64,000 nt of DNA. Origin: an uncultured Armatimonadetes bacterium. Lineage in GTDB: Bacteria; Armatimonadota; UBA5829; DTJY01. Each line of letters opens with the position of its first letter. Position 1 is the stretch's first letter. The position numbers and the translations under genes were made by a program. The stretch spans positions 1,216,001 through 1,280,000 of the forward strand of contig OY970325.1 in NCBI GenBank assembly GCA_963717145.1, in the 5' to 3' direction. Of this stretch, positions 1-64,000 are shown one piece after another. The notes under the pieces were generated by a model. That model saw nothing but the letters and a program-made list of their open reading frames with translations. It searched no databases and was not told where the DNA came from.

Positions 1-151
1 CGATGTCGCCGGAATCGGTGGTGATCCGGATGTACACGTGTGGAGCACCGGCAGCCGGTCCGCCGACCGAGCCTCGCGATATCTTGAACTCGGTGAGGAA
101 CGGAAGCTTCAGAGGGAAGACGTCGATCGCTGCGATGTGGGGATTGCTCAT
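1..151 (-). CDS. 5' part of mandelate racemase/muconate lactonizing enzyme (enolase superfamily) protein; runs off the window
   Basis: Manual translation MSNPHIAAIDVFPLKLPFLTEFKISRGSVGGPAAGAPHVYIRITTDSGDI matches the MR/MLE N-terminal pattern; GGAGG RBS upstream. Confidence 0.75.
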   Translation of the reverse strand, partial: MSNPHIAAIDVFPLKLPFLTEFKISRGSVGGPAAGAPHVYIRITTDSGDI

Positions 152-168
152 GTCTTGGAACTACCTCC

Positions 169-259
169 GGGACCGTGAAATGTAGTGGCCGCGCCTCCGT
201 GCCGGCCTTGCCACCGCCATGGCCGGCACGGAGGCGCGGCCACTACATTTCACGGTCCC
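169..259. repeat. GTAG-type REP-like palindrome, family A (TGTAGTGGCCGyGCCTCyGTGCCGGCC)
   Basis: Perfect 39-bp arms at 169-207 and 221-259; other copies at 32589, 60804 and a half copy at 21220. Confidence 0.9.
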
Positions 260-283
260 ATGGTTCGCTAATCGCCGGACGAG

Positions 284-313
284 TTGCGGTCCGGCCGGGG
301 ATTCTGATATAAT
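284..313 (+). promoter_or_regulatory. putative sigma70 promoter of the FmdB-family gene
   Basis: TTGCGG-18-TATAAT with a TGn extension. Confidence 0.55.
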
Positions 314-357
314 GTGAACAGTGAGCAATGCTCACGGAGTCTTTACGAGGATATAGA

Positions 358-660
358 ATGCCAACCTACGGATACCGCTGCACCGCATGTGACCATCAGT
401 TCGAATGCTTTCAGAAGATCACCGACGAGCCGCTTACCGAATGCCCCGAGTGCAAAGGAAAGATCAAGAAGATGCTCTATCCGGTTGGGATAGTCTTCAA
501 GGGCTCAGGTTTCCACATCAACGACTACAAGAGATCTGATACCAAGAGCGGCGGGAATGGCTCCGAGCCCAAAACCAAGGCCGAAAGCACCAAGGAAACC
601 GTCGAGTCGACCATTACTAGGACAGACTCGGGTACTAAGGCAGATCCAAGTTCTCCGTAA
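358..660 (+). CDS. FmdB-family zinc-ribbon regulatory protein
   Basis: MPTYGYRCTACDHQFE...CPECKG...FKGSGFH motif; GAGGA RBS before ATG 358. Confidence 0.85.
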   Translation: MPTYGYRCTACDHQFECFQKITDEPLTECPECKGKIKKMLYPVGIVFKGSGFHINDYKRSDTKSGGNGSEPKTKAESTKETVESTITRTDSGTKADPSSP

Positions 661-2035
661 CGAATGATTGAGGCACCATCGTCCGACCCGACTGCAGGGA
701 CGCCGGCCTTTCCATCGTGACCTCGGTATCGTTCACTTCCGCCCGCACGCTGCCGATCCACACTCGGACCTCAGTCCCGGGAGCCCACGCATGTACCGCG
801 TGCTTCCTGACATCCCACCCGAGCCTGCCACCAGCCGCATCGAACACCGATCTCAGCGACACCATGGCCGCGCCATCCGTTCCCGCCGGGATCCGCAGCT
901 TCTGGCCGATCCTGATGAGGCTCGGATCCCGGAGGCCGTTCTCTTCCACCAGTGCATCGACGGTCGTGTCGTAGCGGCGGGCAATCGTCCAGAGAGCGTC
1001 ACCCGACCGAACGACGTAGATCGTTTCGGCAGGCTCAGCCTCAGGCATCGATGTAGTCTGAGGTTCCCTCGGTTCGTCGATCCTGGCAGAGGCAACCTCA
1101 GGCTCGGCGGCGAGGTAGACCTCGGTCGGGCCCGATACCAATACCGCCACCTCGGGCTCTGGTGCGGGCATCGGGGGCAAGGTCTGCAACCGGGTAGGCG
1201 GAACAGCCCGCGTCACCTCGAAAGACTCTGCACCGGGGGCATTCATCCTCGCGGATTCGGTCGTCTGTGGAAGCTCTATCGACGTCTCGCCGGTCTTGAT
1301 CTCCGATGAGGGGACAGACACCTCTTCGGCGTGCATCGGAATGGCACTGGTCGGATTTCGGACAAAGACGCGCACCGGCGGCGTCACCGTCCGATTCTCC
1401 GCCTCATCGAGCGCGGAAATATGTATCTCGTGCGGGCCGTTCTCTGCCTGAGTGCTGTCCCAAATGTATCTGAACGGTTCGCGATTCGTGATGGATTTCA
1501 GCGATTTGTCCACGAAGACCGAGATGAACGGAGTCTTGCCGCTGTCGTCCTTCCCCTGGATGACAACGGGTACTTTGCCGGAGACGGTTTCGCCTTCGGT
1601 CGGACTTTCGATCTTGACGTGAGGCGGCTTCATATCTCTTACGGGCGGCTCGATCCCCTGATCGACGATCCCGTTGTTCGCGACTGTTACGACGCTGGTC
1701 GCCATGCCGAGGAAGACCTTCCCGGAATAGACCTGCGCGTCCAATCGATGCTGACCGTCCGCCGTGCGCACGGTATCCCACAGGAACCCGCATTCACCGC
1801 CGGCGATGGCCGATCCATACGTGCGCTCCGTGACGACCTGGCCGTCGAGACTGATCTGCACTCTGGACACAGGCTGTTTCGCGCTTGCTGTGAATGAGAC
1901 CGATATCTCGACCTCACTGCCGGTGATGAGGGCCCCATTCTTTGGGGATACGATGGTCACGCCCGAAGCGGCCGAGACCAGACTCGTCACCGTGAGGAGT
2001 AGAATCATTGCTGCCCAGGGGAATGGATTGCGCAT
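635..2035 (-). CDS. secreted protein with two Ig-like domains, a LysM domain and a C-terminal copper-amine-oxidase-N-like domain
   Basis: Signal peptide, repeated WDT/WDS..NG.H Ig motifs, YVVRSGDALWTIARRY LysM, VSLR..F/GRTMVP C-terminal motif. Confidence 0.75.
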   Translation of the reverse strand: MRNPFPWAAMILLLTVTSLVSAASGVTIVSPKNGALITGSEVEISVSFTASAKQPVSRVQISLDGQVVTERTYGSAIAGGECGFLWDTVRTADGQHRLDAQVYSGKVFLGMATSVVTVANNGIVDQGIEPPVRDMKPPHVKIESPTEGETVSGKVPVVIQGKDDSGKTPFISVFVDKSLKSITNREPFRYIWDSTQAENGPHEIHISALDEAENRTVTPPVRVFVRNPTSAIPMHAEEVSVPSSEIKTGETSIELPQTTESARMNAPGAESFEVTRAVPPTRLQTLPPMPAPEPEVAVLVSGPTEVYLAAEPEVASARIDEPREPQTTSMPEAEPAETIYVVRSGDALWTIARRYDTTVDALVEENGLRDPSLIRIGQKLRIPAGTDGAAMVSLRSVFDAAGGRLGWDVRKHAVHAWAPGTEVRVWIGSVRAEVNDTEVTMERPASLQSGRTMVPQSFVTENLDLP

Positions 2036-2137
2036 TTGTGTCCACCTCGCTCATTGGTATATGAACCACTTAGCTAGCGCACAAACTGTACCATACACCT
2101 CGTGCAAAGTCAACAGCAGAGCAAACCAGTTTTCGGG

Positions 2138-2231
2138 CCTTCGGAGTGCGGTGGGTTGACACCGCTTTGCCGGGGTAACGGACGAAATCCGACGTCGCAC
2201 AGGGCGGTGTCAAGCCACCGCACTCCGAAGG
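2138..2231. repeat. REP-like palindrome, family C (GGAGTGCGGTGGCTCGACACCGC)
   Basis: ~28-bp inverted arms; related copies at 4132, 8744, 9410 and 30111. Confidence 0.85.
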
Positions 2232-2236
2232 GACAG

Positions 2237-2971
2237 TCACTCGGCACTGATGATTCCGCCCATGACCTGCTCGATCGTCTTCTGACCCGGACGCACGATC
2301 AGGAACTCGTCCTCGTCCCAGTTGCCGCCGAACAGAATGTCTATCAGGCGCGTATCACCCTGAAGTTCCTCATACTCCCAAGCGTTGCTCTCCGCCACGC
2401 CCTGAGTGAACCGCCGATAGGTCTCGATGTCGCCGATACCCGTGTCTATCAGTGCCGCGCGGCTGTAGTTAGCGAGCCAGAGACCCTCCTGCTCGATCAG
2501 ATACTTTGCGTTGTCCTCGCCGAACTTCTCGACATACTCCAGGTACCGCTCCTCGGCTTGCGTCTCCTTCAACGGCTTCAGTGTCCCCTGGGACAGATCG
2601 CCGTCCATGCGCTCGATCCATCCCGCACTGTAGTAGTACGTCCCCGGACGTTCGTTGAACTCGCGGTCGTACCGCTCGCGGCTCCCGAGGAACAGGGTGA
2701 TGCAATCGTGCGCGCGCGGAATGACGATCGGGGTGTCACGTGCGACCAGGTCGGCCGTGCCCCGACTGCAGAGCCCGTAGCCGAGGATGATGTAGTCGAA
2801 CCGGCCGTCGGATGCCGCGTCTATTTCGGCCTGAATGCGTGTCCGCAGTTCATCCGGCGTGCTGTGGAGACCCGACGGCAGGAACACGAGGTGGACGATG
2901 TTCGGCGAATAAGCGGCGGCTCTGGCGGCTTCGCGGGCAAGTATTTCACAGCAGATCGCGCAGATCCTCAA
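2237..2971 (-). CDS. DUF1638 domain protein
   Basis: GLHSTP, LGYGLCSRG and AHDCITLFLGS motifs; probable TTG start overlaps the upstream stop. Confidence 0.8.
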   Translation of the reverse strand: MRICAICCEILAREAARAAAYSPNIVHLVFLPSGLHSTPDELRTRIQAEIDAASDGRFDYIILGYGLCSRGTADLVARDTPIVIPRAHDCITLFLGSRERYDREFNERPGTYYYSAGWIERMDGDLSQGTLKPLKETQAEERYLEYVEKFGEDNAKYLIEQEGLWLANYSRAALIDTGIGDIETYRRFTQGVAESNAWEYEELQGDTRLIDILFGGNWDEDEFLIVRPGQKTIEQVMGGIISAE

Positions 2972-4083
2972 CTTCTCAACTCCTCGATGATCGCGGCGAC
3001 TTCCTTGAGCTGCTCGATGATCGGTATGTGGTTCGGGCACTTGGTCTCACACTCGCCGCATTCCGTGCAGGCCCACGGTCCCTGCCCCGGCTCGATCCTG
3101 TTCGCACTCCGCTGAGCCCATTCCTTCATGCCGAAAACCTTGTAGTAGTTGCGCATTCGGAAGAGTCGCGGAATCTTGACCTCGCTCGGGCATGGCTGGC
3201 AGTAGTCGCAGCCGGTACAGAACTGCTGACCGAGAACAGCATATTCATCGAGCGCCCGAACCGCTGATGCGCGCTCCTCGGCGGTCATGGGGACGAAGCT
3301 CTCCATCGCGGCGACGTTCTGCTCGACCTCGGTGAGGGAAGTCATCCCGGACGGCGCGGTAGTGATTCCGGGGTTGGAGAGCACAAACGCCAGTGCGGAG
3401 GCGGCCATGCTCGGCTGCTGGCCGGGGAGAAGCTCCCGCAGAACGTCTGACGGGGTGGCGAGCAGCCCGCCGGCGATGGGAGTCATGCAGACGACGCCCA
3501 TCCCGCGTTTGGCCGCATAATCGATCACCGGCTCGACGGTCCGCTTGAGCATGTGGTAGCTGAGGGTGCAGCTCTCGAACCGGCCGGTGTCTATGAGCCT
3601 GATCAGTTCGTCGTTCGATTCATGGGAAGTGAAGCCGATGTGGCCGATCAGTCCTTCGCCCTTCAGCTTCTCGAGCAGATCGAGCGCCCCACCCTTCTTC
3701 GTGACCGCGTCGAACGCATCGGCCTTGTAGTCCCAGACCTGGTAGAAATCAAAATGGTCGATTCCGAGCTTCTTGAGCGACCCCTCGATCGCGCGCATGG
3801 TGTCGTCCTGAGTCGTCGCCGGCTCGATCTTGCTCTTCGTGGAGACATAGATCTCATCGCGCCGACCCTTGATGCCCAGGCCGACCTTGATCTCACTGCG
3901 GTTGTCGCAGTACCATTCCGATGTCTCCATGTAGTTGATCCCGAGATCGATCGCGCGGCTCACTACCGCCCCGCCCTCCTCATCGTTCTCGGGCAGGCGC
4001 ATGCATCCGAGACTCAGAATCGATAGATCCTTCCCGGTCTGGCCAAGCGTTCTGTACTGCAAGTCGGTGTTCCCCTTTCCCAT
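2968..4083 (-). CDS. aldo/keto reductase with C-terminal 4Fe-4S dicluster domain
   Basis: LSLGCMRLP and IGFTSH motifs; CTGCDYCQPCP and CTECGECETKCP clusters. Confidence 0.88.
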   Translation of the reverse strand: MGKGNTDLQYRTLGQTGKDLSILSLGCMRLPENDEEGGAVVSRAIDLGINYMETSEWYCDNRSEIKVGLGIKGRRDEIYVSTKSKIEPATTQDDTMRAIEGSLKKLGIDHFDFYQVWDYKADAFDAVTKKGGALDLLEKLKGEGLIGHIGFTSHESNDELIRLIDTGRFESCTLSYHMLKRTVEPVIDYAAKRGMGVVCMTPIAGGLLATPSDVLRELLPGQQPSMAASALAFVLSNPGITTAPSGMTSLTEVEQNVAAMESFVPMTAEERASAVRALDEYAVLGQQFCTGCDYCQPCPSEVKIPRLFRMRNYYKVFGMKEWAQRSANRIEPGQGPWACTECGECETKCPNHIPIIEQLKEVAAIIEELRS

Positions 4084-4131
4084 GCTCCAGCACGCTCATT
4101 ATACCGCCCGACCGCTCGTGGGGCAACCCCA

Positions 4132-4155
4132 CTTTGGAGTGCGGTGGCTCGACAC
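4132..4155. repeat. half copy of REP family C
   Basis: CTTTGGAGTGCGGTGGCTCGACAC, identical to the arm at 9410. Confidence 0.7.
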
Positions 4156-4156
4156 A

Positions 4157-4192
4157 AACAAACAGGCAGAAGGTCCCCGGCCTTCTGCCTGC
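4157..4192 (-). terminator. putative intrinsic terminator after the RsbW-like gene
   Basis: CAGGCAGAAGG..CCTTCTGCCTG stem followed by TTTGTTT on the minus strand. Confidence 0.55.
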
Positions 4193-4237
4193 TTCGTGTC
4201 GCTCGCGGCTCGGACGCCGCTCTGCTGTATGTCTGGC

Positions 4238-4735
4238 CTAGCTCAGCAACCTCTTGGTCAACACGAGGTGCGTGCCCTTCGGCACGTCCAGAAACTCGAC
4301 GTTGTCCATCAGGTTTTTCATCAGCCTGATGCCGAAACCCCTGTTTCGCCGCCTGCATCTGCGGGTGTTGACGGGCAGGCAGACTCCCGGTCCGTGATCG
4401 ATGACCTCGATCCGCAGGCCATCCTCAGCCTTTGTGAGGATAACCTTGATTGAATCTGCCTTTCCACCGGGTGAACCGTGCTCCATGGCGTTTGCGACGG
4501 CCTCACCTACCGCCAGCTTCACACCATCGACGACTTCACAAGTCAATCCCAAGTCGCCGCATACATCCGCCGAAACCGCGCGGACGAGCGATAGATAGCG
4601 CGGATCGCTTTTCAGCGTCAGCTCGATCTTTGCTTCCAGGGGCATATCGGTTGCCGAACGCATCTCCGGCAGGAGCATCCGATCAGCCAGTGTATCAGCA
4701 CGCTTCTGCTGTCTCACGCATCTTTCCATTACCAT
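4238..4735 (-). CDS. RsbW-like anti-sigma factor / Ser-Thr kinase (HATPase_c_2); start uncertain
   Basis: EAVANAMEHG, IEVIDHGPG and RGFGIRLMKNLMD boxes. Confidence 0.8.
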   Translation of the reverse strand: MVMERCVRQQKRADTLADRMLLPEMRSATDMPLEAKIELTLKSDPRYLSLVRAVSADVCGDLGLTCEVVDGVKLAVGEAVANAMEHGSPGGKADSIKVILTKAEDGLRIEVIDHGPGVCLPVNTRRCRRRNRGFGIRLMKNLMDNVEFLDVPKGTHLVLTKRLLS

Positions 4736-4883
4736 TGGGTCGCACCCCCTTCTCTAACGACTAATTCTGCGAAAGGCTGAGAGAGCCTCGCAGGTGCGCC
4801 GCAAACGGTAACCGGGATGAGAACAAGCTCATCCGTATTGGACGGTTACCCTACTGACCAAGGCAGTCGGTGACCGAGTGAAC

Positions 4884-5417
4884 TCAGTGCTGGTAAGTAG
4901 CACTCAATCGGCCCAGTTCGACCGCCTCACGGATGATCTGGTGGGCGGACTCGATTCCGAGCCGGCCGATGATCTCCGTGCTGTCGCATTCAGATTGTCG
5001 AACATCAGTAAGAAACTGGTGAATATCACGCAACGCATGTTCCGGCAAGTCTTCGAGCCTTGCCACTTGGCAATAACGCGGATCCGCGCCGGCCACAGCG
5101 ATGATCTTTCGATCTTCGCCCGTCTCGTCGCGCAGATGAAGCGCTCCGATCGGCCTTGCGCTGATCACGCAGCCAGGAAATGTGGGGTGACTTACGAACA
5201 CGAGTATGTCCAAGGGGTCGCCATCCTTGGACAGTGTGCCAGGAATCCAACCGTAGTCCGTGGGGCAACAGAGTGGTGAGGCAAACACCCGATCCAGCAC
5301 AAAACTATCTAATGCAGCGTTGTACACATAGCTGTTCGCGCTGCCTTGTGGTATCTCTATGACGGCGTTTACGATCGCCGGGTACTCATCGCCGATCGGC
5401 AGATCGTGGTATTTCAT
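4884..5417 (-). CDS. ppa: inorganic pyrophosphatase (family I)
   Basis: IEIPQGS and DYGWIPGTLSKDGDPLD motifs. Confidence 0.85.
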   Translation of the reverse strand: MKYHDLPIGDEYPAIVNAVIEIPQGSANSYVYNAALDSFVLDRVFASPLCCPTDYGWIPGTLSKDGDPLDILVFVSHPTFPGCVISARPIGALHLRDETGEDRKIIAVAGADPRYCQVARLEDLPEHALRDIHQFLTDVRQSECDSTEIIGRLGIESAHQIIREAVELGRLSATYQH

Positions 5418-5603
5418 GGCCGCACACCTCCCTTGGGCCGGTGTTACTGTCGGCTACATGTACTACCGTAACGCCCCCGTGTTTCTAGTCACCTTTTACC
5501 CAACAGGCTCATCTGCTCAAACGCTGATAAACTTACCAGTTTCACGGATTGTCAAGGTTCGTTCACATATTAGACGCCGCGCCGACACATGGAGTTCCGC
5601 ATT

Positions 5604-6923
5604 TCACAGGCTTGGAACCTCACCGACGACGTAGAACGAACCGCTGACAAGAATCAGGTCGCGAGGGCCGGCTATTCCGAGCGCGCGGTGCACCGCTTCT
5701 GCAACCGGCTGAACGATCTCGATCTCGTGGACATGTCCCTCGGCTGCTTCTGCGATCGACTGCGCCGGCATCGCGCGTGGGGTCGAGGCGGCGGTGGCGA
5801 TGAGGATGTCGGCGAGAGGGGCCAGTACGCCGACGACGTCCCCGATCGAATGGCCCTGCACCATGCCCATGACGAGGATCAGCCTGCCGTACTCGAACTC
5901 GGCCCTGATTGTGGCGGCAAGCGTCGAGGCGGCGGCGAGGTTGTGTGCGCCGTCAAGGACGACCGTGGGATCCCTGCGAACGACCTCGAGTCGCCCGGGC
6001 ATGTAGGCATCTCTGAGGCCGGATCGGACAGCCTCCTCCGGCACGTCCACTCCTTGCGAGATCAGGGCTTCGATAGCCCCGACGGCGGTTGCGGCATTGG
6101 AATACTGGAACTCGCCCCTCATTCCCACCTCTAGACCCTCATGGCCGTCGACAGTCAGAGTCGGCATGCGATCGGGAGGCAGCGGATGGCCGACGGATGC
6201 GCTATCACCGGGTTCGACACTTCGAATCTCGAAGCGGGCGCCGGTGTCGTCAGTCGGAACAACGTGCCACAGAGCCGAATTCCGCTCCTCGCATACCTTG
6301 CGAATGACTGTGAAGGCATCGGGATCGGTCACGGCGGTGACGAGGTGGCCATTCGGCTTGACGATACCGGCTTTCTCGAATGCGATCTCGGCGACCGTCG
6401 TGCCGAGCCTGTCCGTGTGATCGAGACCGATGCTTGTGATGACGCTGACCATCGGCGTCACGATGTTAGTGGCATCGAGGCGTCCTCCCAGGCCGACCTC
6501 CAGGACCGCGAAGTCGACCTCCTGCTCGACGTAGTACAGGAAACCGAGCGCGGTCTTGAACTCGAATTCGGTGGGGTGGCCGAATTCAGTCGCGGCGAGC
6601 GCCTCGGCACATGAGATCATGGATTCGAGCAGGCGGACGAAATCGTCCTTCGGGATCATGCAGCCATTGACCTGCACGCGCTCCCGGATGTCGTGGACGT
6701 AGGGGGAGACGTACATACCGACTTTGTACCCGGTGGCCTGGAGGATGTTCGCGATCATGGCAGCCGTCGATCCCTTGCCGTTTGTGCCGGCGATGTGGAC
6801 CGACTTGAACCTGTCCTGCGGGTCGCCGAGCCGCTTACAGAACTCGGTGAACCGCTCCAGACCCGGCTGCCAACCCAGCGTCGTCAGCCAGTCCATGTAC
6901 GCCAGGGCTTCTTCGTAGGTCAT
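5604..6923 (-). CDS. folC: folylpolyglutamate synthase/dihydrofolate synthase
   Basis: HIAGTNGKGS, EVGLGGRLDATN, DGAHN and SGSFY motifs. Confidence 0.93.
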   Translation of the reverse strand: MTYEEALAYMDWLTTLGWQPGLERFTEFCKRLGDPQDRFKSVHIAGTNGKGSTAAMIANILQATGYKVGMYVSPYVHDIRERVQVNGCMIPKDDFVRLLESMISCAEALAATEFGHPTEFEFKTALGFLYYVEQEVDFAVLEVGLGGRLDATNIVTPMVSVITSIGLDHTDRLGTTVAEIAFEKAGIVKPNGHLVTAVTDPDAFTVIRKVCEERNSALWHVVPTDDTGARFEIRSVEPGDSASVGHPLPPDRMPTLTVDGHEGLEVGMRGEFQYSNAATAVGAIEALISQGVDVPEEAVRSGLRDAYMPGRLEVVRRDPTVVLDGAHNLAAASTLAATIRAEFEYGRLILVMGMVQGHSIGDVVGVLAPLADILIATAASTPRAMPAQSIAEAAEGHVHEIEIVQPVAEAVHRALGIAGPRDLILVSGSFYVVGEVPSL

Positions 6924-7369
6924 TCCGTGATGATCCGGTACGCCTCTTCGGCGGCGAAGGCGACGAGTTTCGTGCAGAGGCCGGCGTGCATTTTCTCCGA
7001 CTGGAAGCGCGCCTGGCCCTCGGGCGTCAGGAGATCACACCCCGTGAGCGTTCGGCACCCCACTGAGCCGTATTCGATCTCGAAGGCGCGCATCAAGCGC
7101 ACCACTTTCGCGTACACTTCGCCCCTTGTCGCAGTGTCATCGGCGCTCTCCCGACCTGACTTGAGTCCCAATGCCATCATCGCGCCTGTGATCGCTCCGC
7201 AGACCTCGCCATACCTGCCCATGCCTCCGCCGAACGGTGTGGCGATCTTCGGCACGCATTCGGACTCGATGCCGAGCGCCTCGGTCACTCCAAGCAGGAC
7301 CGACTCCGCGCAATTGAACCCATTGCCGAAATGATCTACCGCAATCTTTGATGCCTTCTCTGCCGACAT
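6920..7369 (-). CDS. C_GCAxxG_C_C family redox protein
   Basis: FNCAESV...FGGGMG...CGAITG...C..L...C; ATG at 7369 with GGAGAGG RBS. Confidence 0.85.
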   Translation of the reverse strand: MSAEKASKIAVDHFGNGFNCAESVLLGVTEALGIESECVPKIATPFGGGMGRYGEVCGAITGAMMALGLKSGRESADDTATRGEVYAKVVRLMRAFEIEYGSVGCRTLTGCDLLTPEGQARFQSEKMHAGLCTKLVAFAAEEAYRIITE

Positions 7370-7382
7370 GCCTCTCCTCCGT

Positions 7383-8678
7383 CTAAGCGTACTTCTCCTG
7401 AACCTTCTTCGCAATCGCACAACACCTGCGGGCCAGGTCCGAGATGCTCTCCTTCTCGTGGCCGCGGATGTACGTCGTGAGCGTGTCGCCGAACGGTCCG
7501 ACCCACTTCTTCGGGAGCTTCTTCGCCCCGAGGATCGCGCCGACGATGGAGCCGGCGGTCGCCCCGGTGCAGTCCGTGTCCACGCCGCCCATGACTGTGT
7601 ACGCGATCGTCTTCTCGAAGTTGCCCTCGCCGTAGTGGAGTCCCGCGACCGTGAGCGCCGCGTTGTTGAGAGTATGCGCGCCACTCATCCCGGCGTACTT
7701 CTTCTCGATGCGCGTCACGGTGGCCTCCCAGTCGCCGTCCTGCCTGCACCATCGAAGCGTCTCCTTGACGGTTTCGGTCAGGCGGCACTTCGCCGGAATC
7801 TCCGTCAGGCCGATCCTCAGGCACTCGATCGGGTCATTCACGACGAACGCGGCAGCGATCGCGGCGGAGAAGAACATCTCGCCATACGTGCCGTTCATGA
7901 TGTGACTGACGCTCGCGTCGCGATACGCGAAGTCGGCGGCAACTTCGGGCAGTCCGGGAGCGGCGTAACCCCACGGATCGCTTCGGATATCCGCGCCGAT
8001 CCACTCCATGAACGGATTGCCCTTGAGCGCGGTCTTCGGCGGCTTCATCCCCTTCTTGAGGTTGTCGAGCGCGACCTTTTCAGCCGTGCATGCCATCGGG
8101 AGCAGCTTCACCCATGCATCGCCGACATCCTGACTGGTGAAATCAATACCGTACGTCTCGAGTATCACCAGGCCGAGCACCGTATACGTCATGTCGTCGT
8201 CCGGCCCGATGTGGTCGATACGCCCTTTGAGGAAGTTCACTATCGGTTCCGAATAGTGGACGGCCCGGTGCGGTACTTCCTTCCAGAAGTCGGATAATGG
8301 ATAGCTTTGTCCAAGTATTCCCGCCCATTCCTGTATCCTTCTCCGCGACCATCCCTCGACCGGAATCCCGAGCACGCATCCCGCGCCTCGACCAAGCCAC
8401 GCTCCGAGCATCTTGTCACAGAGCTGATCATCGGAAAGGTTGTAGGGCAGCGACCTCGGGCCTTTCGGACGCGCAGCCAGAATGTCCTTATAGGGGATCG
8501 GCTCGACATACTTCGGGGTGAATGGCGGCTTGAGGGATTCGAGTCCGTGCGCCAGACTCCTGAGATGCTCGATGACTTCTTTTTCGATATCGGATACATC
8601 GAGGCCCTGCTCTCTTCGCAGGTCCATCCATGCCTTGAAGGCGCCGAACTCGTTGTCCATCTTGGGGAAATATGGCAT
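7383..8678 (-). CDS. ADP-ribosylglycohydrolase family protein
   Basis: DDDMTY, WIGADIRSD and DTDCTGATAGS motifs. Confidence 0.85.
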   Translation of the reverse strand: MPYFPKMDNEFGAFKAWMDLRREQGLDVSDIEKEVIEHLRSLAHGLESLKPPFTPKYVEPIPYKDILAARPKGPRSLPYNLSDDQLCDKMLGAWLGRGAGCVLGIPVEGWSRRRIQEWAGILGQSYPLSDFWKEVPHRAVHYSEPIVNFLKGRIDHIGPDDDMTYTVLGLVILETYGIDFTSQDVGDAWVKLLPMACTAEKVALDNLKKGMKPPKTALKGNPFMEWIGADIRSDPWGYAAPGLPEVAADFAYRDASVSHIMNGTYGEMFFSAAIAAAFVVNDPIECLRIGLTEIPAKCRLTETVKETLRWCRQDGDWEATVTRIEKKYAGMSGAHTLNNAALTVAGLHYGEGNFEKTIAYTVMGGVDTDCTGATAGSIVGAILGAKKLPKKWVGPFGDTLTTYIRGHEKESISDLARRCCAIAKKVQEKYA

Positions 8679-8743
8679 ATCGATTGCTCCTCCGGGATTC
8701 GTTCTTCGAGGGAGTGTTAGGGGAAAGAGGCGGATATCCTCTT

Positions 8744-8835
8744 TGGAGTGCGGAAGCGAGGTCTGACGGAGCTTCCGCTTTGCTTGCACCGCGTACCAAA
8801 GCGGAAGCTCCGTCAGACCTCGCTTCCGCACTCCA
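8744..8835. repeat. REP family C variant (GGAGTGCGGAAGC...)
   Basis: Perfect 39-bp inverted arms at 8744-8782 and 8797-8835. Confidence 0.8.
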
Positions 8836-9063
8836 TAAGTGAGGGGGACGGCAGCGGTCGGCGCTCAATCGATCGTGCCGTCCCCCCGTGGCGGTGGCCC
8901 ATGCCTCCGCTCGCATATCTTAGACCCCATGACATTCCCTAACCTTCAGGAGGAGTGAGGACTATTCTCCGAGAATACTAAGGCCTGAGCAATCCAGCTA
9001 TGTATCAGACGGAAACTCACGGGACGCCGTTGAGGAATTTTGCGTTTCTATATGAGGAGAAGT

Positions 9064-12000
9064 ATGTCAGGGAAGGACCTGGTTCTTGGTATCGATGTTG
9101 GATCCGTGAGCGTCAATCTCGCTGTTTTGGCGAGAAACGGCGAGATCCTCGACACGACATATGTGAGACACAAGGGAAGGCCGATGCAGGTCACCGCCGA
9201 CGAGGTCGAAAAGATCTTGCATCAGTATGGCGACCGGATAACGGGCTGCGCAGCCACGGGCACGGGCGGTCGGTTGGTCGCCCGAATCTTCAACGGCATA
9301 TTTGTCAACGAGGTCATCGCGCAGGCCTCCGCCGCCGCATACCTCACCCCGGAGATCCGCACCGTCATAGAGATCGGCGGCGAGGACTCGAAGCTGATCT
9401 TCCTCAAGCCTTTGGAGTGCGGTGGCTCGACACCGCTTTCCAAGCTCGCTGACAGCGATATCGAGCGATCGCACTCCGAAAGCGGTGTCGAGCCACCGCA
9501 CTCCAAAGCGATCGCCGACTTCGAGATGAACACCGTCTGCGCGGCCGGCACCGGCTCATTCCTCGACCAGCAGGCGACCCGAATGGGCCTGAGCATCGAG
9601 GAGTTCGGCCAGCTCGCACTGAAGTCCGAGACGCCGCCGCGGGTCGCCGGGCGGTGCAGCGTCTTCGCCAAGAGCGACATGATCCATCTTCAGCAGAAGG
9701 CCACTCCCGTCCACGACATCGTCGCCGGGCTGTGCTTCGCGCTGGCCCGGAACTTCAAGAGCACCGTTGGCGCCGCGAAGCAGTTCGAGACGCCGATCGC
9801 CTTCCAGGGCGGAGTCGCGGCCAACCCGGGCATCGTCCGGGCGATGAAGAGCGTGCTCGGCCTCGAAGACGATGAACTCGTCATCCCGAAGGAGTTCGGC
9901 TGCACCGGCGCAATCGGCGCCGTACTGGTATCGCTGAGAGGAAACCTCCCGCAGCCCGACTTCGCCGCCGTAACCCAACTCAGATGCACTACGAGTCCGG
10001 GCCCTTCAGTGGCCGTGCTCTGCGATGGTTGCACATCCGGACTCCAGGGGGACAAGGAAGAGATTTCAGAGAAACCACTCAAGCTGGACAAGTCCGTCAT
10101 GCCTGCCGACAACTCCTGCGATCCACCCCCGACCGAGCGCATCCCCGCCTATCTCGGCGTCGACGTCGGCTCCATCAGTACCAACGTCGTCGTCATGGAT
10201 GCGCAGAAGCGCGTCCTCTCGAAGCGATACCTTCTGACTGCGAGCCGGCCGATCGAGGCCGTCAACCAGGGACTCAAGGAGGTCGGCGCGGAGGTCGGGC
10301 ATCTCGTCGACATCAGGGGCGCATGCACCACCGGCTCGGGCCGCTACCTCATCGCGGACTTCATCGGCGCGCGATGTCGTCAGGAACGAGATCACCGCTC
10401 AGGCGCGCGGCGCCGTCGAGATCGACCCGGAGGTGGACACCATCTTCGAGATCGGCGGCCAGGACTCCAAGTACATCAGCCTCAACAAGGGCGCGATCGT
10501 CGATTTCGAGATGAACAAGGTCTGCGCCGCCGGCACCGGCTCGTTCCTCGAGGAGCAGGCGGAGAAGCTTGGCATCAGCATCAAGGGCCAGTTCGGCGAC
10601 CTCGCCCTCAGTTCGGATGCGCCGGTAAACCTCGGGCGAGCGCTGCACCGTCTTCATGGAGACGGAGCTGGTCCGCCACCAGCAGGGCGGATCGGCGACT
10701 CGAGGACCTTGTCGCCGGTCTGAGCTACTCCATCGTGCGAAACTACCTCAACCGGGTCGTCGGCACCAAGCCGGTCGGGAACAAGATCTTCTTCCAGGGC
10801 GGAGCGCCGCCAACAAGGGCGTCGTGGCCGCGTTCGAGATGGTGACCGGCAAGCCGATCATCGTCCCGAAGCACCACGAGGTCACCGGCGCGCTCGGCTG
10901 CGCATGCCTCGCGATGGAAGCCGATGCCGGCCAAGGCAGCAGGTTCAAGGGCTTCGACCTCAGCGACCGGCACTATGAGGTCTCCTCCTTCGAGTGCAAG
11001 GACTGCTCGAACCACTGCGAGATCAACCGGGTCATCGTCGAGGGCGAGAAGCCGCTCTTCTACGGCAGCCGCTGCGAGAAGTACGACGTGGACCGCCGTG
11101 CGAAGGAGAACGCCGCTCTTCCCGGACCACTTCGCCGAGCGCGAGGAGATGCTGCTCGGCGCCATACGCCCCGTCGGAAGCCGCATCGCCGCGGACGCGC
11201 CCGCGCATCGGCATCCCGCGGGCGCTGCTCTTCTACGAGCTTTACCCGTTCTGGCAGGCCTTCTTCACGGAGCTCGGCTGCGAGGTCGTCGTCTCGGACG
11301 CGACCACCAAGGCGATCATCCACAACGGCGCCGAGCGCTCGGTCTCGGAGACCTGCTTCCCGATGAAGGTCGCGCTCGGACACGTGCTCAACCTGCTGGA
11401 CAAGGAGATCGACTTCATCTTCCTCCCGAGCGTCATCAACATGTCGAAGCCCGACGAGCGCATGACCGACAGCTTCGTCTGCCCGTACGTGCAGAGCCTC
11501 GTCTACACGATCAAGTCTTCCATCGACTTCAATGCGGCCAGGGTGAAGGTGCTCCAGCCGGTGATCTATCTCCAGTTCGGCCGGAAGCACCGAATCAAGG
11601 CGCTCGAGGAGGTCGGAAAGGCCGTCGGACGGTCACGCAAGCGATGTGGCGCGCGCAGTCGAGGCCGCCGAGGCGCATCTGGAGCGCTTCCAGGAGAAGC
11701 TCATGGCGCGCGGTCGGGAGCTGCTTGCCGATGTCGGGCCCGACGAAAAGGCGATCGTCGTCATCAGCCGCGCCTACAATACGTGCGATCCCGGCGCGAA
11801 CCTGGAGATCCCCCACAAGCTCCGCAAGATGGGCGTGCGATGCATCCCGATGGACTTCCTGCCGCTCGATTCCGTCCGCCTGCCCGAGGACTGGACGAAC
11901 ATGTACTGGCGCTACGGCCAGAAGATCCTCTCCGCCGGCGAGATCGTCGCCGACGACCCGCGGCTCTTCCCGCTCTACCTGACCAACTTCGGCTGCGGCC

Positions 12001-13390
12001 CGGACTCGTTCGTCCACAAGTTCTTCCGCGAGCGACTCGGGATCAAGCCCTGCCTGGTGATCGAGGTCGACGAGCACAGCGCCGACGCCGGGATGATCAC
12101 CCGTTGCGAGGCCTTCCTGGACAGCCTCGAACACGCAAGTCGAGAAGGCCACCGGCGCGAGGCATTTCCGCCAGGTCGCCATCGATCATGGGACACATCG
12201 GACCGTCCTGATCCCGAACATGAGCGCCCACGCCTATGCCCTCGCCGCCGCCTTCGAGTCCTGCGGCATGAAGGCCGAGGTGCTCCCGACCTCGGACGAG
12301 GAGACCCTGGACTGGGGCCGCCAGTACACGACGGGCAAGGAGTGCTTCCCCTGCATCGTCACGACCGGCGACATGGTGAAGTTCACGAAGCGCCCGGACT
12401 TCGATCGCGACAAGTACGCCTTCTTCATGGGCGGATCGGGCGGGCCGTGCCGCTTCGGGCAATACAACGCCCTCCAGCGCATGGTTCTCGATGAACTGGG
12501 CTACCCCGACGTGCCCATCTATGCGCCGAACCAGGCGTCGAGCTTCTACAACGACATCGGCATCGTGGGCCGCAAGCTCCTGGAGCAGGGCTGGCAGGGA
12601 ATCGTCGCCATCGACATGCTGGAGAAAGGCCTCCGCGAGACGCGACCCTACGAGCTTGTGAAGGGCTCGACGGAGGATGCCTTCGAGCAGGGCGTCAGGA
12701 TCGTAAGCGATGCTATCGCGGGTGATTCCGATCTAGTCCCCGCGCTGAGGGAGTGCCGCAAGGTATTCGAGACAGTGCAGGTCGATCGTAGCGTTCAGCG
12801 GCCGATCATCGGCCTCGTCGGCGAGTTCTACGTCCGCGCCAACGCATTCAGCAACCAGGACGTCGTCCGCAAGATCGAGGAACTCGGCGGCGAGGTATGG
12901 GGCGCTCCGCTCCTGGAGTGGTTCCTCTATCGCAACGTCCGCCGCGCAAATGCGGGCGCGGCTCGCCGGCGACCTGAAGCTCTGGGTCAAGAATCGGGTC
13001 ATGGACTTGTTCATGAAGAAGCACGAGCACGATTTCGCTCACGTCTTCGACGGGTACCTGCGCAACTGCCACGAGCCGTCGAGCAACGAGGTTCTCGAGA
13101 TGGCCGAGCCGTATGTCCATCGGAGCTTCGAGGGCGAGGCGATCATGACTGTCGGCAAGGCGGTGGACTTCGTGAACAAGGGCCTCGCGGGGGTCGTCGC
13201 GGTGATGCCGTTCACCTGCATGCCGGGGACGATCTCGAATGCGCTCCTGAAGCGGGTCCGCGAGGAGATGGGCGAGTTCCCGTTCCTGAACATGGTCTAC
13301 GACGGCGTCGAGCAGGCCACGAGTCAGACGCGCATCGAGGCCTTCATGCACCAGGCGAAGGAGTACGCGAAGCGGCGCTCCAGCTCGTAG
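9064..13390 (+). CDS. CoA-substrate-specific enzyme activase (two BadF/BadG/BcrA/BcrD ATPase domains plus DUF2229-like domains), split by several frameshifts
   Basis: Two copies of GxDVGS, EIGG.DSK and CAAGTGSF; ETCFPMK, NFGCGPDS, KECFPC and PFTCMPG lie in successive frames. Confidence 0.85.
9410..9508. repeat. REP family C element inserted in frame in the activase CDS
   Basis: Perfect 31-bp arms at 9410-9440 and 9478-9508; 99 bp = 33 codons. Confidence 0.9.
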
Positions 13391-13456
13391 CTCGTTCAAC
13401 GGAATAAGGGCCGCCGTCGAGTTCGGCCTGTAGAGTTCTCCCCCTCTGCCGGAGAC

Positions 13457-13657
13457 CTAAGCGTCGGGTGCGGAGGGATGAAGGGCTCGTCTGTTTGTAC
13501 GGCCCTCGATGATCATGCCGCTAAGGTCCCGTGGGGACTTCGCGAGGATTCGGCGGGCTTCATCCACTGATACCGCATTGATTGCCAGTTCTGACCACTC
13601 CAGAGTGGGAAGAGCAACCTGTCCAGCTATGCTTTTCTTTCTAGTTGAGCCCATCAC
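13457..13657 (-). CDS. small hypothetical protein, possibly antitoxin-like
   Basis: 66-aa ORF ending ..EARRILAKSPRDLSGMIIEGR; no firm family match. Confidence 0.25.
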   Translation of the reverse strand: MMGSTRKKSIAGQVALPTLEWSELAINAVSVDEARRILAKSPRDLSGMIIEGRTNRRALHPSAPDA

Positions 13658-13684
13658 TAATCACCAGTTCGCAATCCATACGGC

Positions 13685-13708
13685 AAAAAGCCCGCCGGAG
13701 CGGGCTTT
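13685..13708 (-). terminator. intrinsic terminator of tRNA-Met
   Basis: AAAGCCCGC-TCCG-GCGGGCTTTTT directly after the CCA end. Confidence 0.8.
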
Positions 13709-13715
13709 CGTGAGA

Positions 13716-13792
13716 TGGTAGCGGAGGGCGGACTCGAACCGTCGACGCCACGGGTATGAGCCGTGTGCTCTAACCAACTGAGCTACTCCGCC
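13716..13792 (-). tRNA. tRNA-Met (CAT), elongator type
   Basis: GGCGGAGTAGCTCAGTTGGTTAGAGCACACGGCTCATACCCGTGGCGTCGACGGTTCGAGTCCGCCCTCCGCTACCA forms a cloverleaf with encoded CCA. Confidence 0.93.
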
Positions 13793-13804
13793 ATGACCAT
13801 TGTT

Positions 13805-13834
13805 ATTCTACCATCAAGGCGGGCCGTTCGTCAA
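13805..13834 (-). promoter_or_regulatory. sigma70 promoter of tRNA-Met
   Basis: TTGACG-18-TAGAAT with a TGn extension, ending 12 nt before the tRNA. Confidence 0.75.
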
Positions 13835-13839
13835 CACTT

Positions 13840-15201
13840 CGAATTGCTTCACGAACGATGTTACCGAAACGGAAACGTTGCCTCAGATAAGAATGTTACC
13901 GAAACTGAGGCATGGAGAAGATGACAACTGCATCCGTAAGAGAAGTCGTGAGGCGCAAACGCAAAGAATATGGCAAAGCCACCAAATCGGAGAAGAAGCT
14001 GGTATTGAGTGAAGTCCAGGGATTGACCGGTTACCACAGGAAGTCGCTGGTGAGGCTGTTCGCGAAAGGAGTTCCACCAGCGAGGAGTCCAGTGAGACGC
14101 GCAAGGAAGTCGAAATACGAGCCGATAGCCCACAAGCTGAAGACACTCTGGGCTGCGAGTTTCTACGCGTGCGGTAAGCGTCTGCAGCCGTTTCTGACTG
14201 AGTTTCTACCCATACTGGAGTCATTCGGGGAGATAACGGTTACACCAGAAGAAGAGAGGCTGCTTAACTCGATCAGCGCGTCGAGCATCGACAGGTTGAT
14301 GAAGAAGGAGCGGTCTGCCCTATCGCTAACAGGGAGGACCTTAACAAAGCCGGGGACACTGCTTCGGTCTCAGATCCCGGTGAGGACGTTTGCCGACTGG
14401 GATGAAGCTGAGCCTGGGTTCTTCGAGATGGACTTGGTGGGTCATTGCGGAGGTGACGGGAGCGGAGAGTTCCTGTATACTTTGACTATGACTGATGTAG
14501 CGACCGGATGGGTAGCGCTTGATGGAATGAAAGGCCGAGGGGAGCACGGAACCGTGCTTGCGGTGCAGTCCGCGTCCAAGAGCGCACCGTTTGCAGTCAG
14601 AGGCATAGATACCGACAACGGCGGCGAGTTCATCAACCATCACATGAACAAGTACTGTCGAGCGCACAGGATCACGTTTACGCGCAGTCGGCCTTACAAG
14701 AAGAACGATCAATGTCATGTAGAGCAGAAGAACTGGAGCGTAGTCCGGCAGTTTATAGGTTACCGGCGATTCGAGACGGACGAGCAGCTTGCGGTACTAA
14801 AGGCGATATATCCGCTGATCGTGGCGTATCACAACTTCTGTCAGCCCATGATGCGTCTTAAAGAAAAGGAGCGGATTGGGAGTAAAGTGATCAAACGCTA
14901 TGAGCCTGCGATGACGCCGTACCGCAAGCTGATAAGTGTTGAAGGATGGCTTGACGATGAAGCAAAGGATCGCCTCGATAAAGAACGTAGAGCGACGAAC
15001 CCGGTGGAGCTACTAAGACGCATCCACAGGCTATCATCAAAGCTTGACAGGATGCCGAACAAAGACAGATCGAAAGCGAGCAAGGCGCGGCCCTGAGCGG
15101 CGATCAAGAGCCGATCTGACATACTTGAACACACTACTTGGTAACATTATCAATGACGCAACGAATGGCGTTTCGGTAACAAAGTTAAATGAGGCAACAC
15201 G
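13840..15201 (+). mobile_element. insertion sequence, copy 1 (1362 bp), with 5-bp TSD CACTT
   Basis: Boundaries set by identity with copy 2; CACTT at 13835-13839 and 15202-15206; imperfect IRs with repeated TTGCyTCA..TGTTACC units. Confidence 0.9.
13912..15096 (+). CDS. DDE transposase (integrase core; IS481/ISNCY-like, family uncertain)
   Basis: FEMDLV...DTDNGGEF...FTRSRPYKKNDQCHVEQKN catalytic triad. Confidence 0.9.
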   Translation: MEKMTTASVREVVRRKRKEYGKATKSEKKLVLSEVQGLTGYHRKSLVRLFAKGVPPARSPVRRARKSKYEPIAHKLKTLWAASFYACGKRLQPFLTEFLPILESFGEITVTPEEERLLNSISASSIDRLMKKERSALSLTGRTLTKPGTLLRSQIPVRTFADWDEAEPGFFEMDLVGHCGGDGSGEFLYTLTMTDVATGWVALDGMKGRGEHGTVLAVQSASKSAPFAVRGIDTDNGGEFINHHMNKYCRAHRITFTRSRPYKKNDQCHVEQKNWSVVRQFIGYRRFETDEQLAVLKAIYPLIVAYHNFCQPMMRLKEKERIGSKVIKRYEPAMTPYRKLISVEGWLDDEAKDRLDKERRATNPVELLRRIHRLSSKLDRMPNKDRSKASKARP

Positions 15202-15207
15202 CACTTG

Positions 15208-15744
15208 TCAGTCAAACGACCCCGTCGGAACGTCTCGGAAGATCGGCAGGTACGTCCGCCAAGTCTCATTCCGAGCGCCATCGAGATACTTAGTCAGGCT
15301 GATGAACGGAACATATCTCGGCTTTCGAGGCTGCTTCATCAGGTGCATGTTGACTTTGTCGAGCGTCTTGTCGCCCTTCTTCGAGTTGCACTTCTTGCAG
15401 CAGCAGACAAGGTTCTCCCAGGTGGACGTTCCACCCAGCCGCTTCGGGGTCACATGGTCGATCGTCAGCTCCCTGGCCTGAAAGCCGCAGTACTGGCACA
15501 TATAGTTGTCACGCGCGAACACGCTCCGTCTGGAGAGACGAAGCTCCGGCAGGGGCCGCTTGACGTGATGCCTCAGCTTCACGACCGATGGCGGGTCGAT
15601 CGCACCGTCGAGCATGTGTATCACACCGTCGTTTGTGTGCAAGACCTCGGCCTTGCCCAGGAAGACCAGGACAATCGCTCGGCGGAGATTGCACACATTG
15701 AGCGGCTCGTAATCGTTATTCAGCACAAGTACCTCTTGGCTCAT
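15208..15744 (-). CDS. HNH endonuclease (COG1403 type)
   Basis: VLVLNNDYEPL, RDNYMCQYCG, TIDHVTPKRLGG and WENLVCCCKKCNSKKG motifs; GAGGAG RBS. Confidence 0.9.
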   Translation of the reverse strand: MSQEVLVLNNDYEPLNVCNLRRAIVLVFLGKAEVLHTNDGVIHMLDGAIDPPSVVKLRHHVKRPLPELRLSRRSVFARDNYMCQYCGFQARELTIDHVTPKRLGGTSTWENLVCCCKKCNSKKGDKTLDKVNMHLMKQPRKPRYVPFISLTKYLDGARNETWRTYLPIFRDVPTGSFD

Positions 15745-15792
15745 ATCAGATACCCGGTTCTCCTCTCTACGGCAATTCCAGGAACCGCTAAC

Positions 15793-15825
15793 AAAAAACC
15801 CGCTATGCCATATGGCACAAGCGGG
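15793..15825 (-). terminator. intrinsic terminator inside the HNH leader (attenuator)
   Basis: CCCGCT-TGTGCCATATGGCAT-AGCGGG-TTTTTT located about 50 nt upstream of the HNH start. Confidence 0.8.
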
Positions 15826-15895
15826 CTACGAACACACCAATACATTTGACGGTTGACGGAATCGGAACACACCATCCTCGGTCAGTCGTAGCCGA

Positions 15896-16018
15896 TTAGC
15901 GCTCAAGCCGTCGAGACAGTCGGCGGCCGGACAATCCGGCGCCATCTCGGCTTTGCGACTGGTCAGCGTATCGTACAGGTCGACAACTCTGCGCACGGGG
16001 GGCGACTCCCATCAACAT
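15896..16018 (-). CDS. candidate 40-aa leader peptide (uORF)
   Basis: MLMGVAPRAQSCRPVRYADQSQSRDGAGLSGRRLSRRLER*; 9 Arg codons, 5 of them CGA; starts 12 nt after the -10 box. Confidence 0.35.
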   Translation of the reverse strand: MLMGVAPRAQSCRPVRYADQSQSRDGAGLSGRRLSRRLER

Positions 16019-16030
16019 TTCTTCTTTCGT

Positions 16031-16059
16031 ATTATACCAAGATTCTCGCGACTAGTCAA
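16031..16059 (-). promoter_or_regulatory. consensus sigma70 promoter of the HNH leader
   Basis: TTGACT-17-TATAAT with a TGn extension. Confidence 0.8.
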
Positions 16060-16064
16060 CGCGC

Positions 16065-17426
16065 CGAATTGCTTCACGAACGATGTTACCGAAACGGAAA
16101 CGTTGCCTCAGATAAGAATGTTACCGAAACTGAGGCATGGAGAAGATGACAACTGCATCCGTAAGAGAAGTCGTGAGGCGCAAACGCAAAGAATATGGCA
16201 AAGCCACCAAATCGGAGAAGAAGCTGGTATTGAGTGAAGTCCAGGGATTGACCGGTTACCACAGGAAGTCGCTGGTGAGGCTGTTCGCGAAAGGAGTTCC
16301 ACCAGCGAGGAGTCCAGTGAGACGCGCAAGGAAGTCGAAATACGAGCCGATAGCCCACAAGCTGAAGACACTCTGGGCTGCGAGTTTCTACGCGTGCGGT
16401 AAGCGTCTGCAGCCGTTTCTGACTGAGTTTCTACCCATACTGGAGTCATTCGGGGAGATAACGGTTACACCAGAAGAAGAGAGGCTGCTTAACTCGATCA
16501 GCGCGTCGAGCATCGACAGGTTGATGAAGAAGGAGCGGTCTGCCCTATCGCTAACAGGGAGGACCTTAACAAAGCCGGGGACACTGCTTCGGTCTCAGAT
16601 CCCGGTGAGGACGTTTGCCGACTGGGATGAAGCTGAGCCTGGGTTCTTCGAGATGGACTTGGTGGGTCATTGCGGAGGTGACGGGAGCGGAGAGTTCCTG
16701 TATACTTTGACTATGACTGATGTAGCGACCGGATGGGTAGCGCTTGATGGAATGAAAGGCCGAGGGGAGCACGGAACCGTGCTTGCGGTGCAGTCCGCGT
16801 CCAAGAGCGCACCGTTTGCAGTCAGAGGCATAGATACCGACAACGGCGGCGAGTTCATCAACCATCACATGAACAAGTACTGTCGAGCGCACAGGATCAC
16901 GTTTACGCGCAGTCGGCCTTACAAGAAGAACGATCAATGTCATGTAGAGCAGAAGAACTGGAGCGTAGTCCGGCAGTTTATAGGTTACCGGCGATTCGAG
17001 ACGGACGAGCAGCTTGCGGTACTAAAGGCGATATATCCGCTGATCGTGGCGTATCACAACTTCTGTCAGCCCATGATGCGTCTTAAAGAAAAGGAGCGGA
17101 TTGGGAGTAAAGTGATCAAACGCTATGAGCCTGCGATGACGCCGTACCGCAAGCTGATAAGTGTTGAAGGATGGCTTGACGATGAAGCAAAGGATCGCCT
17201 CGATAAAGAACGTAGAGCGACGAACCCGGTGGAGCTACTAAGACGCATCCACAGGCTATCATCAAAGCTTGACAGGATGCCGAATAAAGACAGATCGAAA
17301 GCGAGCAAGGCGCGGCCCTGAGCGGCGATCAAGAGCCGATCTGACATACTTGAACACACTACTTGGTAACATTATCAATGACGCAACGAATGGCGTTTCG
17401 GTAACAAAGTTAAATGAGGCAACACG
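16065..17426 (+). mobile_element. insertion sequence, copy 2 (1362 bp), no matching TSD
   Basis: Offset 2225 from copy 1; one synonymous difference seen (AAC 15058-60 vs AAT 17283-85); flanks CGCGC and CCCGG. Confidence 0.9.
16137..17321 (+). CDS. DDE transposase, same protein sequence as copy 1
   Basis: 394-aa translation identical to 13912..15096. Confidence 0.9.
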   Translation: MEKMTTASVREVVRRKRKEYGKATKSEKKLVLSEVQGLTGYHRKSLVRLFAKGVPPARSPVRRARKSKYEPIAHKLKTLWAASFYACGKRLQPFLTEFLPILESFGEITVTPEEERLLNSISASSIDRLMKKERSALSLTGRTLTKPGTLLRSQIPVRTFADWDEAEPGFFEMDLVGHCGGDGSGEFLYTLTMTDVATGWVALDGMKGRGEHGTVLAVQSASKSAPFAVRGIDTDNGGEFINHHMNKYCRAHRITFTRSRPYKKNDQCHVEQKNWSVVRQFIGYRRFETDEQLAVLKAIYPLIVAYHNFCQPMMRLKEKERIGSKVIKRYEPAMTPYRKLISVEGWLDDEAKDRLDKERRATNPVELLRRIHRLSSKLDRMPNKDRSKASKARP

Positions 17427-17500
17427 CCCGGAACCATGAGGCCGGGAACACCGTAGTACCAAGCGGGAGTCTACTCTATGTGAGTGGTCTGAGCGCACAC

Positions 17501-17590
17501 GGCCCCGGAGCATGTCCTTGACATGCTCGGGGGCCGCGAGAGCGGCGGGAGGGCATGTCCTTGACATGCTCGGGGGCGACTTCGTATACT
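17501..17590 (+). promoter_or_regulatory. tandem palindromes overlapping the putative promoter of the ABC operon
   Basis: GCATGTC-CTT-GACATGC occurs twice; the second TTGACA (17561) lies 18 bp from TATACT (17585). Confidence 0.55.
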
Positions 17591-17628
17591 TAGGCGTCGC
17601 AGCGGAAGCTGCTTTTTTTGCGCCTGTC

Positions 17629-17807
17629 CCGTAGGGGAGGCCTTCAACGGCCTCCTTCGCGGGCGACCGTTGAAGGTCGCCCCTACGGCTTGCGGACAAG
17701 GGCGACCGTTTGAGGTCGCCCCTACGGGCTACTGGAGGCGGGCGACCGTTGAAGGTCGCCCCTACGGCTTACCGGAGACGGACGGCCATTCAGGGCCGCC
17801 CATACAG
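17629..17807. repeat. cluster of GTAG-type REP family B units (GGGCGACCGTTGAAGGTCGCCCCTACGG)
   Basis: Three near-identical direct units plus degenerate copies; same family at 24011 and 28261. Confidence 0.85.
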
Positions 17808-17835
17808 CTTGTGAGCAACTCGGAGGTACCCACGC

Positions 17836-18765
17836 ATGGGAACTGCAATCCAGATAGACGGTCTCACCAAGACCTTTCGCTTGCTGATGCAGAAGACACC
17901 CGTAAAGGCGGTCGATGACCTGAACCTCGAGGTCCATCAGGGTGAGATCTTCGGCTTCCTCGGGCCCAACGGAGCGGGCAAGACTACCACGATCAAGATG
18001 CTCCTGGGCATCATCTTCCCCACATCCGGTTCCGCCCACATCCTGGGAAAGCCGGCGGGCGACATCGAGACCAAGAAGCACATCAGCTACCTGCCCGAAA
18101 GCCCTTATTTCTACGAACATATGTCGGGCCAGGAGCTTCTCGATTTCTACGGGCGCATCTTCGGCCTCTCTCATTCGGTAAGGCAGCAGAAGATCGAGGA
18201 TCTGCTCAGGACCGTCGGGCTGTACGCAGACAAAACCAAGCCGTTGAGCCAGTACTCGAAGGGGATGCTGCAGAGGATCGGCATCGCTCAGGCGCTGATC
18301 AACGATCCCCAGGTTCTGATATTCGATGAGCCGACTTCAGGCCTCGATCCGATCGCTCACATGGACATCCGCGATCTGATCCTCGATCTGAAGGCTCAGG
18401 GGAAGACCGTATTCCTCAGTTCACACCAGCTATCCGATGTCGAGATGGTCTGCGACCGAGTATCGATCCTGAACCGAGGCAAGCTGCTGAAAGTTGGCAG
18501 TCTGTGCGACCTGCTCGCAGGCGGTAAGGTTGAGATCACAGCTACGGGACTCGATGACTCGGCGGTAAAGAGGCTGGAGTCATGCTGTGCGGCCCTGGAA
18601 TACCGAAACGACTGCATTGTCATCCTGCAGCCGGAGGGGCCGACGGTCAATGAGACGATCGACGCCATCAGGTCGGCAGGCGGACACATAATATCAGTTG
18701 TCCCTCTGAAGAGAACGCTGGAGGACCTTTTCGTCGAAGTCATCCGGGAGGGCAACAAGCAGTGA
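17836..18765 (+). CDS. ABC transporter ATP-binding protein
   Basis: GPNGAGKTT, YSKGMLQR and IFDEPT motifs. Confidence 0.92.
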   Translation: MGTAIQIDGLTKTFRLLMQKTPVKAVDDLNLEVHQGEIFGFLGPNGAGKTTTIKMLLGIIFPTSGSAHILGKPAGDIETKKHISYLPESPYFYEHMSGQELLDFYGRIFGLSHSVRQQKIEDLLRTVGLYADKTKPLSQYSKGMLQRIGIAQALINDPQVLIFDEPTSGLDPIAHMDIRDLILDLKAQGKTVFLSSHQLSDVEMVCDRVSILNRGKLLKVGSLCDLLAGGKVEITATGLDDSAVKRLESCCAALEYRNDCIVILQPEGPTVNETIDAIRSAGGHIISVVPLKRTLEDLFVEVIREGNKQ

Positions 18766-19538
18766 ACATACTCGTTATCGCTAAGACCACATTCAACGAA
18801 GCTCTGAGGAAGAAGATCATCAACGTCTTCCTGCTGGTTGCGCTGGCGCTCATCGTCTTCTCCGTATCATTCACGTACTTCAGCGCGAGGCAGGAGATGA
18901 CCATCATCAAGAGCCTCGGACTCGGGATCATCGCCATCGCAGGGATGTTCATCAGTGTCGTACTCGGCATAAACCTGATTCCCGCCGAGATCGAGAAGCG
19001 AACGATCTACACGATCCTCGCGAAACCAGTCAAGCGTCATGAGTTCCTGCTCGGGAAATTCCTTGGCGGGACTCTCACGATGCTGCTGAATCTCGTGCTG
19101 ATGACGTTCGTGTTCATGCTCACAGTCGCCTACAAGAGCAACTGGGTACCGGACTGGGCGCTCCTCAAGGGCAGTCTCATGATCTTCTTTCAGTTGTTCC
19201 TGCTCGGCTCGGTGGCGGTCTTCTTCTCGATCTTCACGACACCGGCTGTCAACTTCTTCATGACATCGGCAGTGTATATCATCGGCAGCCTGTCGGATGT
19301 CACACAGGCCATGATGAGGAGTCAGAATGCCAATCCCATAGCAAAAGGCTTCTACTGGCTGATGCACTACCTCGTGCCGAATTTCGCCAACTTCTTCACG
19401 CAGAACCCGCTGATCAACCCGGGAGTGGTGATCAAGAACGAGGCGGTCTACTATGCCGAGAACATCCTCTACGCGCTGATCTACGTGTCGGTCCTGATGA
19501 TCATCGCGATTCTGGTGTTCGACAAGCGGGAAGTATGA
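18762..19538 (+). CDS. ABC-2 type permease
   Basis: Hydrophobic segments; EIEKRTIYTILAKPV motif. Confidence 0.88.
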   Translation: MNILVIAKTTFNEALRKKIINVFLLVALALIVFSVSFTYFSARQEMTIIKSLGLGIIAIAGMFISVVLGINLIPAEIEKRTIYTILAKPVKRHEFLLGKFLGGTLTMLLNLVLMTFVFMLTVAYKSNWVPDWALLKGSLMIFFQLFLLGSVAVFFSIFTTPAVNFFMTSAVYIIGSLSDVTQAMMRSQNANPIAKGFYWLMHYLVPNFANFFTQNPLINPGVVIKNEAVYYAENILYALIYVSVLMIIAILVFDKREV

Positions 19539-19548
19539 GGTAACCGAG

Positions 19549-20763
19549 ATGAAGCAAAGCTCCAGGATACTGCTGCTCCTCGTCGTCATAGCCCTGCTTC
19601 CCGCGGTTGTGAAGCTGCAGTCCATCATCGATCCGCAACGGAAGCAGTTTCTCCCTGACCGGGAGATAGTTTCGTCAGTGGTCGTTGAAGTGGGGAACAA
19701 CCCGGTTGTGCTGCCCAGCCAGTTCGTGGCAGGGGCCGTCATCGGGTTCCGGGAAGTGATCGCCGGCCTGCTCTGGGTTCGGGCCAACGACTTCTTCCAC
19801 TCAGGCAACTACGAGGCAATCGTCCCTCTCACCCGCATGGCGACCTGGCTGGATCCGCATCAGATCGACGTGTACTCGGTTGGCGCATGGCATCTGGCCT
19901 ACAACTTCATCGATTCTCAGAACCGGGCGGACCGCCGTTACCTGCTCCCCGCGATCAAGTTCCTCGAGGAAGGCATCGAGAACAACCCAAACCTCTGGGA
20001 CCTCTATTTCGAGGAAGGCTTCACAATGTACTATTGGAAGAAGCAGGACTACGTCCAGGCGACCCACTGGATGAATGAGGCCGCGGAGAGGAAGCCGCCA
20101 TACTACGTCCACACGCAGGTTGCCCACGCATATGAGAGAACCGGCGATATAGACAAGGCGATCGAGCAGTGGAAGAGAGTTATCGCGATCACGGATGCGG
20201 CTCTGAAGAGGAACCCGAATGACAGGAACGCGTGGCAGATCAGAGAGGTGGGGAGACGCAACCACGACCTTACCGTCATACGCAAGGTGCTGCGAGCCAA
20301 GGGGGCCGAGCATCCGGTGGATGTAGGCTTCGATGCCACGTTCCAGCGACTGGCCCCGCGTGTCTTCCGAATATCAGGACACATGAACATCACGGACGGA
20401 GCCCGAGTGGAGATGTCCCTGGTCGATGCTGACTACAAAGAGCCGACCCTGACCAAGTTCTCGTGGGAGGTAGACCCCAGGACAACCATCATCTACGACG
20501 GAGGGGTCAACGGAATCTCGGTCGAGAACGGCAGGTTCGACAGGATCTATGATGTCAGCAGAGACCTGAAGATGCACCCTCTGGCAAAGGAAGACTACAT
20601 CCTGACGATCTCATTCAATGCGAGGAACTCCACTCAGGACATCAAGGACATGACGGGATGGAGCGGCGAAGGCATCACCGACAAGAGATACCTCGACACC
20701 TCCACGCCGGGCCTTCGGGTGATCAAGAAAGTCATCAAGTTGAAGCGAGCGGACATCATCTGA
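19549..20763 (+). CDS. membrane-anchored TPR-like protein associated with the ABC transporter
   Basis: N-terminal hydrophobic segment; GFREVIAGLLWVRA, LDPH, AWHLAYN and FLEEGIENNP helical-repeat motifs. Confidence 0.65.
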   Translation: MKQSSRILLLLVVIALLPAVVKLQSIIDPQRKQFLPDREIVSSVVVEVGNNPVVLPSQFVAGAVIGFREVIAGLLWVRANDFFHSGNYEAIVPLTRMATWLDPHQIDVYSVGAWHLAYNFIDSQNRADRRYLLPAIKFLEEGIENNPNLWDLYFEEGFTMYYWKKQDYVQATHWMNEAAERKPPYYVHTQVAHAYERTGDIDKAIEQWKRVIAITDAALKRNPNDRNAWQIREVGRRNHDLTVIRKVLRAKGAEHPVDVGFDATFQRLAPRVFRISGHMNITDGARVEMSLVDADYKEPTLTKFSWEVDPRTTIIYDGGVNGISVENGRFDRIYDVSRDLKMHPLAKEDYILTISFNARNSTQDIKDMTGWSGEGITDKRYLDTSTPGLRVIKKVIKLKRADII

Positions 20764-20788
20764 CTCGCTGGTAATATTCCCCGCCACC

Positions 20789-20797
20789 TGGTATAAT
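20789..20797 (+). promoter_or_regulatory. extended -10 promoter upstream of the SRP RNA
   Basis: TGGTATAAT. Confidence 0.5.
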
Positions 20798-20813
20798 ATC
20801 GTGTTGATTTGAG

Positions 20814-20886
20814 CGCTGGGGTCAGGAGTACAACGCCTGACCAACACAAAGTCGTTGGGTCAGGAGTTGTACTCCTGACCCCAGCG
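20814..20886. repeat. REP-like palindrome, family D (GGAGTACAAC/GTTGTACTCC)
   Basis: CGCTGGGGTCAGGAGTACAAC...GTTGTACTCCTGACCCCAGCG; related units at 30163 and 62587. Confidence 0.8.
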
Positions 20887-20897
20887 TTGCGAAGGTT

Positions 20898-21169
<272 letters not shown>

Positions 21170-21183
21170 TTGTTTGGAAGATC

Positions 21184-21217
21184 TGCAGTACCCGGAGCAG
21201 TCCGGGTACTGCATTTT
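21184..21217 (+). terminator. terminator after the SRP RNA
   Basis: TGCAGTACCCGGA-GCAG-TCCGGGTACTGCA-TTTT. Confidence 0.7.
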
Positions 21218-21263
21218 AGTGTAGTGGCCGCGCCTCAGTGCCGGCCCGCACAGGGTTGATCTC

Positions 21264-22889
21264 ATGTCGCACATTGCGCTTTACCGAAAATACCGATCGC
21301 AGACCTTCCAGGACGTCATCGGCCAGGACCACATCACCCGGACGCTTCAGAACGCCATCCGTCAGGAGAAGATCAGTCACGCCTACCTGTTCTGCGGCAC
21401 ACGAGGAACCGGCAAGACCACAACCGCCCGACTCCTCGCCAAGGCGCTCTGCTGCGAGAAGGGGCCAACACCTGAGCCGTGCAACGAGTGCGACGCGTGC
21501 CTCAGCATTACCGGTGGGAGCGCGGTAGACATCGTCGAGTTGGACGCGGCGTCGCACCGAGGAATCGATGACATCAGGGACATCAGGGAAAACGTCAAGT
21601 TTCCACCGATGGCACTCCGCTACAAGGTGTTCATCATCGACGAGGCCCACCAGCTCACGAGGGAAGGCAAGGACGCGTTCCTGAAAACCCTGGAGGAGCC
21701 GCCGGCTCATGCGATCTTCATCCTCGCGACCACTGAGCCGCACAACATCCCGATCACCATTCGCTCGAGGTGTCAGCAGTTCGACTTCCGGCGCGGCTCG
21801 CTCGCGGATATTCGATCGAGAATGAAGTACGTCTGCGAAAATGAGGGGATCGAGGCGGATGACGCGGCGCTCGATATTATTGCAATGGACGCGGACGGCT
21901 CGTACCGGGATTCGCTGAGTCTTCTGGAGCAGGTGCTCTCATACACAGAGGGGCGGTTGACTCCGGAAGATGTGTACGCGGTACTCGGGACGGTCACCCA
22001 GGACTTCCTCTTCCGCATGGCCGATATGATCTCTTCAGGCGACGAGGCGGGCGCATTCGAAGCGGCCCGGGAGGCGGCTGAGTCCGGCAAAGATCTCCGC
22101 CAGCTCATGCGCTCGATGGCGGATCATTTTCGCAACCTGCTCTTCGCGACCGTCACGACTGACAAGGACTCCCGCGCATTCTCCGGCGATGTCTTCTCCC
22201 GCCTCAGGGAACAGGCCGACGGATTCAAAAAGGCGAGGCTTCTCCGGATCATCGAGACCTTCTCCGAGATGGAGCAGAACACTCGATTCGCCGAGCGACA
22301 TAAACTGCTGCTCGAGATGGCGCTGCTGAAGGCAATCGAAACGGCTCAGGGAGTCGCACCTGCGCCGACGGCGGCGGAACCCGCTGAGACCACCGCATCG
22401 CCGGTGAAGCCCCCTCCCCCGCCCAGGCAGCCGGTCCGACCGAAACCCGCGGCCGACGTTCCGGCTCCTGAATCGGCTCTGCCGGCGCCCGTGTCAGGCG
22501 AGCAGAAGCTCCCGGAATTTGGTACAATAGTTCAGAAGTGGAACGTGGTCCTGCAGACCATAAAGAGCATCTACGTACCCGCCCACGCACTGCTCTCCAA
22601 TGCGGTTCCCGGGGCTATCAGGGATGGCGCGATCGTCATCCACTTTGAGCACCCGGCCCACGCCACGATGCTGGACAACGAGCCCAGCAAAGCCAAGAAG
22701 AAGGCCCTGCAGACCGCTATCGAACGCGTCTTCGGCGTCGCGAACGTCGGCATAGTCTGCGAGGTCGTCAAGAAAGCGCCCGCGGAACCCGAGCTTGCGC
22801 TCGAGACCCCGGAGGTGGCGACCCCGGAGCAGGATACGGCGCTTCAGGACGTGCTGGACATTTTTAACGGTCAGATAGTGGACGATTAG
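21264..22889 (+). CDS. dnaX: DNA polymerase III subunit gamma/tau
   Basis: ALYRKYR, GTRGTGKT, IIDEAH and SRC motifs. Confidence 0.95.
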   Translation: MSHIALYRKYRSQTFQDVIGQDHITRTLQNAIRQEKISHAYLFCGTRGTGKTTTARLLAKALCCEKGPTPEPCNECDACLSITGGSAVDIVELDAASHRGIDDIRDIRENVKFPPMALRYKVFIIDEAHQLTREGKDAFLKTLEEPPAHAIFILATTEPHNIPITIRSRCQQFDFRRGSLADIRSRMKYVCENEGIEADDAALDIIAMDADGSYRDSLSLLEQVLSYTEGRLTPEDVYAVLGTVTQDFLFRMADMISSGDEAGAFEAAREAAESGKDLRQLMRSMADHFRNLLFATVTTDKDSRAFSGDVFSRLREQADGFKKARLLRIIETFSEMEQNTRFAERHKLLLEMALLKAIETAQGVAPAPTAAEPAETTASPVKPPPPPRQPVRPKPAADVPAPESALPAPVSGEQKLPEFGTIVQKWNVVLQTIKSIYVPAHALLSNAVPGAIRDGAIVIHFEHPAHATMLDNEPSKAKKKALQTAIERVFGVANVGIVCEVVKKAPAEPELALETPEVATPEQDTALQDVLDIFNGQIVDD

Positions 22890-22908
22890 CGAACCGACGG
22901 AGGATAAC

Positions 22909-23244
22909 ATGGCAAATCCATTCGGCAATCTCGGCAACCTCGGCGGCCTCATGAAGCAGGTCAAGAAGATGCAGGAAGACATGCAGAAAGCTCAGGCAGA
23001 ACTCGAGGAAGCTCGCGTCGAGGCCACATCGGGCGGCGGCATGGTCAAGGCAGTCGTGACCGGCAAAGGGGAACTGGTGGAGATCAAGATCGATCCCCAA
23101 GCAGTTGACCCGGACGACGTGGAGATGCTGCAAGACCTGATCATGAGCGCCGTCCATGAAGCGCAGGAGAATGCGGCAAAGTTCCAAGCCGACACCATGC
23201 AGGACATCACCGGAGGCATGGGCCTTCCGCCGGGGATGATGTAG
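22909..23244 (+). CDS. ybaB: YbaB/EbfC nucleoid-associated protein
   Basis: SGGGMVK and DDVEMLQDLI motifs; dnaX-ybaB-recR synteny. Confidence 0.93.
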   Translation: MANPFGNLGNLGGLMKQVKKMQEDMQKAQAELEEARVEATSGGGMVKAVVTGKGELVEIKIDPQAVDPDDVEMLQDLIMSAVHEAQENAAKFQADTMQDITGGMGLPPGMM

Positions 23245-23280
23245 GGAGTTGTCATTTTTCGCTTCGCTCCTGGGAAGATG

Positions 23281-23389
23281 CCCACCGTCAGTCCTGAGTG
23301 CGCCTCTGGGCGTGTAACGAAGGACAGCCCTGCTGCACCGAGCCGTCCTTCGTTACACGCCCAGAGGCGCACTCAGGACTGACGGTGGG
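23281..23389. repeat. REP-like palindrome (CCGTCAGTCCTGAG..GAAGGA family)
   Basis: Perfect 45-bp arms at 23281-23325 and 23345-23389. Confidence 0.85.
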
Positions 23390-23411
23390 GTCCAACCTGA
23401 TAGAGGAAAGA

Positions 23412-24008
23412 ATGCATTACGCAAAGCCGCTCGCGAGACTTGTGGGAGCACTGGAGAAGTTGCCGGGGATCGGACCGAAGTCCGCGCAGCGCGTGGCTTT
23501 CCACATCCTGCGCGCCTCCGCCGAGGATGCCCGCGAGCTTGCCGAAGCGATCAGCGAGGTCAAGGACAAGATAGTCCAGTGCAAGGTCTGCTTCAACCTG
23601 ACGGACCAGGAGACGTGCGATCTTTGCGCGAGCGATAAGCGGGACAAGTGCACCATCTGCGTCGTTGCCGAGCCGCGCGACGTGATCGCGATGGAGAAGA
23701 CGAACGAGTATCGAGGCGCTTACCACGTGCTCCAGGGAGTCATCTCCCCAATGGACGGAGTCACGCCCGAGATGCTCCGCATCCGCGAACTGCAGCAGCG
23801 AGTGGTGGACGATTCCGTCAGGGAGATCATCCTCGCGACCAATCCGACGATCGAGGGCGATACCACCGCCATGTACCTTGCAGGTATTCTGAAGCCTTTG
23901 GGCGTAAAGGTAACAAGGATCGCACACGGAATGCCTGTGGGCGGAGACCTCGATTACGCAGACCAGGCAACGCTTATCAAGGCGCTCGAGTGGCGCCGTG
24001 AAATGTAG
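23412..24008 (+). CDS. recR: recombination mediator RecR
   Basis: [12 protein letters not shown]4 zinc finger and Toprim motif (ATNPTIEG). Confidence 0.95.
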
Positions 24009-24010
24009 CT

Positions 24011-24094
24011 CTCGACATTCCGTAGGGGCGATCCTTCAACGGTCGCCCGGTTCGTTGGGCGACCGTTGAAGGATCGCCCCTACGGAATGTCGAG
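24011..24094. repeat. REP family B doublet
   Basis: Perfect 38-bp arms containing CCGTAGGGGCGATCCTTCAACGGTCGCCC. Confidence 0.9.
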
Positions 24095-24121
24095 GGGTTG
24101 AACAAGAGAGGAGTCGTGAAT

Positions 24122-24703
24122 ATGCCAAATATGATGGAGATCCGCTGGCACGGACGCGGCGGACAGGGAGCGAAGACCGCCGCCCTGCTCGTCGGAGATG
24201 CCGTGCTCTCACAGGGGAAGCACATGCAGGCTTTCCCGGAATACGGACCGGAGAGAATGGGCGCACCCGTTCAGTCGTATAACCGGATCAGCGATGCGCC
24301 GATCACGCTTCACTGCCACGTGACCAATCCGTCGGTGGTGGTCGTGCTCGACCCAACGCTGATAGGTGCGACCGACGTGACGGCGGGCCTGCCGGATGAT
24401 GGAGTCATTATTATCAATACTGACCAGCCCGCGTCCTTCTTTCGCGACAAGCTGGGCCTCAAGAACGCCCAGAAGCTGTACACTGTTGACGCATCCAAGA
24501 TCGCCCGGGAAACCATCGGGCGCGATATCCCCAATACACCCATGCTGGGGGCGCTCGTTCGGGTCACCGGAATGCTGGACTTCGACGCGATGCTGGAGGA
24601 TACCAAGCACAAGTTGGAGAAGAAGTTCCGATCGAAACCCGGAGTCGTTGAAGGCAACGTCAAAGCCATCCAGAGGGCTTCCGAGGAGGTAAACTCAGAT
24701 TGA
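24122..24703 (+). CDS. porG: pyruvate:ferredoxin oxidoreductase gamma subunit
   Basis: EIRWHGRGGQGAKT and FPEYGPERMGAP motifs. Confidence 0.9.
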   Translation: MPNMMEIRWHGRGGQGAKTAALLVGDAVLSQGKHMQAFPEYGPERMGAPVQSYNRISDAPITLHCHVTNPSVVVVLDPTLIGATDVTAGLPDDGVIIINTDQPASFFRDKLGLKNAQKLYTVDASKIARETIGRDIPNTPMLGALVRVTGMLDFDAMLEDTKHKLEKKFRSKPGVVEGNVKAIQRASEEVNSD

Positions 24704-25911
24704 GTACTCAGAACGTTAGAGAGAGAATAGCTCTGACCGGTAACGAGGCCGCGTCACTTGCTATGAAGCAGATCAATCCCGACGTCTGCGCGGCATACCC
24801 AATCACGCCTGCGACCGAGATCATGCAGATCTTCGCGCAGTACGTGGCAGACGGTCTGGTCGATACGGAACTCGTAACAGTCGAGAGCGAACACAGTGCC
24901 ATGAGCGCCACGATCGGCGCGGCGGCGGCGGGCGCTCGCTCCATGACGGCAACATCATCCCAGGGCCTGGCTCTGATGTGGGAGATGCTCTACATCGCAT
25001 CGGGTCTTCGGCTGCCGATCGTCATGCCGATGGTCAACCGCGCGCTCAGCGCCCCGATCAACATCCACTGCGATCACAGCGACTCGATGGGCGCTCGTGA
25101 CGCCGGCTGGATTCATATCTTCTGCGAGAATGGGCAGGAAGCATACGACAGCACCATCCAGGCGATGCGCATTTCCGAGCACCCGGACGTCCTGCTACCC
25201 TCCATGGTGAACTTCGATGGCTTCATCATCAGCCATGCCATGGAGCCGGTCGATACCCTGGACGATACGGATGTCGCCAGGTTCATCGGTCCGTACAAGG
25301 CGCCCTACCAGCTTCTCGACGTGGACCACCCCATCACAGTCGGGGCGATCGACCTGACCGACTACTACTTCGAGCACAAGCGGTCCCAGGTTGAGCCGAC
25401 GTTCGGGGCATGGAAGATCATCGAGCAGGTAGGCGAGGAGTTCGGCCGGAAGTTCGGGCGCAAGTACGGCCTCTTCGAGGAGTACATGCTCGATGACGCG
25501 GAGATTGCGATTGTCGTCCTCGGTTCGACGGCCGGTACGGCAAAGGTCGTCATCGATCAACTCAGAGCGAAAGGCGTCAAGGCCGGCATGCTCAAGACTG
25601 CGCATCTTCCGCCCGTTCCCGCATAAGCAGATCGCAGAGGCACTGAGCGGCATGAAGGCAGTCGCGGTACTCGACCGCTCGAGGGCATGGCGAGCATGGG
25701 CGGCCCGGTCTTCGCGGAGATCCGCTCGGCCCTGTACGACTACGAGAAGCGTCCGATCACCGTGAACTACGTCTACGGACTGGGCGGGCGGGACATCACC
25801 CTGGCACACATCGGCAGCGTCTACAGTGACCTGCAGAGGCTGGCCGCGGAGGGAAAGCCCTGTGTCGATTCGATCAGCGACCTGGTCACGTACCTGGGCG
25901 TGAGGGAGTAA
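24700..25911 (+). CDS. porA: pyruvate:ferredoxin oxidoreductase alpha subunit (frameshifts near 25600 and 25680)
   Basis: AYPITPAT, ESEHSA and TATSSQG motifs; RPFP and YGLGGRD lie in later frames. Confidence 0.88.
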
Positions 25912-25925
25912 CGGAGGATAATCGT

Positions 25926-26853
25926 ATGGCAACTCTGAAGGAACTAGCGAAAAAGGGAGAATTCCTGTCCGGCGGACATCGAGCCTGCGCGGGATGCACT
26001 TTCCCTCGATAATCAGGCAGGCGCTGTCGGCGGCGGAGACCCCTGTCGTCGTCGGCGCGGCCACGGGCTGCCTGGAAGTGACGACGACGATCTTCCCCTA
26101 CACCGCGTGGAAGGTCCCGTTCATCCACAGCGCGTTCGAGAACGCCGCTGCCACCATGAGCGGCGTCGAGGCGGCCTACCGCTCGCTGAAGAGACAGGGC
26201 AAGTATGACAAAGATGTCCGCTTCATCGCATTCGGCGGCGACGGCGGCACCTACGACATCGGCCTCCAGTCGCTCTCGGGGGCGATGGAGCGCGGGCACC
26301 ACATGTTCTACATCTGCTACAACAACGAAGCGTACATGAACACCGGCATCCAGCGATCGAGCGCGACTCCGCATCGGCGCACACACGACCACTTCGCCGA
26401 CCGGGGCGGCTTCGAGCCGGCAAGAAGCAGTTCCGCAAGGATCTGACCGCAATCCTGATCGCGCACAACGTTCCCTACGTGGCACAGGCGTCCCCAAGCC
26501 ACTGGAACGACCTCGTCACCAAGGTGCAGAAGGCGCTGGCGGTCGACGGCCCGAGCTTCATCAACGTTCTGATGCCTTGCCGGCTCGGTTGGGCATTCGA
26601 TCCAAAGAACAGCATGGAGATCGCGCGAGATGCCGTGAACACCTGCTACTGGCCGCTCTATGAGGTCGTGGACGGCAACTACCGAATAACGTACACGCCG
26701 AAGGAGAAGCTCCCGGCTGTGGACTTCATGAAGCAGTTGACGAAGTTCCGCCATCTGTTCCAGCCCGGCAACGAAGCGATCGTCGAGAGTCTGCAGGGCG
26801 AGATCGACCGCCGCTGGGAAAGGCTCCAGAAGTTCGCGGCGATGGAGTTTTAG
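25926..26853 (+). CDS. porB: pyruvate:ferredoxin oxidoreductase beta subunit (frameshifted)
   Basis: [25 protein letters not shown] and NEAYMNTG motifs spread across frames. Confidence 0.88.
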
Positions 26854-26875
26854 TCTGAGATAAGGTGAGGGCGAC

Positions 26876-27070
26876 ATGCCAAAGTCAAGTGACGTGCAGT
26901 TCATAGTTGATCGGCGTGGCAGGAAGAGATCCGTCGTCATGAGTTACGGGACGTACAGACGCTTGATGGAGGATATTGCCGATCTCCAGTCGATTGAAGA
27001 CCGGAAACATGAGAAGCCGGAGAGCCTCGAATCGGTGATAGCAGAGCTTAAGGATGCCGGACGAATATAG
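26876..27070 (+). CDS. putative type II antitoxin
   Basis: 64 aa (QFIVDRRG...SVVMSY..Y..LMEDIADL); overlaps the toxin gene. Confidence 0.65.
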   Translation: MPKSSDVQFIVDRRGRKRSVVMSYGTYRRLMEDIADLQSIEDRKHEKPESLESVIAELKDAGRI

Positions 27071-27317
27071 TGTCGAGATAGTGCCTTCCGCCCGCAAGGA
27101 ACTGGAATCAGTCCATGACCCTGTGTTGAGGAGAATTGTCGACGCTTTGGTCGATCTGTCTCGTAATCCGAGATCGGCCGCCTGCAGGAAGCTGGTAGGC
27201 AGCCAGTCGCGCTATCGTTGCCGTGCCGGTGACTTCAGGATCGTATATGAAATAGTCGAAGCATCCAAGGTGGTGCGAGTGTTTCGAATCCGCCACCGAA
27301 AAGACGCGTACAAATGA
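27054..27317 (+). CDS. RelE/ParE family toxin
   Basis: SARKEL...NPR...KLVG...YRCRAGDFRIVYEI...IRHRKDAY. Confidence 0.85.
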   Translation: MPDEYSVEIVPSARKELESVHDPVLRRIVDALVDLSRNPRSAACRKLVGSQSRYRCRAGDFRIVYEIVEASKVVRVFRIRHRKDAYK

Positions 27318-27349
27318 TCCGGATGCTTCGAGAATGAGGTGATTCAGGT

Positions 27350-28240
27350 ATGACAGATACACAGAACTCAACGTGGCGGACCAAGATCGGTCTGGCCGAA
27401 ATGCTCAAGGGCGGCGTCATCATGGACGTCACCAATGCGGATCAGGCGAAGATCGCCGAGGAAGCCGGCGCCACCGCCGTGATGGCCCTGGAGCGCGTCC
27501 CGTCCGATATTCGCAAGGACGGCGGAGTCGCCCGCATGGCCGACCCGAACGTGATCCTCGGGATCATGAAAGCCGTGACGATCCCCGTCATGGCCAAGGC
27601 TCGGATCGGCCATTTCGTCGAAGCACAGATACTCGAGTCCCTCGGCGTGGATTACGTCGACGAGAGCGAGGTCCTGACCCCGGCGGATGAGGCATTCCAC
27701 ATCGACAAGCATGCGTTCAAGGTGCCGTTCGTCTGCGGATGCAGGGACCTCGGCGAGGCGCTCCGACGCATCGGCGAGGGCGCGGCGATGATCCGCACTA
27801 AGGGCGAGGCGGGATCCGGCAACATCGTCGAGGCCGTGCGCCACATGAGAGCGGTTATGTCCGAGATGAGGCGGCTCAAGACCATGGCCCACGAGGAGTT
27901 GATGGCCTATGCCAAGAACCTCGGCGCACCGTATGAGCTGGTGGTCGAGATCGCGGAGACCGGCAAGCTGCCCGTGCCGAACTTCTCGGCGGGCGGCATC
28001 GCTACTCCCGCCGATGCGGCACTCATGATGCAGCTCGGCGCAGAGGCCGTGTTCGTCGGATCAGGCATCTTCAAGTCGGAGGATCCCGCTCCGCGCGCCA
28101 AGGCGATCGTGGATGCCACAACTCACTTCGACAAGCCGGAGATACTGGCCGAGCTGTCGAAGGGCCTCGGATCGGCGATGCCCGGCTTGGACATTCGTCA
28201 GCTAGCGGAGAACGAGCTTCTCTCCACGCGAGGGTGGTAG
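27350..28240 (+). CDS. pdxS: pyridoxal 5'-phosphate synthase lyase subunit
   Basis: [16 protein letters not shown] and GGIATPADA motifs. Confidence 0.97.
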
Positions 28241-28260
28241 GGTACCTTTGATTTCGAGCG

Positions 28261-28342
28261 GACGTCCGTAGGGGCGATCCTTCAACGGTCGCCCTATACC
28301 GTGTCGGCGGGCGACCGTTGAAGGATCGCCCCTACGGACGTC
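28261..28342. repeat. REP family B doublet
   Basis: 34-bp inverted arms with the same core as 24011. Confidence 0.9.
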
Positions 28343-28356
28343 ACCAGGTATTTTCA

Positions 28357-28983
28357 ATGAGCAATCAGATCACAATCGGCGTCCTGGCTCTCCAGGGCGC
28401 CTTCCAGAAACATATCGAGATGCTCGGCCGCTGTGGTGTCAACGCGATCACGGTCCGAACCGCCGAGGAGTTGGCACAGGTCAGCGGCTTGATCATCCCG
28501 GGCGGCGAGAGCACCACGGTCGGCAAGCTCATGGTCCGGTACGGCCTCGACAAGAAGATCGCTGAGGCGGCTCACCAGGGCATGCCGATCTACGGCACCT
28601 GCACGGGCCTCATCCTGCTTGCAAAAATCATCGCGGGAAGCAATCAGCCGTGCCTCCACCTGATGGACGTGACCGTCCTGCGCAACGCCTTCGGACGACA
28701 GGTTGACAGCTTCGAAGCCGACCTCGAGATCGACGAGATCGGATCGCCGCCGATGCGAGCGGTGTTCATCCGCGCCCCTTATGTCGTCGAAGTGAGGGAT
28801 GACGCGCGGGTGCTCGCCCGGTGCGACGACAAGATCGTTCTCGTCAGGCAGGGCAACCTCCTCGGGGGCGCATTCCATCCAGAGTTGACGGAAGACATCA
28901 GACTGCACGAGTACTTCATCGGCATGGTGAGGGAGTCTCTAGCAGCGGACTCGGTCTCAGGGCCGGGGACCCCTGCACGATGA
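28357..28983 (+). CDS. pdxT: PLP synthase glutaminase subunit
   Basis: GVLALQG, PGGEST, GTC and FHPE motifs. Confidence 0.95.
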   Translation: MSNQITIGVLALQGAFQKHIEMLGRCGVNAITVRTAEELAQVSGLIIPGGESTTVGKLMVRYGLDKKIAEAAHQGMPIYGTCTGLILLAKIIAGSNQPCLHLMDVTVLRNAFGRQVDSFEADLEIDEIGSPPMRAVFIRAPYVVEVRDDARVLARCDDKIVLVRQGNLLGGAFHPELTEDIRLHEYFIGMVRESLAADSVSGPGTPAR

Positions 28984-30107
28984 AAACTTGCCTCCCATTC
29001 CGAGCCGGCCTTGTATTTGCCCTCCTGACCGTAGTCGCTTCGACAAGCTTGTTGGCCCAGCTCAAGGAAAAGATCACGATCCGCTGGCAACGTCACGCCA
29101 ATCAGCCGCAATCGCTCACGATATCGCCCGGCGCGAACTACTTCGGCGGCGTCGATAAAGACGGCACGGTGCGCTTCTATGACGCGCAGGGCAAGCTCCT
29201 CTGGACCAAGCGGGTCCCCGGCGCTACCGACGTGCTCATCGCGCGGAATGGACAGAGCCTCCTGGTCTATTCCCGCCTCAATCCGGTCCACAGGACCGTG
29301 CGCTTCTTCCGCCGGGACGGTCGCCTGCTCTGGGAGCACGAGGTCGATGGCAGCGTATGGGCCGGTGCGGTGACTCCCGATGGGCAGTACGCAGCCGTCA
29401 CGACCGGCGAGAAGTTCATCTACCGGTATCTCCCACATCCCACCAGCCCGAAGTTTCGTCGCTGGAGACTCCCTGGTATCGGAGACAGCCTGACGTTCAC
29501 CCCGGACAGCAAGTACCTGGTAGTGGGCACATGGCAGGCCTCGACCATTGCCTGCTATGACCTGGAGGGGAAAGAGAAGTGGATACTCGCGCAGAAGTCA
29601 GACCGCCAGTACGAGCTGCAGAACAGCGGTGATGGAAAGCGGATACTCGGAATCCGACCGTCCACTCAGCACACTCCACTGGCTGAGATAAGCCTGTGGG
29701 ATTCCTCGGGCCAAGGCATCTGGCGGAGGGATCTGAAGGGCTTCGACGTGGCGGCGCGCATCTCCCCTCAGAGCAAGTATGTGGCGGTAAGCTATGCCAC
29801 AATCCTCTCCCACAAGGACAAAGAGATTGTCGAGCGCAAAGTTGCGGTCTATGACGCGAAGGGTGATCTCTCATGGGAGAAGGGTGGTCTCTTCTTCGGC
29901 CCACGTCTGATCGCGCTCTCTCCGACCGGCGACTCCGTGATCGTCTCCGACGGCGCCCGGTCGCTATATAACATCGACAGCCACGGACGGATTCTCTCCA
30001 AGCGGACATTCGGCGGTCAGATCAAGATGGCGGTATCCTCCGAGGATGGCCGCAGGATACTCCTGTACTGCGGGGATGGCTGGCTGTATCTTCTCGAAGT
30101 GGCGTAG
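28980..30107 (+). CDS. secreted WD40/PQQ-like beta-propeller protein
   Basis: Signal-like N-terminus; repeated D..G..LW blades. Confidence 0.65.
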   Translation: MKTCLPFRAGLVFALLTVVASTSLLAQLKEKITIRWQRHANQPQSLTISPGANYFGGVDKDGTVRFYDAQGKLLWTKRVPGATDVLIARNGQSLLVYSRLNPVHRTVRFFRRDGRLLWEHEVDGSVWAGAVTPDGQYAAVTTGEKFIYRYLPHPTSPKFRRWRLPGIGDSLTFTPDSKYLVVGTWQASTIACYDLEGKEKWILAQKSDRQYELQNSGDGKRILGIRPSTQHTPLAEISLWDSSGQGIWRRDLKGFDVAARISPQSKYVAVSYATILSHKDKEIVERKVAVYDAKGDLSWEKGGLFFGPRLIALSPTGDSVIVSDGARSLYNIDSHGRILSKRTFGGQIKMAVSSEDGRRILLYCGDGWLYLLEVA

Positions 30108-30110
30108 ACC

Positions 30111-30268
30111 CTTTGGAGTGCGGTGGCTCGACACCGCTTTGCCCAACACAGCGTTGTGACACCCCACATGTTGGTTCTGGAGTTGGACTCCAGAACCCTC
30201 GGCCTGTTGGGGGTTCTGGAGTCCAACTCCAGAACCAACATGTGGGGAGGGCGCTCCGGCACTCCAAA
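30111..30268. repeat. nested REP: family-D-like palindrome inside a family C element
   Basis: CTTTGGAGTGCGGTGGCTCGACACCGCTTT ... CCCCACATGTTGGTTCTGGAGTTGGACTCCAGAACC and its inverse ... GCACTCCAAA. Confidence 0.75.
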
Positions 30269-30274
30269 AGAAAG

Positions 30275-30309
30275 AAATCTCCCCCGAGTTACGGATCGGG
30301 GGAGATCTC
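30275..30309. terminator. hairpin between convergent genes
   Basis: ATCTCCCCCGA..TCGGGGGAGAT with a T-rich tail on the minus strand. Confidence 0.6.
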
Positions 30310-30403
30310 ATAGGAATTGCGACACGGCAAAGCAATCATTCGCCACATCGGCTACTGGTACCGGACCATCCGTCAGGACGGCCCGGTCCGCTTCGGCCGT
30401 TTC

Positions 30404-30667
30404 TTACGCGGATCTAACCACAGCAGGCTCAAGCGGTATCAGGCCCAGGCTGGTTGCTCTGCGGAAGGCTTGCACTCTGTTGCTGACTTGCAGCTTCTCG
30501 TAGATATTCGCGAGGTGGAAGTCCACTGTCCGCTTGCTCACGTACAGGTCCTCCGCGACCTCTCTACTTGACTTTCCTTCGATAACGAGAGTCAGAACCT
30601 CCTGCTCACGTTTCGTCAGGTGTATGGTTCGTTCATCCCGTATCTGAGGCATAGTCATAGCCGTCAT
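30404..30667 (-). CDS. stand-alone LuxR-type HTH regulator (paralog 1)
   Basis: LTKREQEVL...SKRTVDFHLANIYEKL.V.NR. Confidence 0.88.
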   Translation of the reverse strand: MTAMTMPQIRDERTIHLTKREQEVLTLVIEGKSSREVAEDLYVSKRTVDFHLANIYEKLQVSNRVQAFRRATSLGLIPLEPAVVRSA

Positions 30668-30840
30668 ACCGTAACTCCTTTCTCGTGTCGCCGCTTCTGG
30701 ATAGTTTCTTCCATAGTTTTGCCGGGTTCTGAGAGGAAAAAATACTCACGTGTGAGGAGTCTTTCCTCTGCGGCATGGAAGCCACCAGTAAGGAGTTATG
30801 CCACGTATGACGGTTTTTCGGCTATTGGAAATGCGGTTGC

Positions 30841-32573
30841 TTACTTATGGGGCAGAACCTCGAAGAACGCGACGGACACGCCGTGCGGGTTGAAGAGCGA
30901 GTACGCCTCCCGCAGGTCCGGTCTGCGCCTGAGTTCACCGTAGAGCAGGTTCGCGCGAGGCTGCTTGGTCTCAGGCAGGCTGATCAGTATCCACTTGATC
31001 TTGAGCTTGGCGAGCTGGGCGGCTCCAGAAGCTTGTCCGTCGAATCCCACCAGGCCGAGCGGACCAGGTGAGCGTAAGTGCTCTGTTGCAGATACGCCAT
31101 CTGTCTCGGGTTGCAGGTCAGCACGAAGTCATCCGGCTTGATGTTCTGCTTGATCCAACCCGCCGCCGTGAACATGCCACATTGCGGCCCGTTCGCACGG
31201 CACTTCAGCGCCTGCGTCCCCATATCGAACCGCATCCTCGAAATGCCCGGAGCGGCAAGCGCAAGCACAAGCAGCACGAATCCGACATACGTGAACCTTC
31301 TCCGGAATCCGGCGAGGTTCGCCCTGCGCCCCATGAACATGCGTATGAGGTGGAATCCGAGCGCGATCAGCGGGATGCCGTACACCGCCTGGAGGTAGTG
31401 GGGCCACAGACCCGTGCGCGTCCGAAGCCAGTACAGTGTCAACGCCTCTGCGCCGACCAGTCCGATGAGCCCGGGAATGCTACCGGCCGCGAGCAGTCCT
31501 GTCGCCGACGCGGCACATATCGCCGGGAATGATGGCAAGACCAGGCGCGCACCCCACAGGTTGCGCAACATGCTGAAAAAGAGGCAGAAGGTCAGCGGGA
31601 GGATCAGCATCGCCACTACCGCCCCGGCGTTCGACTTGATGACGCCATCCGGCGCGACGGAGATGCGCTTCCTCAGCGAGACGAGCAGAATCACCGACCC
31701 GAGAACAGCGAGGGCCAGAAAGACATACGGAATGTCGGCCTCTGAGAGGTGCTGGGCCATCAGCTTGTTGAGGCTCGGCGCGGTTCGGCCCACATAATCC
31801 TGGCGCTCACCGCGGATCTGATTGATGAGGTACGATGCTTGCGGGAGCAGCCCGGACTTGAACTGCAGGAATCCCACTCCGGCGAGCACCGCGCCGAGAA
31901 TAAGCGCCAGACCGGGAAGGTAGGTCCACCTGCGCCCGCGAGCGTTCAGCAGCGATCCCACGGCAAGCGCCGGCGCAGACAGGACGAGCAGGTACTCCTT
32001 GGTCAGGAATGCCGCTCCGAGTGCCAGGGATGTCAATAGCCACGGGAGCATACTCCCGGTCCTCCACGATCGGAAGGCGGATGCCATCGCGATCGTCACC
32101 AGCAGGGTCGCCTGGTTGTCACCGTAGACTCGGTCGGCATCCCGAACGGCGGCCGGCACGAAGGCCATCAGGAACGCCGCTGTCAAGGCTATCCATCGGT
32201 TTCCGAGGGCCTCCCTCACCATCCAGTAGGTTGTGACAATCATGAGCGATGACACGACCACGTTGAGGTGCTGGCCCACGATGATGAGCGGTTTGCCGGT
32301 AATCAGGAATGCCAACGCCAGGACCATCGGTACTCCGCCGGGATGCAGCGTGTCCATCGCGTGGACTGTCGTGTGGAGTTGACCCGTCCAGATGTGATAG
32401 ATGTCGCGGGCGATGACGGTGTAGAAGAACTCGTCGCTGCTGATGTGATGGATCCGGTGGCTGGCGATGGCGCGTACGATGAGTGCGATGCAGAACAGGA
32501 TCAAGACGTCCGCCCACGCCCAGATCCGATCACGCGATCCACAAGCTTCCGTCTGACTATCGATGGATTCCAT
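30841..32573 (-). CDS. ArnT/PMT-like (GT-C) membrane glycosyltransferase; frameshift near 31030
   Basis: SSDEFFY, HPG and LAFLTK-like motifs with many TM segments; C-terminus continues in ORF 30841..31050. Confidence 0.75.
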
Positions 32574-32588
32574 GGCCTGCTTTTCCCA

Positions 32589-32655
32589 TGTAGTGGCCGT
32601 GCCTCTGTGCCGGCCTACGACCGCATATGGCCGGCACAGAGGCACGGCCACTACA
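32589..32655. repeat. REP family A doublet
   Basis: TGTAGTGGCCGTGCCTCTGTGCCGGCC and its inverse. Confidence 0.88.
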
Positions 32656-32665
32656 CTCGAGACTG

Positions 32666-33016
32666 CTAACGTTTGGCTACCAGGGCTACTCCGAGGCAAA
32701 TCAGGAGAACCCCACCCCATCGAGTCAGGCTCACTGCCTCGCCGAAGTAGAACCTGGCGGCAAGCAGGCCGAAGATGTAGCTCAGACTCATGAGAGGATA
32801 CGCGAGGCTCAATGGCGCTTTGGAGAGCACGTCGAACCAGAGCAAAGTGGCGACTCCAAAGAGCGCGAACCCGGCCCAGATCTGCCACGATCCGACCAGG
32901 CCCAGAATCCCGCCTCGCGTGAGGCTGAAGCCCTCCTGTTGGAGGCCGATCTTCCAGCATACCTGGCCAACGCTCAGCATCAGCGTACACAGTATTACAG
33001 TGAGCGCGAACCTCAA
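32666..33016 (-). CDS. small EamA/ArnE-F-like 4-TM transporter (putative flippase subunit)
   Basis: GQVCWK, LSLAYPLMSLSY and FGEAVS motifs. Confidence 0.8.
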   Translation of the reverse strand: MRFALTVILCTLMLSVGQVCWKIGLQQEGFSLTRGGILGLVGSWQIWAGFALFGVATLLWFDVLSKAPLSLAYPLMSLSYIFGLLAARFYFGEAVSLTRWGGVLLICLGVALVAKR

Positions 33017-33378
33017 GGGCTCTCCCCCTTATGCCGCGAATCCTCCTCCAACTGCCTGCGAAGAAGCCCGATCTCCTGAGTCAGCCGCCAGTTCTGCGCC
33101 GTCAGCTTCGAGAGGACAACTGTGAAGTGGATCGCGAGCACCATCCCGAGCAGCAGCGCGATCACGAAGAGGGCATACGCCGGATGCGCTATCCCGAGCA
33201 CCCGTGCAAGCCAAGTGACGACATTGCTGAACAGGGAGACGAGCAGGATCAGCAGGGCGGATCCGAGCCAAAGCAGTGCATACTCCTCGCGCAGCCTGCG
33301 CCGCCTCACGAGGTCGACGATCACAACCATCACTATGAGGCTGGCTATGGCCGCTATGAGACGCTGCGAGATGGTCAA
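33013..33378 (-). CDS. DUF2304 membrane protein
   Basis: LVRRRRLREEYALLW ... LSKL...RLTQEIGLL. Confidence 0.8.
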   Translation of the reverse strand: MTISQRLIAAIASLIVMVVIVDLVRRRRLREEYALLWLGSALLILLVSLFSNVVTWLARVLGIAHPAYALFVIALLLGMVLAIHFTVVLSKLTAQNWRLTQEIGLLRRQLEEDSRHKGESP

Positions 33379-33379
33379 C

Positions 33380-34142
33380 TCAACTCTCCTCGGGCAGGCA
33401 TTCGGAGCATATAGGCTGGACGAGGACGCTTATGAGTACCGCCATGAGCGAGCGTATGATGAAATACATCCCTCGCAGCGGAGTGAACATAGACTGTCCG
33501 GCTGTCCTTTCACCCATAGATACGGGTACCTCCGTGTATCGGTATCCGTTTCGGGCGAGCAGGATGATCGCCTCTATCTCCGGGTAGTCGCAGGAGCAGT
33601 TGTCGACCATGAACCGCATGGCCCGCCGTCCATACGCCCGAAAACCGGAGGTGTTGTCCGTGACCCGCTGGTGGATAGCCATGGAACTGAGCGTGCGCAG
33701 CATCCACATGATCGCGCCGCGGACGAAGGATACCTTGTAGCCGCTGTTCTCGATGAACCGGGACCCGAGGACCATGTCGGCTTCGCCCCGGAGTATCGGC
33801 TCCACCAGCGCGCCGATCTGATCGGGACGATGCTGGCCGTCCGCATCATACTGGAACACGGCGTCATATCCGTGACTGAGCGCATATCGGACGCCGGTCT
33901 GGACCGCCCCGCCGATTCCGAGGTTGACCGGGAGTGATATCGTGGGGAAGCCCATCGATCGGGCGATCTCGGCCGTCCGGTCCGTCGAGCCGTCGTCAAC
34001 GATCACGGCATCGGCATCCGGCCTGACAGACGCGAGTTCGGCGAGTGTCGTCGGCAAGCTCTCCTGCTCATTGCGGGCAGGGATGACGGCGATAATGCGT
34101 CGACCGGCTACAGGTTTGGTATCTTCGAGAGGATCTGTCCAT
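33380..34142 (-). CDS. GT2 polyprenol-phosphate glycosyltransferase; start uncertain (ATG 34142 is out of frame, possible indel)
   Basis: IPARNEQ, DDGSTD, NLGIGGA, DADGQH and D.TSGFR motifs. Confidence 0.85.
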
Positions 34143-34312
34143 GAATATGCGTCCAGTGAAAACCGAAGCCAATATAGCAGCCTCCGAGGTCCTGTGTCAA
34201 CCTGATTGCCTGGTTGGAGAGCTTCCAGCTTCCGGCGTATCAACCAACTGACACATATCATTCCTCTTCGATGAACATCGACCCGCAAACCGACTTATTT
34301 TCGAACAAAGTA

Positions 34313-34341
34313 TTGACAGAACGCGGACAACCTGGTAAAAT
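34313..34341 (+). promoter_or_regulatory. sigma70 promoter of LuxR paralog 2
   Basis: TTGACA-17-TAAAAT. Confidence 0.7.
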
Positions 34342-34425
34342 TACCAGTGTGGAGTCATCCACACAACGCACTACCTGATCGTCGGTCGGGTCCCGATTCG
34401 CAACCCGCGGAAAGGAGTGCCAGAC

Positions 34426-34674
34426 ATGACCACAATGATGTCCACCATTGAACTCGAGGTATCGCACACAAGCCTCACGCGACGGGAGGTCCAGGTTCTC
34501 ACCTTGATCATCGAAGGCAGATCGAGCAAGGAAGTTGCGGCATTTCTGTACCTCAGCAAAAGGACTGTCGATTTCCACCTTGCGAGGATCTACGAGAAGC
34601 TGAACGTCACCAACCGCGTACAGGCGATCCGGCGAGCCGCTGCATTGGGCTTCGTCCACGGGGAACTCGTATAG
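34426..34674 (+). CDS. stand-alone LuxR-type HTH regulator (paralog 2)
   Basis: LTRREVQVL...SKRTVDFHLARIYEKLNVTNR; AAGGAG RBS. Confidence 0.88.
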   Translation: MTTMMSTIELEVSHTSLTRREVQVLTLIIEGRSSKEVAAFLYLSKRTVDFHLARIYEKLNVTNRVQAIRRAAALGFVHGELV

Positions 34675-34702
34675 CAGTTCTCTGAGCGCCGACCGGTGGG
34701 GT

Positions 34703-36283
34703 TCACTGCTTCTGCACCACCTTCACGTGTCCATCGACATAGAGCACCACTTGCCAGCCATAGCCGGCGTCGAGCGTCGCCAGCATGGTGTCACTCGTTG
34801 ATTCGATCTGACTGATGGGCGGCTGTGGGAAATACTGGACGATGTACTGGTCGGTTCCCGGGCGCAGGAAGGCATCAGCACTCGGCAGATAGGGCTCGAT
34901 GTCTTTCCGAAAGCTCTCAGCAGGTGGGAAGCGGTCATTCTGATCCGCTGTGTAACTCAGGATTGACTTAGCCAACTGCGAGGCATTCCGGACGATCATA
35001 TCCTTCTCTTCCTCCTCAGTGAGAGGAAGACCTGCTTCCAGCTTTCCATCGGCGTCCAGTTCCGTCCAGGTCAATTCCGCCACGCATGCGCGGCCTCTCG
35101 ATATGTACGCGAGCTTGGAGCAGTCCGTTGACCAGGTCGGGATAGGATTCGAATACCCGAGTTCGGCGTCGAGCGCGATGCACATATGGTTGCGCTTGGC
35201 GCCCGCGACATATACCAGCCATAGCGTGGTGATCGGCTCGTATGCCGTGCCGTTCTCACCCTCGATGGTCTGAAGTCGATAGTACATCAGCATCCGGCTA
35301 TCCGGCGACCAACCGAGGCCGAGGACATCAGTCGATTTGACCACAGCTATCTGTTTCCTCGTCGAGCGGTCCTCAATCCGGATGCCGGTACCGTCTTGGT
35401 TGAGTAGTTGGTAAACACCATTCGGCGACGTCCTGTTCGGGTCGGCATATTCGCCGACGGTGCGCACCGACTTACCATCGAGCGATGCCTCCATGAACTG
35501 CCACACTTGCGTTTTCACACGGCGTTCGGCGAACGACACGGCCTTGCCGTCGCTCCCCCAACCCACAGGGACCATTGGATCCTTGCCGGTGCGCACGGTC
35601 TGCGCCGATCCGCTGGCCAGATCGAGAACGCACAGCCGATAGGAGAGCCAGCCCTTCCCATCCTCGCCTTCCTGGCTACTGATGAGAGTACAGGCGATCT
35701 TCTTCGAATCCGTACTCCAGACGAGCGGGCTGTCGAGTTCGCCCAATCCCGAGAGGGAGAACACCATCTGCCGGTTGCCGGACGCACTCATAACGGCGAT
35801 ACATGTCTGTTGCGACGACTGCTCGAGGCTTTGGCCATCACTAGATCGCTTGTAGGTCGTGTGCATCGCAGGAAGAGCGATCAGTCTGCTGTTCGGAGAC
35901 CATACGAGGGAGGTTTCGATCCCCAGATCCTGCATCATAGGCACCAACTCATCGGCCTCAGCAGGCAACTGGCCGCCCCTCACGTCGAGGCCAGTCGTGA
36001 GCGGAACTGGCCGTCCACCTGATCTCGGCATGATCACAAGTCGGGATGCAGGTTCGGGGGCATCACCCTCGGCATCTGCGTCAAACTGGCATAGGAGGCT
36101 CGCACCGTTCGGGGAGATCCAGGCTCCGGACACTTGCCCATCAGCTCGATAGGTGATCTGACGGTTCTCCACCAACTCCAGAAACCTCTCGCCGACCACC
36201 ATCCTGTGCAGATCGTCATCGGCTCGGGCGCAGTAAGTAAGCAGCAAGATAACGGCAAACAGAAACATGCTCCGACTCATCAA
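34703..36283 (-). CDS. secreted TolB/PD40-like beta-propeller with a C-terminal H-X9-DG (DUF1559-like) domain
   Basis: Repeated WSPD/WSTD blades; C-terminal NASQL..Y..D..FPP and LYVDGHVK. Confidence 0.6.
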   Translation of the reverse strand: MMSRSMFLFAVILLLTYCARADDDLHRMVVGERFLELVENRQITYRADGQVSGAWISPNGASLLCQFDADAEGDAPEPASRLVIMPRSGGRPVPLTTGLDVRGGQLPAEADELVPMMQDLGIETSLVWSPNSRLIALPAMHTTYKRSSDGQSLEQSSQQTCIAVMSASGNRQMVFSLSGLGELDSPLVWSTDSKKIACTLISSQEGEDGKGWLSYRLCVLDLASGSAQTVRTGKDPMVPVGWGSDGKAVSFAERRVKTQVWQFMEASLDGKSVRTVGEYADPNRTSPNGVYQLLNQDGTGIRIEDRSTRKQIAVVKSTDVLGLGWSPDSRMLMYYRLQTIEGENGTAYEPITTLWLVYVAGAKRNHMCIALDAELGYSNPIPTWSTDCSKLAYISRGRACVAELTWTELDADGKLEAGLPLTEEEEKDMIVRNASQLAKSILSYTADQNDRFPPAESFRKDIEPYLPSADAFLRPGTDQYIVQYFPQPPISQIESTSDTMLATLDAGYGWQVVLYVDGHVKVVQKQ

Positions 36284-36426
36284 GCGACCTCCTCCGTGCT
36301 ATGGATGGTACATCATGTTCGACACGCGAAACCCGGCAATAGTTCCGGTCTCAGACAGCAGAAGAGCGCAGGCCGATCATTCGACTCGCGCTCTCACCGT
36401 CAACATATTGTGCAAGCGACCTCGTG

Positions 36427-37620
36427 TCACGCCGTCGGATCGGCGTACGGAATGACCTCGGCGCCGTTCTCGGGTGTGCAGACGTAAACCATCGGATCGA
36501 CCCCTATCCGCGCCTTGTATTCCTCCGGAACACGCTTCAGAAATTCCTTTACAGCATCGTCCGCCACCAGGCTGACCGTACAGCCGCCGAATCCCGCGCC
36601 GGTCATTCGAGAGCCATACACGCCCGGGATCTTCCTCGCCGCGTCCACCATGGCGTCCAGTTCGCGGCAACTCACTTCGTAGTTCTCCCGAAGCGACTCG
36701 TGCGACTGGTTCATCAGATGCCCGAAGGATTCTATCTTTCCCGCTCGAAGACATTCGACGCTCTTCAGGACTCGCTCATCCTCGAAAACGACGTGCTCCG
36801 CGCGTCGGCGAACCGTGGGCGGTAGGAACGTTCTGTACTTCCGGAAATCGGAGATGGTAATGTCTCGGAGAGCAGTCGCTTTCGGCAGGTAAGTCTTGAG
36901 TATCGATACCGCCTCCTCACACTGGGAGCGCCTCAGGTTGTACTCGGAATCGACCAGCCCACGCTTCTTCATGGTATCCGCAACAATGACCTTGACGCCC
37001 TCAGCGGGCAGGGGTACTACCTCATGATCGAGCGTTCGGCAGTCGATAAACAGCGCGTGGTCCTTCTGACCGAGGCAGGAGATGAACTGATCCATGATGC
37101 CGCAGTTCACGCCGACGAACTGATTCTCGGCCGCCTGACAGAGAAGCGCCATCTCCGTGCCCTCCATCTCGAACTCGTTCAGCCTCTTGAATACCATGGC
37201 TGAGGCGACTTCGAGCGCGGCGGACGAACTGAGTCCCGAGCCGAGGGGAACGTCACCCTGGATCGCCATGTTCGCGCCGAGGAGCCTCGTGCGACGCTTG
37301 TGCAACATCACCGCGACACCACGCAGGTAGTTGCTCCACTCGTTCTGAGGATCCTTGCGGATCGGCCGATCGAGGTGGAACGACGACACACGGTCGAAAT
37401 TCACGGAGTACAGCGAGACATTCAAGTCGGTCGTCGCCGATGCGGCTATGAGCACGTCCCGGTCTATGGCGATCGGGAGGACATAGCCGTCGTTGTAGTC
37501 GGTATGCTCGCCGATGAGGTTTACTCGTCCGGGCGCGCGAACGATGATCTGCGGCGGAGCCCCGTGCACTTCACCGAACTTGTCCACTAACTCAGCAATG
37601 CGATTTTCGAGATCTGCCAT
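36427..37620 (-). CDS. galK: galactokinase
   Basis: APGRVNLIGEHTDYN, GSGLSSSA and RMTGAGFGG motifs. Confidence 0.95.
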   Translation of the reverse strand: MADLENRIAELVDKFGEVHGAPPQIIVRAPGRVNLIGEHTDYNDGYVLPIAIDRDVLIAASATTDLNVSLYSVNFDRVSSFHLDRPIRKDPQNEWSNYLRGVAVMLHKRRTRLLGANMAIQGDVPLGSGLSSSAALEVASAMVFKRLNEFEMEGTEMALLCQAAENQFVGVNCGIMDQFISCLGQKDHALFIDCRTLDHEVVPLPAEGVKVIVADTMKKRGLVDSEYNLRRSQCEEAVSILKTYLPKATALRDITISDFRKYRTFLPPTVRRRAEHVVFEDERVLKSVECLRAGKIESFGHLMNQSHESLRENYEVSCRELDAMVDAARKIPGVYGSRMTGAGFGGCTVSLVADDAVKEFLKRVPEEYKARIGVDPMVYVCTPENGAEVIPYADPTA

Positions 37621-37780
37621 GGCTATTCAGTTCTCCTCTGCCAAAAGCGTTGGAAGCCCTAGCGGAACCAACCCACATTGTTGTTAGATACTCAGTTAGG
37701 GATTTCCTTGTGTGAAATGCGCATGGGCATAACAAAACTTGCAGAAAGGCGCAAATATCGATCGTCGGCTGCCGATCGAT

Positions 37781-38758
37781 CTACGTCAGAGGCTCGGTGG
37801 CTCGAAGCTCGGCCGCCTTTTCCTCGGCAAGCGTGTCGTTGATGAACGCACCCGCGCCGGCCTCGGATCCTGCGAGGAACTTCAGCTTGTCCTTGGTCCT
37901 GTACGGAGGGTAGAACTCGATGTGGAAGTGGTAATGGTCGAAGTCGCCCGTCGTAGTCGGCTTCTGGTGCACGACCATCATGAACGGGAGGCTGAAGCCC
38001 CAGAGGTTGTCATATTTGAGGAGGACGGTCTTCAGCATCCGGGCCAGATCCGTCTTCTCGCCGTCCGAAAACTCGGGCAGCGAGCATCTGTGCTCGTGCG
38101 ACGCGATGTGCACCTCATACGGGTAGCGAGCATAGAAGGGCACGAACGCCATAAAGCCATCGTTCTGCGCCACAATCCGGCGGCCGTCGGACTTCTCCTC
38201 GCCCAGGATATCGCAGACGAGACATCGGCCCGTCCCGGCCATGTGAGCGGCCGATGCGGTGATCTCCTGCTGCACGACCGGCGGGATAAATGGATAGGCG
38301 TAGATCTGCCCGTGCGGGTGGTCGAGGGTGACGCCGATCTCCTTGCCCTTGTTCTCGAAGATGAACACGTAGTCCACGAAGTCCAGCGCCCCGAGATCAT
38401 TGTACCGGTCGGTCCAGACGTGGATCAGGTTGTCGATCTCTTCGACGCTGTGATCGGTCAGGCTGCCCGAGTGTTTCGAGGAGTAGAGGATCACCTCGCA
38501 AACGCCCTCCGCCGGGCGGACCTTGTAGAGTCCGGTCCCCTCGACAGCAGGCTTGGGAGCCTTGCGCCTCAGCGAGGGAAACTTGTTGTCGAATGCGACG
38601 ATCTCGTAGTCCTCGGCGGGGACTTCCGTGGGGAATCCGCCCTCTTTCGTGGGGCACAGCGGGCAGTAATCATCCGGAGGGAAGAAGGTCCTCTCCTGGC
38701 GATGCGTTGCGGTTATGACCCATTGCTGCAAAAGCGGATTCCAGCGTAGTTCGGACAA
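37781..38758 (-). CDS. galT: galactose-1-phosphate uridylyltransferase
   Basis: CPLCP, NKFP and FENKG..IGVTLDHPHGQ motifs. Confidence 0.93.
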   Translation of the reverse strand: MSELRWNPLLQQWVITATHRQERTFFPPDDYCPLCPTKEGGFPTEVPAEDYEIVAFDNKFPSLRRKAPKPAVEGTGLYKVRPAEGVCEVILYSSKHSGSLTDHSVEEIDNLIHVWTDRYNDLGALDFVDYVFIFENKGKEIGVTLDHPHGQIYAYPFIPPVVQQEITASAAHMAGTGRCLVCDILGEEKSDGRRIVAQNDGFMAFVPFYARYPYEVHIASHEHRCSLPEFSDGEKTDLARMLKTVLLKYDNLWGFSLPFMMVVHQKPTTTGDFDHYHFHIEFYPPYRTKDKLKFLAGSEAGAGAFINDTLAEEKAAELRATEPLT

Positions 38759-38905
38759 GGCGGATTCCTTTCGTGGACCGAGGGAGACTCTAGAGCCTGG
38801 ACTTCAGACCTGAGACTGTGGACTTCGGATCTTGTACTTTCGGCTGCTTGTTGAACCAGTAGTATGTCAGCAGGCGCTTGTCTTCCTTGGTGATAGTCTG
38901 CTTCG

Positions 38906-39896
38906 TCAGGCGCACGATTCCAACTCCTCCAGAACTAGTGTCACTCCGCCCAGGATGCCGGCGTCGTCACGGAGTTTGGACGGCACAACCTGGCAGACTT
39001 CGAGCGCCTCCGCGAGTGCGTTCGCTTTCACCGTCCGCATGATCGGGTCCCAAAGGACGAAACCGGCGCGGGCGATTCCGCCGCCGATTACGACCATCTC
39101 GGGGTTCAGCAGGTTGATCGCGTTGGCGACCCCTATCCCGATGTAATAGCCGGTCTCCTGCAGCACTTCCAGCGACAGATCATCGCCCTCGAAAGCCGCC
39201 TCCGCGATGATCGCCGGGGTCAGGGCATCAGGATTACCCTCCACTCTGTGGACGAGCTGACGTCTTTCGGCCCATCTGGATCTTGCGACGAGCGCGCTCT
39301 ATGATGCCTCCCTGGTTGGCTTCGGATTCGAGGTCACCATAGCGGCCACATCCACAGAGCCGGCCGTTCGGGTTGATGATCTGGTGGCCGATCTCCCCGG
39401 CACCTTCGTTCGCGCCCTTCCAGAGCTTGCCGTCGAGGATGATACCGCCGCCGATGCCGGTGCCGAGCGTCAGCATCACCATGCTGTTGACGCCGCTGCC
39501 CGCGCCGAACCGGAACTCCCCGAGCGCCGCGACATTGACGTCATTGCCCATGAAGACCGGTACGCCGAATGCGTCCCGGAACGGCTGGAGCAACTGCAGG
39601 CCGACCCAGTCCCGGAAGTTCGGCGACCAGAGGACGATGCCCTCACGTGATCTGTGACGACCGGGGACACCCATACCGATCCCACACAGATCCGACGCCT
39701 CCACCTTTGCGCCGTCCATCGCCTCGCGGATCGCGTCGATGATCTGCGGGATGCTCTCGTCAGGGCCGTCCATCGCCTTGGTGGGACGGTGACCCTCGCC
39801 GAGGATTCGGCCGTCCTTCTCGACGACGGAAGCCCGTGTGTTCGTTCCTCCGATGTCGACGCCGATTATGTATCGCTTCTGGGAATTCAGTTCCAA
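38906..39896 (-). CDS. ROK family glucokinase; frameshift near 39260
   Basis: GVDIGGT, NDVNVAALGE and GEIGH..CGCG motifs; C-terminus in a second frame. Confidence 0.85.
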
Positions 39897-39954
39897 GTCC
39901 GCACCTCGACCGATCGATTCCAGGCACAAGTATACTTAGCCGTCTTCAGCATTG

Positions 39955-40788
39955 TCAACTTGCCTTAGAGGGCTTCTTGTCGCCCTTCGTTGCCATCATG
40001 CCGCCCAGCGTGATCAGAAACACGCCGAAGGCGGCTCGAAGGATATCGCTCGGAAGACGCATGGCAAGCTCCGCGCCGATCAGTCCTCCGGACACCCCTC
40101 CGACCACAAGCCAAACCCCAACGTCCTTGCGCACATTGCCTTGACTCGCATGGATCATCGCTCCTGAGATGGAGACAGGTATGATGACGGCCAGGGAGAT
40201 TCCCTGAGCCAACTTCTGCGACAAGCCCATCAGGTAAACCATCGCCGGGATCATGATGATCCCCCCGCCGACTCCCATGAGGCCACTAAGTATCCCGGTG
40301 AAGACACCCACCCCGATCACCGCCAGCGCGCCGAGCCCGTGCGCTGAGATCAGATTCGTGTGGCCGTTGACAGGAGCCCCTCCGACCATAGCCGCGATCA
40401 CATCCCAGACCATCTTGCCGGCAATAAGCATCAGGAAGATGCCGAAGTAGCGGCGCAGATGCTTTCCGCTGATCTTGTTACATATCCTGGCCCCGATCAT
40501 AGCGCCGAAGACGCCGCCGACAGCCAACTCTACAGCGATGAGCCAGTCCATCTGACCATTGGCGGCGTACTTGACAGCGCCGAGCAGGACTATGAAGGTG
40601 ATAGCGGCAAGCGACGTGCCGTGCGCCTGATGCTGGCTGAGCCCGATGAGGTACACCATCGCCGGCACCATGATGAAGCCGCCGCCGACTCCAAGGAGTC
40701 CGCTCAATGTTCCAGCGCCGAGCCCTATGAGGACGATCGAGACCGCTCTCAGCCTCCGGATGGTCTGCTGCCTGCGTTCGGATTCCAG
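39955..40788 (-). CDS. TauE/SafE (TSUP) family transporter; start uncertain
   Basis: Duplicated SGLxGVGGG..VP and AHGTSL motifs. Confidence 0.85.
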   Translation of the reverse strand: MESERRQQTIRRLRAVSIVLIGLGAGTLSGLLGVGGGFIMVPAMVYLIGLSQHQAHGTSLAAITFIVLLGAVKYAANGQMDWLIAVELAVGGVFGAMIGARICNKISGKHLRRYFGIFLMLIAGKMVWDVIAAMVGGAPVNGHTNLISAHGLGALAVIGVGVFTGILSGLMGVGGGIIMIPAMVYLMGLSQKLAQGISLAVIIPVSISGAMIHASQGNVRKDVGVWLVVGGVSGGLIGAELAMRLPSDILRAAFGVFLITLGGMMATKGDKKPSKAS

Positions 40789-40892
40789 TGTCGTGCCGCC
40801 TTTCCGGTGTTGTCTCCACCCATTATAAAGGCTCGACCGGTTGCGAGGCAAGAGAAACAGCCGGCCAATCTCCGCAGCAGGAGCTTTCCGGA

Positions 40893-40993
40893 ACCCTCAC
40901 CCCCGACCCCTCTCCCTCAGAAGGGCGAGGGGAGCACAATGCGGCGGACCACTCCCCTCGCCCTTCTGAGGGAGAGGGGTCGGGGGTGAGGGT
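40893..40993. repeat. REP-like palindrome (CCCTCACCCCCGACCCCTCTCCC family)
   Basis: Perfect ~41-bp inverted arms. Confidence 0.85.
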
Positions 40994-41008
40994 CTCCGGG
41001 GAACTTCT

Positions 41009-42121
41009 CTACGAACCAAGGGATGCCAGGAGTTCCTCATTGCTCGAGGAGTTCCCGACGAGCCTGAGGAGAGCCTTCATGGCATCGACCGGAGGGATGT
41101 CGTAGAGGATCCGACGGAGCTTGTGGCGCTGTTCCAGGCGGTCGCCGAGGATCAACTCTTCGTTTCGCGTGCCCGATGGCTTGATGTCGATCGCCGGGTA
41201 GATCCGCGACTCGGCGATCTCCCTGCGGAGGACGATCTCGCAGTTGCCCGTGCCCTTGAAGTCCTCGTAGATGAAGTCGTCCATCCGCGAGTTGGTCTCG
41301 ACGAGCGCTGTTGCGATAATAGTGATCGATCCGGCTTCCTCGGATTGCCGAGCGGCGCCGAAGATGCGCCTCGGCCACTCGAGCGCTCGGGAGTCCACAC
41401 CGCCGGAGAGCGTCCGTCCGCCGCCGGTCTGCATCAGGTTCGAGGATCGCCCCAGACGCGTAAGCGAATCGAGCAGGAGCATCACATCCGCTCCCGCCTC
41501 GGCCCAGCGCTTGGCATAATCGAGCGCCAGTTTCGCCAGCCGGACGTGGTCTTCGACATCCTGATCGCTCGAACTGGCGAAAACCTGCCCCTTCACCGCG
41601 CGGACCATCTCCGTGACCTCCTCAGGCCGCTCGTCGAGAAGCAGGACGACGAGTTGCATCTCCGGATGGTTTGTCGAGACGGCTTCCGCCATCTGCGTGA
41701 TCAGGCGGGTCTTTCCCGCTCGTGGAGGCGAAACTATGAGCGCCCTCTGCCCCTTGCCGATGGGGGCGATGAGGTCGATGATCCGCATCGAGGGGTTGCC
41801 CGCACCGGGTTCGAGGACAACCTGCTCGTGCGGGTGGATCGGCGTCAGGGAATCGAAGTCCCCCACCCGCTTCCAATCGTCGACCGATAGGCCGTTGACC
41901 GTCCGGATGGAGGTGAGATGCAGTCCCTTATCTCCCGGCTCGCATACCCCCTCGACGACTGCCCCGTTTCGGAGGCGATTGGTGAGGCTGACCGACGGTA
42001 GGATGAACGCATCGTCCCGGCTCGGCTTCATCTCAGTGGAAAACGCGCGGAGGAATCCCGTCCGCCCGTCCGCCGTATCGAACACCCCTTTACATTCCGC
42101 CAAATTCGGACTCCTACTCAT
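41009..42121 (-). CDS. rho: short transcription termination factor Rho
   Basis: PIGKGQR, PPRAGKT, DERPEEVT, DSLTRL and FKGTGN motifs. Confidence 0.85.
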   Translation of the reverse strand: MSRSPNLAECKGVFDTADGRTGFLRAFSTEMKPSRDDAFILPSVSLTNRLRNGAVVEGVCEPGDKGLHLTSIRTVNGLSVDDWKRVGDFDSLTPIHPHEQVVLEPGAGNPSMRIIDLIAPIGKGQRALIVSPPRAGKTRLITQMAEAVSTNHPEMQLVVLLLDERPEEVTEMVRAVKGQVFASSSDQDVEDHVRLAKLALDYAKRWAEAGADVMLLLDSLTRLGRSSNLMQTGGGRTLSGGVDSRALEWPRRIFGAARQSEEAGSITIIATALVETNSRMDDFIYEDFKGTGNCEIVLRREIAESRIYPAIDIKPSGTRNEELILGDRLEQRHKLRRILYDIPPVDAMKALLRLVGNSSSNEELLASLGS

Positions 42122-42193
42122 AATCGTACTCGTAATCGTACTCGCAACCGTGGGAAGTCCGAGTACGATTACGATTAGGAGTACGAGTACGAG
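42112..42193. repeat. hexamer-based inverted repeat (CTCGTA/ATCGTA units)
   Basis: TAATCGTACTCGTAATCGTACTCG ... CGAGTACGATTACGATTAGGAGTACGAG. Confidence 0.75.
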
Positions 42194-42196
42194 ATG

Positions 42197-43045
42197 TCAA
42201 AGCGATCTGCTGATCCGCGCCATGACCTCATCCGCGAACCGCTTGATGTGATCCTGGACGAATCCCTTGATGTCCAGCGATGGGTCCTCGATCAGCGGCG
42301 TGAGGTTCATCGCGAAGTTGAGCTGATTCGTGTCATCCACGCCGTGAGACGCGAAGTAGGTTGCGTGGGCTCTGCGTCGGCCGATCGTCGCCAGGTCATA
42401 TCTTTTACCGCCGCATATCTGTGAGTCAAACACGCCCAGGAGCGCGTTCGCCAGGTTCTCATGACCGGCGCAGTCGAGCCCGACCTTGTCATCGTCAATC
42501 ATCCAGTCGAGGTCGCGCCATACCTCGCATCCGAGGAGCGTCTGAGGCCGAACATCGGCGGGAAGCTCCCTCAGCGCCTGGATGGTCTTCATCGTGACAG
42601 CCACATGTGTATCATGCTTGTCGGCGAGGTTGTGCGTGTAGATCACCTCGGGCCGTGCAGCTAGCACGAGATTCTTAATGTCCTCGATGACAGCGGTATT
42701 GCCCGCATCTTTGACCGATGAACTCGGGTAGTCGAGCATCGCCTGGAATCCGTACTCGCCGATATACGCAGCCTTCTTCTGCTCGGCGCGTCGGACGTTC
42801 TGCATCATGTCGTCGGTATAGTCGGCATAGAGGTCGTCCCTGGGGCTGCCCGCGCCGTTGGTGACCACGACTCCGCCGAACCATCTGTCATCGAGGCCGA
42901 AGCAGTTCAGGACGCCGTGGTATGCCATGATCTCGATGTCATCCTGGTGAGTCGCGAGGGCCATGTGCGTGGTGCGGCTCAGGGCCTCACTCTCAGGCTT
43001 GCCGTCAGGGATGAACATCCCCGCCGTGTCTATGTTGAACTTCAT
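42197..43045 (-). CDS. PIG-L/LmbE family deacetylase
   Basis: HQDDIE, TNGAGS, RRAEQ and THNLADKHDTH motifs. Confidence 0.85.
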   Translation of the reverse strand: MKFNIDTAGMFIPDGKPESEALSRTTHMALATHQDDIEIMAYHGVLNCFGLDDRWFGGVVVTNGAGSPRDDLYADYTDDMMQNVRRAEQKKAAYIGEYGFQAMLDYPSSSVKDAGNTAVIEDIKNLVLAARPEVIYTHNLADKHDTHVAVTMKTIQALRELPADVRPQTLLGCEVWRDLDWMIDDDKVGLDCAGHENLANALLGVFDSQICGGKRYDLATIGRRRAHATYFASHGVDDTNQLNFAMNLTPLIEDPSLDIKGFVQDHIKRFADEVMARISRSL

Positions 43046-43064
43046 ATCGATCCTCCAGATTTCG

Positions 43065-43149
43065 GTCAACGGATATGGAAACGGATGAACAGATGAGCTA
43101 TGGGGTAGAGCCAGGCCTATCCGTTTATCCGTTTGATATCCGTTGACCG
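43065..43149. repeat. ACGGAT/ATCCGT-type intergenic palindrome
   Basis: GGTCAACGGATAT...ATATCCGTTGACC with internal repeats. Confidence 0.65.
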
Positions 43150-43150
43150 T

Positions 43151-44560
43151 TCACTTGATCTCCGGCAGGCTGGCCGCGGCGACCGCCTGGCCGACTCTCC
43201 GCGACTTCTCGTCCGGAAGGTTGATCTTGAGCTTCTTCGCGAGGTCCGGGAACTCGGTATCGAGCACTTCCTGCGCCTTCGCGATGATGATATCACCGCC
43301 GTCGCCTGAGGTCACTCGCCCGAGGATCAGGACGTGATGGACGTCGTAGAAATCCGCGTAATGGGCGACCGCGTATCCGACGTAGACGCCGATGGTGTTC
43401 CAGATATCGATCGCGCGCTTGTCGCCCGCATGCATCAGATCCTGCACCGACTTGAGGCGGTCGGCGAGATCCGCCTTCTCATCGAGATGAATGTCAACCG
43501 TGGGAGCGAGGCGGAAGACAGCCTGCTGAGACATGAACTGAACACCGCAGCCGTCGTCGCCGGACCACTCGTCCTTCGGCGCGTTCACTCGGTAGTCCAT
43601 CGGGCAGAAAGCCAGTTCGTTCAGCCAGCCGGTGATGTTTCCGTTCGGATCGACGTATCCGGCAGCCTCCGATGAGCCCATCGCAACGCCGAGGATCGCG
43701 TTCTCCCCAAGCGACATGGCGCCGGCAAGTGCAGTCACATCACCATCGTTGACGACAACCATCGGCACTCCCCACTCCTTGCCGAGATCGACGAACATCT
43801 CCCTGATCTTGCCGTACCGCTCCTTGGGAATGCCTCGGAAGAGTGAGGCAACCATCGGGCGATTGTTCATGATCACGCCGGCCGAACTCCCGCCGATCGC
43901 ATCCACGCGGGGCATCTTCGACGCCGCCGTCTTGAGCGCGGCGTTGACCTCAGCATAATGATACGCGGGATCGGTGTTGTCGCGCGGATTCCAGTTGACC
44001 TCTTCGGTATAGATCGGCTCGCCGTTGACGACGGCGGAAACCTTACGGTCGCTCGCGCCGAGGTCGAACCCGATGCGGTATCCCTCGAGATGCCGTCCGA
44101 TGCTCGCGCCAACCTCATGCGCGGGGGCCACCTTGTCAGCATCGGTGATCACGACGGTGAAATCCTTCTCGCTGACCGACTGGCCGTGGAAATTGTAGTC
44201 GAACTCGCGCTCGCCGCTCGGTGAGTAGACCCGCGTGATGTACTCGCCGATCTCCTTCGGACCGCCGATGGAGACCTTCCAGCCGCCCTTCATCCACAGC
44301 AGGAATTTCACCAGCCGTTCGATGTATGGGTAGTTCATCCCCACGTCCGGATGGTCAGCGGGAAGCACGGCGGTCTCGAAGCGGGAGGTCGTGCCGTTGG
44401 CGCGCTCGAGGCCAATGACGAGCGGCACAGGATTGCCCGACTCCGCGACCAGCCTGCGGAATGCTTTGTTGGCAAGGACCGCCGGTCGGAATCCCTGGTC
44501 CAGCACGGGTATGATCTTCGGTTTCGCGAGGTTGGCGAGTTTGCCCAAGTCGTTGCTCAT
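43151..44560 (-). CDS. extended ROK family protein (sugar kinase-like)
   Basis: GFDLGASDRK, NDGDVTALAG and GWLNELAF motifs. Confidence 0.75.
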   Translation of the reverse strand: MSNDLGKLANLAKPKIIPVLDQGFRPAVLANKAFRRLVAESGNPVPLVIGLERANGTTSRFETAVLPADHPDVGMNYPYIERLVKFLLWMKGGWKVSIGGPKEIGEYITRVYSPSGEREFDYNFHGQSVSEKDFTVVITDADKVAPAHEVGASIGRHLEGYRIGFDLGASDRKVSAVVNGEPIYTEEVNWNPRDNTDPAYHYAEVNAALKTAASKMPRVDAIGGSSAGVIMNNRPMVASLFRGIPKERYGKIREMFVDLGKEWGVPMVVVNDGDVTALAGAMSLGENAILGVAMGSSEAAGYVDPNGNITGWLNELAFCPMDYRVNAPKDEWSGDDGCGVQFMSQQAVFRLAPTVDIHLDEKADLADRLKSVQDLMHAGDKRAIDIWNTIGVYVGYAVAHYADFYDVHHVLILGRVTSGDGGDIIIAKAQEVLDTEFPDLAKKLKINLPDEKSRRVGQAVAAASLPEIK

Positions 44561-44766
44561 TCACTTCTCCTCTATCGTGTTATGCGCTCTGCGTTCACTT
44601 GGGGGGCGCTTAGGCAGCATGTAAACGTATGCATCAGCATTCTAAGCCCGTTAGCGCCGCAATGTCAAGCCGAGGAGCACGGCGGCACGTTCCCTACATG
44701 TGTGTCCAGATGCGTTCGCCCTGGCCTGAGGAGGTCTAAGGTGTCGGTTCGGAGTAAGAGTAGAGT

Positions 44767-46118
44767 ATGAACAAGATTCTTCTGGCGGCACTGCTCCTGC
44801 TTGCTATCGGGCAGATGGCGGAAGGAGCGGAGAAGGTGTTTCTGGCGGTGAAGCGATCGATCTTCGTGGACAACGTGTGGGCCGGATGCCCAGTGGGTTA
44901 CGCGGCGACTGTCCGCAACGGCAGGCAGTACGTGGCCTACTATGATGCCGACCGGCAGATGACGATCGCCTGTCGGTCGCTGGATTCCGAGACATGGCAG
45001 TTCAAGAAGCTCGACGATCAGGTCGGCTGGGACTCGCATAACTACGTCACGCTCGCCTTCGATTCCGAGGGTTACATCCACGTGTCCGGCAACATGCACT
45101 GCGTCCCCCTTCGCTACTATCGGAGCACGAAGCCGGAGGATATCGACTCGATCGTCGGCGTCCACAGGATGACCGGCGAACTCGAGGCCAGGGCGACATA
45201 CCCTCGATTCTACACCGGCCCGAGCGGCGAGTTCCTGTTCACCTATCGGGACGGCGGCTCGGGGAACGGTAACAACATCGTGAACGCGTATGACGTCAGG
45301 ACACGGACGTGGAAGCGCTATTCCGACAAGCCGCTGTTCGACGGCGAGGGCGAGCGGAACGCATATCAGGCCGGTCCCGCGCGCGACAAGAACGGCATCT
45401 ACCACCTCGCGTGGGTGTGGCGCGACACCCCCGATTGCGCGACCAACCATGACGTCTCATACGCCCAGAGCCCTGACCTCAACCATTGGAGGAGCAGCGA
45501 CGGCACGCCGGTTGCACTCCCACTCACTTTGGAGAACGCCGAGATCATCGACCGAGTCCAGATCCACGGGGGGCTGATGAACTCCGAACGGCTCTCATTC
45601 GACGCTGAGGGTCGTCCGATGGTGAGCTATATCAAGTTCGATCCCAAGGGCAGGACGCAGATATACACCATGCGCCTCGAGGAGCGCGGCTGGAAGAGAT
45701 ATCAGACGACCGACTGGGCCGACCGCTGGGATTTCAGCGGTGGCGGGTCGATCGACGGCATGATTGGCTTCTCCGGGCCGAGTCCCTGGGATGAAACCGG
45801 CAAGCTCTATCAGAGCTTCACGAACAGGTTCATCGCGCCGTATTCGCAGATCCGTTCCTCGACCCGGCAACACTTCAACAGATCGGCGAGACGATGCGCA
45901 TCTACCCCGCGAGCCTCGAGACGCCGACACAAAGCGAGGGATGGCAGGCGAACATCGGCGGAGTGAGCGTGGAGGCGATCCGACGCGGACAGAGCTGCCT
46001 CGCGATCCGGTGGGAGACTCTGCGCTCGAATCGTGACCAGCCGAGGGACGAGGTCCCGCCGCCCTCGAAGCTGGAGATCGTGGAACTCGTGGCGGCGGCC
46101 GCCGCTGCTGCTGAGTAA
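44767..46118 (+). CDS. secreted BNR-repeat (BNR_4-like) protein; frameshifts near 45860-45900
   Basis: DSHNY, SGNMH, TYPRF, YRDGGSGNG and WRDTPD..TNHD motifs. Confidence 0.75.
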
Positions 46119-46139
46119 CAACCGCAGGGAGGTATCCTC

Positions 46140-48726
46140 GTGAGACTGCTGATTATCTGTATCGCGATCCTGATGGCGGCCGGCGCATGTTCGGCCGGCG
46201 AATGGCATCCCAAGATCACGCCAATCGACGAGGTGGAGTTCAACTGGCCGCCGCCGATGGAGGTCGGCCAGGGGGACTACTTCACGATCGCCCGTGACGG
46301 AACGACCAAGTGCGCGATCGTCATCCCGGCAAGTCCGACTGCGCAGGAGGAGAAGTTGGCGGGGATGCTGGCGACGTATCTGGGCATCGTGACCGGTGGG
46401 ACATTTGAAGTCATGCGCGAACCGTTTTCCGGCGGACCGGCGATCTATGTCGGCAACACGACGGTCGGCCTCAGAGTCGCGATGGATTTCCCTCCGGTCA
46501 AGTACCCATCGCTCAGCCTCCCGAACCTGCATGCCTTCATGATCAAGACGGTCGATCCGAACACCCTGGTCATTCGGGGCGCGACCACGTACCCGGTCGC
46601 ACACGCGGTCTCATCGTTCCTGCGCCGGATCGTGGGCGTCGAGCGCTACTGGCCGACCGAGCCCGGCGGATTCGGCGACGTCTATACCCCCAAGCCGACG
46701 CTCACCGTGCCCGAGATGACGTGGACGGACTGGCCGTATCTCATCAGCCGGCATGTCGGCTTCCCCGGGAAGGGATGGGATCTCACGCACGAGGACGAGT
46801 ACCCGAACATGTTCCTATGGTACCGTTGCGCCACGACGCTCTCCATGATGCACAACTTCTTCGAGCTGATCTCGCCGGCGGAGTTCGGCCAGGCGCATCC
46901 CGAGTACTTCCCTGAGATCAACGGGCAGCGGATCGTCCCCACGAAGCAGATCCACTGGCAGCCGTGCATCAGCAACCCGGAGGTCGTCGATATCTGCGCG
47001 CGGAAGATCATCGCCGCCTTCGACAAGGATCCCTTGCGGATTTGCCACGCGTTGGCGGTCAATGACGGCGGAGGCCACTGTGAGTGCGCCGACTGCAAGG
47101 CGATGGATTCACCCGAGGCCGATTCTAACACGACGCAGCTCACCGACCGATATGTGAAGTTCATGAACGCGGTCGCCACCCAGGTCGCGGTCAAGCATCC
47201 CGACCGCCTGATCGGGTTCCTCTCCTACGGCGCGGTCAGGATGCCGCCGGTGACGGTCAAGCTCCACCCGAACCTCGTGCCGTACTACTGTGCGATGGCC
47301 CGCGGCCTCTATGACGGATGGGACGAGTGGATGGCAGCCGGTGCGAAGAACATGGGGCATTACGGATACCACGACGACCGCTGGTTCACGATCCCGAAGA
47401 TCAACCCGCACCAGGAGGCCGAGCGCATCAGGTACATGGTCGGCAGCGGTGTTCAGCGCGGTTACTACAAGGAGTTCAACCCGACCTACCCATTCGATGC
47501 CCATGCGGCGATCGTCTGCGCCGCCCTGCAGTGGGACCCGCGGCTCGACGAGGACAGGATCATCGGCAAGTACTACGACGACATGTTCGCCGAGTCGTCG
47601 AAGGAGATGCGGTCGTTCTACGAGACGCTCGAGAGGGACTACGAGTCGTGGCTGAAGGAGACCGCGCCGCCGCACCCATATGGCTTCGACCGGAGCGACC
47701 TCGATCTCGATCATCACTACGAGCAGTACCAGGTGCTGACCGCGAAGGGCGCGGACAAGGCATGGGAATCGCTTCTCAGGGCGGAGTCGCGGGCGACCGA
47801 TACGAAGGTGAAGCGGCGGATCGGCATCGTGAAGGCGCTGTTCGACTTCACCAGGCAGTGCACTCACGAGTATTGGCTGACCAAGTCGCTGCCGGAATGC
47901 AGGAGCGCATCCGAGGCCGAGAAGCAGGCGCGTCAGGCTCTCTGGTTCGCTCGCAGTAAGGCCGAGTACAAGGCCAAGGTGATGGAGAGCCCCGAGATCA
48001 AGCCCTGGCACATGACCACCCGTGAGCCGTACGATCAGATCAAGGCCGGCGTGATCCCGATCGAGGTCTACATGGCGATCGACGATGGATTCCGTGCCGC
48101 CTACCAGTCCGAGCCGACGGACCCCGCCTGGGAGCAATTGGCCGAGGATGCCGATCCGGTGATCGCTCAGGCCGCTCAGTCGGTACTTGAATCCGACGCA
48201 GATATGCCGAACTTGGCGGAGGATCCCGGATTCGAGGCTCAGATCAAGCCCGAACTCAGGCACGACGAGCCGAAGCAGGGCTCTCTGATCATTACGAAGG
48301 ATCAGCCGCACAACGGCGAGTACTGCGGGATGCTCTATGACTGCAAGTCCACTAGCCTGGTGAAGAGCATCCCGGCTGGAACCCGGCGAGAAGTATACGA
48401 TCTCAGTCTGGATGCGCTCGTTTGAGTACCCCGGACCGTTCGATGTCCCGGGCCTCTACGGGATCCGTGTCAATGCGATGCAGGGCGACAAGGTCGCGAA
48501 CTGGGTGCGCGTGAAGTCGGAAGTGACCGGCGAGTGGCAGCAGTACTCGTTGACCTACACCACTCCGGCTGGCGCCGACAGGATCGACGTGCTCGTGCAG
48601 TGCATGCGCCAGCACGCGAAGGCCCGGCTCTGGATCGACGACATCTGGGTCGTACGCGTCCCGGTCGATCCGCTCGATCTCAGCATCGCAGGACCGACGG
48701 CATCACCGGAAGGGCCGCCGGAATAG
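46140..48726 (+). CDS. DUF4838-like putative glycoside hydrolase with a C-terminal CBM-like domain; frameshift near 48385
   Basis: HPEYF, QPCISNP, NDG..HCEC..C and F.N.VA motifs; C-terminal W..YSLTY..P and WIDD. Confidence 0.7.
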
Positions 48727-48782
48727 TGCGGCTCCGACAGACGTTGACCGCCAGTCATACCGGAGAACCGAGGAGGAGTCTC

Positions 48783-49238
48783 ATGAACACAGGTCTCGCA
48801 CGCTTCGTTGCAGTCCTGGTCAGCGCCATAGCGGTGGTCGTTCTGCGCAGAGCGCTCGGCATGGCGGTAGGACGAGAGGGAGTTGACTTCATCCTGCGAC
48901 TGGCCAACGGTCCGTTGTATAGTTCAATCGTCTTCCTGGCTGTTCCGTCTGCCGTGGTAGGCGTTCTGGCCAGCAGGTGGCTAGGCAACCGTCCGTTGCT
49001 GTACGGCAGTCTCATTGGCATAAGCGTATACCTGATCTTGCTCGCAATCGGATCGAATCGCATTGTCGTCCAGAGGTGTACATTCGGCGGCGGCCCAACG
49101 ATACCACTCCCAGTCAGCACGGGCATGGTTATCGAAGCCTACCTGAAGTTTCTGCCTCAGCAACTGCTTCCCCTGATCATAGGCTCATCCCTGGGACTGT
49201 GGCTGGGTGCACTGATCGCCAAGAGACCTCACGGCTGA
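48783..49238 (+). CDS. hypothetical membrane protein
   Basis: Four hydrophobic segments; GAGGAG RBS. Confidence 0.55.
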   Translation: MNTGLARFVAVLVSAIAVVVLRRALGMAVGREGVDFILRLANGPLYSSIVFLAVPSAVVGVLASRWLGNRPLLYGSLIGISVYLILLAIGSNRIVVQRCTFGGGPTIPLPVSTGMVIEAYLKFLPQQLLPLIIGSSLGLWLGALIAKRPHG

Positions 49239-49327
49239 TCAGGGCATCATTCACACTTCGCCTGAACATTACCCCGCCTCCACCAGTCAAACAAGCAAGA
49301 ATCAGCACTTGATCTGTGGAGGCCAAG

Positions 49328-50464
49328 ATGGCGCAGTTGAAGTGGTATTCGTTCAGGTGGAAGACGGGAGCGATCGCCCTCGGGCTGGGGTTACTGTGCT
49401 GGTACTTCCTTATGGGGAGGTACATGCACCCTGTCGGACGCGGGCCCGCCGGTCCTCCGGTCTCTGCTCGGGAGTTTCACCATCCGTGGTCCACAGACAA
49501 GACCGTCCTCCTCGGGCTGGGCGACAGCGTCACGGACGGCTATGGAGCGACCAAGGGACACGCGTACTTCGACCTCCTCGTAAGGAATGACGACGCGGGA
49601 TACCCCGACATGGCTGGTCGCGACCTCAGTCATGTGCTCCCGTCACTCGAAGTGGTCAACGGCTCTGTCTCCTGCTCAACATCTGATGAACACCTCCGAA
49701 GCCAGGTGGGCTACCTCCGGAAGTTCCCAAAGGACGTCAGAGGCATTGTCGTCATCACGACCGGCGGCAACGATCTGATCCATGATTACGGACGCTCGAC
49801 GCCGAGAGACGGAGCCATGTACGGCTGCACGGCAGAGCAGGCGTCCGAGTGGAAAGAATCATTTCGCAAACGACTAAGAGGCATCATCGAGGGCGTCAAC
49901 AAGCGGTTTCCCTGCGGCTGCCATATCTTCCTGGCGACCATCTACGACCCGACCGACGGTGTCGGCGACATCCAAAATGGCTTCATCATGCTTCCGAAGT
50001 GGCAGGATGGGCTGAGGGCGCACGGGATGTTCAACAACGTGATCGCTGAGGAATGCGAACGGCATTCGAACGTGCACCTGGTCGATATCCATTCGGCGAT
50101 GCTGGGACATGGCATCCACTGCCGGGATAGACGAAATCCCCACTACCGTCCGGACGATCCGCACTACTGGTACTACAACAACCTCGAAGACCCGAACGAG
50201 CGCGGATACGACGCCATCCGCCGGATCTTTCTGCTCAAGATGATCGAGGTGCTGGAACAGAATACCGGCAACCATCCTTCGCACCCCGTAGGGAACGGCC
50301 GCCGTGTTGTTCCGTGGTCGTGGGTACGTACCATCTCAGCACCAAACCGGGTCACCCTCGGCAAGCTCGGCATCAATGGCCGGCCGATCGCTGGTGATAC
50401 TCGTGATGGGGAATCCGCAGTTCACAGGCGCAGGTGCGGATCCGGGATGTCCTTTTCGGCCTGA
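49328..50464 (+). CDS. SGNH/GDSL hydrolase
   Basis: LGDSVTDG, GGNDL and EDPNERGY motifs; C-terminal extension uncertain. Confidence 0.75.
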   Translation: MAQLKWYSFRWKTGAIALGLGLLCWYFLMGRYMHPVGRGPAGPPVSAREFHHPWSTDKTVLLGLGDSVTDGYGATKGHAYFDLLVRNDDAGYPDMAGRDLSHVLPSLEVVNGSVSCSTSDEHLRSQVGYLRKFPKDVRGIVVITTGGNDLIHDYGRSTPRDGAMYGCTAEQASEWKESFRKRLRGIIEGVNKRFPCGCHIFLATIYDPTDGVGDIQNGFIMLPKWQDGLRAHGMFNNVIAEECERHSNVHLVDIHSAMLGHGIHCRDRRNPHYRPDDPHYWYYNNLEDPNERGYDAIRRIFLLKMIEVLEQNTGNHPSHPVGNGRRVVPWSWVRTISAPNRVTLGKLGINGRPIAGDTRDGESAVHRRRCGSGMSFSA

Positions 50465-50910
50465 TACGTCTGGTATAGCGAACCAAAGAGGAAAGCGAGC
50501 CCCCCCAGGAAGACGAGGAAGCCGAAGCCGCGAAGGATCCTGGCCCGGGTGTCCATTATCTGAAAGAAGCCCAGACGTGGCGCTACATTCGGCCAACGCT
50601 TCCGGATCGCCTCACCGTACTCGCCCGGCGACCCCGGCGCGAGGTAGTCTCGAACCGATACTATTTCGCGGACATCTCCCGTCAGAACATGATACTTGCG
50701 CGCCATCTGCGTGAGTTCCTGGGAAGACGGCTCGCCCTTGGAGGCCCTGTACGGCACTGGGGCAATCTCGCCGGAACGTGGGTCGGCTCTCTGCTCGTAC
50801 CATCGGGTCGAGAGCCACCATGAAGACGGTGTCACGCTTGGCAGCACCTCCAGGACCAAAGCGACACAAATGAGCCCTATGCCAAGTCGGAGCATCTTGC
50901 GAGCATTCAT
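50422..50910 (-). CDS. hypothetical membrane protein
   Basis: N- and C-terminal TM segments. Confidence 0.45.
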   Translation of the reverse strand: MNARKMLRLGIGLICVALVLEVLPSVTPSSWWLSTRWYEQRADPRSGEIAPVPYRASKGEPSSQELTQMARKYHVLTGDVREIVSVRDYLAPGSPGEYGEAIRKRWPNVAPRLGFFQIMDTRARILRGFGFLVFLGGLAFLFGSLYQTYQAEKDIPDPHLRL

Positions 50911-51023
50911 GGCCATCCTCCTACGCCCTTTCCGGATCCGCTGCTGCGGCATTTCTACCGATCAGTTCGCCTACACACTACTTAGTTCCTTCTGATGGCA
51001 ACTACCTCGACTGGGTCCGCTGA

Positions 51024-51782
51024 CTAACCGTTGGCGGACCGGACCTCGAACACATGGGAGAATACCTGATAGCCCACCGAGAGCGCGGTCTTCTGCGACG
51101 CGACATTGTCCTCTGACGTGCCGTATACCGCCACTCGTCCCTGATCGAGCAGCCGCCCGGTGGTTGCAGAAACGACCGCCTTGCCGTATCCTCGCGCACG
51201 GTGATCTCGGTGGGTTCCGACCATCACATTGCCGATCCGGGCGGACATATCGCCAACGGGATGCGTACCAGCAAAGGCTACCGGTCGGTCATCAACATAG
51301 TATGCGAAGGCGGCATCGTCTCCGAGCAAATAGTCGACGTCGGTCGGGATACCCTCGTCCAGAAGCCAGGTCATGGCCTCTCCGGCATTCACACGAGTGA
51401 TCTTGCGCACGTTGTCATCCGCAATCGGCAGGTAGGCAGACCGGTCGCAGTAGAGCTTCACGCCTGAGTACGTGTAGCACTCGATATCCTCGTCCAGACA
51501 CCGATAGCATATCTCGGCAAGCTTCTCTCTGGTCTCGCTCGTCATGAGTTGGCTCGGTGTCATCGTGTCGGCGAACCGCTGCATCTCTGAAACGAGTTCA
51601 TGCTGCGTCGAGATAAGGCATCTGCCATCGACGCAGCAGAGGTAGAGAACGCTGCCTCCAACGCCGGGATACCGCGCGTCAGATCCACACACGATCGTGT
51701 CTCCCGGCGCGATGTCAACGAGAGGGAAGCCGGCCGGCCTGGAGTAGAAATCTGCCACGCGCTTGAACGCTTCCTCTTCCAT
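51024..51782 (-). CDS. GNAT family N-acetyltransferase
   Basis: VGTHRDHRARGYGK and N.AS...A..VGY motifs. Confidence 0.8.
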   Translation of the reverse strand: MEEEAFKRVADFYSRPAGFPLVDIAPGDTIVCGSDARYPGVGGSVLYLCCVDGRCLISTQHELVSEMQRFADTMTPSQLMTSETREKLAEICYRCLDEDIECYTYSGVKLYCDRSAYLPIADDNVRKITRVNAGEAMTWLLDEGIPTDVDYLLGDDAAFAYYVDDRPVAFAGTHPVGDMSARIGNVMVGTHRDHRARGYGKAVVSATTGRLLDQGRVAVYGTSEDNVASQKTALSVGYQVFSHVFEVRSANG

Positions 51783-52523
51783 CTAGTAGCCGACCTTGTT
51801 GTATTCCGCCATCGACTGCTCGTTGAACTCAGGGCCGCCCTCGCGGTTGTGGCTCATATACACGTGCGGCGTGAGGCCCTTCGCGAGCATCGCTTCGATC
51901 GCCTCGCCGCAGATCGCCCACAGACATGCGATGAATCCGATCCCCGAGACGGGGAGCGCCTTGACCGCGAGCCCTTCGACCTCCTGAGAGGCATCACCGT
52001 ACGGAGCGCAGATGTCGATCACCAGGTCGCCGACATCCAGGAGCTTCTTGCCCGAGGGATGCGCGGAGGTGACCTCAGCGGTATACCTCAGGGCAGTCAG
52101 CACGATCACCTTGACGCCGATCTCCCGACATTGGATGGCAAGCTCGATCGGCGCGCGGTTCCGTCCGGAAACCGAGCCCACGAGCACCACGTCGCCTGCC
52201 CTGAGTTGGCTCGTTCGGACGCCACATCGGATGTGCTCCAGGTCGGGTTCGATCGGCTCAGGACGCGGTCGGTTCTGCATGCACTCGGCGATCGGGTTGT
52301 CGATGCTCATGTGGGAATGGAACCGCCGGAGCGACATCAATCCACCCGCGCGATTGGTCATCTCGGAGGCGGTGCCGTGGCCCATCTCGCTGATGAAGAC
52401 CGATCCGCCGGACTCCCAGCAGTTGGCGATCATCCGGCCGGCCGTCCCGATGTTGGCGATCTGCTCCTCACTGATCGTGTCGAGCAGGTCGTGTATGGTG
52501 TTCAGGTAACGCTTGGCTAACAT
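51783..52523 (-). CDS. SIS-domain sugar isomerase-like protein
   Basis: GDVVLVGSVSGRN, HPSGKKL, GDA and YMSHN motifs. Confidence 0.8.
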   Translation of the reverse strand: MLAKRYLNTIHDLLDTISEEQIANIGTAGRMIANCWESGGSVFISEMGHGTASEMTNRAGGLMSLRRFHSHMSIDNPIAECMQNRPRPEPIEPDLEHIRCGVRTSQLRAGDVVLVGSVSGRNRAPIELAIQCREIGVKVIVLTALRYTAEVTSAHPSGKKLLDVGDLVIDICAPYGDASQEVEGLAVKALPVSGIGFIACLWAICGEAIEAMLAKGLTPHVYMSHNREGGPEFNEQSMAEYNKVGY

Positions 52524-52538
52524 GTTATCCTCCAATCA

Positions 52539-52597
52539 TGTAGGAGGGGTTTTCCGGGATGGTTCGTACCCGGTAACCCCGAAAAACCCCTCCTACA
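52539..52597. repeat. GTAG-type palindrome
   Basis: TGTAGGAGGGGTTTT...AAAACCCCTCCTACA. Confidence 0.7.
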
Positions 52598-53555
52598 CTG
52601 TTTCCAATCTCTCAAGGAATGGCTTCTGCGTCTCCTCGATGCGGGCCAGAAGCTCCTGAGTCCAGGGTATGCCCATCTCTTTCAAGGCGAGGAGCGCTGC
52701 GCCGATGCACGGGCGAACCCTGGGCTGGATCGGTCGCACGTTCGGAGCAATCTCCAAGGCACGCTCACACACCCGGTCCCAGAATATCCCGCTGCTCTGT
52801 GCGATCCCTCCCGATGCGACGAGCGCACAGTCGGACTCCTCGAGATGCAACCCGTTAACGACATCGCCTAGAGTCTCGGAGATATCATCAGCGGCTTCCA
52901 CAACGATCTTCCAGGCAATTCGGTCGCCGGCCTCGGCGGCCCGAATGACCGCTCTTGCCGCAGACGCGATACGCGAGCGTCCGATCTGCTCGTAGTACAC
53001 CAGATTGAACACCTCATTGGTATTGGTGACGCCAAGTTCTTGGGGAACAAGCTGCTCCAGCGTCGTCTTGCGCTCGGGTCCCCATGACGAGGCCATCGCC
53101 GCGCGCATGCCCATCAGCCCGATCTGATGGCCGCTCCCACGGTCTCCCAATACCGGTCCAAGGCCGTCCAGTGAGAAGTGCTTGCCATCTTCGGTCAGGG
53201 CGGCGACAAATGAGCCTGTTCCGGAGAGGACCAGGATGCCGCTGGTCTCCAGTGCGGTGGCAAATCCGCGGGTCAGCTCGCCTGCATGCACATGATGGAT
53301 GCTTGTTTCCTTGAGATCAAGCCGATCGAGCACCGGATCGTGCAGACCAGCCACCCAGAGATCGCAGGGCCGACGACCACCAAGCGCCTCCCTGATGGCC
53401 AGCGAGAAGTTCTCCAGGGCAGCGTCTCGTCCGGCCCAGAGAGTCTGACCAGTTCCGCCGCGTCCCCAGCCGAGGACGTTTCCGCGCTCATCAATCAATA
53501 CGGCATCGCTCTTCGTGCCGCCGCCGTCAATACCAAGTGCAAGTCTGTCGGTCAT
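52593..53555 (-). CDS. BadF/BadG/BcrA/BcrD ATPase, N-acetylglucosamine-kinase-like
   Basis: GIDGGGTK, SGTGS and GPVLGDRGSG motifs. Confidence 0.8.
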   Translation of the reverse strand: MTDRLALGIDGGGTKSDAVLIDERGNVLGWGRGGTGQTLWAGRDAALENFSLAIREALGGRRPCDLWVAGLHDPVLDRLDLKETSIHHVHAGELTRGFATALETSGILVLSGTGSFVAALTEDGKHFSLDGLGPVLGDRGSGHQIGLMGMRAAMASSWGPERKTTLEQLVPQELGVTNTNEVFNLVYYEQIGRSRIASAARAVIRAAEAGDRIAWKIVVEAADDISETLGDVVNGLHLEESDCALVASGGIAQSSGIFWDRVCERALEIAPNVRPIQPRVRPCIGAALLALKEMGIPWTQELLARIEETQKPFLERLETV

Positions 53556-53627
53556 GGCTGATGGTTGATGGTTAATGGTTGATGGGGAATGGCTCCCATG
53601 AACCATCAACCATCAGCCATCAACCAT
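53554..53627. repeat. heptamer-based inverted repeat (TGATGGT / ACCATCA)
   Basis: Four to five tandem heptamers on each arm. Confidence 0.8.
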
Positions 53628-53633
53628 TCTCTC

Positions 53634-54740
53634 CTATTCGTCGAGCGTTCCGTGCCTCAGGCCCAGTGGGAGCGGTGCAGGCCGAGAACAGGTGCTCTGA
53701 AGCTCGATATGCCTGCCTTCCCTCGACGCGTCGTGGAACGCGTGCATGATGTCGAGCACGTGATAGGCCACGTCGCCGTTCGCACGGTGTGGCCTGCCCG
53801 ACCTGAGAGCATACGCCATGTCCCCGGCGGCGAGGCCCCTGCTGTTCTCCACGTAACCGTGAGTCAGCGGCATGTCCGTCCATTCACTTGCGCCCGCACG
53901 ACGAACCTTCACCGGCCCGCCGAAGGTGTTTGGGTCCGGGACGCTGAGCGAGCCCTCGGTGCCATAGATCTCGATCCGAGGACGCTCGTGCGCCCACACA
54001 TCGTTGCTGGTGATGATTGTTCCCACCGCTCCGTTCTCGAAATCGAGTATGCCGGCTACGTGAGTCGGGACCTCCACCTTGATCACCTGCCCGTACTTCG
54101 GCTTGCTGGTGATGACCCGCTCGGGGAATGTGATCCGGGCCGAGCCGGTCACTCGCTTCACCGGCCCGATCAGGTTCACCAGCGCGGTGAGGTAGTACGG
54201 GCCCATATCGAACATCGGCCCGGCGCCTTCTTTGTACAGAAACTCGGGGTCCGGGTGCCAGGTTTCGGCGCCATGACCCATCATGAACGCGACCGCCCCG
54301 ATGGGTTCGCCGATCCAGCCGTCGTCGATCAGCTTTCGGCAGGTCTGCAGCCCCCCGCCGAGGAACGTGTCCGGCGCGGATCCGGCCCGCAGGCCCTTCG
54401 CCTTCGCGGTCTCGATGATCTGTCTGCCGGCCTCTCGCTTAGTTGCGAGCGGTTTCTCTCCGTGGACGTTCTTGCCGGCGTTCAGAGCGTTCATCGCGAT
54501 CTCGGCGTGCACCTTCGGCGGCGTGATGTTGATGACGATCTCGATCTCGGGATCGGCATAGATCTCGTCATTCGTCATCTGCTTGCAGCCGAACTCGGCC
54601 GCTCTGGACGCAGACCGCTCGGGGATGATGTCCGAGCAGCCCTTGATCTCCAGGATCTCGAACATCCCGCCCGACTTCAGATATACCGGGCTGATGTTTC
54701 CGCAGCCGATGACACCGACTTTCGTTCGCTTACTCGCCAT
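53634..54740 (-). CDS. Gfo/Idh/MocA family oxidoreductase (paralog 1)
   Basis: GCGNIS, EKPLA, APDTFLG and DMGPYY motifs. Confidence 0.9.
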
Positions 54741-54750
54741 GAGTGACCCC

Positions 54751-55851
54751 CTATTCGTCCAGCGTGCCGTGCCTCAGGCCCAGGGGAAGAGGCGCGGGCT
54801 GGGCAACCGTGCTCTCGATCATGATGTGCTTCCCCTCGCGTGAGGCATCGTGGAATGCGTGCATGAGATCGAGCACGTGATATGCCAGGTCGCCGTTCGC
54901 ACGATTGGGCCGTCCGGAGCGGAGCGCATATGCCATGTCCGCGACGCCGATGCCCCTGCTGTTCTCGGCGTATCCATGAGTCAGGGGGACCTCGGTCCAC
55001 TCACCCGCGCCGGCGCGCTTCACCCGCACCGGCCCGCCGAAGCAGTTCGGATCGGGAACGCTCAGGCTGCCCTCCGTGCCGTAGATCTCGATGCTCGGCA
55101 GTTGGGCCGCCCAGACGTCGAACGTGGTGATGATGCTGCCGACTGCGCCACTGGCGAAGTCCATCACGCCGACGACGTGCGTCGGCACCTCTACCTTGAT
55201 GACCTCGCCGCGCTTCGGCTCGCTGCCGATGACTCGCTCGGGAAAGGTGATCCGGGCCGAGCCGGTGACTCGCTTGATCGGGCCCATGAGATTGACAAGC
55301 GCAGTCAGGTAGTAAGGGCCCATGTCGAACATCGGGCCGCCGCCGCACTGGTAGTAGAACCCGGGATCGGGATGCCAGCCCTCATGGCCATGGCACATCA
55401 TGAAGGCGGTCGCCCCGATCGGTTCGCCGATCCAGCCGTCGTCGATGAGCTTGCGGCAGGTCTGGATTCCGCCGCCCATGAAGGTATCAGGCGCGGCCCC
55501 GACTCGCAGGCCCTTGGCTTTCGCGGTCTCGACGATCTGTCTGCCGTCCTCTCGCGTACAAGCGAGCGGTTTCTCGCCATGGACGCTCTTGCCGGCGTTG
55601 ATCGCGCCCATTGCGATTTCGGCATGCACCAGCGGAGGGGTGAGGTTGAGGACGATCTCGATCTCGGGATCGGCGAAGATCTCGTCATTCGTCATCTGTT
55701 TGCAGCCGAACTCCGCGGCCTTGGCCTCAGAGCGCTCGGGGATGATATCCGAGCAGCCCTTGATCTCGAGGATGTCGAACGTCCTGCCCGCCTGGAGATA
55801 GATCGGGCTGATGTTCCCGCATCCGATGATGCCGATTTTGGTTGCTGTCAT
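54751..55851 (-). CDS. Gfo/Idh/MocA family oxidoreductase (paralog 2)
   Basis: Same motifs; highly similar to paralog 1. Confidence 0.9.
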
Positions 55852-55871
55852 GTCTCGCTCCTTATTCCCGT

Positions 55872-55980
55872 AGAACACAGATATCACAGATCGCGGAGGA
55901 TGGAAACAGATGGAACCAGGAATGGGTCATTCGTTCTCCATCCGCATAATCCTCTGCAATCCTCTGGCATCTGTGTTCTG
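55872..55980. repeat. CACAGAT/ATCTGTG-type degenerate palindrome
   Basis: AGAACACAGAT ... ATCTGTGTTCT. Confidence 0.55.
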
Positions 55981-55984
55981 AATT

Positions 55985-56629
55985 CTATTTCGCCGCCCAC
56001 ATTGCCCCGCGCTTGATGATCTCCATGACCTCGGGGACCTGGAAGTCGGCCAGCACATGACCGAGCGACATGTAGAATACCTTGCCCGCGCCATACTTCC
56101 GCTTCCAGACCGCCGGCATGACCGTGCCCGCGACCCAGGGATATGTATCGCCGCTGACGGTCGTCGTCGCCAGGACCTCGTTGCCCGGATCGACGTGCAT
56201 GTAGTACTGCTCACTGTGCATCTTGAAGCTGCTCAGCCCCGACACGATCGGGTCCGATGGCTTGGTGATGTCGACCGTGTAGTCGATGATGCCGCCCGGG
56301 TGCTCGACCCACTGGCCGCCGACCATGAACTGGTAGCCGGTGTTGTTGCGAAACGAGTCCGCCATGCCGCCGTGCCAGCCCGCGACGCCGATTCCGCCCT
56401 TGATCGCCTTGAGGAGTCCGCCCTCCTGCTCGCCGGTGATCGTGCCCCTCGTCCAGCATGGGACGACCAGGTCGATCGACGCCATCAGACCTTCGTCGGT
56501 GTAGGAATCCATCGTGTCCGAGATGATCGTCTCGAAGCCGTTCGCCTGCAGCACGGGAGCGACCGCGTCGACGCACTGCTTCGGCTCATGGCCATCCCAT
56601 CCGCCCCAGACCATCAATGCCCGCTTCAT
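55985..56629 (-). CDS. ThuA-like (trehalose utilisation) protein
   Basis: [27 protein letters not shown] and SLGH motifs. Confidence 0.85.
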
Positions 56630-56676
56630 ATGTTGGCCTCCGTCCGTGTTGTGTCTTGCCGGTCGTATAAACCCCA

Positions 56677-56747
56677 CGGTCGTAGGGGCGTGCCTTGTGC
56701 CGCCCGGCACTACCTCTCGGGCGGCACAAGGCACGCCCCTACGACCG
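56677..56747. repeat. GTAG-type REP palindrome
   Basis: CGGTCGTAGGGGCGTGCCTTGTGCCGCCCG and its perfect inverse. Confidence 0.85.
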
Positions 56748-56885
56748 AGTATTCACGCTGTGGCAAGGGAAATCCTGGCCCCGCATGGAATCTGAGTGTG
56801 ATGCGAGGCACACTGCGCACAGGTTAGCACAGATTCTGCGCATGGTGCAAGGATCGATTGCCGACTTTCCCCCGGAGGTGTCGAT

Positions 56886-59612
56886 ATGCGAAAACTGCTG
56901 TTCCTGATCCTGCTCCTTCTACCGGTTCTGTGCCGGGCAGAGATGGACCGCGAGTTCGGCGCACAGAACGCCAGCTTCGCACGAGTCTCGGCTGACGGGA
57001 GCCCGGAGAACTGGCAGTTCTTCTCCGAAGGAACAGGTACCGGCCGATGCGAACTTGTCACGGAAGGGTCCACGCGCTTCGTCCGGGTGACTCGCGACAC
57101 TGGCGGAGACTACACCGGAGTACGTCAGCGCCTGGAGGGCTTCCACGTCAGCCCTTCCCTGGAATACACGATCGTTGGGGAATACAGCAGTCCCGTTGAA
57201 GGGCTCGCGCATCCGTGCGTCTATTACTTGAACGAAAACGGGCAGTTCCTGGGCGCATTCGAGTTCACGCTGCCCGCAACGAGCGAGATGACGAAGTTTG
57301 TCCGGCGGTTCAAGCCGCATCCCGGGACAAAGATCTTCGAGATCCAACTCCGCGCGCAGGGAAAGCCGGGAGAGGTCCGATACTATCGCTGCAACATCGT
57401 GCCACCTCTCATTGGTGCCGACGCCCCTGACCTAGTGCAGAGCGGAGCCGGCCTCGTCGTGGCACAGCCGGGCACCAGGTGTGCCATGCTGAATCCGGGC
57501 ACAACCCTGAAGGTTACCCTTCTTGGAGAGACCGGTGCCGAGGTGTACACCGACTATGGGCGGGCAGGCACTATGCTGGAGATCCGTCCACACGTACTGG
57601 CCACTGCCGATGGAGGAGCTGTGGATGTGCTCGCCAGCGGCCATGGGCTTCCTATCACATGGAAGGTCCTCTGCGAGCCAGGACGGGAGAAACACACTCT
57701 CGAAGTCACCGCGCCTAGCGATGGCCCAAACTTGCCGCTGCTGGTCTGCATCCGCCCGGTCAAAGGTGACCGCCTGAAGCCGCTCGCGGTCGAGTTCGGC
57801 GGATGGGAGAACGGCAACTTCGAGCCCAAGGGACAGTGGATCGGCGACTCCGAGAGGCTGATCGCAGAGGATGTTGACCTCACGATGGCCGAGATGATGC
57901 AGACGCTCACCGATGGAGGCAAGCGGCCGTTCATCGTGGAGAACGCCCTCACCAAGCCGATGAAGGGTGACATCGTCCGCAGATACGTTCTCGGCAAGGA
58001 GAAGCCGTCTTTCGAAGCGCGACTCCGGGCAGCCCAGGGTGAGTCGGAGGCATTCCAGGTGATGCTGCTCCCGAGTGCGGACGGCAAGCCGGCAAACATA
58101 TCCGGTGTGCGGTGTTCCGTATTGAGAAGCAAGGAAGGGACCATCCCTTCTTCCGCACTCCACATCTACCGGGTCGGGTATGTGGACTCCCCATGGGGCG
58201 AGCGCATCCCGGATCCACTCTTCACTGATCTCAACATGGGTGACCCGAGAGACCCTGTCGTCCTGATGGCGGACGTCCGTGTGCCGAGGGACGCTCCCGC
58301 CGGTGAGTACACGGGCTCGCTGCGGATGGCTATCAACGACAAGGCGACCGAAGTCCCGATCCGGCTCACCGTGTCGGACTTCGAGATCCCCGAGGAGAAC
58401 CACCTACGGACGTGCTTCTGGTTCTTCCGCGCGCAGATCAAGCGCCACTACGGCCTCGATCACGATCCCACGTGGGAGGAGTACCGCCCGTACCTCGACA
58501 TGGCGCTCCGATACCGTCTGACGCCGGTCGACTGCAATGAGGGCAACGTCGAGCCACTCTTCCAGGTCTACCGGGAGGCGGACGGCTCGTTCTCGATCGA
58601 CTGGACGGAGTTCGACCGGTTCGCAGAGTACATCCTCGCGCGCGGGGCGAACGTCCTCCACCTCGCGCCGACGCAGTGGTTCGGCTCGTGGTTCAGCGAA
58701 AAGCTGAAGGGCTTCTACAACACCGAGACGTTCACCGACCGCGCGACCGGCAACACTGAGCAGTTCACGCACCCATACCTCTCCGACGAGCACAAGAAGA
58801 TGCTCCAATGGTATCTTCGCGAGGCCTGCGACCATTTCGAGAAGAAGGGCTGGCTGAAGTACGCCTATCTCCAGCCGTTCGATGAAGTCGGCGAGAACCC
58901 CGAGGTCCTGAGCATCCTGAAGACGTGTCGCGAGGCCGATCCGCGCGTCAAGATCCTGATGGACGTCCTCCGGCCCGGCGACTCGATGGCCATGACGCCG
59001 CTGATCGACATCTGGTGTCCCCTGTCGCCGAATCTCCCCGGCGGCGGCTTCGAGCAGGTGCGCAAGGAGGGCGACGAGGTCTGGTGGTACGTCTGCATCG
59101 GGCCAAAGAAGCCATTCGCAAACCTCTTCACCAACTGGAGCGTGACCGAGCACCGGCAGCTATTCTGGCAGTCGTGGAAGTATCAGGCCGAGGGGCTGCT
59201 CTACTGGGGCATCAACTTCTGGAACTGGTGGGGGACGGAGAAGCCATACGACAAGAAGACATCATGGCCCGCAGGGAACTGGACCTCATCGACCACGAGC
59301 GGCGACACCGTGGGCGACGGGTACTTCATCTATCCCGGGCCGAAGGGTCCCCTGCCCTCGCTCCGTCTGCAGGCGATCCTCGACGGCATGGAGGACTACG
59401 AGTACCTGTGGCTGCTCGACGACCTCGTGAAGAAGGCCGAGGCGAAGGGCGTCCCCGCGATGGAGCTTGCGACCGCACGTCACCTGCTCACCGTCGACGG
59501 CAAGTTCTGCCGATCCCTCACCGAGTATTCCCGCGAGCCGGAGGACCTGAGGCTCATCCGCATGCAAGTCGCCCGCGAGATCGAGCGACTGAGTCGGAGG
59601 CCAGCGGATTAG
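56886..59612 (+). CDS. secreted DUF4091/GH123-like putative glycoside hydrolase with an N-terminal CBM-like domain
   Basis: GESEAFQV, PFDE, WWYVC, GLLYW, GDGYFIYPG and SLR....DGMEDYEY motifs. Confidence 0.75.
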   Translation: MRKLLFLILLLLPVLCRAEMDREFGAQNASFARVSADGSPENWQFFSEGTGTGRCELVTEGSTRFVRVTRDTGGDYTGVRQRLEGFHVSPSLEYTIVGEYSSPVEGLAHPCVYYLNENGQFLGAFEFTLPATSEMTKFVRRFKPHPGTKIFEIQLRAQGKPGEVRYYRCNIVPPLIGADAPDLVQSGAGLVVAQPGTRCAMLNPGTTLKVTLLGETGAEVYTDYGRAGTMLEIRPHVLATADGGAVDVLASGHGLPITWKVLCEPGREKHTLEVTAPSDGPNLPLLVCIRPVKGDRLKPLAVEFGGWENGNFEPKGQWIGDSERLIAEDVDLTMAEMMQTLTDGGKRPFIVENALTKPMKGDIVRRYVLGKEKPSFEARLRAAQGESEAFQVMLLPSADGKPANISGVRCSVLRSKEGTIPSSALHIYRVGYVDSPWGERIPDPLFTDLNMGDPRDPVVLMADVRVPRDAPAGEYTGSLRMAINDKATEVPIRLTVSDFEIPEENHLRTCFWFFRAQIKRHYGLDHDPTWEEYRPYLDMALRYRLTPVDCNEGNVEPLFQVYREADGSFSIDWTEFDRFAEYILARGANVLHLAPTQWFGSWFSEKLKGFYNTETFTDRATGNTEQFTHPYLSDEHKKMLQWYLREACDHFEKKGWLKYAYLQPFDEVGENPEVLSILKTCREADPRVKILMDVLRPGDSMAMTPLIDIWCPLSPNLPGGGFEQVRKEGDEVWWYVCIGPKKPFANLFTNWSVTEHRQLFWQSWKYQAEGLLYWGINFWNWWGTEKPYDKKTSWPAGNWTSSTTSGDTVGDGYFIYPGPKGPLPSLRLQAILDGMEDYEYLWLLDDLVKKAEAKGVPAMELATARHLLTVDGKFCRSLTEYSREPEDLRLIRMQVAREIERLSRRPAD

Positions 59613-59613
59613 A

Positions 59614-59740
59614 TCCCAGTCGGCGGAGGCCGACTTCGTGCTCTTCGTAGGTGCGAATTCATTCGCGGTGTCATGGCGTCGCACCACGCGATTGAAATCG
59701 CGCCTACGAAGGGCACGAAGTCGACCTCCGTCGACTGGGA
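59614..59740. repeat. composite REP-like palindrome (CAGTCGGCGGAGGCCGACTTCGTG..GTAG)
   Basis: Long imperfect inverted repeat between convergent genes. Confidence 0.8.
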
Positions 59741-59750
59741 ATGGATGCGG

Positions 59751-60653
59751 TTACTGCCCCTGCTTGAGCAGCGAGTTGATGTCGATGATCACACCGCCGC
59801 CGCCCTGACCCGAGACCGTCGGGACCTCGCCGTTCCACTTCTCGATCCACTCCCGCGCGAGAACCTTCGATCCGCCCTGTGCCTGAAGCGCCTGGGCATT
59901 GAGCCTCGCCGCCTCGGATGCGCCCCTCGCCTTGGTGACCGCGGTCTGGCGCTCGAGTTCGGCCTTCTGGAGGACGTACTTCTGCTTCTCCGCCTCCTGC
60001 TGGGCTACCTGCTTCGATTCGATCGCGGTGTTGAAGTCGGGCGAGAACTCGAAGTTGGTGATCGAGAGGCCTGCCGGCTCGACGATCAAGTCATAGCTCC
60101 TCAGGCGCTTCGTGATATCCATCTCGACCTCGGCCTTCACCGTCGCACGGTTCTTGATCAGTTCCTCCGCCGTGTACTTGGCCGTGACAGTCTTGATGGA
60201 TTCCTGCACTGCGGGGTCGATGATCCTCGTCTTGTACTCGACCCCCACGTCCTGATAGAGGTGCCCCACTCTGGATGGGTCTACGTGGAAGTTCAGGGCG
60301 ACCGATGTCGTCACCACCTGCAGGTCCTTCGATGCCGCCTGAGCGTTGTCCGTCGATTCCTTCTGCGTCCTGACCTCCATCAGCTCGACGGAGTTCACAT
60401 AGGGCATGATGACGTGGATCCCCTCGCCCAAGACGCCCCGCACCGCTCTGAAGCGGAGGAGCACGCCCCTGTCACCGGCGGGCACGATGACGATGGTCGA
60501 GGCAATCAGTCCGCCGACGATCATCACGAACGCGAGAATGCGCGCGGCCCACGCCCAGGGCTTCAGGTTGAGCTTGTCGCTGGTTTCAACGTGAAACCGG
60601 CGCAGCATGAACGAGAGGACTATCAGGATGATCCCAAACCATACAGCCGTCAT
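59751..60653 (-). CDS. prohibitin/SPFH family protein
   Basis: VPAGDRGV, ASKDLQ and FSPDFNTAIESKQVAQQ motifs. Confidence 0.88.
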   Translation of the reverse strand: MTAVWFGIILIVLSFMLRRFHVETSDKLNLKPWAWAARILAFVMIVGGLIASTIVIVPAGDRGVLLRFRAVRGVLGEGIHVIMPYVNSVELMEVRTQKESTDNAQAASKDLQVVTTSVALNFHVDPSRVGHLYQDVGVEYKTRIIDPAVQESIKTVTAKYTAEELIKNRATVKAEVEMDITKRLRSYDLIVEPAGLSITNFEFSPDFNTAIESKQVAQQEAEKQKYVLQKAELERQTAVTKARGASEAARLNAQALQAQGGSKVLAREWIEKWNGEVPTVSGQGGGGVIIDINSLLKQGQ

Positions 60654-60774
60654 GTTCTGCCTCCTGTCGAGAAACTCTGCCTACTACTGGTAAGACACGC
60701 ATCGTACGAGTAAGTTGCGCTCATGGTGCCTCCACAAAGGTATTCACCGCCCGCTCGGCTTTTCACCTTCAACT

Positions 60775-60803
60775 TTGCCAAATCCGTCGGACTTCACTAT
60801 AAT
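60775..60803 (+). promoter_or_regulatory. sigma70 promoter of pfp
   Basis: TTGCCA-17-TATAAT. Confidence 0.7.
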
Positions 60804-60871
60804 ATGTAGTGGCCGTGCCTCCGTGCCGGCCAACCACGGTGCAGGCCGGCACGGAGGCACGGCCACTACAT
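60804..60871. repeat. REP family A doublet
   Basis: ATGTAGTGGCCGTGCCTCCGTGCCGGCC and its perfect inverse. Confidence 0.9.
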
Positions 60872-60918
60872 CGAGGCGTTATCCACAATCGAAGACGGGG
60901 GAGATGGAAAGCAATACT

Positions 60919-62578
60919 ATGGGCAAGGAATTATCAATCTTACAGAAACACCGCGCGGAGTATCAGCCGAAGCTGCCTGACGCGCTGAAGACCGGCGATA
61001 TCAAAGTCGAGTTCGGCGAGCCGTCGCATCCGGCGACCGATCAGTCGGACATCGAGCGGCTCTTCCCACTGAGCTACGGCCAGCCGGTCGTGAGGATCGT
61101 TCAGGGCGATGGCGGGCTCACCACCGAGCCGCTGAAGGTCGGCGTCGTGCTGTCGGGCGGACAGGCGCCGGGCGGGCACAACGTCATCGCCGGGCTGTTC
61201 GATGCGCTCAAGGCTGCGAACAGGGACAGCAAGCTCTTCGGCTTCCTGAAGGGCCCCGGCGGCGTCATCAAGGGCAAGTACAACGAGATCACCGCCGAGA
61301 TGATCGACGAGTACCGCAACACCGGCGGCTTCGACATGATCATGAGCGGGCGCGACAAGATCGAGAAGCCCGAGGACTTCGAGGCATGCCGCGACAACTT
61401 CGAGGAGATGGGGCTCGACGGCCTGGTGGTCATCGGCGGCGACGATTCGAACACGAACGCCGCGCTGCTCGCCGAGTACCTGCGGGGTCAGAAAAGCAAG
61501 ACGAGCATCATCGGCGTCCCGAAGACGATCGACGGCGACATGAAGAACGAGCAGATCGAGGCGTCGTTCGGCTTCGACACGGCGTGCAAGGTCTACTCCG
61601 AGCTGATCGGCAACATCTGCCGCGACGCGACGTCCGCGGTCAAGTACTGGCACTTCATCCGCCTGATGGGCCGCGCCGCGAGCCACGTGACGCTGGAATG
61701 CGCGCTCCAGACCCACCCGAACATCACGCTCATCTCCGAGGAGGTCCAGGAGAAGGGCACGCACGCTCGAGGAGATCGTCGACTACATCGCCGACGTGAT
61801 CGTCAAGCGCGCCGAGAAGGGACAGAACTACGGCGTGCTGCTCGTCCCCGAGGGTCTGCCGGAGTTCATCTCGGACATCAAGGCGATGATCGACGAGCTG
61901 AGCACGATCCTTGGCAGGGACGAGGACTACATCAAGGGCCTGAGCGATCACTCCGAGCGCGTGCAGCATATCACAGGCGAACTGACCGACGCGAGCGCCA
62001 AGGTGTACAACTCGCTGCCCGTGGACATCCAGGAAGTGCTGCTGAAGCGCGACAGCCACGGCAACGTGCCGCTCTCGCAGGTCGAGACCGAGCGGCTGCT
62101 GATCGATCTGGTCTCGGATAAGATCCGCTTCATCAAGGCACATGACGGCAAGAAGTGGCTCAAGTTCAGCCCGCTGACTCACTTCTTCGGCTACGAGGGC
62201 CGCTGCGCCGCGCCGTCGAACTTCGACGCGGACTACACCTATTCCCTCGGCTACGCGGCGGCGCAGCTCGTGCGCGCGAGACTGACGGGGTACACCGCGA
62301 ACGTGCAGAACCTGACGAAGCAATCGGACGAGTGGGTCGCCGGCGGAATACCGGTGACGATGATGCTGAACATGGAGACGCGCAAGGGCAAGAAGGTCCC
62401 GGTGATCAAGAAGGCGCTCGTCGACCTGGACGGCGCGCCGTTCAAGAAGTTCGCCGCGAATCGCGAGGACTGGGCGCTGAACGACGAGTACATCTTCCCC
62501 GGCCCGATCCAGTACTTCGGCCCGTCCGAGATCGCGGACCGCACGACGGAGACGCTTGCCTTGGAGAGAGGGTGCTGA
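60919..62578 (+). CDS. pfp: pyrophosphate-dependent phosphofructokinase; frameshift near 61760
   Basis: [30 protein letters not shown] and PGPIQY motifs. Confidence 0.9.
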
Positions 62579-62586
62579 GGTAAACC

Positions 62587-62735
62587 CTGTTCGGGCTGGA
62601 GTTGCCAGTGTTCGGGCTGGAGTTGTACTCCAGCTCGCGCCACTAACCGCGGAGTTGTACTCCGCCACGGCTCGGCGAATGGAGTACAACTCCATCATCA
62701 GTCTCACGTGCCGGAGTACAACTCCGGCACGAACG
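62587..62735. repeat. REP family D cluster (GGAGTTGTACTCC / GGAGTACAACTCC)
   Basis: Four 13-bp palindromic units plus TGTTCGGGCTGGAGTTG direct repeats. Confidence 0.75.
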
Positions 62736-62748
62736 GGCACTGGGTTTC

Positions 62749-63642
62749 CTACAAGGTCTCGATTCCGTGCGTCGTGAGAAGGTATTCCTTCGCGGCGGAC
62801 ATATCTTCGGCGGACGGCTCGCGGAACGGGTCCGGGTAGCGGGTGATTCCGAGGCGGGCGTACTTGGAGTCGCCGAGGGCGTGGTATGCAAGAAGCTCGA
62901 TCCCTCGGCAGTTGCGAAGTGAACGATATATCGCGGCCAGGCGGTCGAGATGTTCCTCGGTGAGGTTGACTCGGGCGATGAGGAGGCAGCGGAGGATGGT
63001 CACGCCGCCTGCTTCATCGACCCGGCGGAGGTTCTCGAGGATCGGGGCGAGTGGGACGCGGGTGTTGGCTTCGTGCCGCGCCTCGTCCGTGTCCTTGATG
63101 TCCCACAGGAACAGGTCCACAAGCGGAACGATCTCCAGGAAGCGCTCCGACGGCCCGAAGCCGCATGTCTCGATGCATGTGTGGAGCTTCTCGCCCCCCT
63201 CAAGGATCTGACGGGTGAACTCGAACTGTGCGAGCGGCTCTCCGCCCGAGAGCGTGAGTCCCCCACCCGATTCCTCGTAGAACACGCGGTCCTTCTCGAC
63301 CTCGGCGATGACTTCCCGGGGCGTCATCTCCTTCCCCGCGACTTCGAGGGCGCGGGCGAAGCATCCGTCGGCGCAGGTCATGCACGCCCGGCACATGATC
63401 CGATCGAATGCGTGACCATCCTGGGTCAACGAGTGCCCGCCCTCGGGGCAGACGGCGACGCACTTCCCGCACCCGATGCACAGCCTGGGCGTATAGAAAA
63501 GCTCAGGCTGTCGGCGCTTCGACTCAGGGTTGTGACACCACGCGCAGTCGAGCGGGCAGCCCTTGAGGAACACGACGGTCCGGATGCCCGGCCCGTCGTG
63601 AGTGCAGAATCGCTGGATATCGAAGATAGTTCCTGTTGCCAT
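62749..63642 (-). CDS. glycyl-radical enzyme activating enzyme (radical SAM with ferredoxin insert)
   Basis: HDGPGIRT, GCPLDCAWCHNPE, two CxxCxxC clusters and SGGEP. Confidence 0.92.
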   Translation of the reverse strand: MATGTIFDIQRFCTHDGPGIRTVVFLKGCPLDCAWCHNPESKRRQPELFYTPRLCIGCGKCVAVCPEGGHSLTQDGHAFDRIMCRACMTCADGCFARALEVAGKEMTPREVIAEVEKDRVFYEESGGGLTLSGGEPLAQFEFTRQILEGGEKLHTCIETCGFGPSERFLEIVPLVDLFLWDIKDTDEARHEANTRVPLAPILENLRRVDEAGGVTILRCLLIARVNLTEEHLDRLAAIYRSLRNCRGIELLAYHALGDSKYARLGITRYPDPFREPSAEDMSAAKEYLLTTHGIETL

Positions 63643-63650
63643 GACATTAT

Positions 63651-63726
63651 GTGTGGGAGTATGGGGGTATGGGAGTTTAGGCGCTCCGGACTCCCATACC
63701 CCCACACCCCCACACACCCATACTCC
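63651..63726. repeat. octamer-based inverted repeat (GTATGGGA / CCCACACC)
   Basis: Tandem 8-mers on both arms, between the GRE and its activase. Confidence 0.7.
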
Positions 63727-63728
63727 GC

Positions 63729-64000
63729 CTACACCGTCTGCTGCGTGCGGCCGATCACCATGTCCTGCCAGTTCTTGTCGAGAGTGGCAAACCGGGCCGA
63801 CCATCCTGCGATGCGGACTGCAAGGTTCGGGTATTTCTCGGGATGCCGCTGGGCGTCGAGGAGGAGCGCCGTGTCGACGACATCTATGTGCAGGAAACAG
63901 CCTCTGAGTTTGACAAAGCTCTTCATCACCCCGACTAGCGCGGTGACGCCCTGCTCGCCCTTGACCGACGCCGGCAGGACCTTCAACTCGAGCGTCCCGA
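63729..64000 (-). CDS. C-terminus of a glycyl-radical enzyme (PFL family); partial
   Basis: LLDAQRHPEKYPNLAVRIAGWSARF glycyl-radical loop. Confidence 0.88.
   Translation of the reverse strand, partial: GTLELKVLPASVKGEQGVTALVGVMKSFVKLRGCFLHIDVVDTALLLDAQRHPEKYPNLAVRIAGWSARFATLDKNWQDMVIGRTQQTV

Follow-up and report, generated by a model that had tools for sequence, protein, structure and literature searches.

An insertion sequence (IS) present twice in the window, the 64,000-nucleotide stretch of DNA analysed here, targets the 5 bp just upstream of the -35 box in sigma-A (sigma-70-type) promoters, where it makes a 5-bp staggered cut. The left end of the IS is invariably the one next to the promoter, with the transposase gene and the host gene pointing away from each other; as a result of this orientation and of the 5-bp upstream position, the core promoter stays intact and no coding sequence is struck. 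Such oriented insertion, originally predicted from the two window copies, was borne out by 22/22 copies in the genome and by a sample of 96 insertion sites of related elements. The IS is probably active, with a transpososome guided to the promoter by promoter-bound RNA polymerase, and not by TTGAC alone.

Copies of the insertion sequence in the window

The element is 1362 bp long, and its two window copies were found where they had been predicted, at 13840-15201 and 16065-17426. Left ends (CGAATTGCTTCA) begin at 13840 in copy 1 and 16065 in copy 2, and right ends (...GAGGCAACACG) finish at 15201 and 17426, respectively; the tips read CGAATTG... (left) and ...CAACACG (right). The features of the two copies and their flanks are listed below by window position.

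13716..13792, minus strand: tRNA-Met gene (ARAGORN; Rfam tRNA, 60.7 bits), the promoter of which flanks IS copy 1
13805..13810, minus strand: -10 box TAGAAT of the tRNA-Met promoter, host DNA (5/6 match, spacer 18)
13829..13834, minus strand: -35 box TTGACG of the tRNA-Met promoter, host DNA (18-bp spacer to -10)
13835..13839, no strand: CACTT, left half of the 5-bp target-site duplication of IS copy 1
13840..15201, plus strand: IS copy 1, 1362 bp, ends mapped, one of 22 genome copies at >=99.85% identity
13840..13872, plus strand: left terminal repeat of copy 1, CGAA-TTGCTT-CA then TGTTACCGAAAC
13876..13905, plus strand: inner left repeat CGTTGCCTCA...TGTTACCGAAAC, presumed second transposase binding site
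13912..15096, plus strand: transposase gene of copy 1, 394 aa, rve-type DDE (ORF list and Pfam)
15167..15201, plus strand: right terminal repeat, ...GAGGCAACACG
15202..15206, no strand: CACTT, right half of the 5-bp target-site duplication of IS copy 1
15208..15744, minus strand: HNH endonuclease-domain gene (ORF; Pfam HNH_5 and HNH)
16031..16036, minus strand: -10 box TATAAT of the HNH promoter, host DNA
16054..16059, minus strand: -35 box TTGACT of the HNH promoter, host DNA (17-bp spacer to -10)
16060..16064, no strand: CGCGC, the 5 bp separating the -35 box from IS copy 2
16065..17426, plus strand: IS copy 2, 1362 bp, differing from copy 1 by one SNP
16137..17321, plus strand: transposase gene of copy 2

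The left flank of both copies has the predicted form GTCAA-N5, and the two promoters, with spacers of 18 and 17 bp, were confirmed. CACTT, which had been taken for the duplicated target of copy 1, is indeed repeated at 15202-15206. No duplicate of CGCGC was found to the right of copy 2, where positions 17427-17431 read CCCGG. The HNH gene turns its 3' end toward the right end of copy 1 and its promoter toward the left end of copy 2, and is kept in 11/11 genomes of the host's family. The host is a soil-type bacterium.

In a related genome (G363), both window sites lack the IS and both promoters are present. The IS-free tRNA-Met allele keeps GTCAA together with ATTGTA (-10 = TACAAT), and the IS-free HNH allele keeps both GTCAA and ATTATA. 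Because these sites retain both promoters, the -35 and -10 boxes are host DNA, which upholds the earlier assignment of the -35 hexamer to the host rather than to the IS end. The boxes might instead have belonged to the element as a mobile outward-facing promoter, given that they always accompany its left end; but spacers and 5-bp segments vary among copies, and the 5-bp duplications sit between the boxes and the IS tip. This explanation, vanishingly improbable, is refuted by the IS-free alleles.

Insertion sites across the genome

A total of 22 full-length copies were recovered from the genome at >=99.85% identity, differing by no more than two SNPs and all with an intact transposase ORF (22/22). 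In every one of them, 5 bp separate the left end from a -35-like hexamer, and a -10 box follows 16-19 bp beyond; all 22 adjacent promoters fire away from the element, and IS orientation is constant. Counting outward from the left end, positions 6-10 read T, T, G, A and C in 21, 17, 19, 13 and 17 of the 22 copies. A -10 match of at least 5/6 (spacer 16-19) was present in 17/22 copies versus 0.3% of 200,000 random genomic positions, and a match of at least 4/6 in 22/22, while a TGn extended -10 was seen in 12/22. The combination of a -35 match of at least 4/6 and a -10 match of at least 5/6 occurred in 13/22 copies versus 0.014% of random genomic positions. These comparisons remove the concern, raised when only two sites were available, that the arrangement was due to chance, and the left flanks of all copies show a -35-like hexamer at the proposed fixed 5-bp offset with a -10 box at 16-19 bp, with which the relatives described below agree. 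The right flanks of the 22 copies gave no signal.

Perfect 5-bp duplications directly abut the IS tips in 17/22 copies, and one further copy has a duplication with a single mismatch; no duplication was found at window copy 2 and three other copies.

Nineteen of the 22 promoters lead into a co-directional ORF that starts 31-320 bp out, two lead into tRNA-Met and tRNA-Ala, and at the last site nothing was found. Fourteen of the 17 scanned downstream products match unrelated Pfam families, and the products include L31, glutamate dehydrogenase, PEPCK, phosphoglycerate mutase and E2 acyltransferase. The downstream genes are mostly intact housekeeping genes and tRNAs, and the safe-harbour strategy originally suggested for the element is plausible. 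By virtue of its exact placement upstream of -35, the IS can multiply without breaking genes; for annotation, this explains a pile-up of IS copies in intergenic regions without anything being pseudogenised. At occupied promoters, UP elements, activator sites and any other sequence beyond about -37 on the upstream side are displaced.

Related elements in other genomes

Relatives of the transposase were sampled at 96 distinct insertion sites (38-66% identity, several phyla). The paired end motif, 30-40 bp apart, was present in 126/190 relative loci, and the 64/190 with no paired motif were left out. Ends are conserved as CGnnTTG(C/A)CTCA, and 120 of the 126 loci with a defined end start with CG. 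A TTGACA match of at least 5/6 was found at offset 5 in 40/96 sites, versus 0-2/96 at 20 other offsets (1/96 at the neighbouring offset 6 and 0/96 at offset 4). A -10 match of at least 5/6 was present in 50/96 sites, versus 0-3 at offsets of at least 15, and the right flanks returned 0/32 and 1/32 matches. The T, T and G target positions were occupied by these bases in 69, 58 and 62 of the 96 sites.

Not all sites in this sample have both boxes. A -35 match of no more than 3/6 was seen in 46/96 sites, 28 of which nevertheless have a -10 match of at least 5/6 (at the spacer-17 position in 21/28); 7/96 sites have a -35 box and a -10 match of no more than 3/6, and 12/96 have neither box. Copies in two Chloroflexia genomes have identical ends (CGAATTGCCTCA), yet almost no TTGAC: -35 matches of at least 4/6 were found in 0/6 and 1/6 copies, and -10 matches of at least 5/6 in 5/6 and 5/6. 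Four of the five copies in an Acidobacteriota genome have TTGAC[AT], and there the -10 boxes are weak.

In Flexilinea flocculi, a TATAAT-like box lies 38-39 bp from the IS end in 6/6 copies, and not at 29 bp, which implies about 14-15 bp from the IS end to the -35 box. This sub-lineage is therefore placed some 9-10 bp further upstream, i.e. one helical turn, on the same face of the DNA. Among longer alpha-proteobacterial relatives, promoter geometry was found in 0/11 copies, which restricts the promoter-targeting trait to a clade.

Target selection

The original prediction allowed for recognition of either TTGAC or promoter-bound polymerase. We infer the latter, since poor -35 boxes accompanied by a -10 box kept at a fixed distance, together with box strength that varies by host, favour polymerase guidance over TTGAC reading. 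In this mechanism the transpososome would dock on RNA polymerase holoenzyme already occupying the promoter, most likely where the -35 box ends on its upstream side and near sigma region 4, the beta-flap or the alpha subunits, and the transposase would do more than read TTGAC. The 38-39 bp placement of the -10 box in Flexilinea flocculi points the same way, as do a promoter that was struck twice at an identical base and an insertion at the promoter of the transposase gene within the end of an IS66-like element. The 12/96 sites with neither box and the 7/96 with a -35 box and a poor -10 box weigh against polymerase guidance.

IS30 and some IS3-family elements target sequences resembling their own ends, and the present transposase could in the same way read the target DNA itself, with its end-binding helix-turn-helix domain, whose usual site would be the TTG(C/A)CTCA located 4 bp from each IS tip, also binding the -35-like TTGAC and placing the cut 5 bp away, and with no role for polymerase. 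Several observations agree with this. The IS termini hold a -35-like hexamer 4 bp from the tip (CGnn-TTG(C/A)CT-CA), literally TTGACT in some relatives, and termini of the type CGnn-TTGCCT/TTGACT-CA occur in the 120/126 defined-end loci; the target TTGAC is mirror-oriented at a near-equal distance from the junction (5 bp versus 4 bp), and TTG forms the best-conserved target positions both in this genome and in the relatives. We nonetheless regard direct reading as unlikely. It is contradicted by the 46 relative sites with a poor -35 box, 28 of them with a good -10 box at the fixed distance, and by the Chloroflexia copies, which share their ends and almost entirely lack TTGAC, while the IS ends contain nothing TATAAT-like at the matching position. 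Moreover, only 16.4% of 1443 non-coding TTGAC sites in the genome (non-coding as defined by a crude coding mask of ORFs >=100 aa with GC3 >=0.65, by which ~86% of the genome is coding) have a good -10 box, compared to 8/9 IS copies with exact TTGAC (binomial tail 4e-6); a good -10 box is also present in 9/13 copies without exact TTGAC.

The same control bears on survivorship, whereby insertion is random or weakly biased, genic copies are lost and those upstream of promoters are tolerated. With ~86% of the genome coding under this crude mask, most random insertions would be harmful; however, the IS should do no more harm at a non-coding TTGAC that lacks a -10 box, and yet such sites are unused. 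Selection cannot yield one base offset and one orientation in 22/22 copies and in the 96-site sample, and the near-identity of the copies (no more than two SNPs) leaves little time for purging, which makes survivorship very improbable.

Finally, the IS could sense some other property of active promoters, such as bent or under-wound DNA just upstream of the open complex, negative supercoiling driven by transcription or another host factor bound at the promoter. Consistent with this, the geometry is tied to the whole promoter rather than to a single box, one sub-lineage is displaced by about one helical turn, and most of the promoters it occupies serve housekeeping genes and tRNAs. Single-base precision (40/96 at offset 5) would be hard to obtain from a diffuse structural cue, and we consider this explanation quite improbable.

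Extending polymerase guidance to the relatives, we see roughly even chances that a widespread rve-type family uses promoter-bound holoenzyme as a target-selection cofactor, independently of TnGBS/ISKra4 and with sub-lineages one helical turn apart (5 bp and ~14-15 bp from the -35 box).

Transposase and family placement

Pfam recognised only an rve domain in the transposase (38.2 bits). An AF2 model (pLDDT 79) had retroviral integrases, TnsB and IstA as its best Foldseek matches, and a PDB profile search led to the same three groups. The presumed catalytic glutamate, taken from the list of invariant columns and the rve alignment, lies in E271-Q-K-N-W-S-V-V-R279, with V at E+7 and an invariant R at E+8.

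IS481 was the top-scoring curated transposase profile. The IS481 family resembles the present element in its rve core, single ORF, element size of ~1-1.4 kb and short duplication, but the transposase scored 46.4 bits against the NCBIfam IS481 model NF033577, below its cut-off of 224 bits. Plasmid relatives at 35-40% identity are labelled 'ISNCY family transposase' by NCBI (PGAP), i.e. not classified, and eight Leptospira records were among the transposase matches. Elements of the ISNCY / ISLbi1 group in ISfinder are 1.4-1.5 kb long with a 5-bp duplication.

IS1202 elements, as described in PMC10132070, have TGT...ACA ends and Q at E+7; neither these ends nor Q at E+7 was found here. ISAjo2-type IS1202 elements insert on the XerC side of dif/pdif, and a host DNA-bound protein has been suggested as their guide (Harmer, Pong and Hall 2023, PMC10132070). 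By that account they share with the present element an rve/TnsB-like DDE transposase, a size of ~1.4-1.5 kb, a single orientation, a target duplication of 5 bp and a landing site exactly 5 bp away from where a host protein binds; they differ in having a dif/pdif target, TGT...ACA ends and transposases of 441-457 aa, whereas here the target is a promoter, not dif-like, and the ends are CG...CG.

Comparison with other promoter-directed elements

Promoter-directed transposition in bacteria has been published for one transposase superfamily, the Mutator-like TnGBS/ISLre2/ISKra4 elements. According to PMC3942029 (and Brochet et al. 2009 as cited there), these insert in one orientation, 13-17 bp ahead of the -35 box in sigma-A promoters, and for TnGBS the same source draws on Ty3 to propose that the element contacts the polymerase initiation complex, a model like the one favoured here. 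Both groups have a DDE transposase and settle, in one orientation, a short and set distance ahead of -35 in sigma-A promoters. Unlike the Mutator-like (p-MULT 3/4) enzymes, the transposase studied here is rve/retroviral-integrase-like and falls outside that superfamily, and its main clade inserts at 5 bp as opposed to 13-17 bp, with only the Flexilinea variant (~14-15 bp) coming near. A literature search, most subscription journals lying outside it, returned no report of promoter homing by rve-type IS.

The yeast Ty3 integrase is guided by TFIIIB/TFIIIC to insert at Pol III start sites. In Ty3 the transcription initiation machinery sets, to the base, where an enzyme of the retroviral-integrase fold inserts, as proposed for the present IS, although Ty3 is a eukaryotic LTR retroelement using Pol III factors, and the contact demonstrated there is one that we infer here. 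If polymerase guidance is true, the IS would be to bacteria what Ty3 with TFIIIB is to yeast. That two unrelated enzyme families share the habit and differ in spacing argues for the upstream edge of a promoter, when polymerase is bound to it, as a general safe haven to which convergence has led more than once, and one protein with 1.36 kb of DNA would offer a compact system for how a transposase reads the transcription machinery. Since the geometry is base-exact, IS flanks can reveal promoter positions and host-specific -35/-10 preferences in phyla without genetics; insertion sites would then serve as natural single-base markers of real promoters in Armatimonadota, Chloroflexota, Acidobacteriota and candidate phyla.

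The genome analysed here has both kinds of element: at one locus, 17 bp separate the end of an ISKra4-like element from a -35 box, and the present IS is wedged in at 5 bp.

Two insertion sequence copies abut host promoters at the same distance

The window contains two 1362-bp copies of one insertion sequence (IS), adjoining the promoters of a tRNA-Met gene and of an HNH-domain gene. The features concerned, in window coordinates, were as follows.

13716–13792, minus strand: tRNA-Met, whose promoter adjoins copy 1
13840–15201, plus strand: IS copy 1, 1362 bp, ends located
13912–15096, plus strand: transposase ORF of copy 1, 394 aa
15208–15744, minus strand: HNH-domain gene, 178 aa, 3′ end toward copy 1
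16065–17426, plus strand: IS copy 2, 1362 bp, ends located
16137–17321, plus strand: transposase ORF of copy 2, 394 aa

The IS termini were imperfect inverted repeats (CGAATTGCTTCA... and ...TGAGGCAACACG). An inner second motif, CGTTGC(C/G)TCA followed by TGTTACC, occurred at both ends, and the left-end copy alone, on the side facing the promoter, was extended to TGTTACCGAAAC; given this inner motif copy, each IS end probably carries two putative transposase binding sites. The flank of copy 1 comprised TTGACG, an 18-bp spacer and TAGAAT, with the 5-bp segment CACTT duplicated on both sides, and that of copy 2, located immediately upstream of the HNH gene promoter, comprised TTGACT, a 17-bp spacer and TATAAT, its 5 bp (CGCGC) being without a right-hand duplicate.

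On re-reading, boxes, spacers and 5-bp segments at both copies agreed exactly with the original prediction, which had also taken the −35 box to be host DNA. The latter claim was confirmed in G363, the closest related genome (91% protein identity), where the right flank of copy 2, the HNH gene and tRNA-Met follow one another in an unbroken segment, and where both sites retain the −35 (plus-strand GTCAA), with −10 sequences ATTGTA and ATTATA, and no IS. These empty sites, the target duplications and the unrelated spacers together establish the boxes as pre-existing host promoters. The refuting outcome named with the original prediction, GTCAA turning out at empty sites to be part of the element, was not observed, and the empty sites in G363 exclude the reading that the IS brings along a mobile promoter.

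Copies across the genome share the promoter geometry

The genome, a single 5.37-Mb contig (C1; 60.6% GC), carried 22 full-length IS copies with 99.85–100% identity, plus one diverged full-length relative. The ORF was intact in 22/22 copies, which differed from each other by a maximum of two SNPs. With every copy oriented and flank bases counted outward from the left end, left flank positions 6–10 read T21 T17 G19 A13 C17 (n = 22 copies), and the right flank of the same copies gave no base signal. A −35 box with at least 4/6 matches was present at the fixed place in 16/22 copies, compared to 2.9% of 200,000 random positions, and a −10 box with at least 5/6 matches at spacer 16–19 in 17/22 (0.3% of the random positions); the two were combined in 13/22 copies and in 0.014% of random positions. 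All 22 copies had a −10 box at the same spacers when at least 4/6 matches were accepted, and a TGn extended −10 was seen in 12/22.

Downstream of the 22 boxes were 19 co-directional ORFs, with starts 31–320 bp from the IS end; the remaining three boxes preceded tRNA-Met, tRNA-Ala (start 49 bp out) and, at one site, nothing that could be found. Fourteen of the 17 scanned downstream products matched unrelated Pfam families, including ribosomal protein L31, glutamate dehydrogenase, PEP carboxykinase, phosphoglycerate mutase, 2-oxoacid dehydrogenase E2, isocitrate/isopropylmalate dehydrogenase, MFS transporter, HAD hydrolase and others. The element is a real, active IS that homes to promoters, and its insertion sites display this targeting directly.

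Directly abutting the IS tips, 17/22 copies had a perfect 5-bp duplication, 1/22 had one with a single mismatch and 4/22 had none (C1:905202, 1232065, 1424173 and 2240983, the second being window position 16065). The sequence GTGCT flanked 905202 on the left and 1424173 on the right, consistent with an inversion through recombination of inverted copies; this was the only matching pair when reciprocal flank swaps were sought among the four duplication-less copies. Rearrangement was rejected as the reason for the missing duplication at copy 2, whose flanks are syntenic with G363; the local sequence at this site has diverged between the two genomes.

Relatives in other phyla insert at the same offset

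Transposase homologues were numerous in metagenomes (thousands; 7966 of 8000 scored candidates at E ≤ 0.001), and the few named ones among the scored candidates were labelled Armatimonadota. The transposase was present in 22/401 sampled genomes of the phylum. Scans of genomes and metagenomes provided 160 loci with about 39–82% identity, belonging to Armatimonadota, Chloroflexota, Acidobacteriota, Spirochaetia, Actinomycetota, candidate phyla and others. These relatives had the conserved end sequence CGnn-TTG(C/A)CTCA and, ~34 bp inward, an inner repeat. The paired end motif was found in 126/190 loci (CG start in 120/126), and the 64 loci without it, among them truncated contigs and types whose inner repeat differs, were dropped. 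Leaving out four loci of this genome and flanks shorter than 45 bp resulted in 98 sites, 96 of them distinct.

Base counts over the 96 sites were T69 T58 G62 A51 C54 at positions 6–10 and T59 A64 (A36/T35) A53 A46 T64 at positions 29–34, giving TTGAC and, at spacer 17, TATAAT as the consensus. The box test was then slid along the flank and scored per offset, offset 5 meaning 5 bp between the left end and the −35 hexamer.

Box matches in the flanks of IS relatives
TTGACA, at least 5/6: offset 5, 40/96; 20 other offsets, 0–2 each; right flanks, 0/32
−10 box, at least 5/6: offset 5, 50/96; offsets of 15 and above, 0–3; right flanks, 1/32

Neither box was found in 12/96 sites. Collected from this genome and from relatives, the copies were thus enriched for TTGAC at the 5-bp offset and for the −10 box, and the 22 copies and 96 sites together support the predicted oriented insertion 5 bp upstream of the −35 box.

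A sub-lineage of ~1510 bp in Flexilinea flocculi TC1 (genome record G404; loci L243, L248, L253, L258, L262 and L266) differed in its ends (CGACGTGAATCA) and had a duplication of 4 bp. None of its six copies had boxes at the standard place, and all six had a TATAAT-like box (at least 5/6) at 38–39 bp from the left end, ~9–10 bp further from the promoter than in the main clade, or one helical turn.

Plasmid relatives with 35–43% identity were labelled ‘ISNCY family transposase’ or ‘DDE-type integrase’. Among the longer ‘ISNCY’ relatives, promoter geometry was seen in 0/11 copies of the alpha-proteobacterial forms on Sinorhizobium and Mesorhizobium plasmids, so that promoter homing is limited to a clade; on a Mycobacterium riyadhense plasmid 2–3 of four copies were plausible by eye, and the longer forms are not counted among the promoter-homing elements. 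The longer relatives on Sinorhizobium sp. plasmid NZ_CP023065.1 (469–543 aa; loci L293, L294, L298, L302 and L305, L308, L310) included four copies whose left flanks are identical and adjoin an IS110-family transposase gene, and three others with a second, similar flank, which suggests a different, sequence-specific target. The Bacteroidota promoter motif is TAnnTTTG; flanks from Bacteroidota/FCB showed no clear motif in five genomes with 1–2 copies each.

The promoter, rather than TTGAC itself, is the probable target

The original prediction had named either TTGAC or promoter-bound RNA polymerase as the feature recognised. A good −10 box accompanied 16.4% of the 1443 TTGAC sites of this genome that were non-coding according to a crude coding mask, compared to 8/9 IS copies with exact TTGAC (binomial tail 4e-6); it was also present in 9/13 copies without exact TTGAC. 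Survivorship of intergenic TTGAC insertions does not explain the former difference, and pure survivorship is rejected in view of the fixed offset in 96 sites together with the non-coding TTGAC control. Among the relatives, 28/96 sites had a −35 of no more than 3/6 yet a −10 of at least 5/6, the latter at the spacer-17 position in 21/28.

Multi-copy sets from five other genomes showed boxes that differ between hosts, also in those cases in which the IS ends agree. In two Chloroflexia genomes a −35 of at least 4/6 was found in 0/6 and 1/6 copies and a −10 of at least 5/6 in 5/6 and 5/6; an Acidobacteriota genome had TTGAC[AT] in 4/5 copies with weak, TAnnGT-type −10 boxes, and a Spirochaetia genome a −35 of at least 4/6 in 3/4 copies. 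These three sets of results favour, as the target, the promoter in the form that polymerase encounters over the bare TTGAC string.

Alternatively, the end-binding domain of the transposase could read TTGAC directly in the target. The main argument for such direct reading is that the IS tips themselves bear a −35-like hexamer in mirror position, and the host-dependent boxes and −10 data speak against it. Of the two mechanisms predicted, recognition of polymerase is accordingly favoured and plain reading of TTGAC disfavoured. From the −35-poor sites, the TTGAC control, the host-dependent boxes and the Flexilinea shift we infer that the transpososome may dock on sigma-A holoenzyme, the contact presumably lying along the upstream border of the −35 region. 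Polymerase-guided target choice is the best supported of these readings and reasonably probable. A predicted complex of transposase with sigma-A region 4 (residues 296–377) gave no answer (score 0.02 against a mark of 0.32, no controls folded), and speaks neither for nor against binding.

Stacked and repeated insertions

A 14-bp solo left-end remnant of a related IS (CGAATTGCCTCACG; C1:about 751255–751273) directly followed the duplication of copy C1:751274, indicating that the same promoter was hit twice at the same base. Two further elements were involved elsewhere on the contig.

C1:4726748–4728347 and C1:4940842–4942308: IS66-like element, ~1467 bp, 452-aa transposase
C1:4942316–4943677: diverged full-length IS relative, 74–79% identity, end CGAATTGCCTCACC

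The IS66-like element was present in at least 15 near-identical copies in the genome, and its GTAACAG terminus, which serves as the −35 of its own transposase promoter, adjoined one IS copy and also the diverged relative. The latter was 7 bp from the IS66-like terminus and had TTGTAA at its 5-bp position.

Copies C1:2240983 and C1:2674755 had right flanks that were identical over 60 bp (C1:2676117–2676180), comprising 17 bp and the end of an ISKra4-like element; these two copies and 4728348 had a SNP at IS position 1346 in common. At the glutamate dehydrogenase promoter (C1:2674755), the ISKra4-like end was 17 bp from the −35, the studied IS being intercalated at the 5-bp position; this promoter carries a stack of two unrelated elements, both of them promoter-seeking.

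Transposase family and comparison with known systems

Pfam recognised only rve in the transposase (38.2 bits), and the best curated profile was IS481 (46.4 bits against a cut-off of 224). Residues 1–165 matched no Pfam family at E up to 10, and the C-terminal 84 aa gave just a chance-level match to SKA2. The AF2 model (pLDDT 79) consisted of a helical N-terminal region (1–136), a disordered linker and an RNase H core (170–310), followed by a short beta element and C-terminal helices; the closest structural matches were retroviral integrases, then TnsB and IstA. Unlike the IS1202 family, the studied IS has neither TGT/ACA ends nor Q at E+7.

According to Guerillot et al. (2014, PMC3942029), TnGBS, ISLre2 and several ISKra4-group elements, all of them Mutator-like, insert in a fixed orientation 13–17 bp upstream of sigma-A promoters; the paper regards such specificity as uncommon for prokaryotic transposases and, by analogy with Ty3, proposes that the initiation complex is contacted. 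Among rve/TnsB-like enzymes, the nearest geometric parallel is that of ISAjo2-type elements, which, according to Harmer et al. (2023, PMC10132070), occupy dif-like sites at 5 bp from the XerC site and show a 5-bp duplication. Promoter homing is thus already known for Mutator-like elements, and the rve-type IS adds a variant; our literature search found no paper on promoter homing by an rve-type IS.

Other observations in the window

The HNH gene was kept in 11/11 genomes of the taxonomic family and was adjacent to tRNA-Met in most of them. Its leader (window 15745–16030; ~280 nt from promoter to start codon) aligned at ~77% with G363, and a short patch was kept in more distant genomes of the family. 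The leader belonged to no Rfam family, the Rfam search of window 12000–19000 returning only the tRNA and one sub-threshold sRNA match. Two types of short tandem hairpin-forming repeats, GCATGTCCTTGACATGCTCGGGGG (two copies) and GGGCGACCGTTGAAGGTCGCCCCTACGG (about four), were located at window 17500–17800, upstream of the gene, starting at window position 17837, for an ABC-type ATPase with the Walker A motif GPNGAGKTT.
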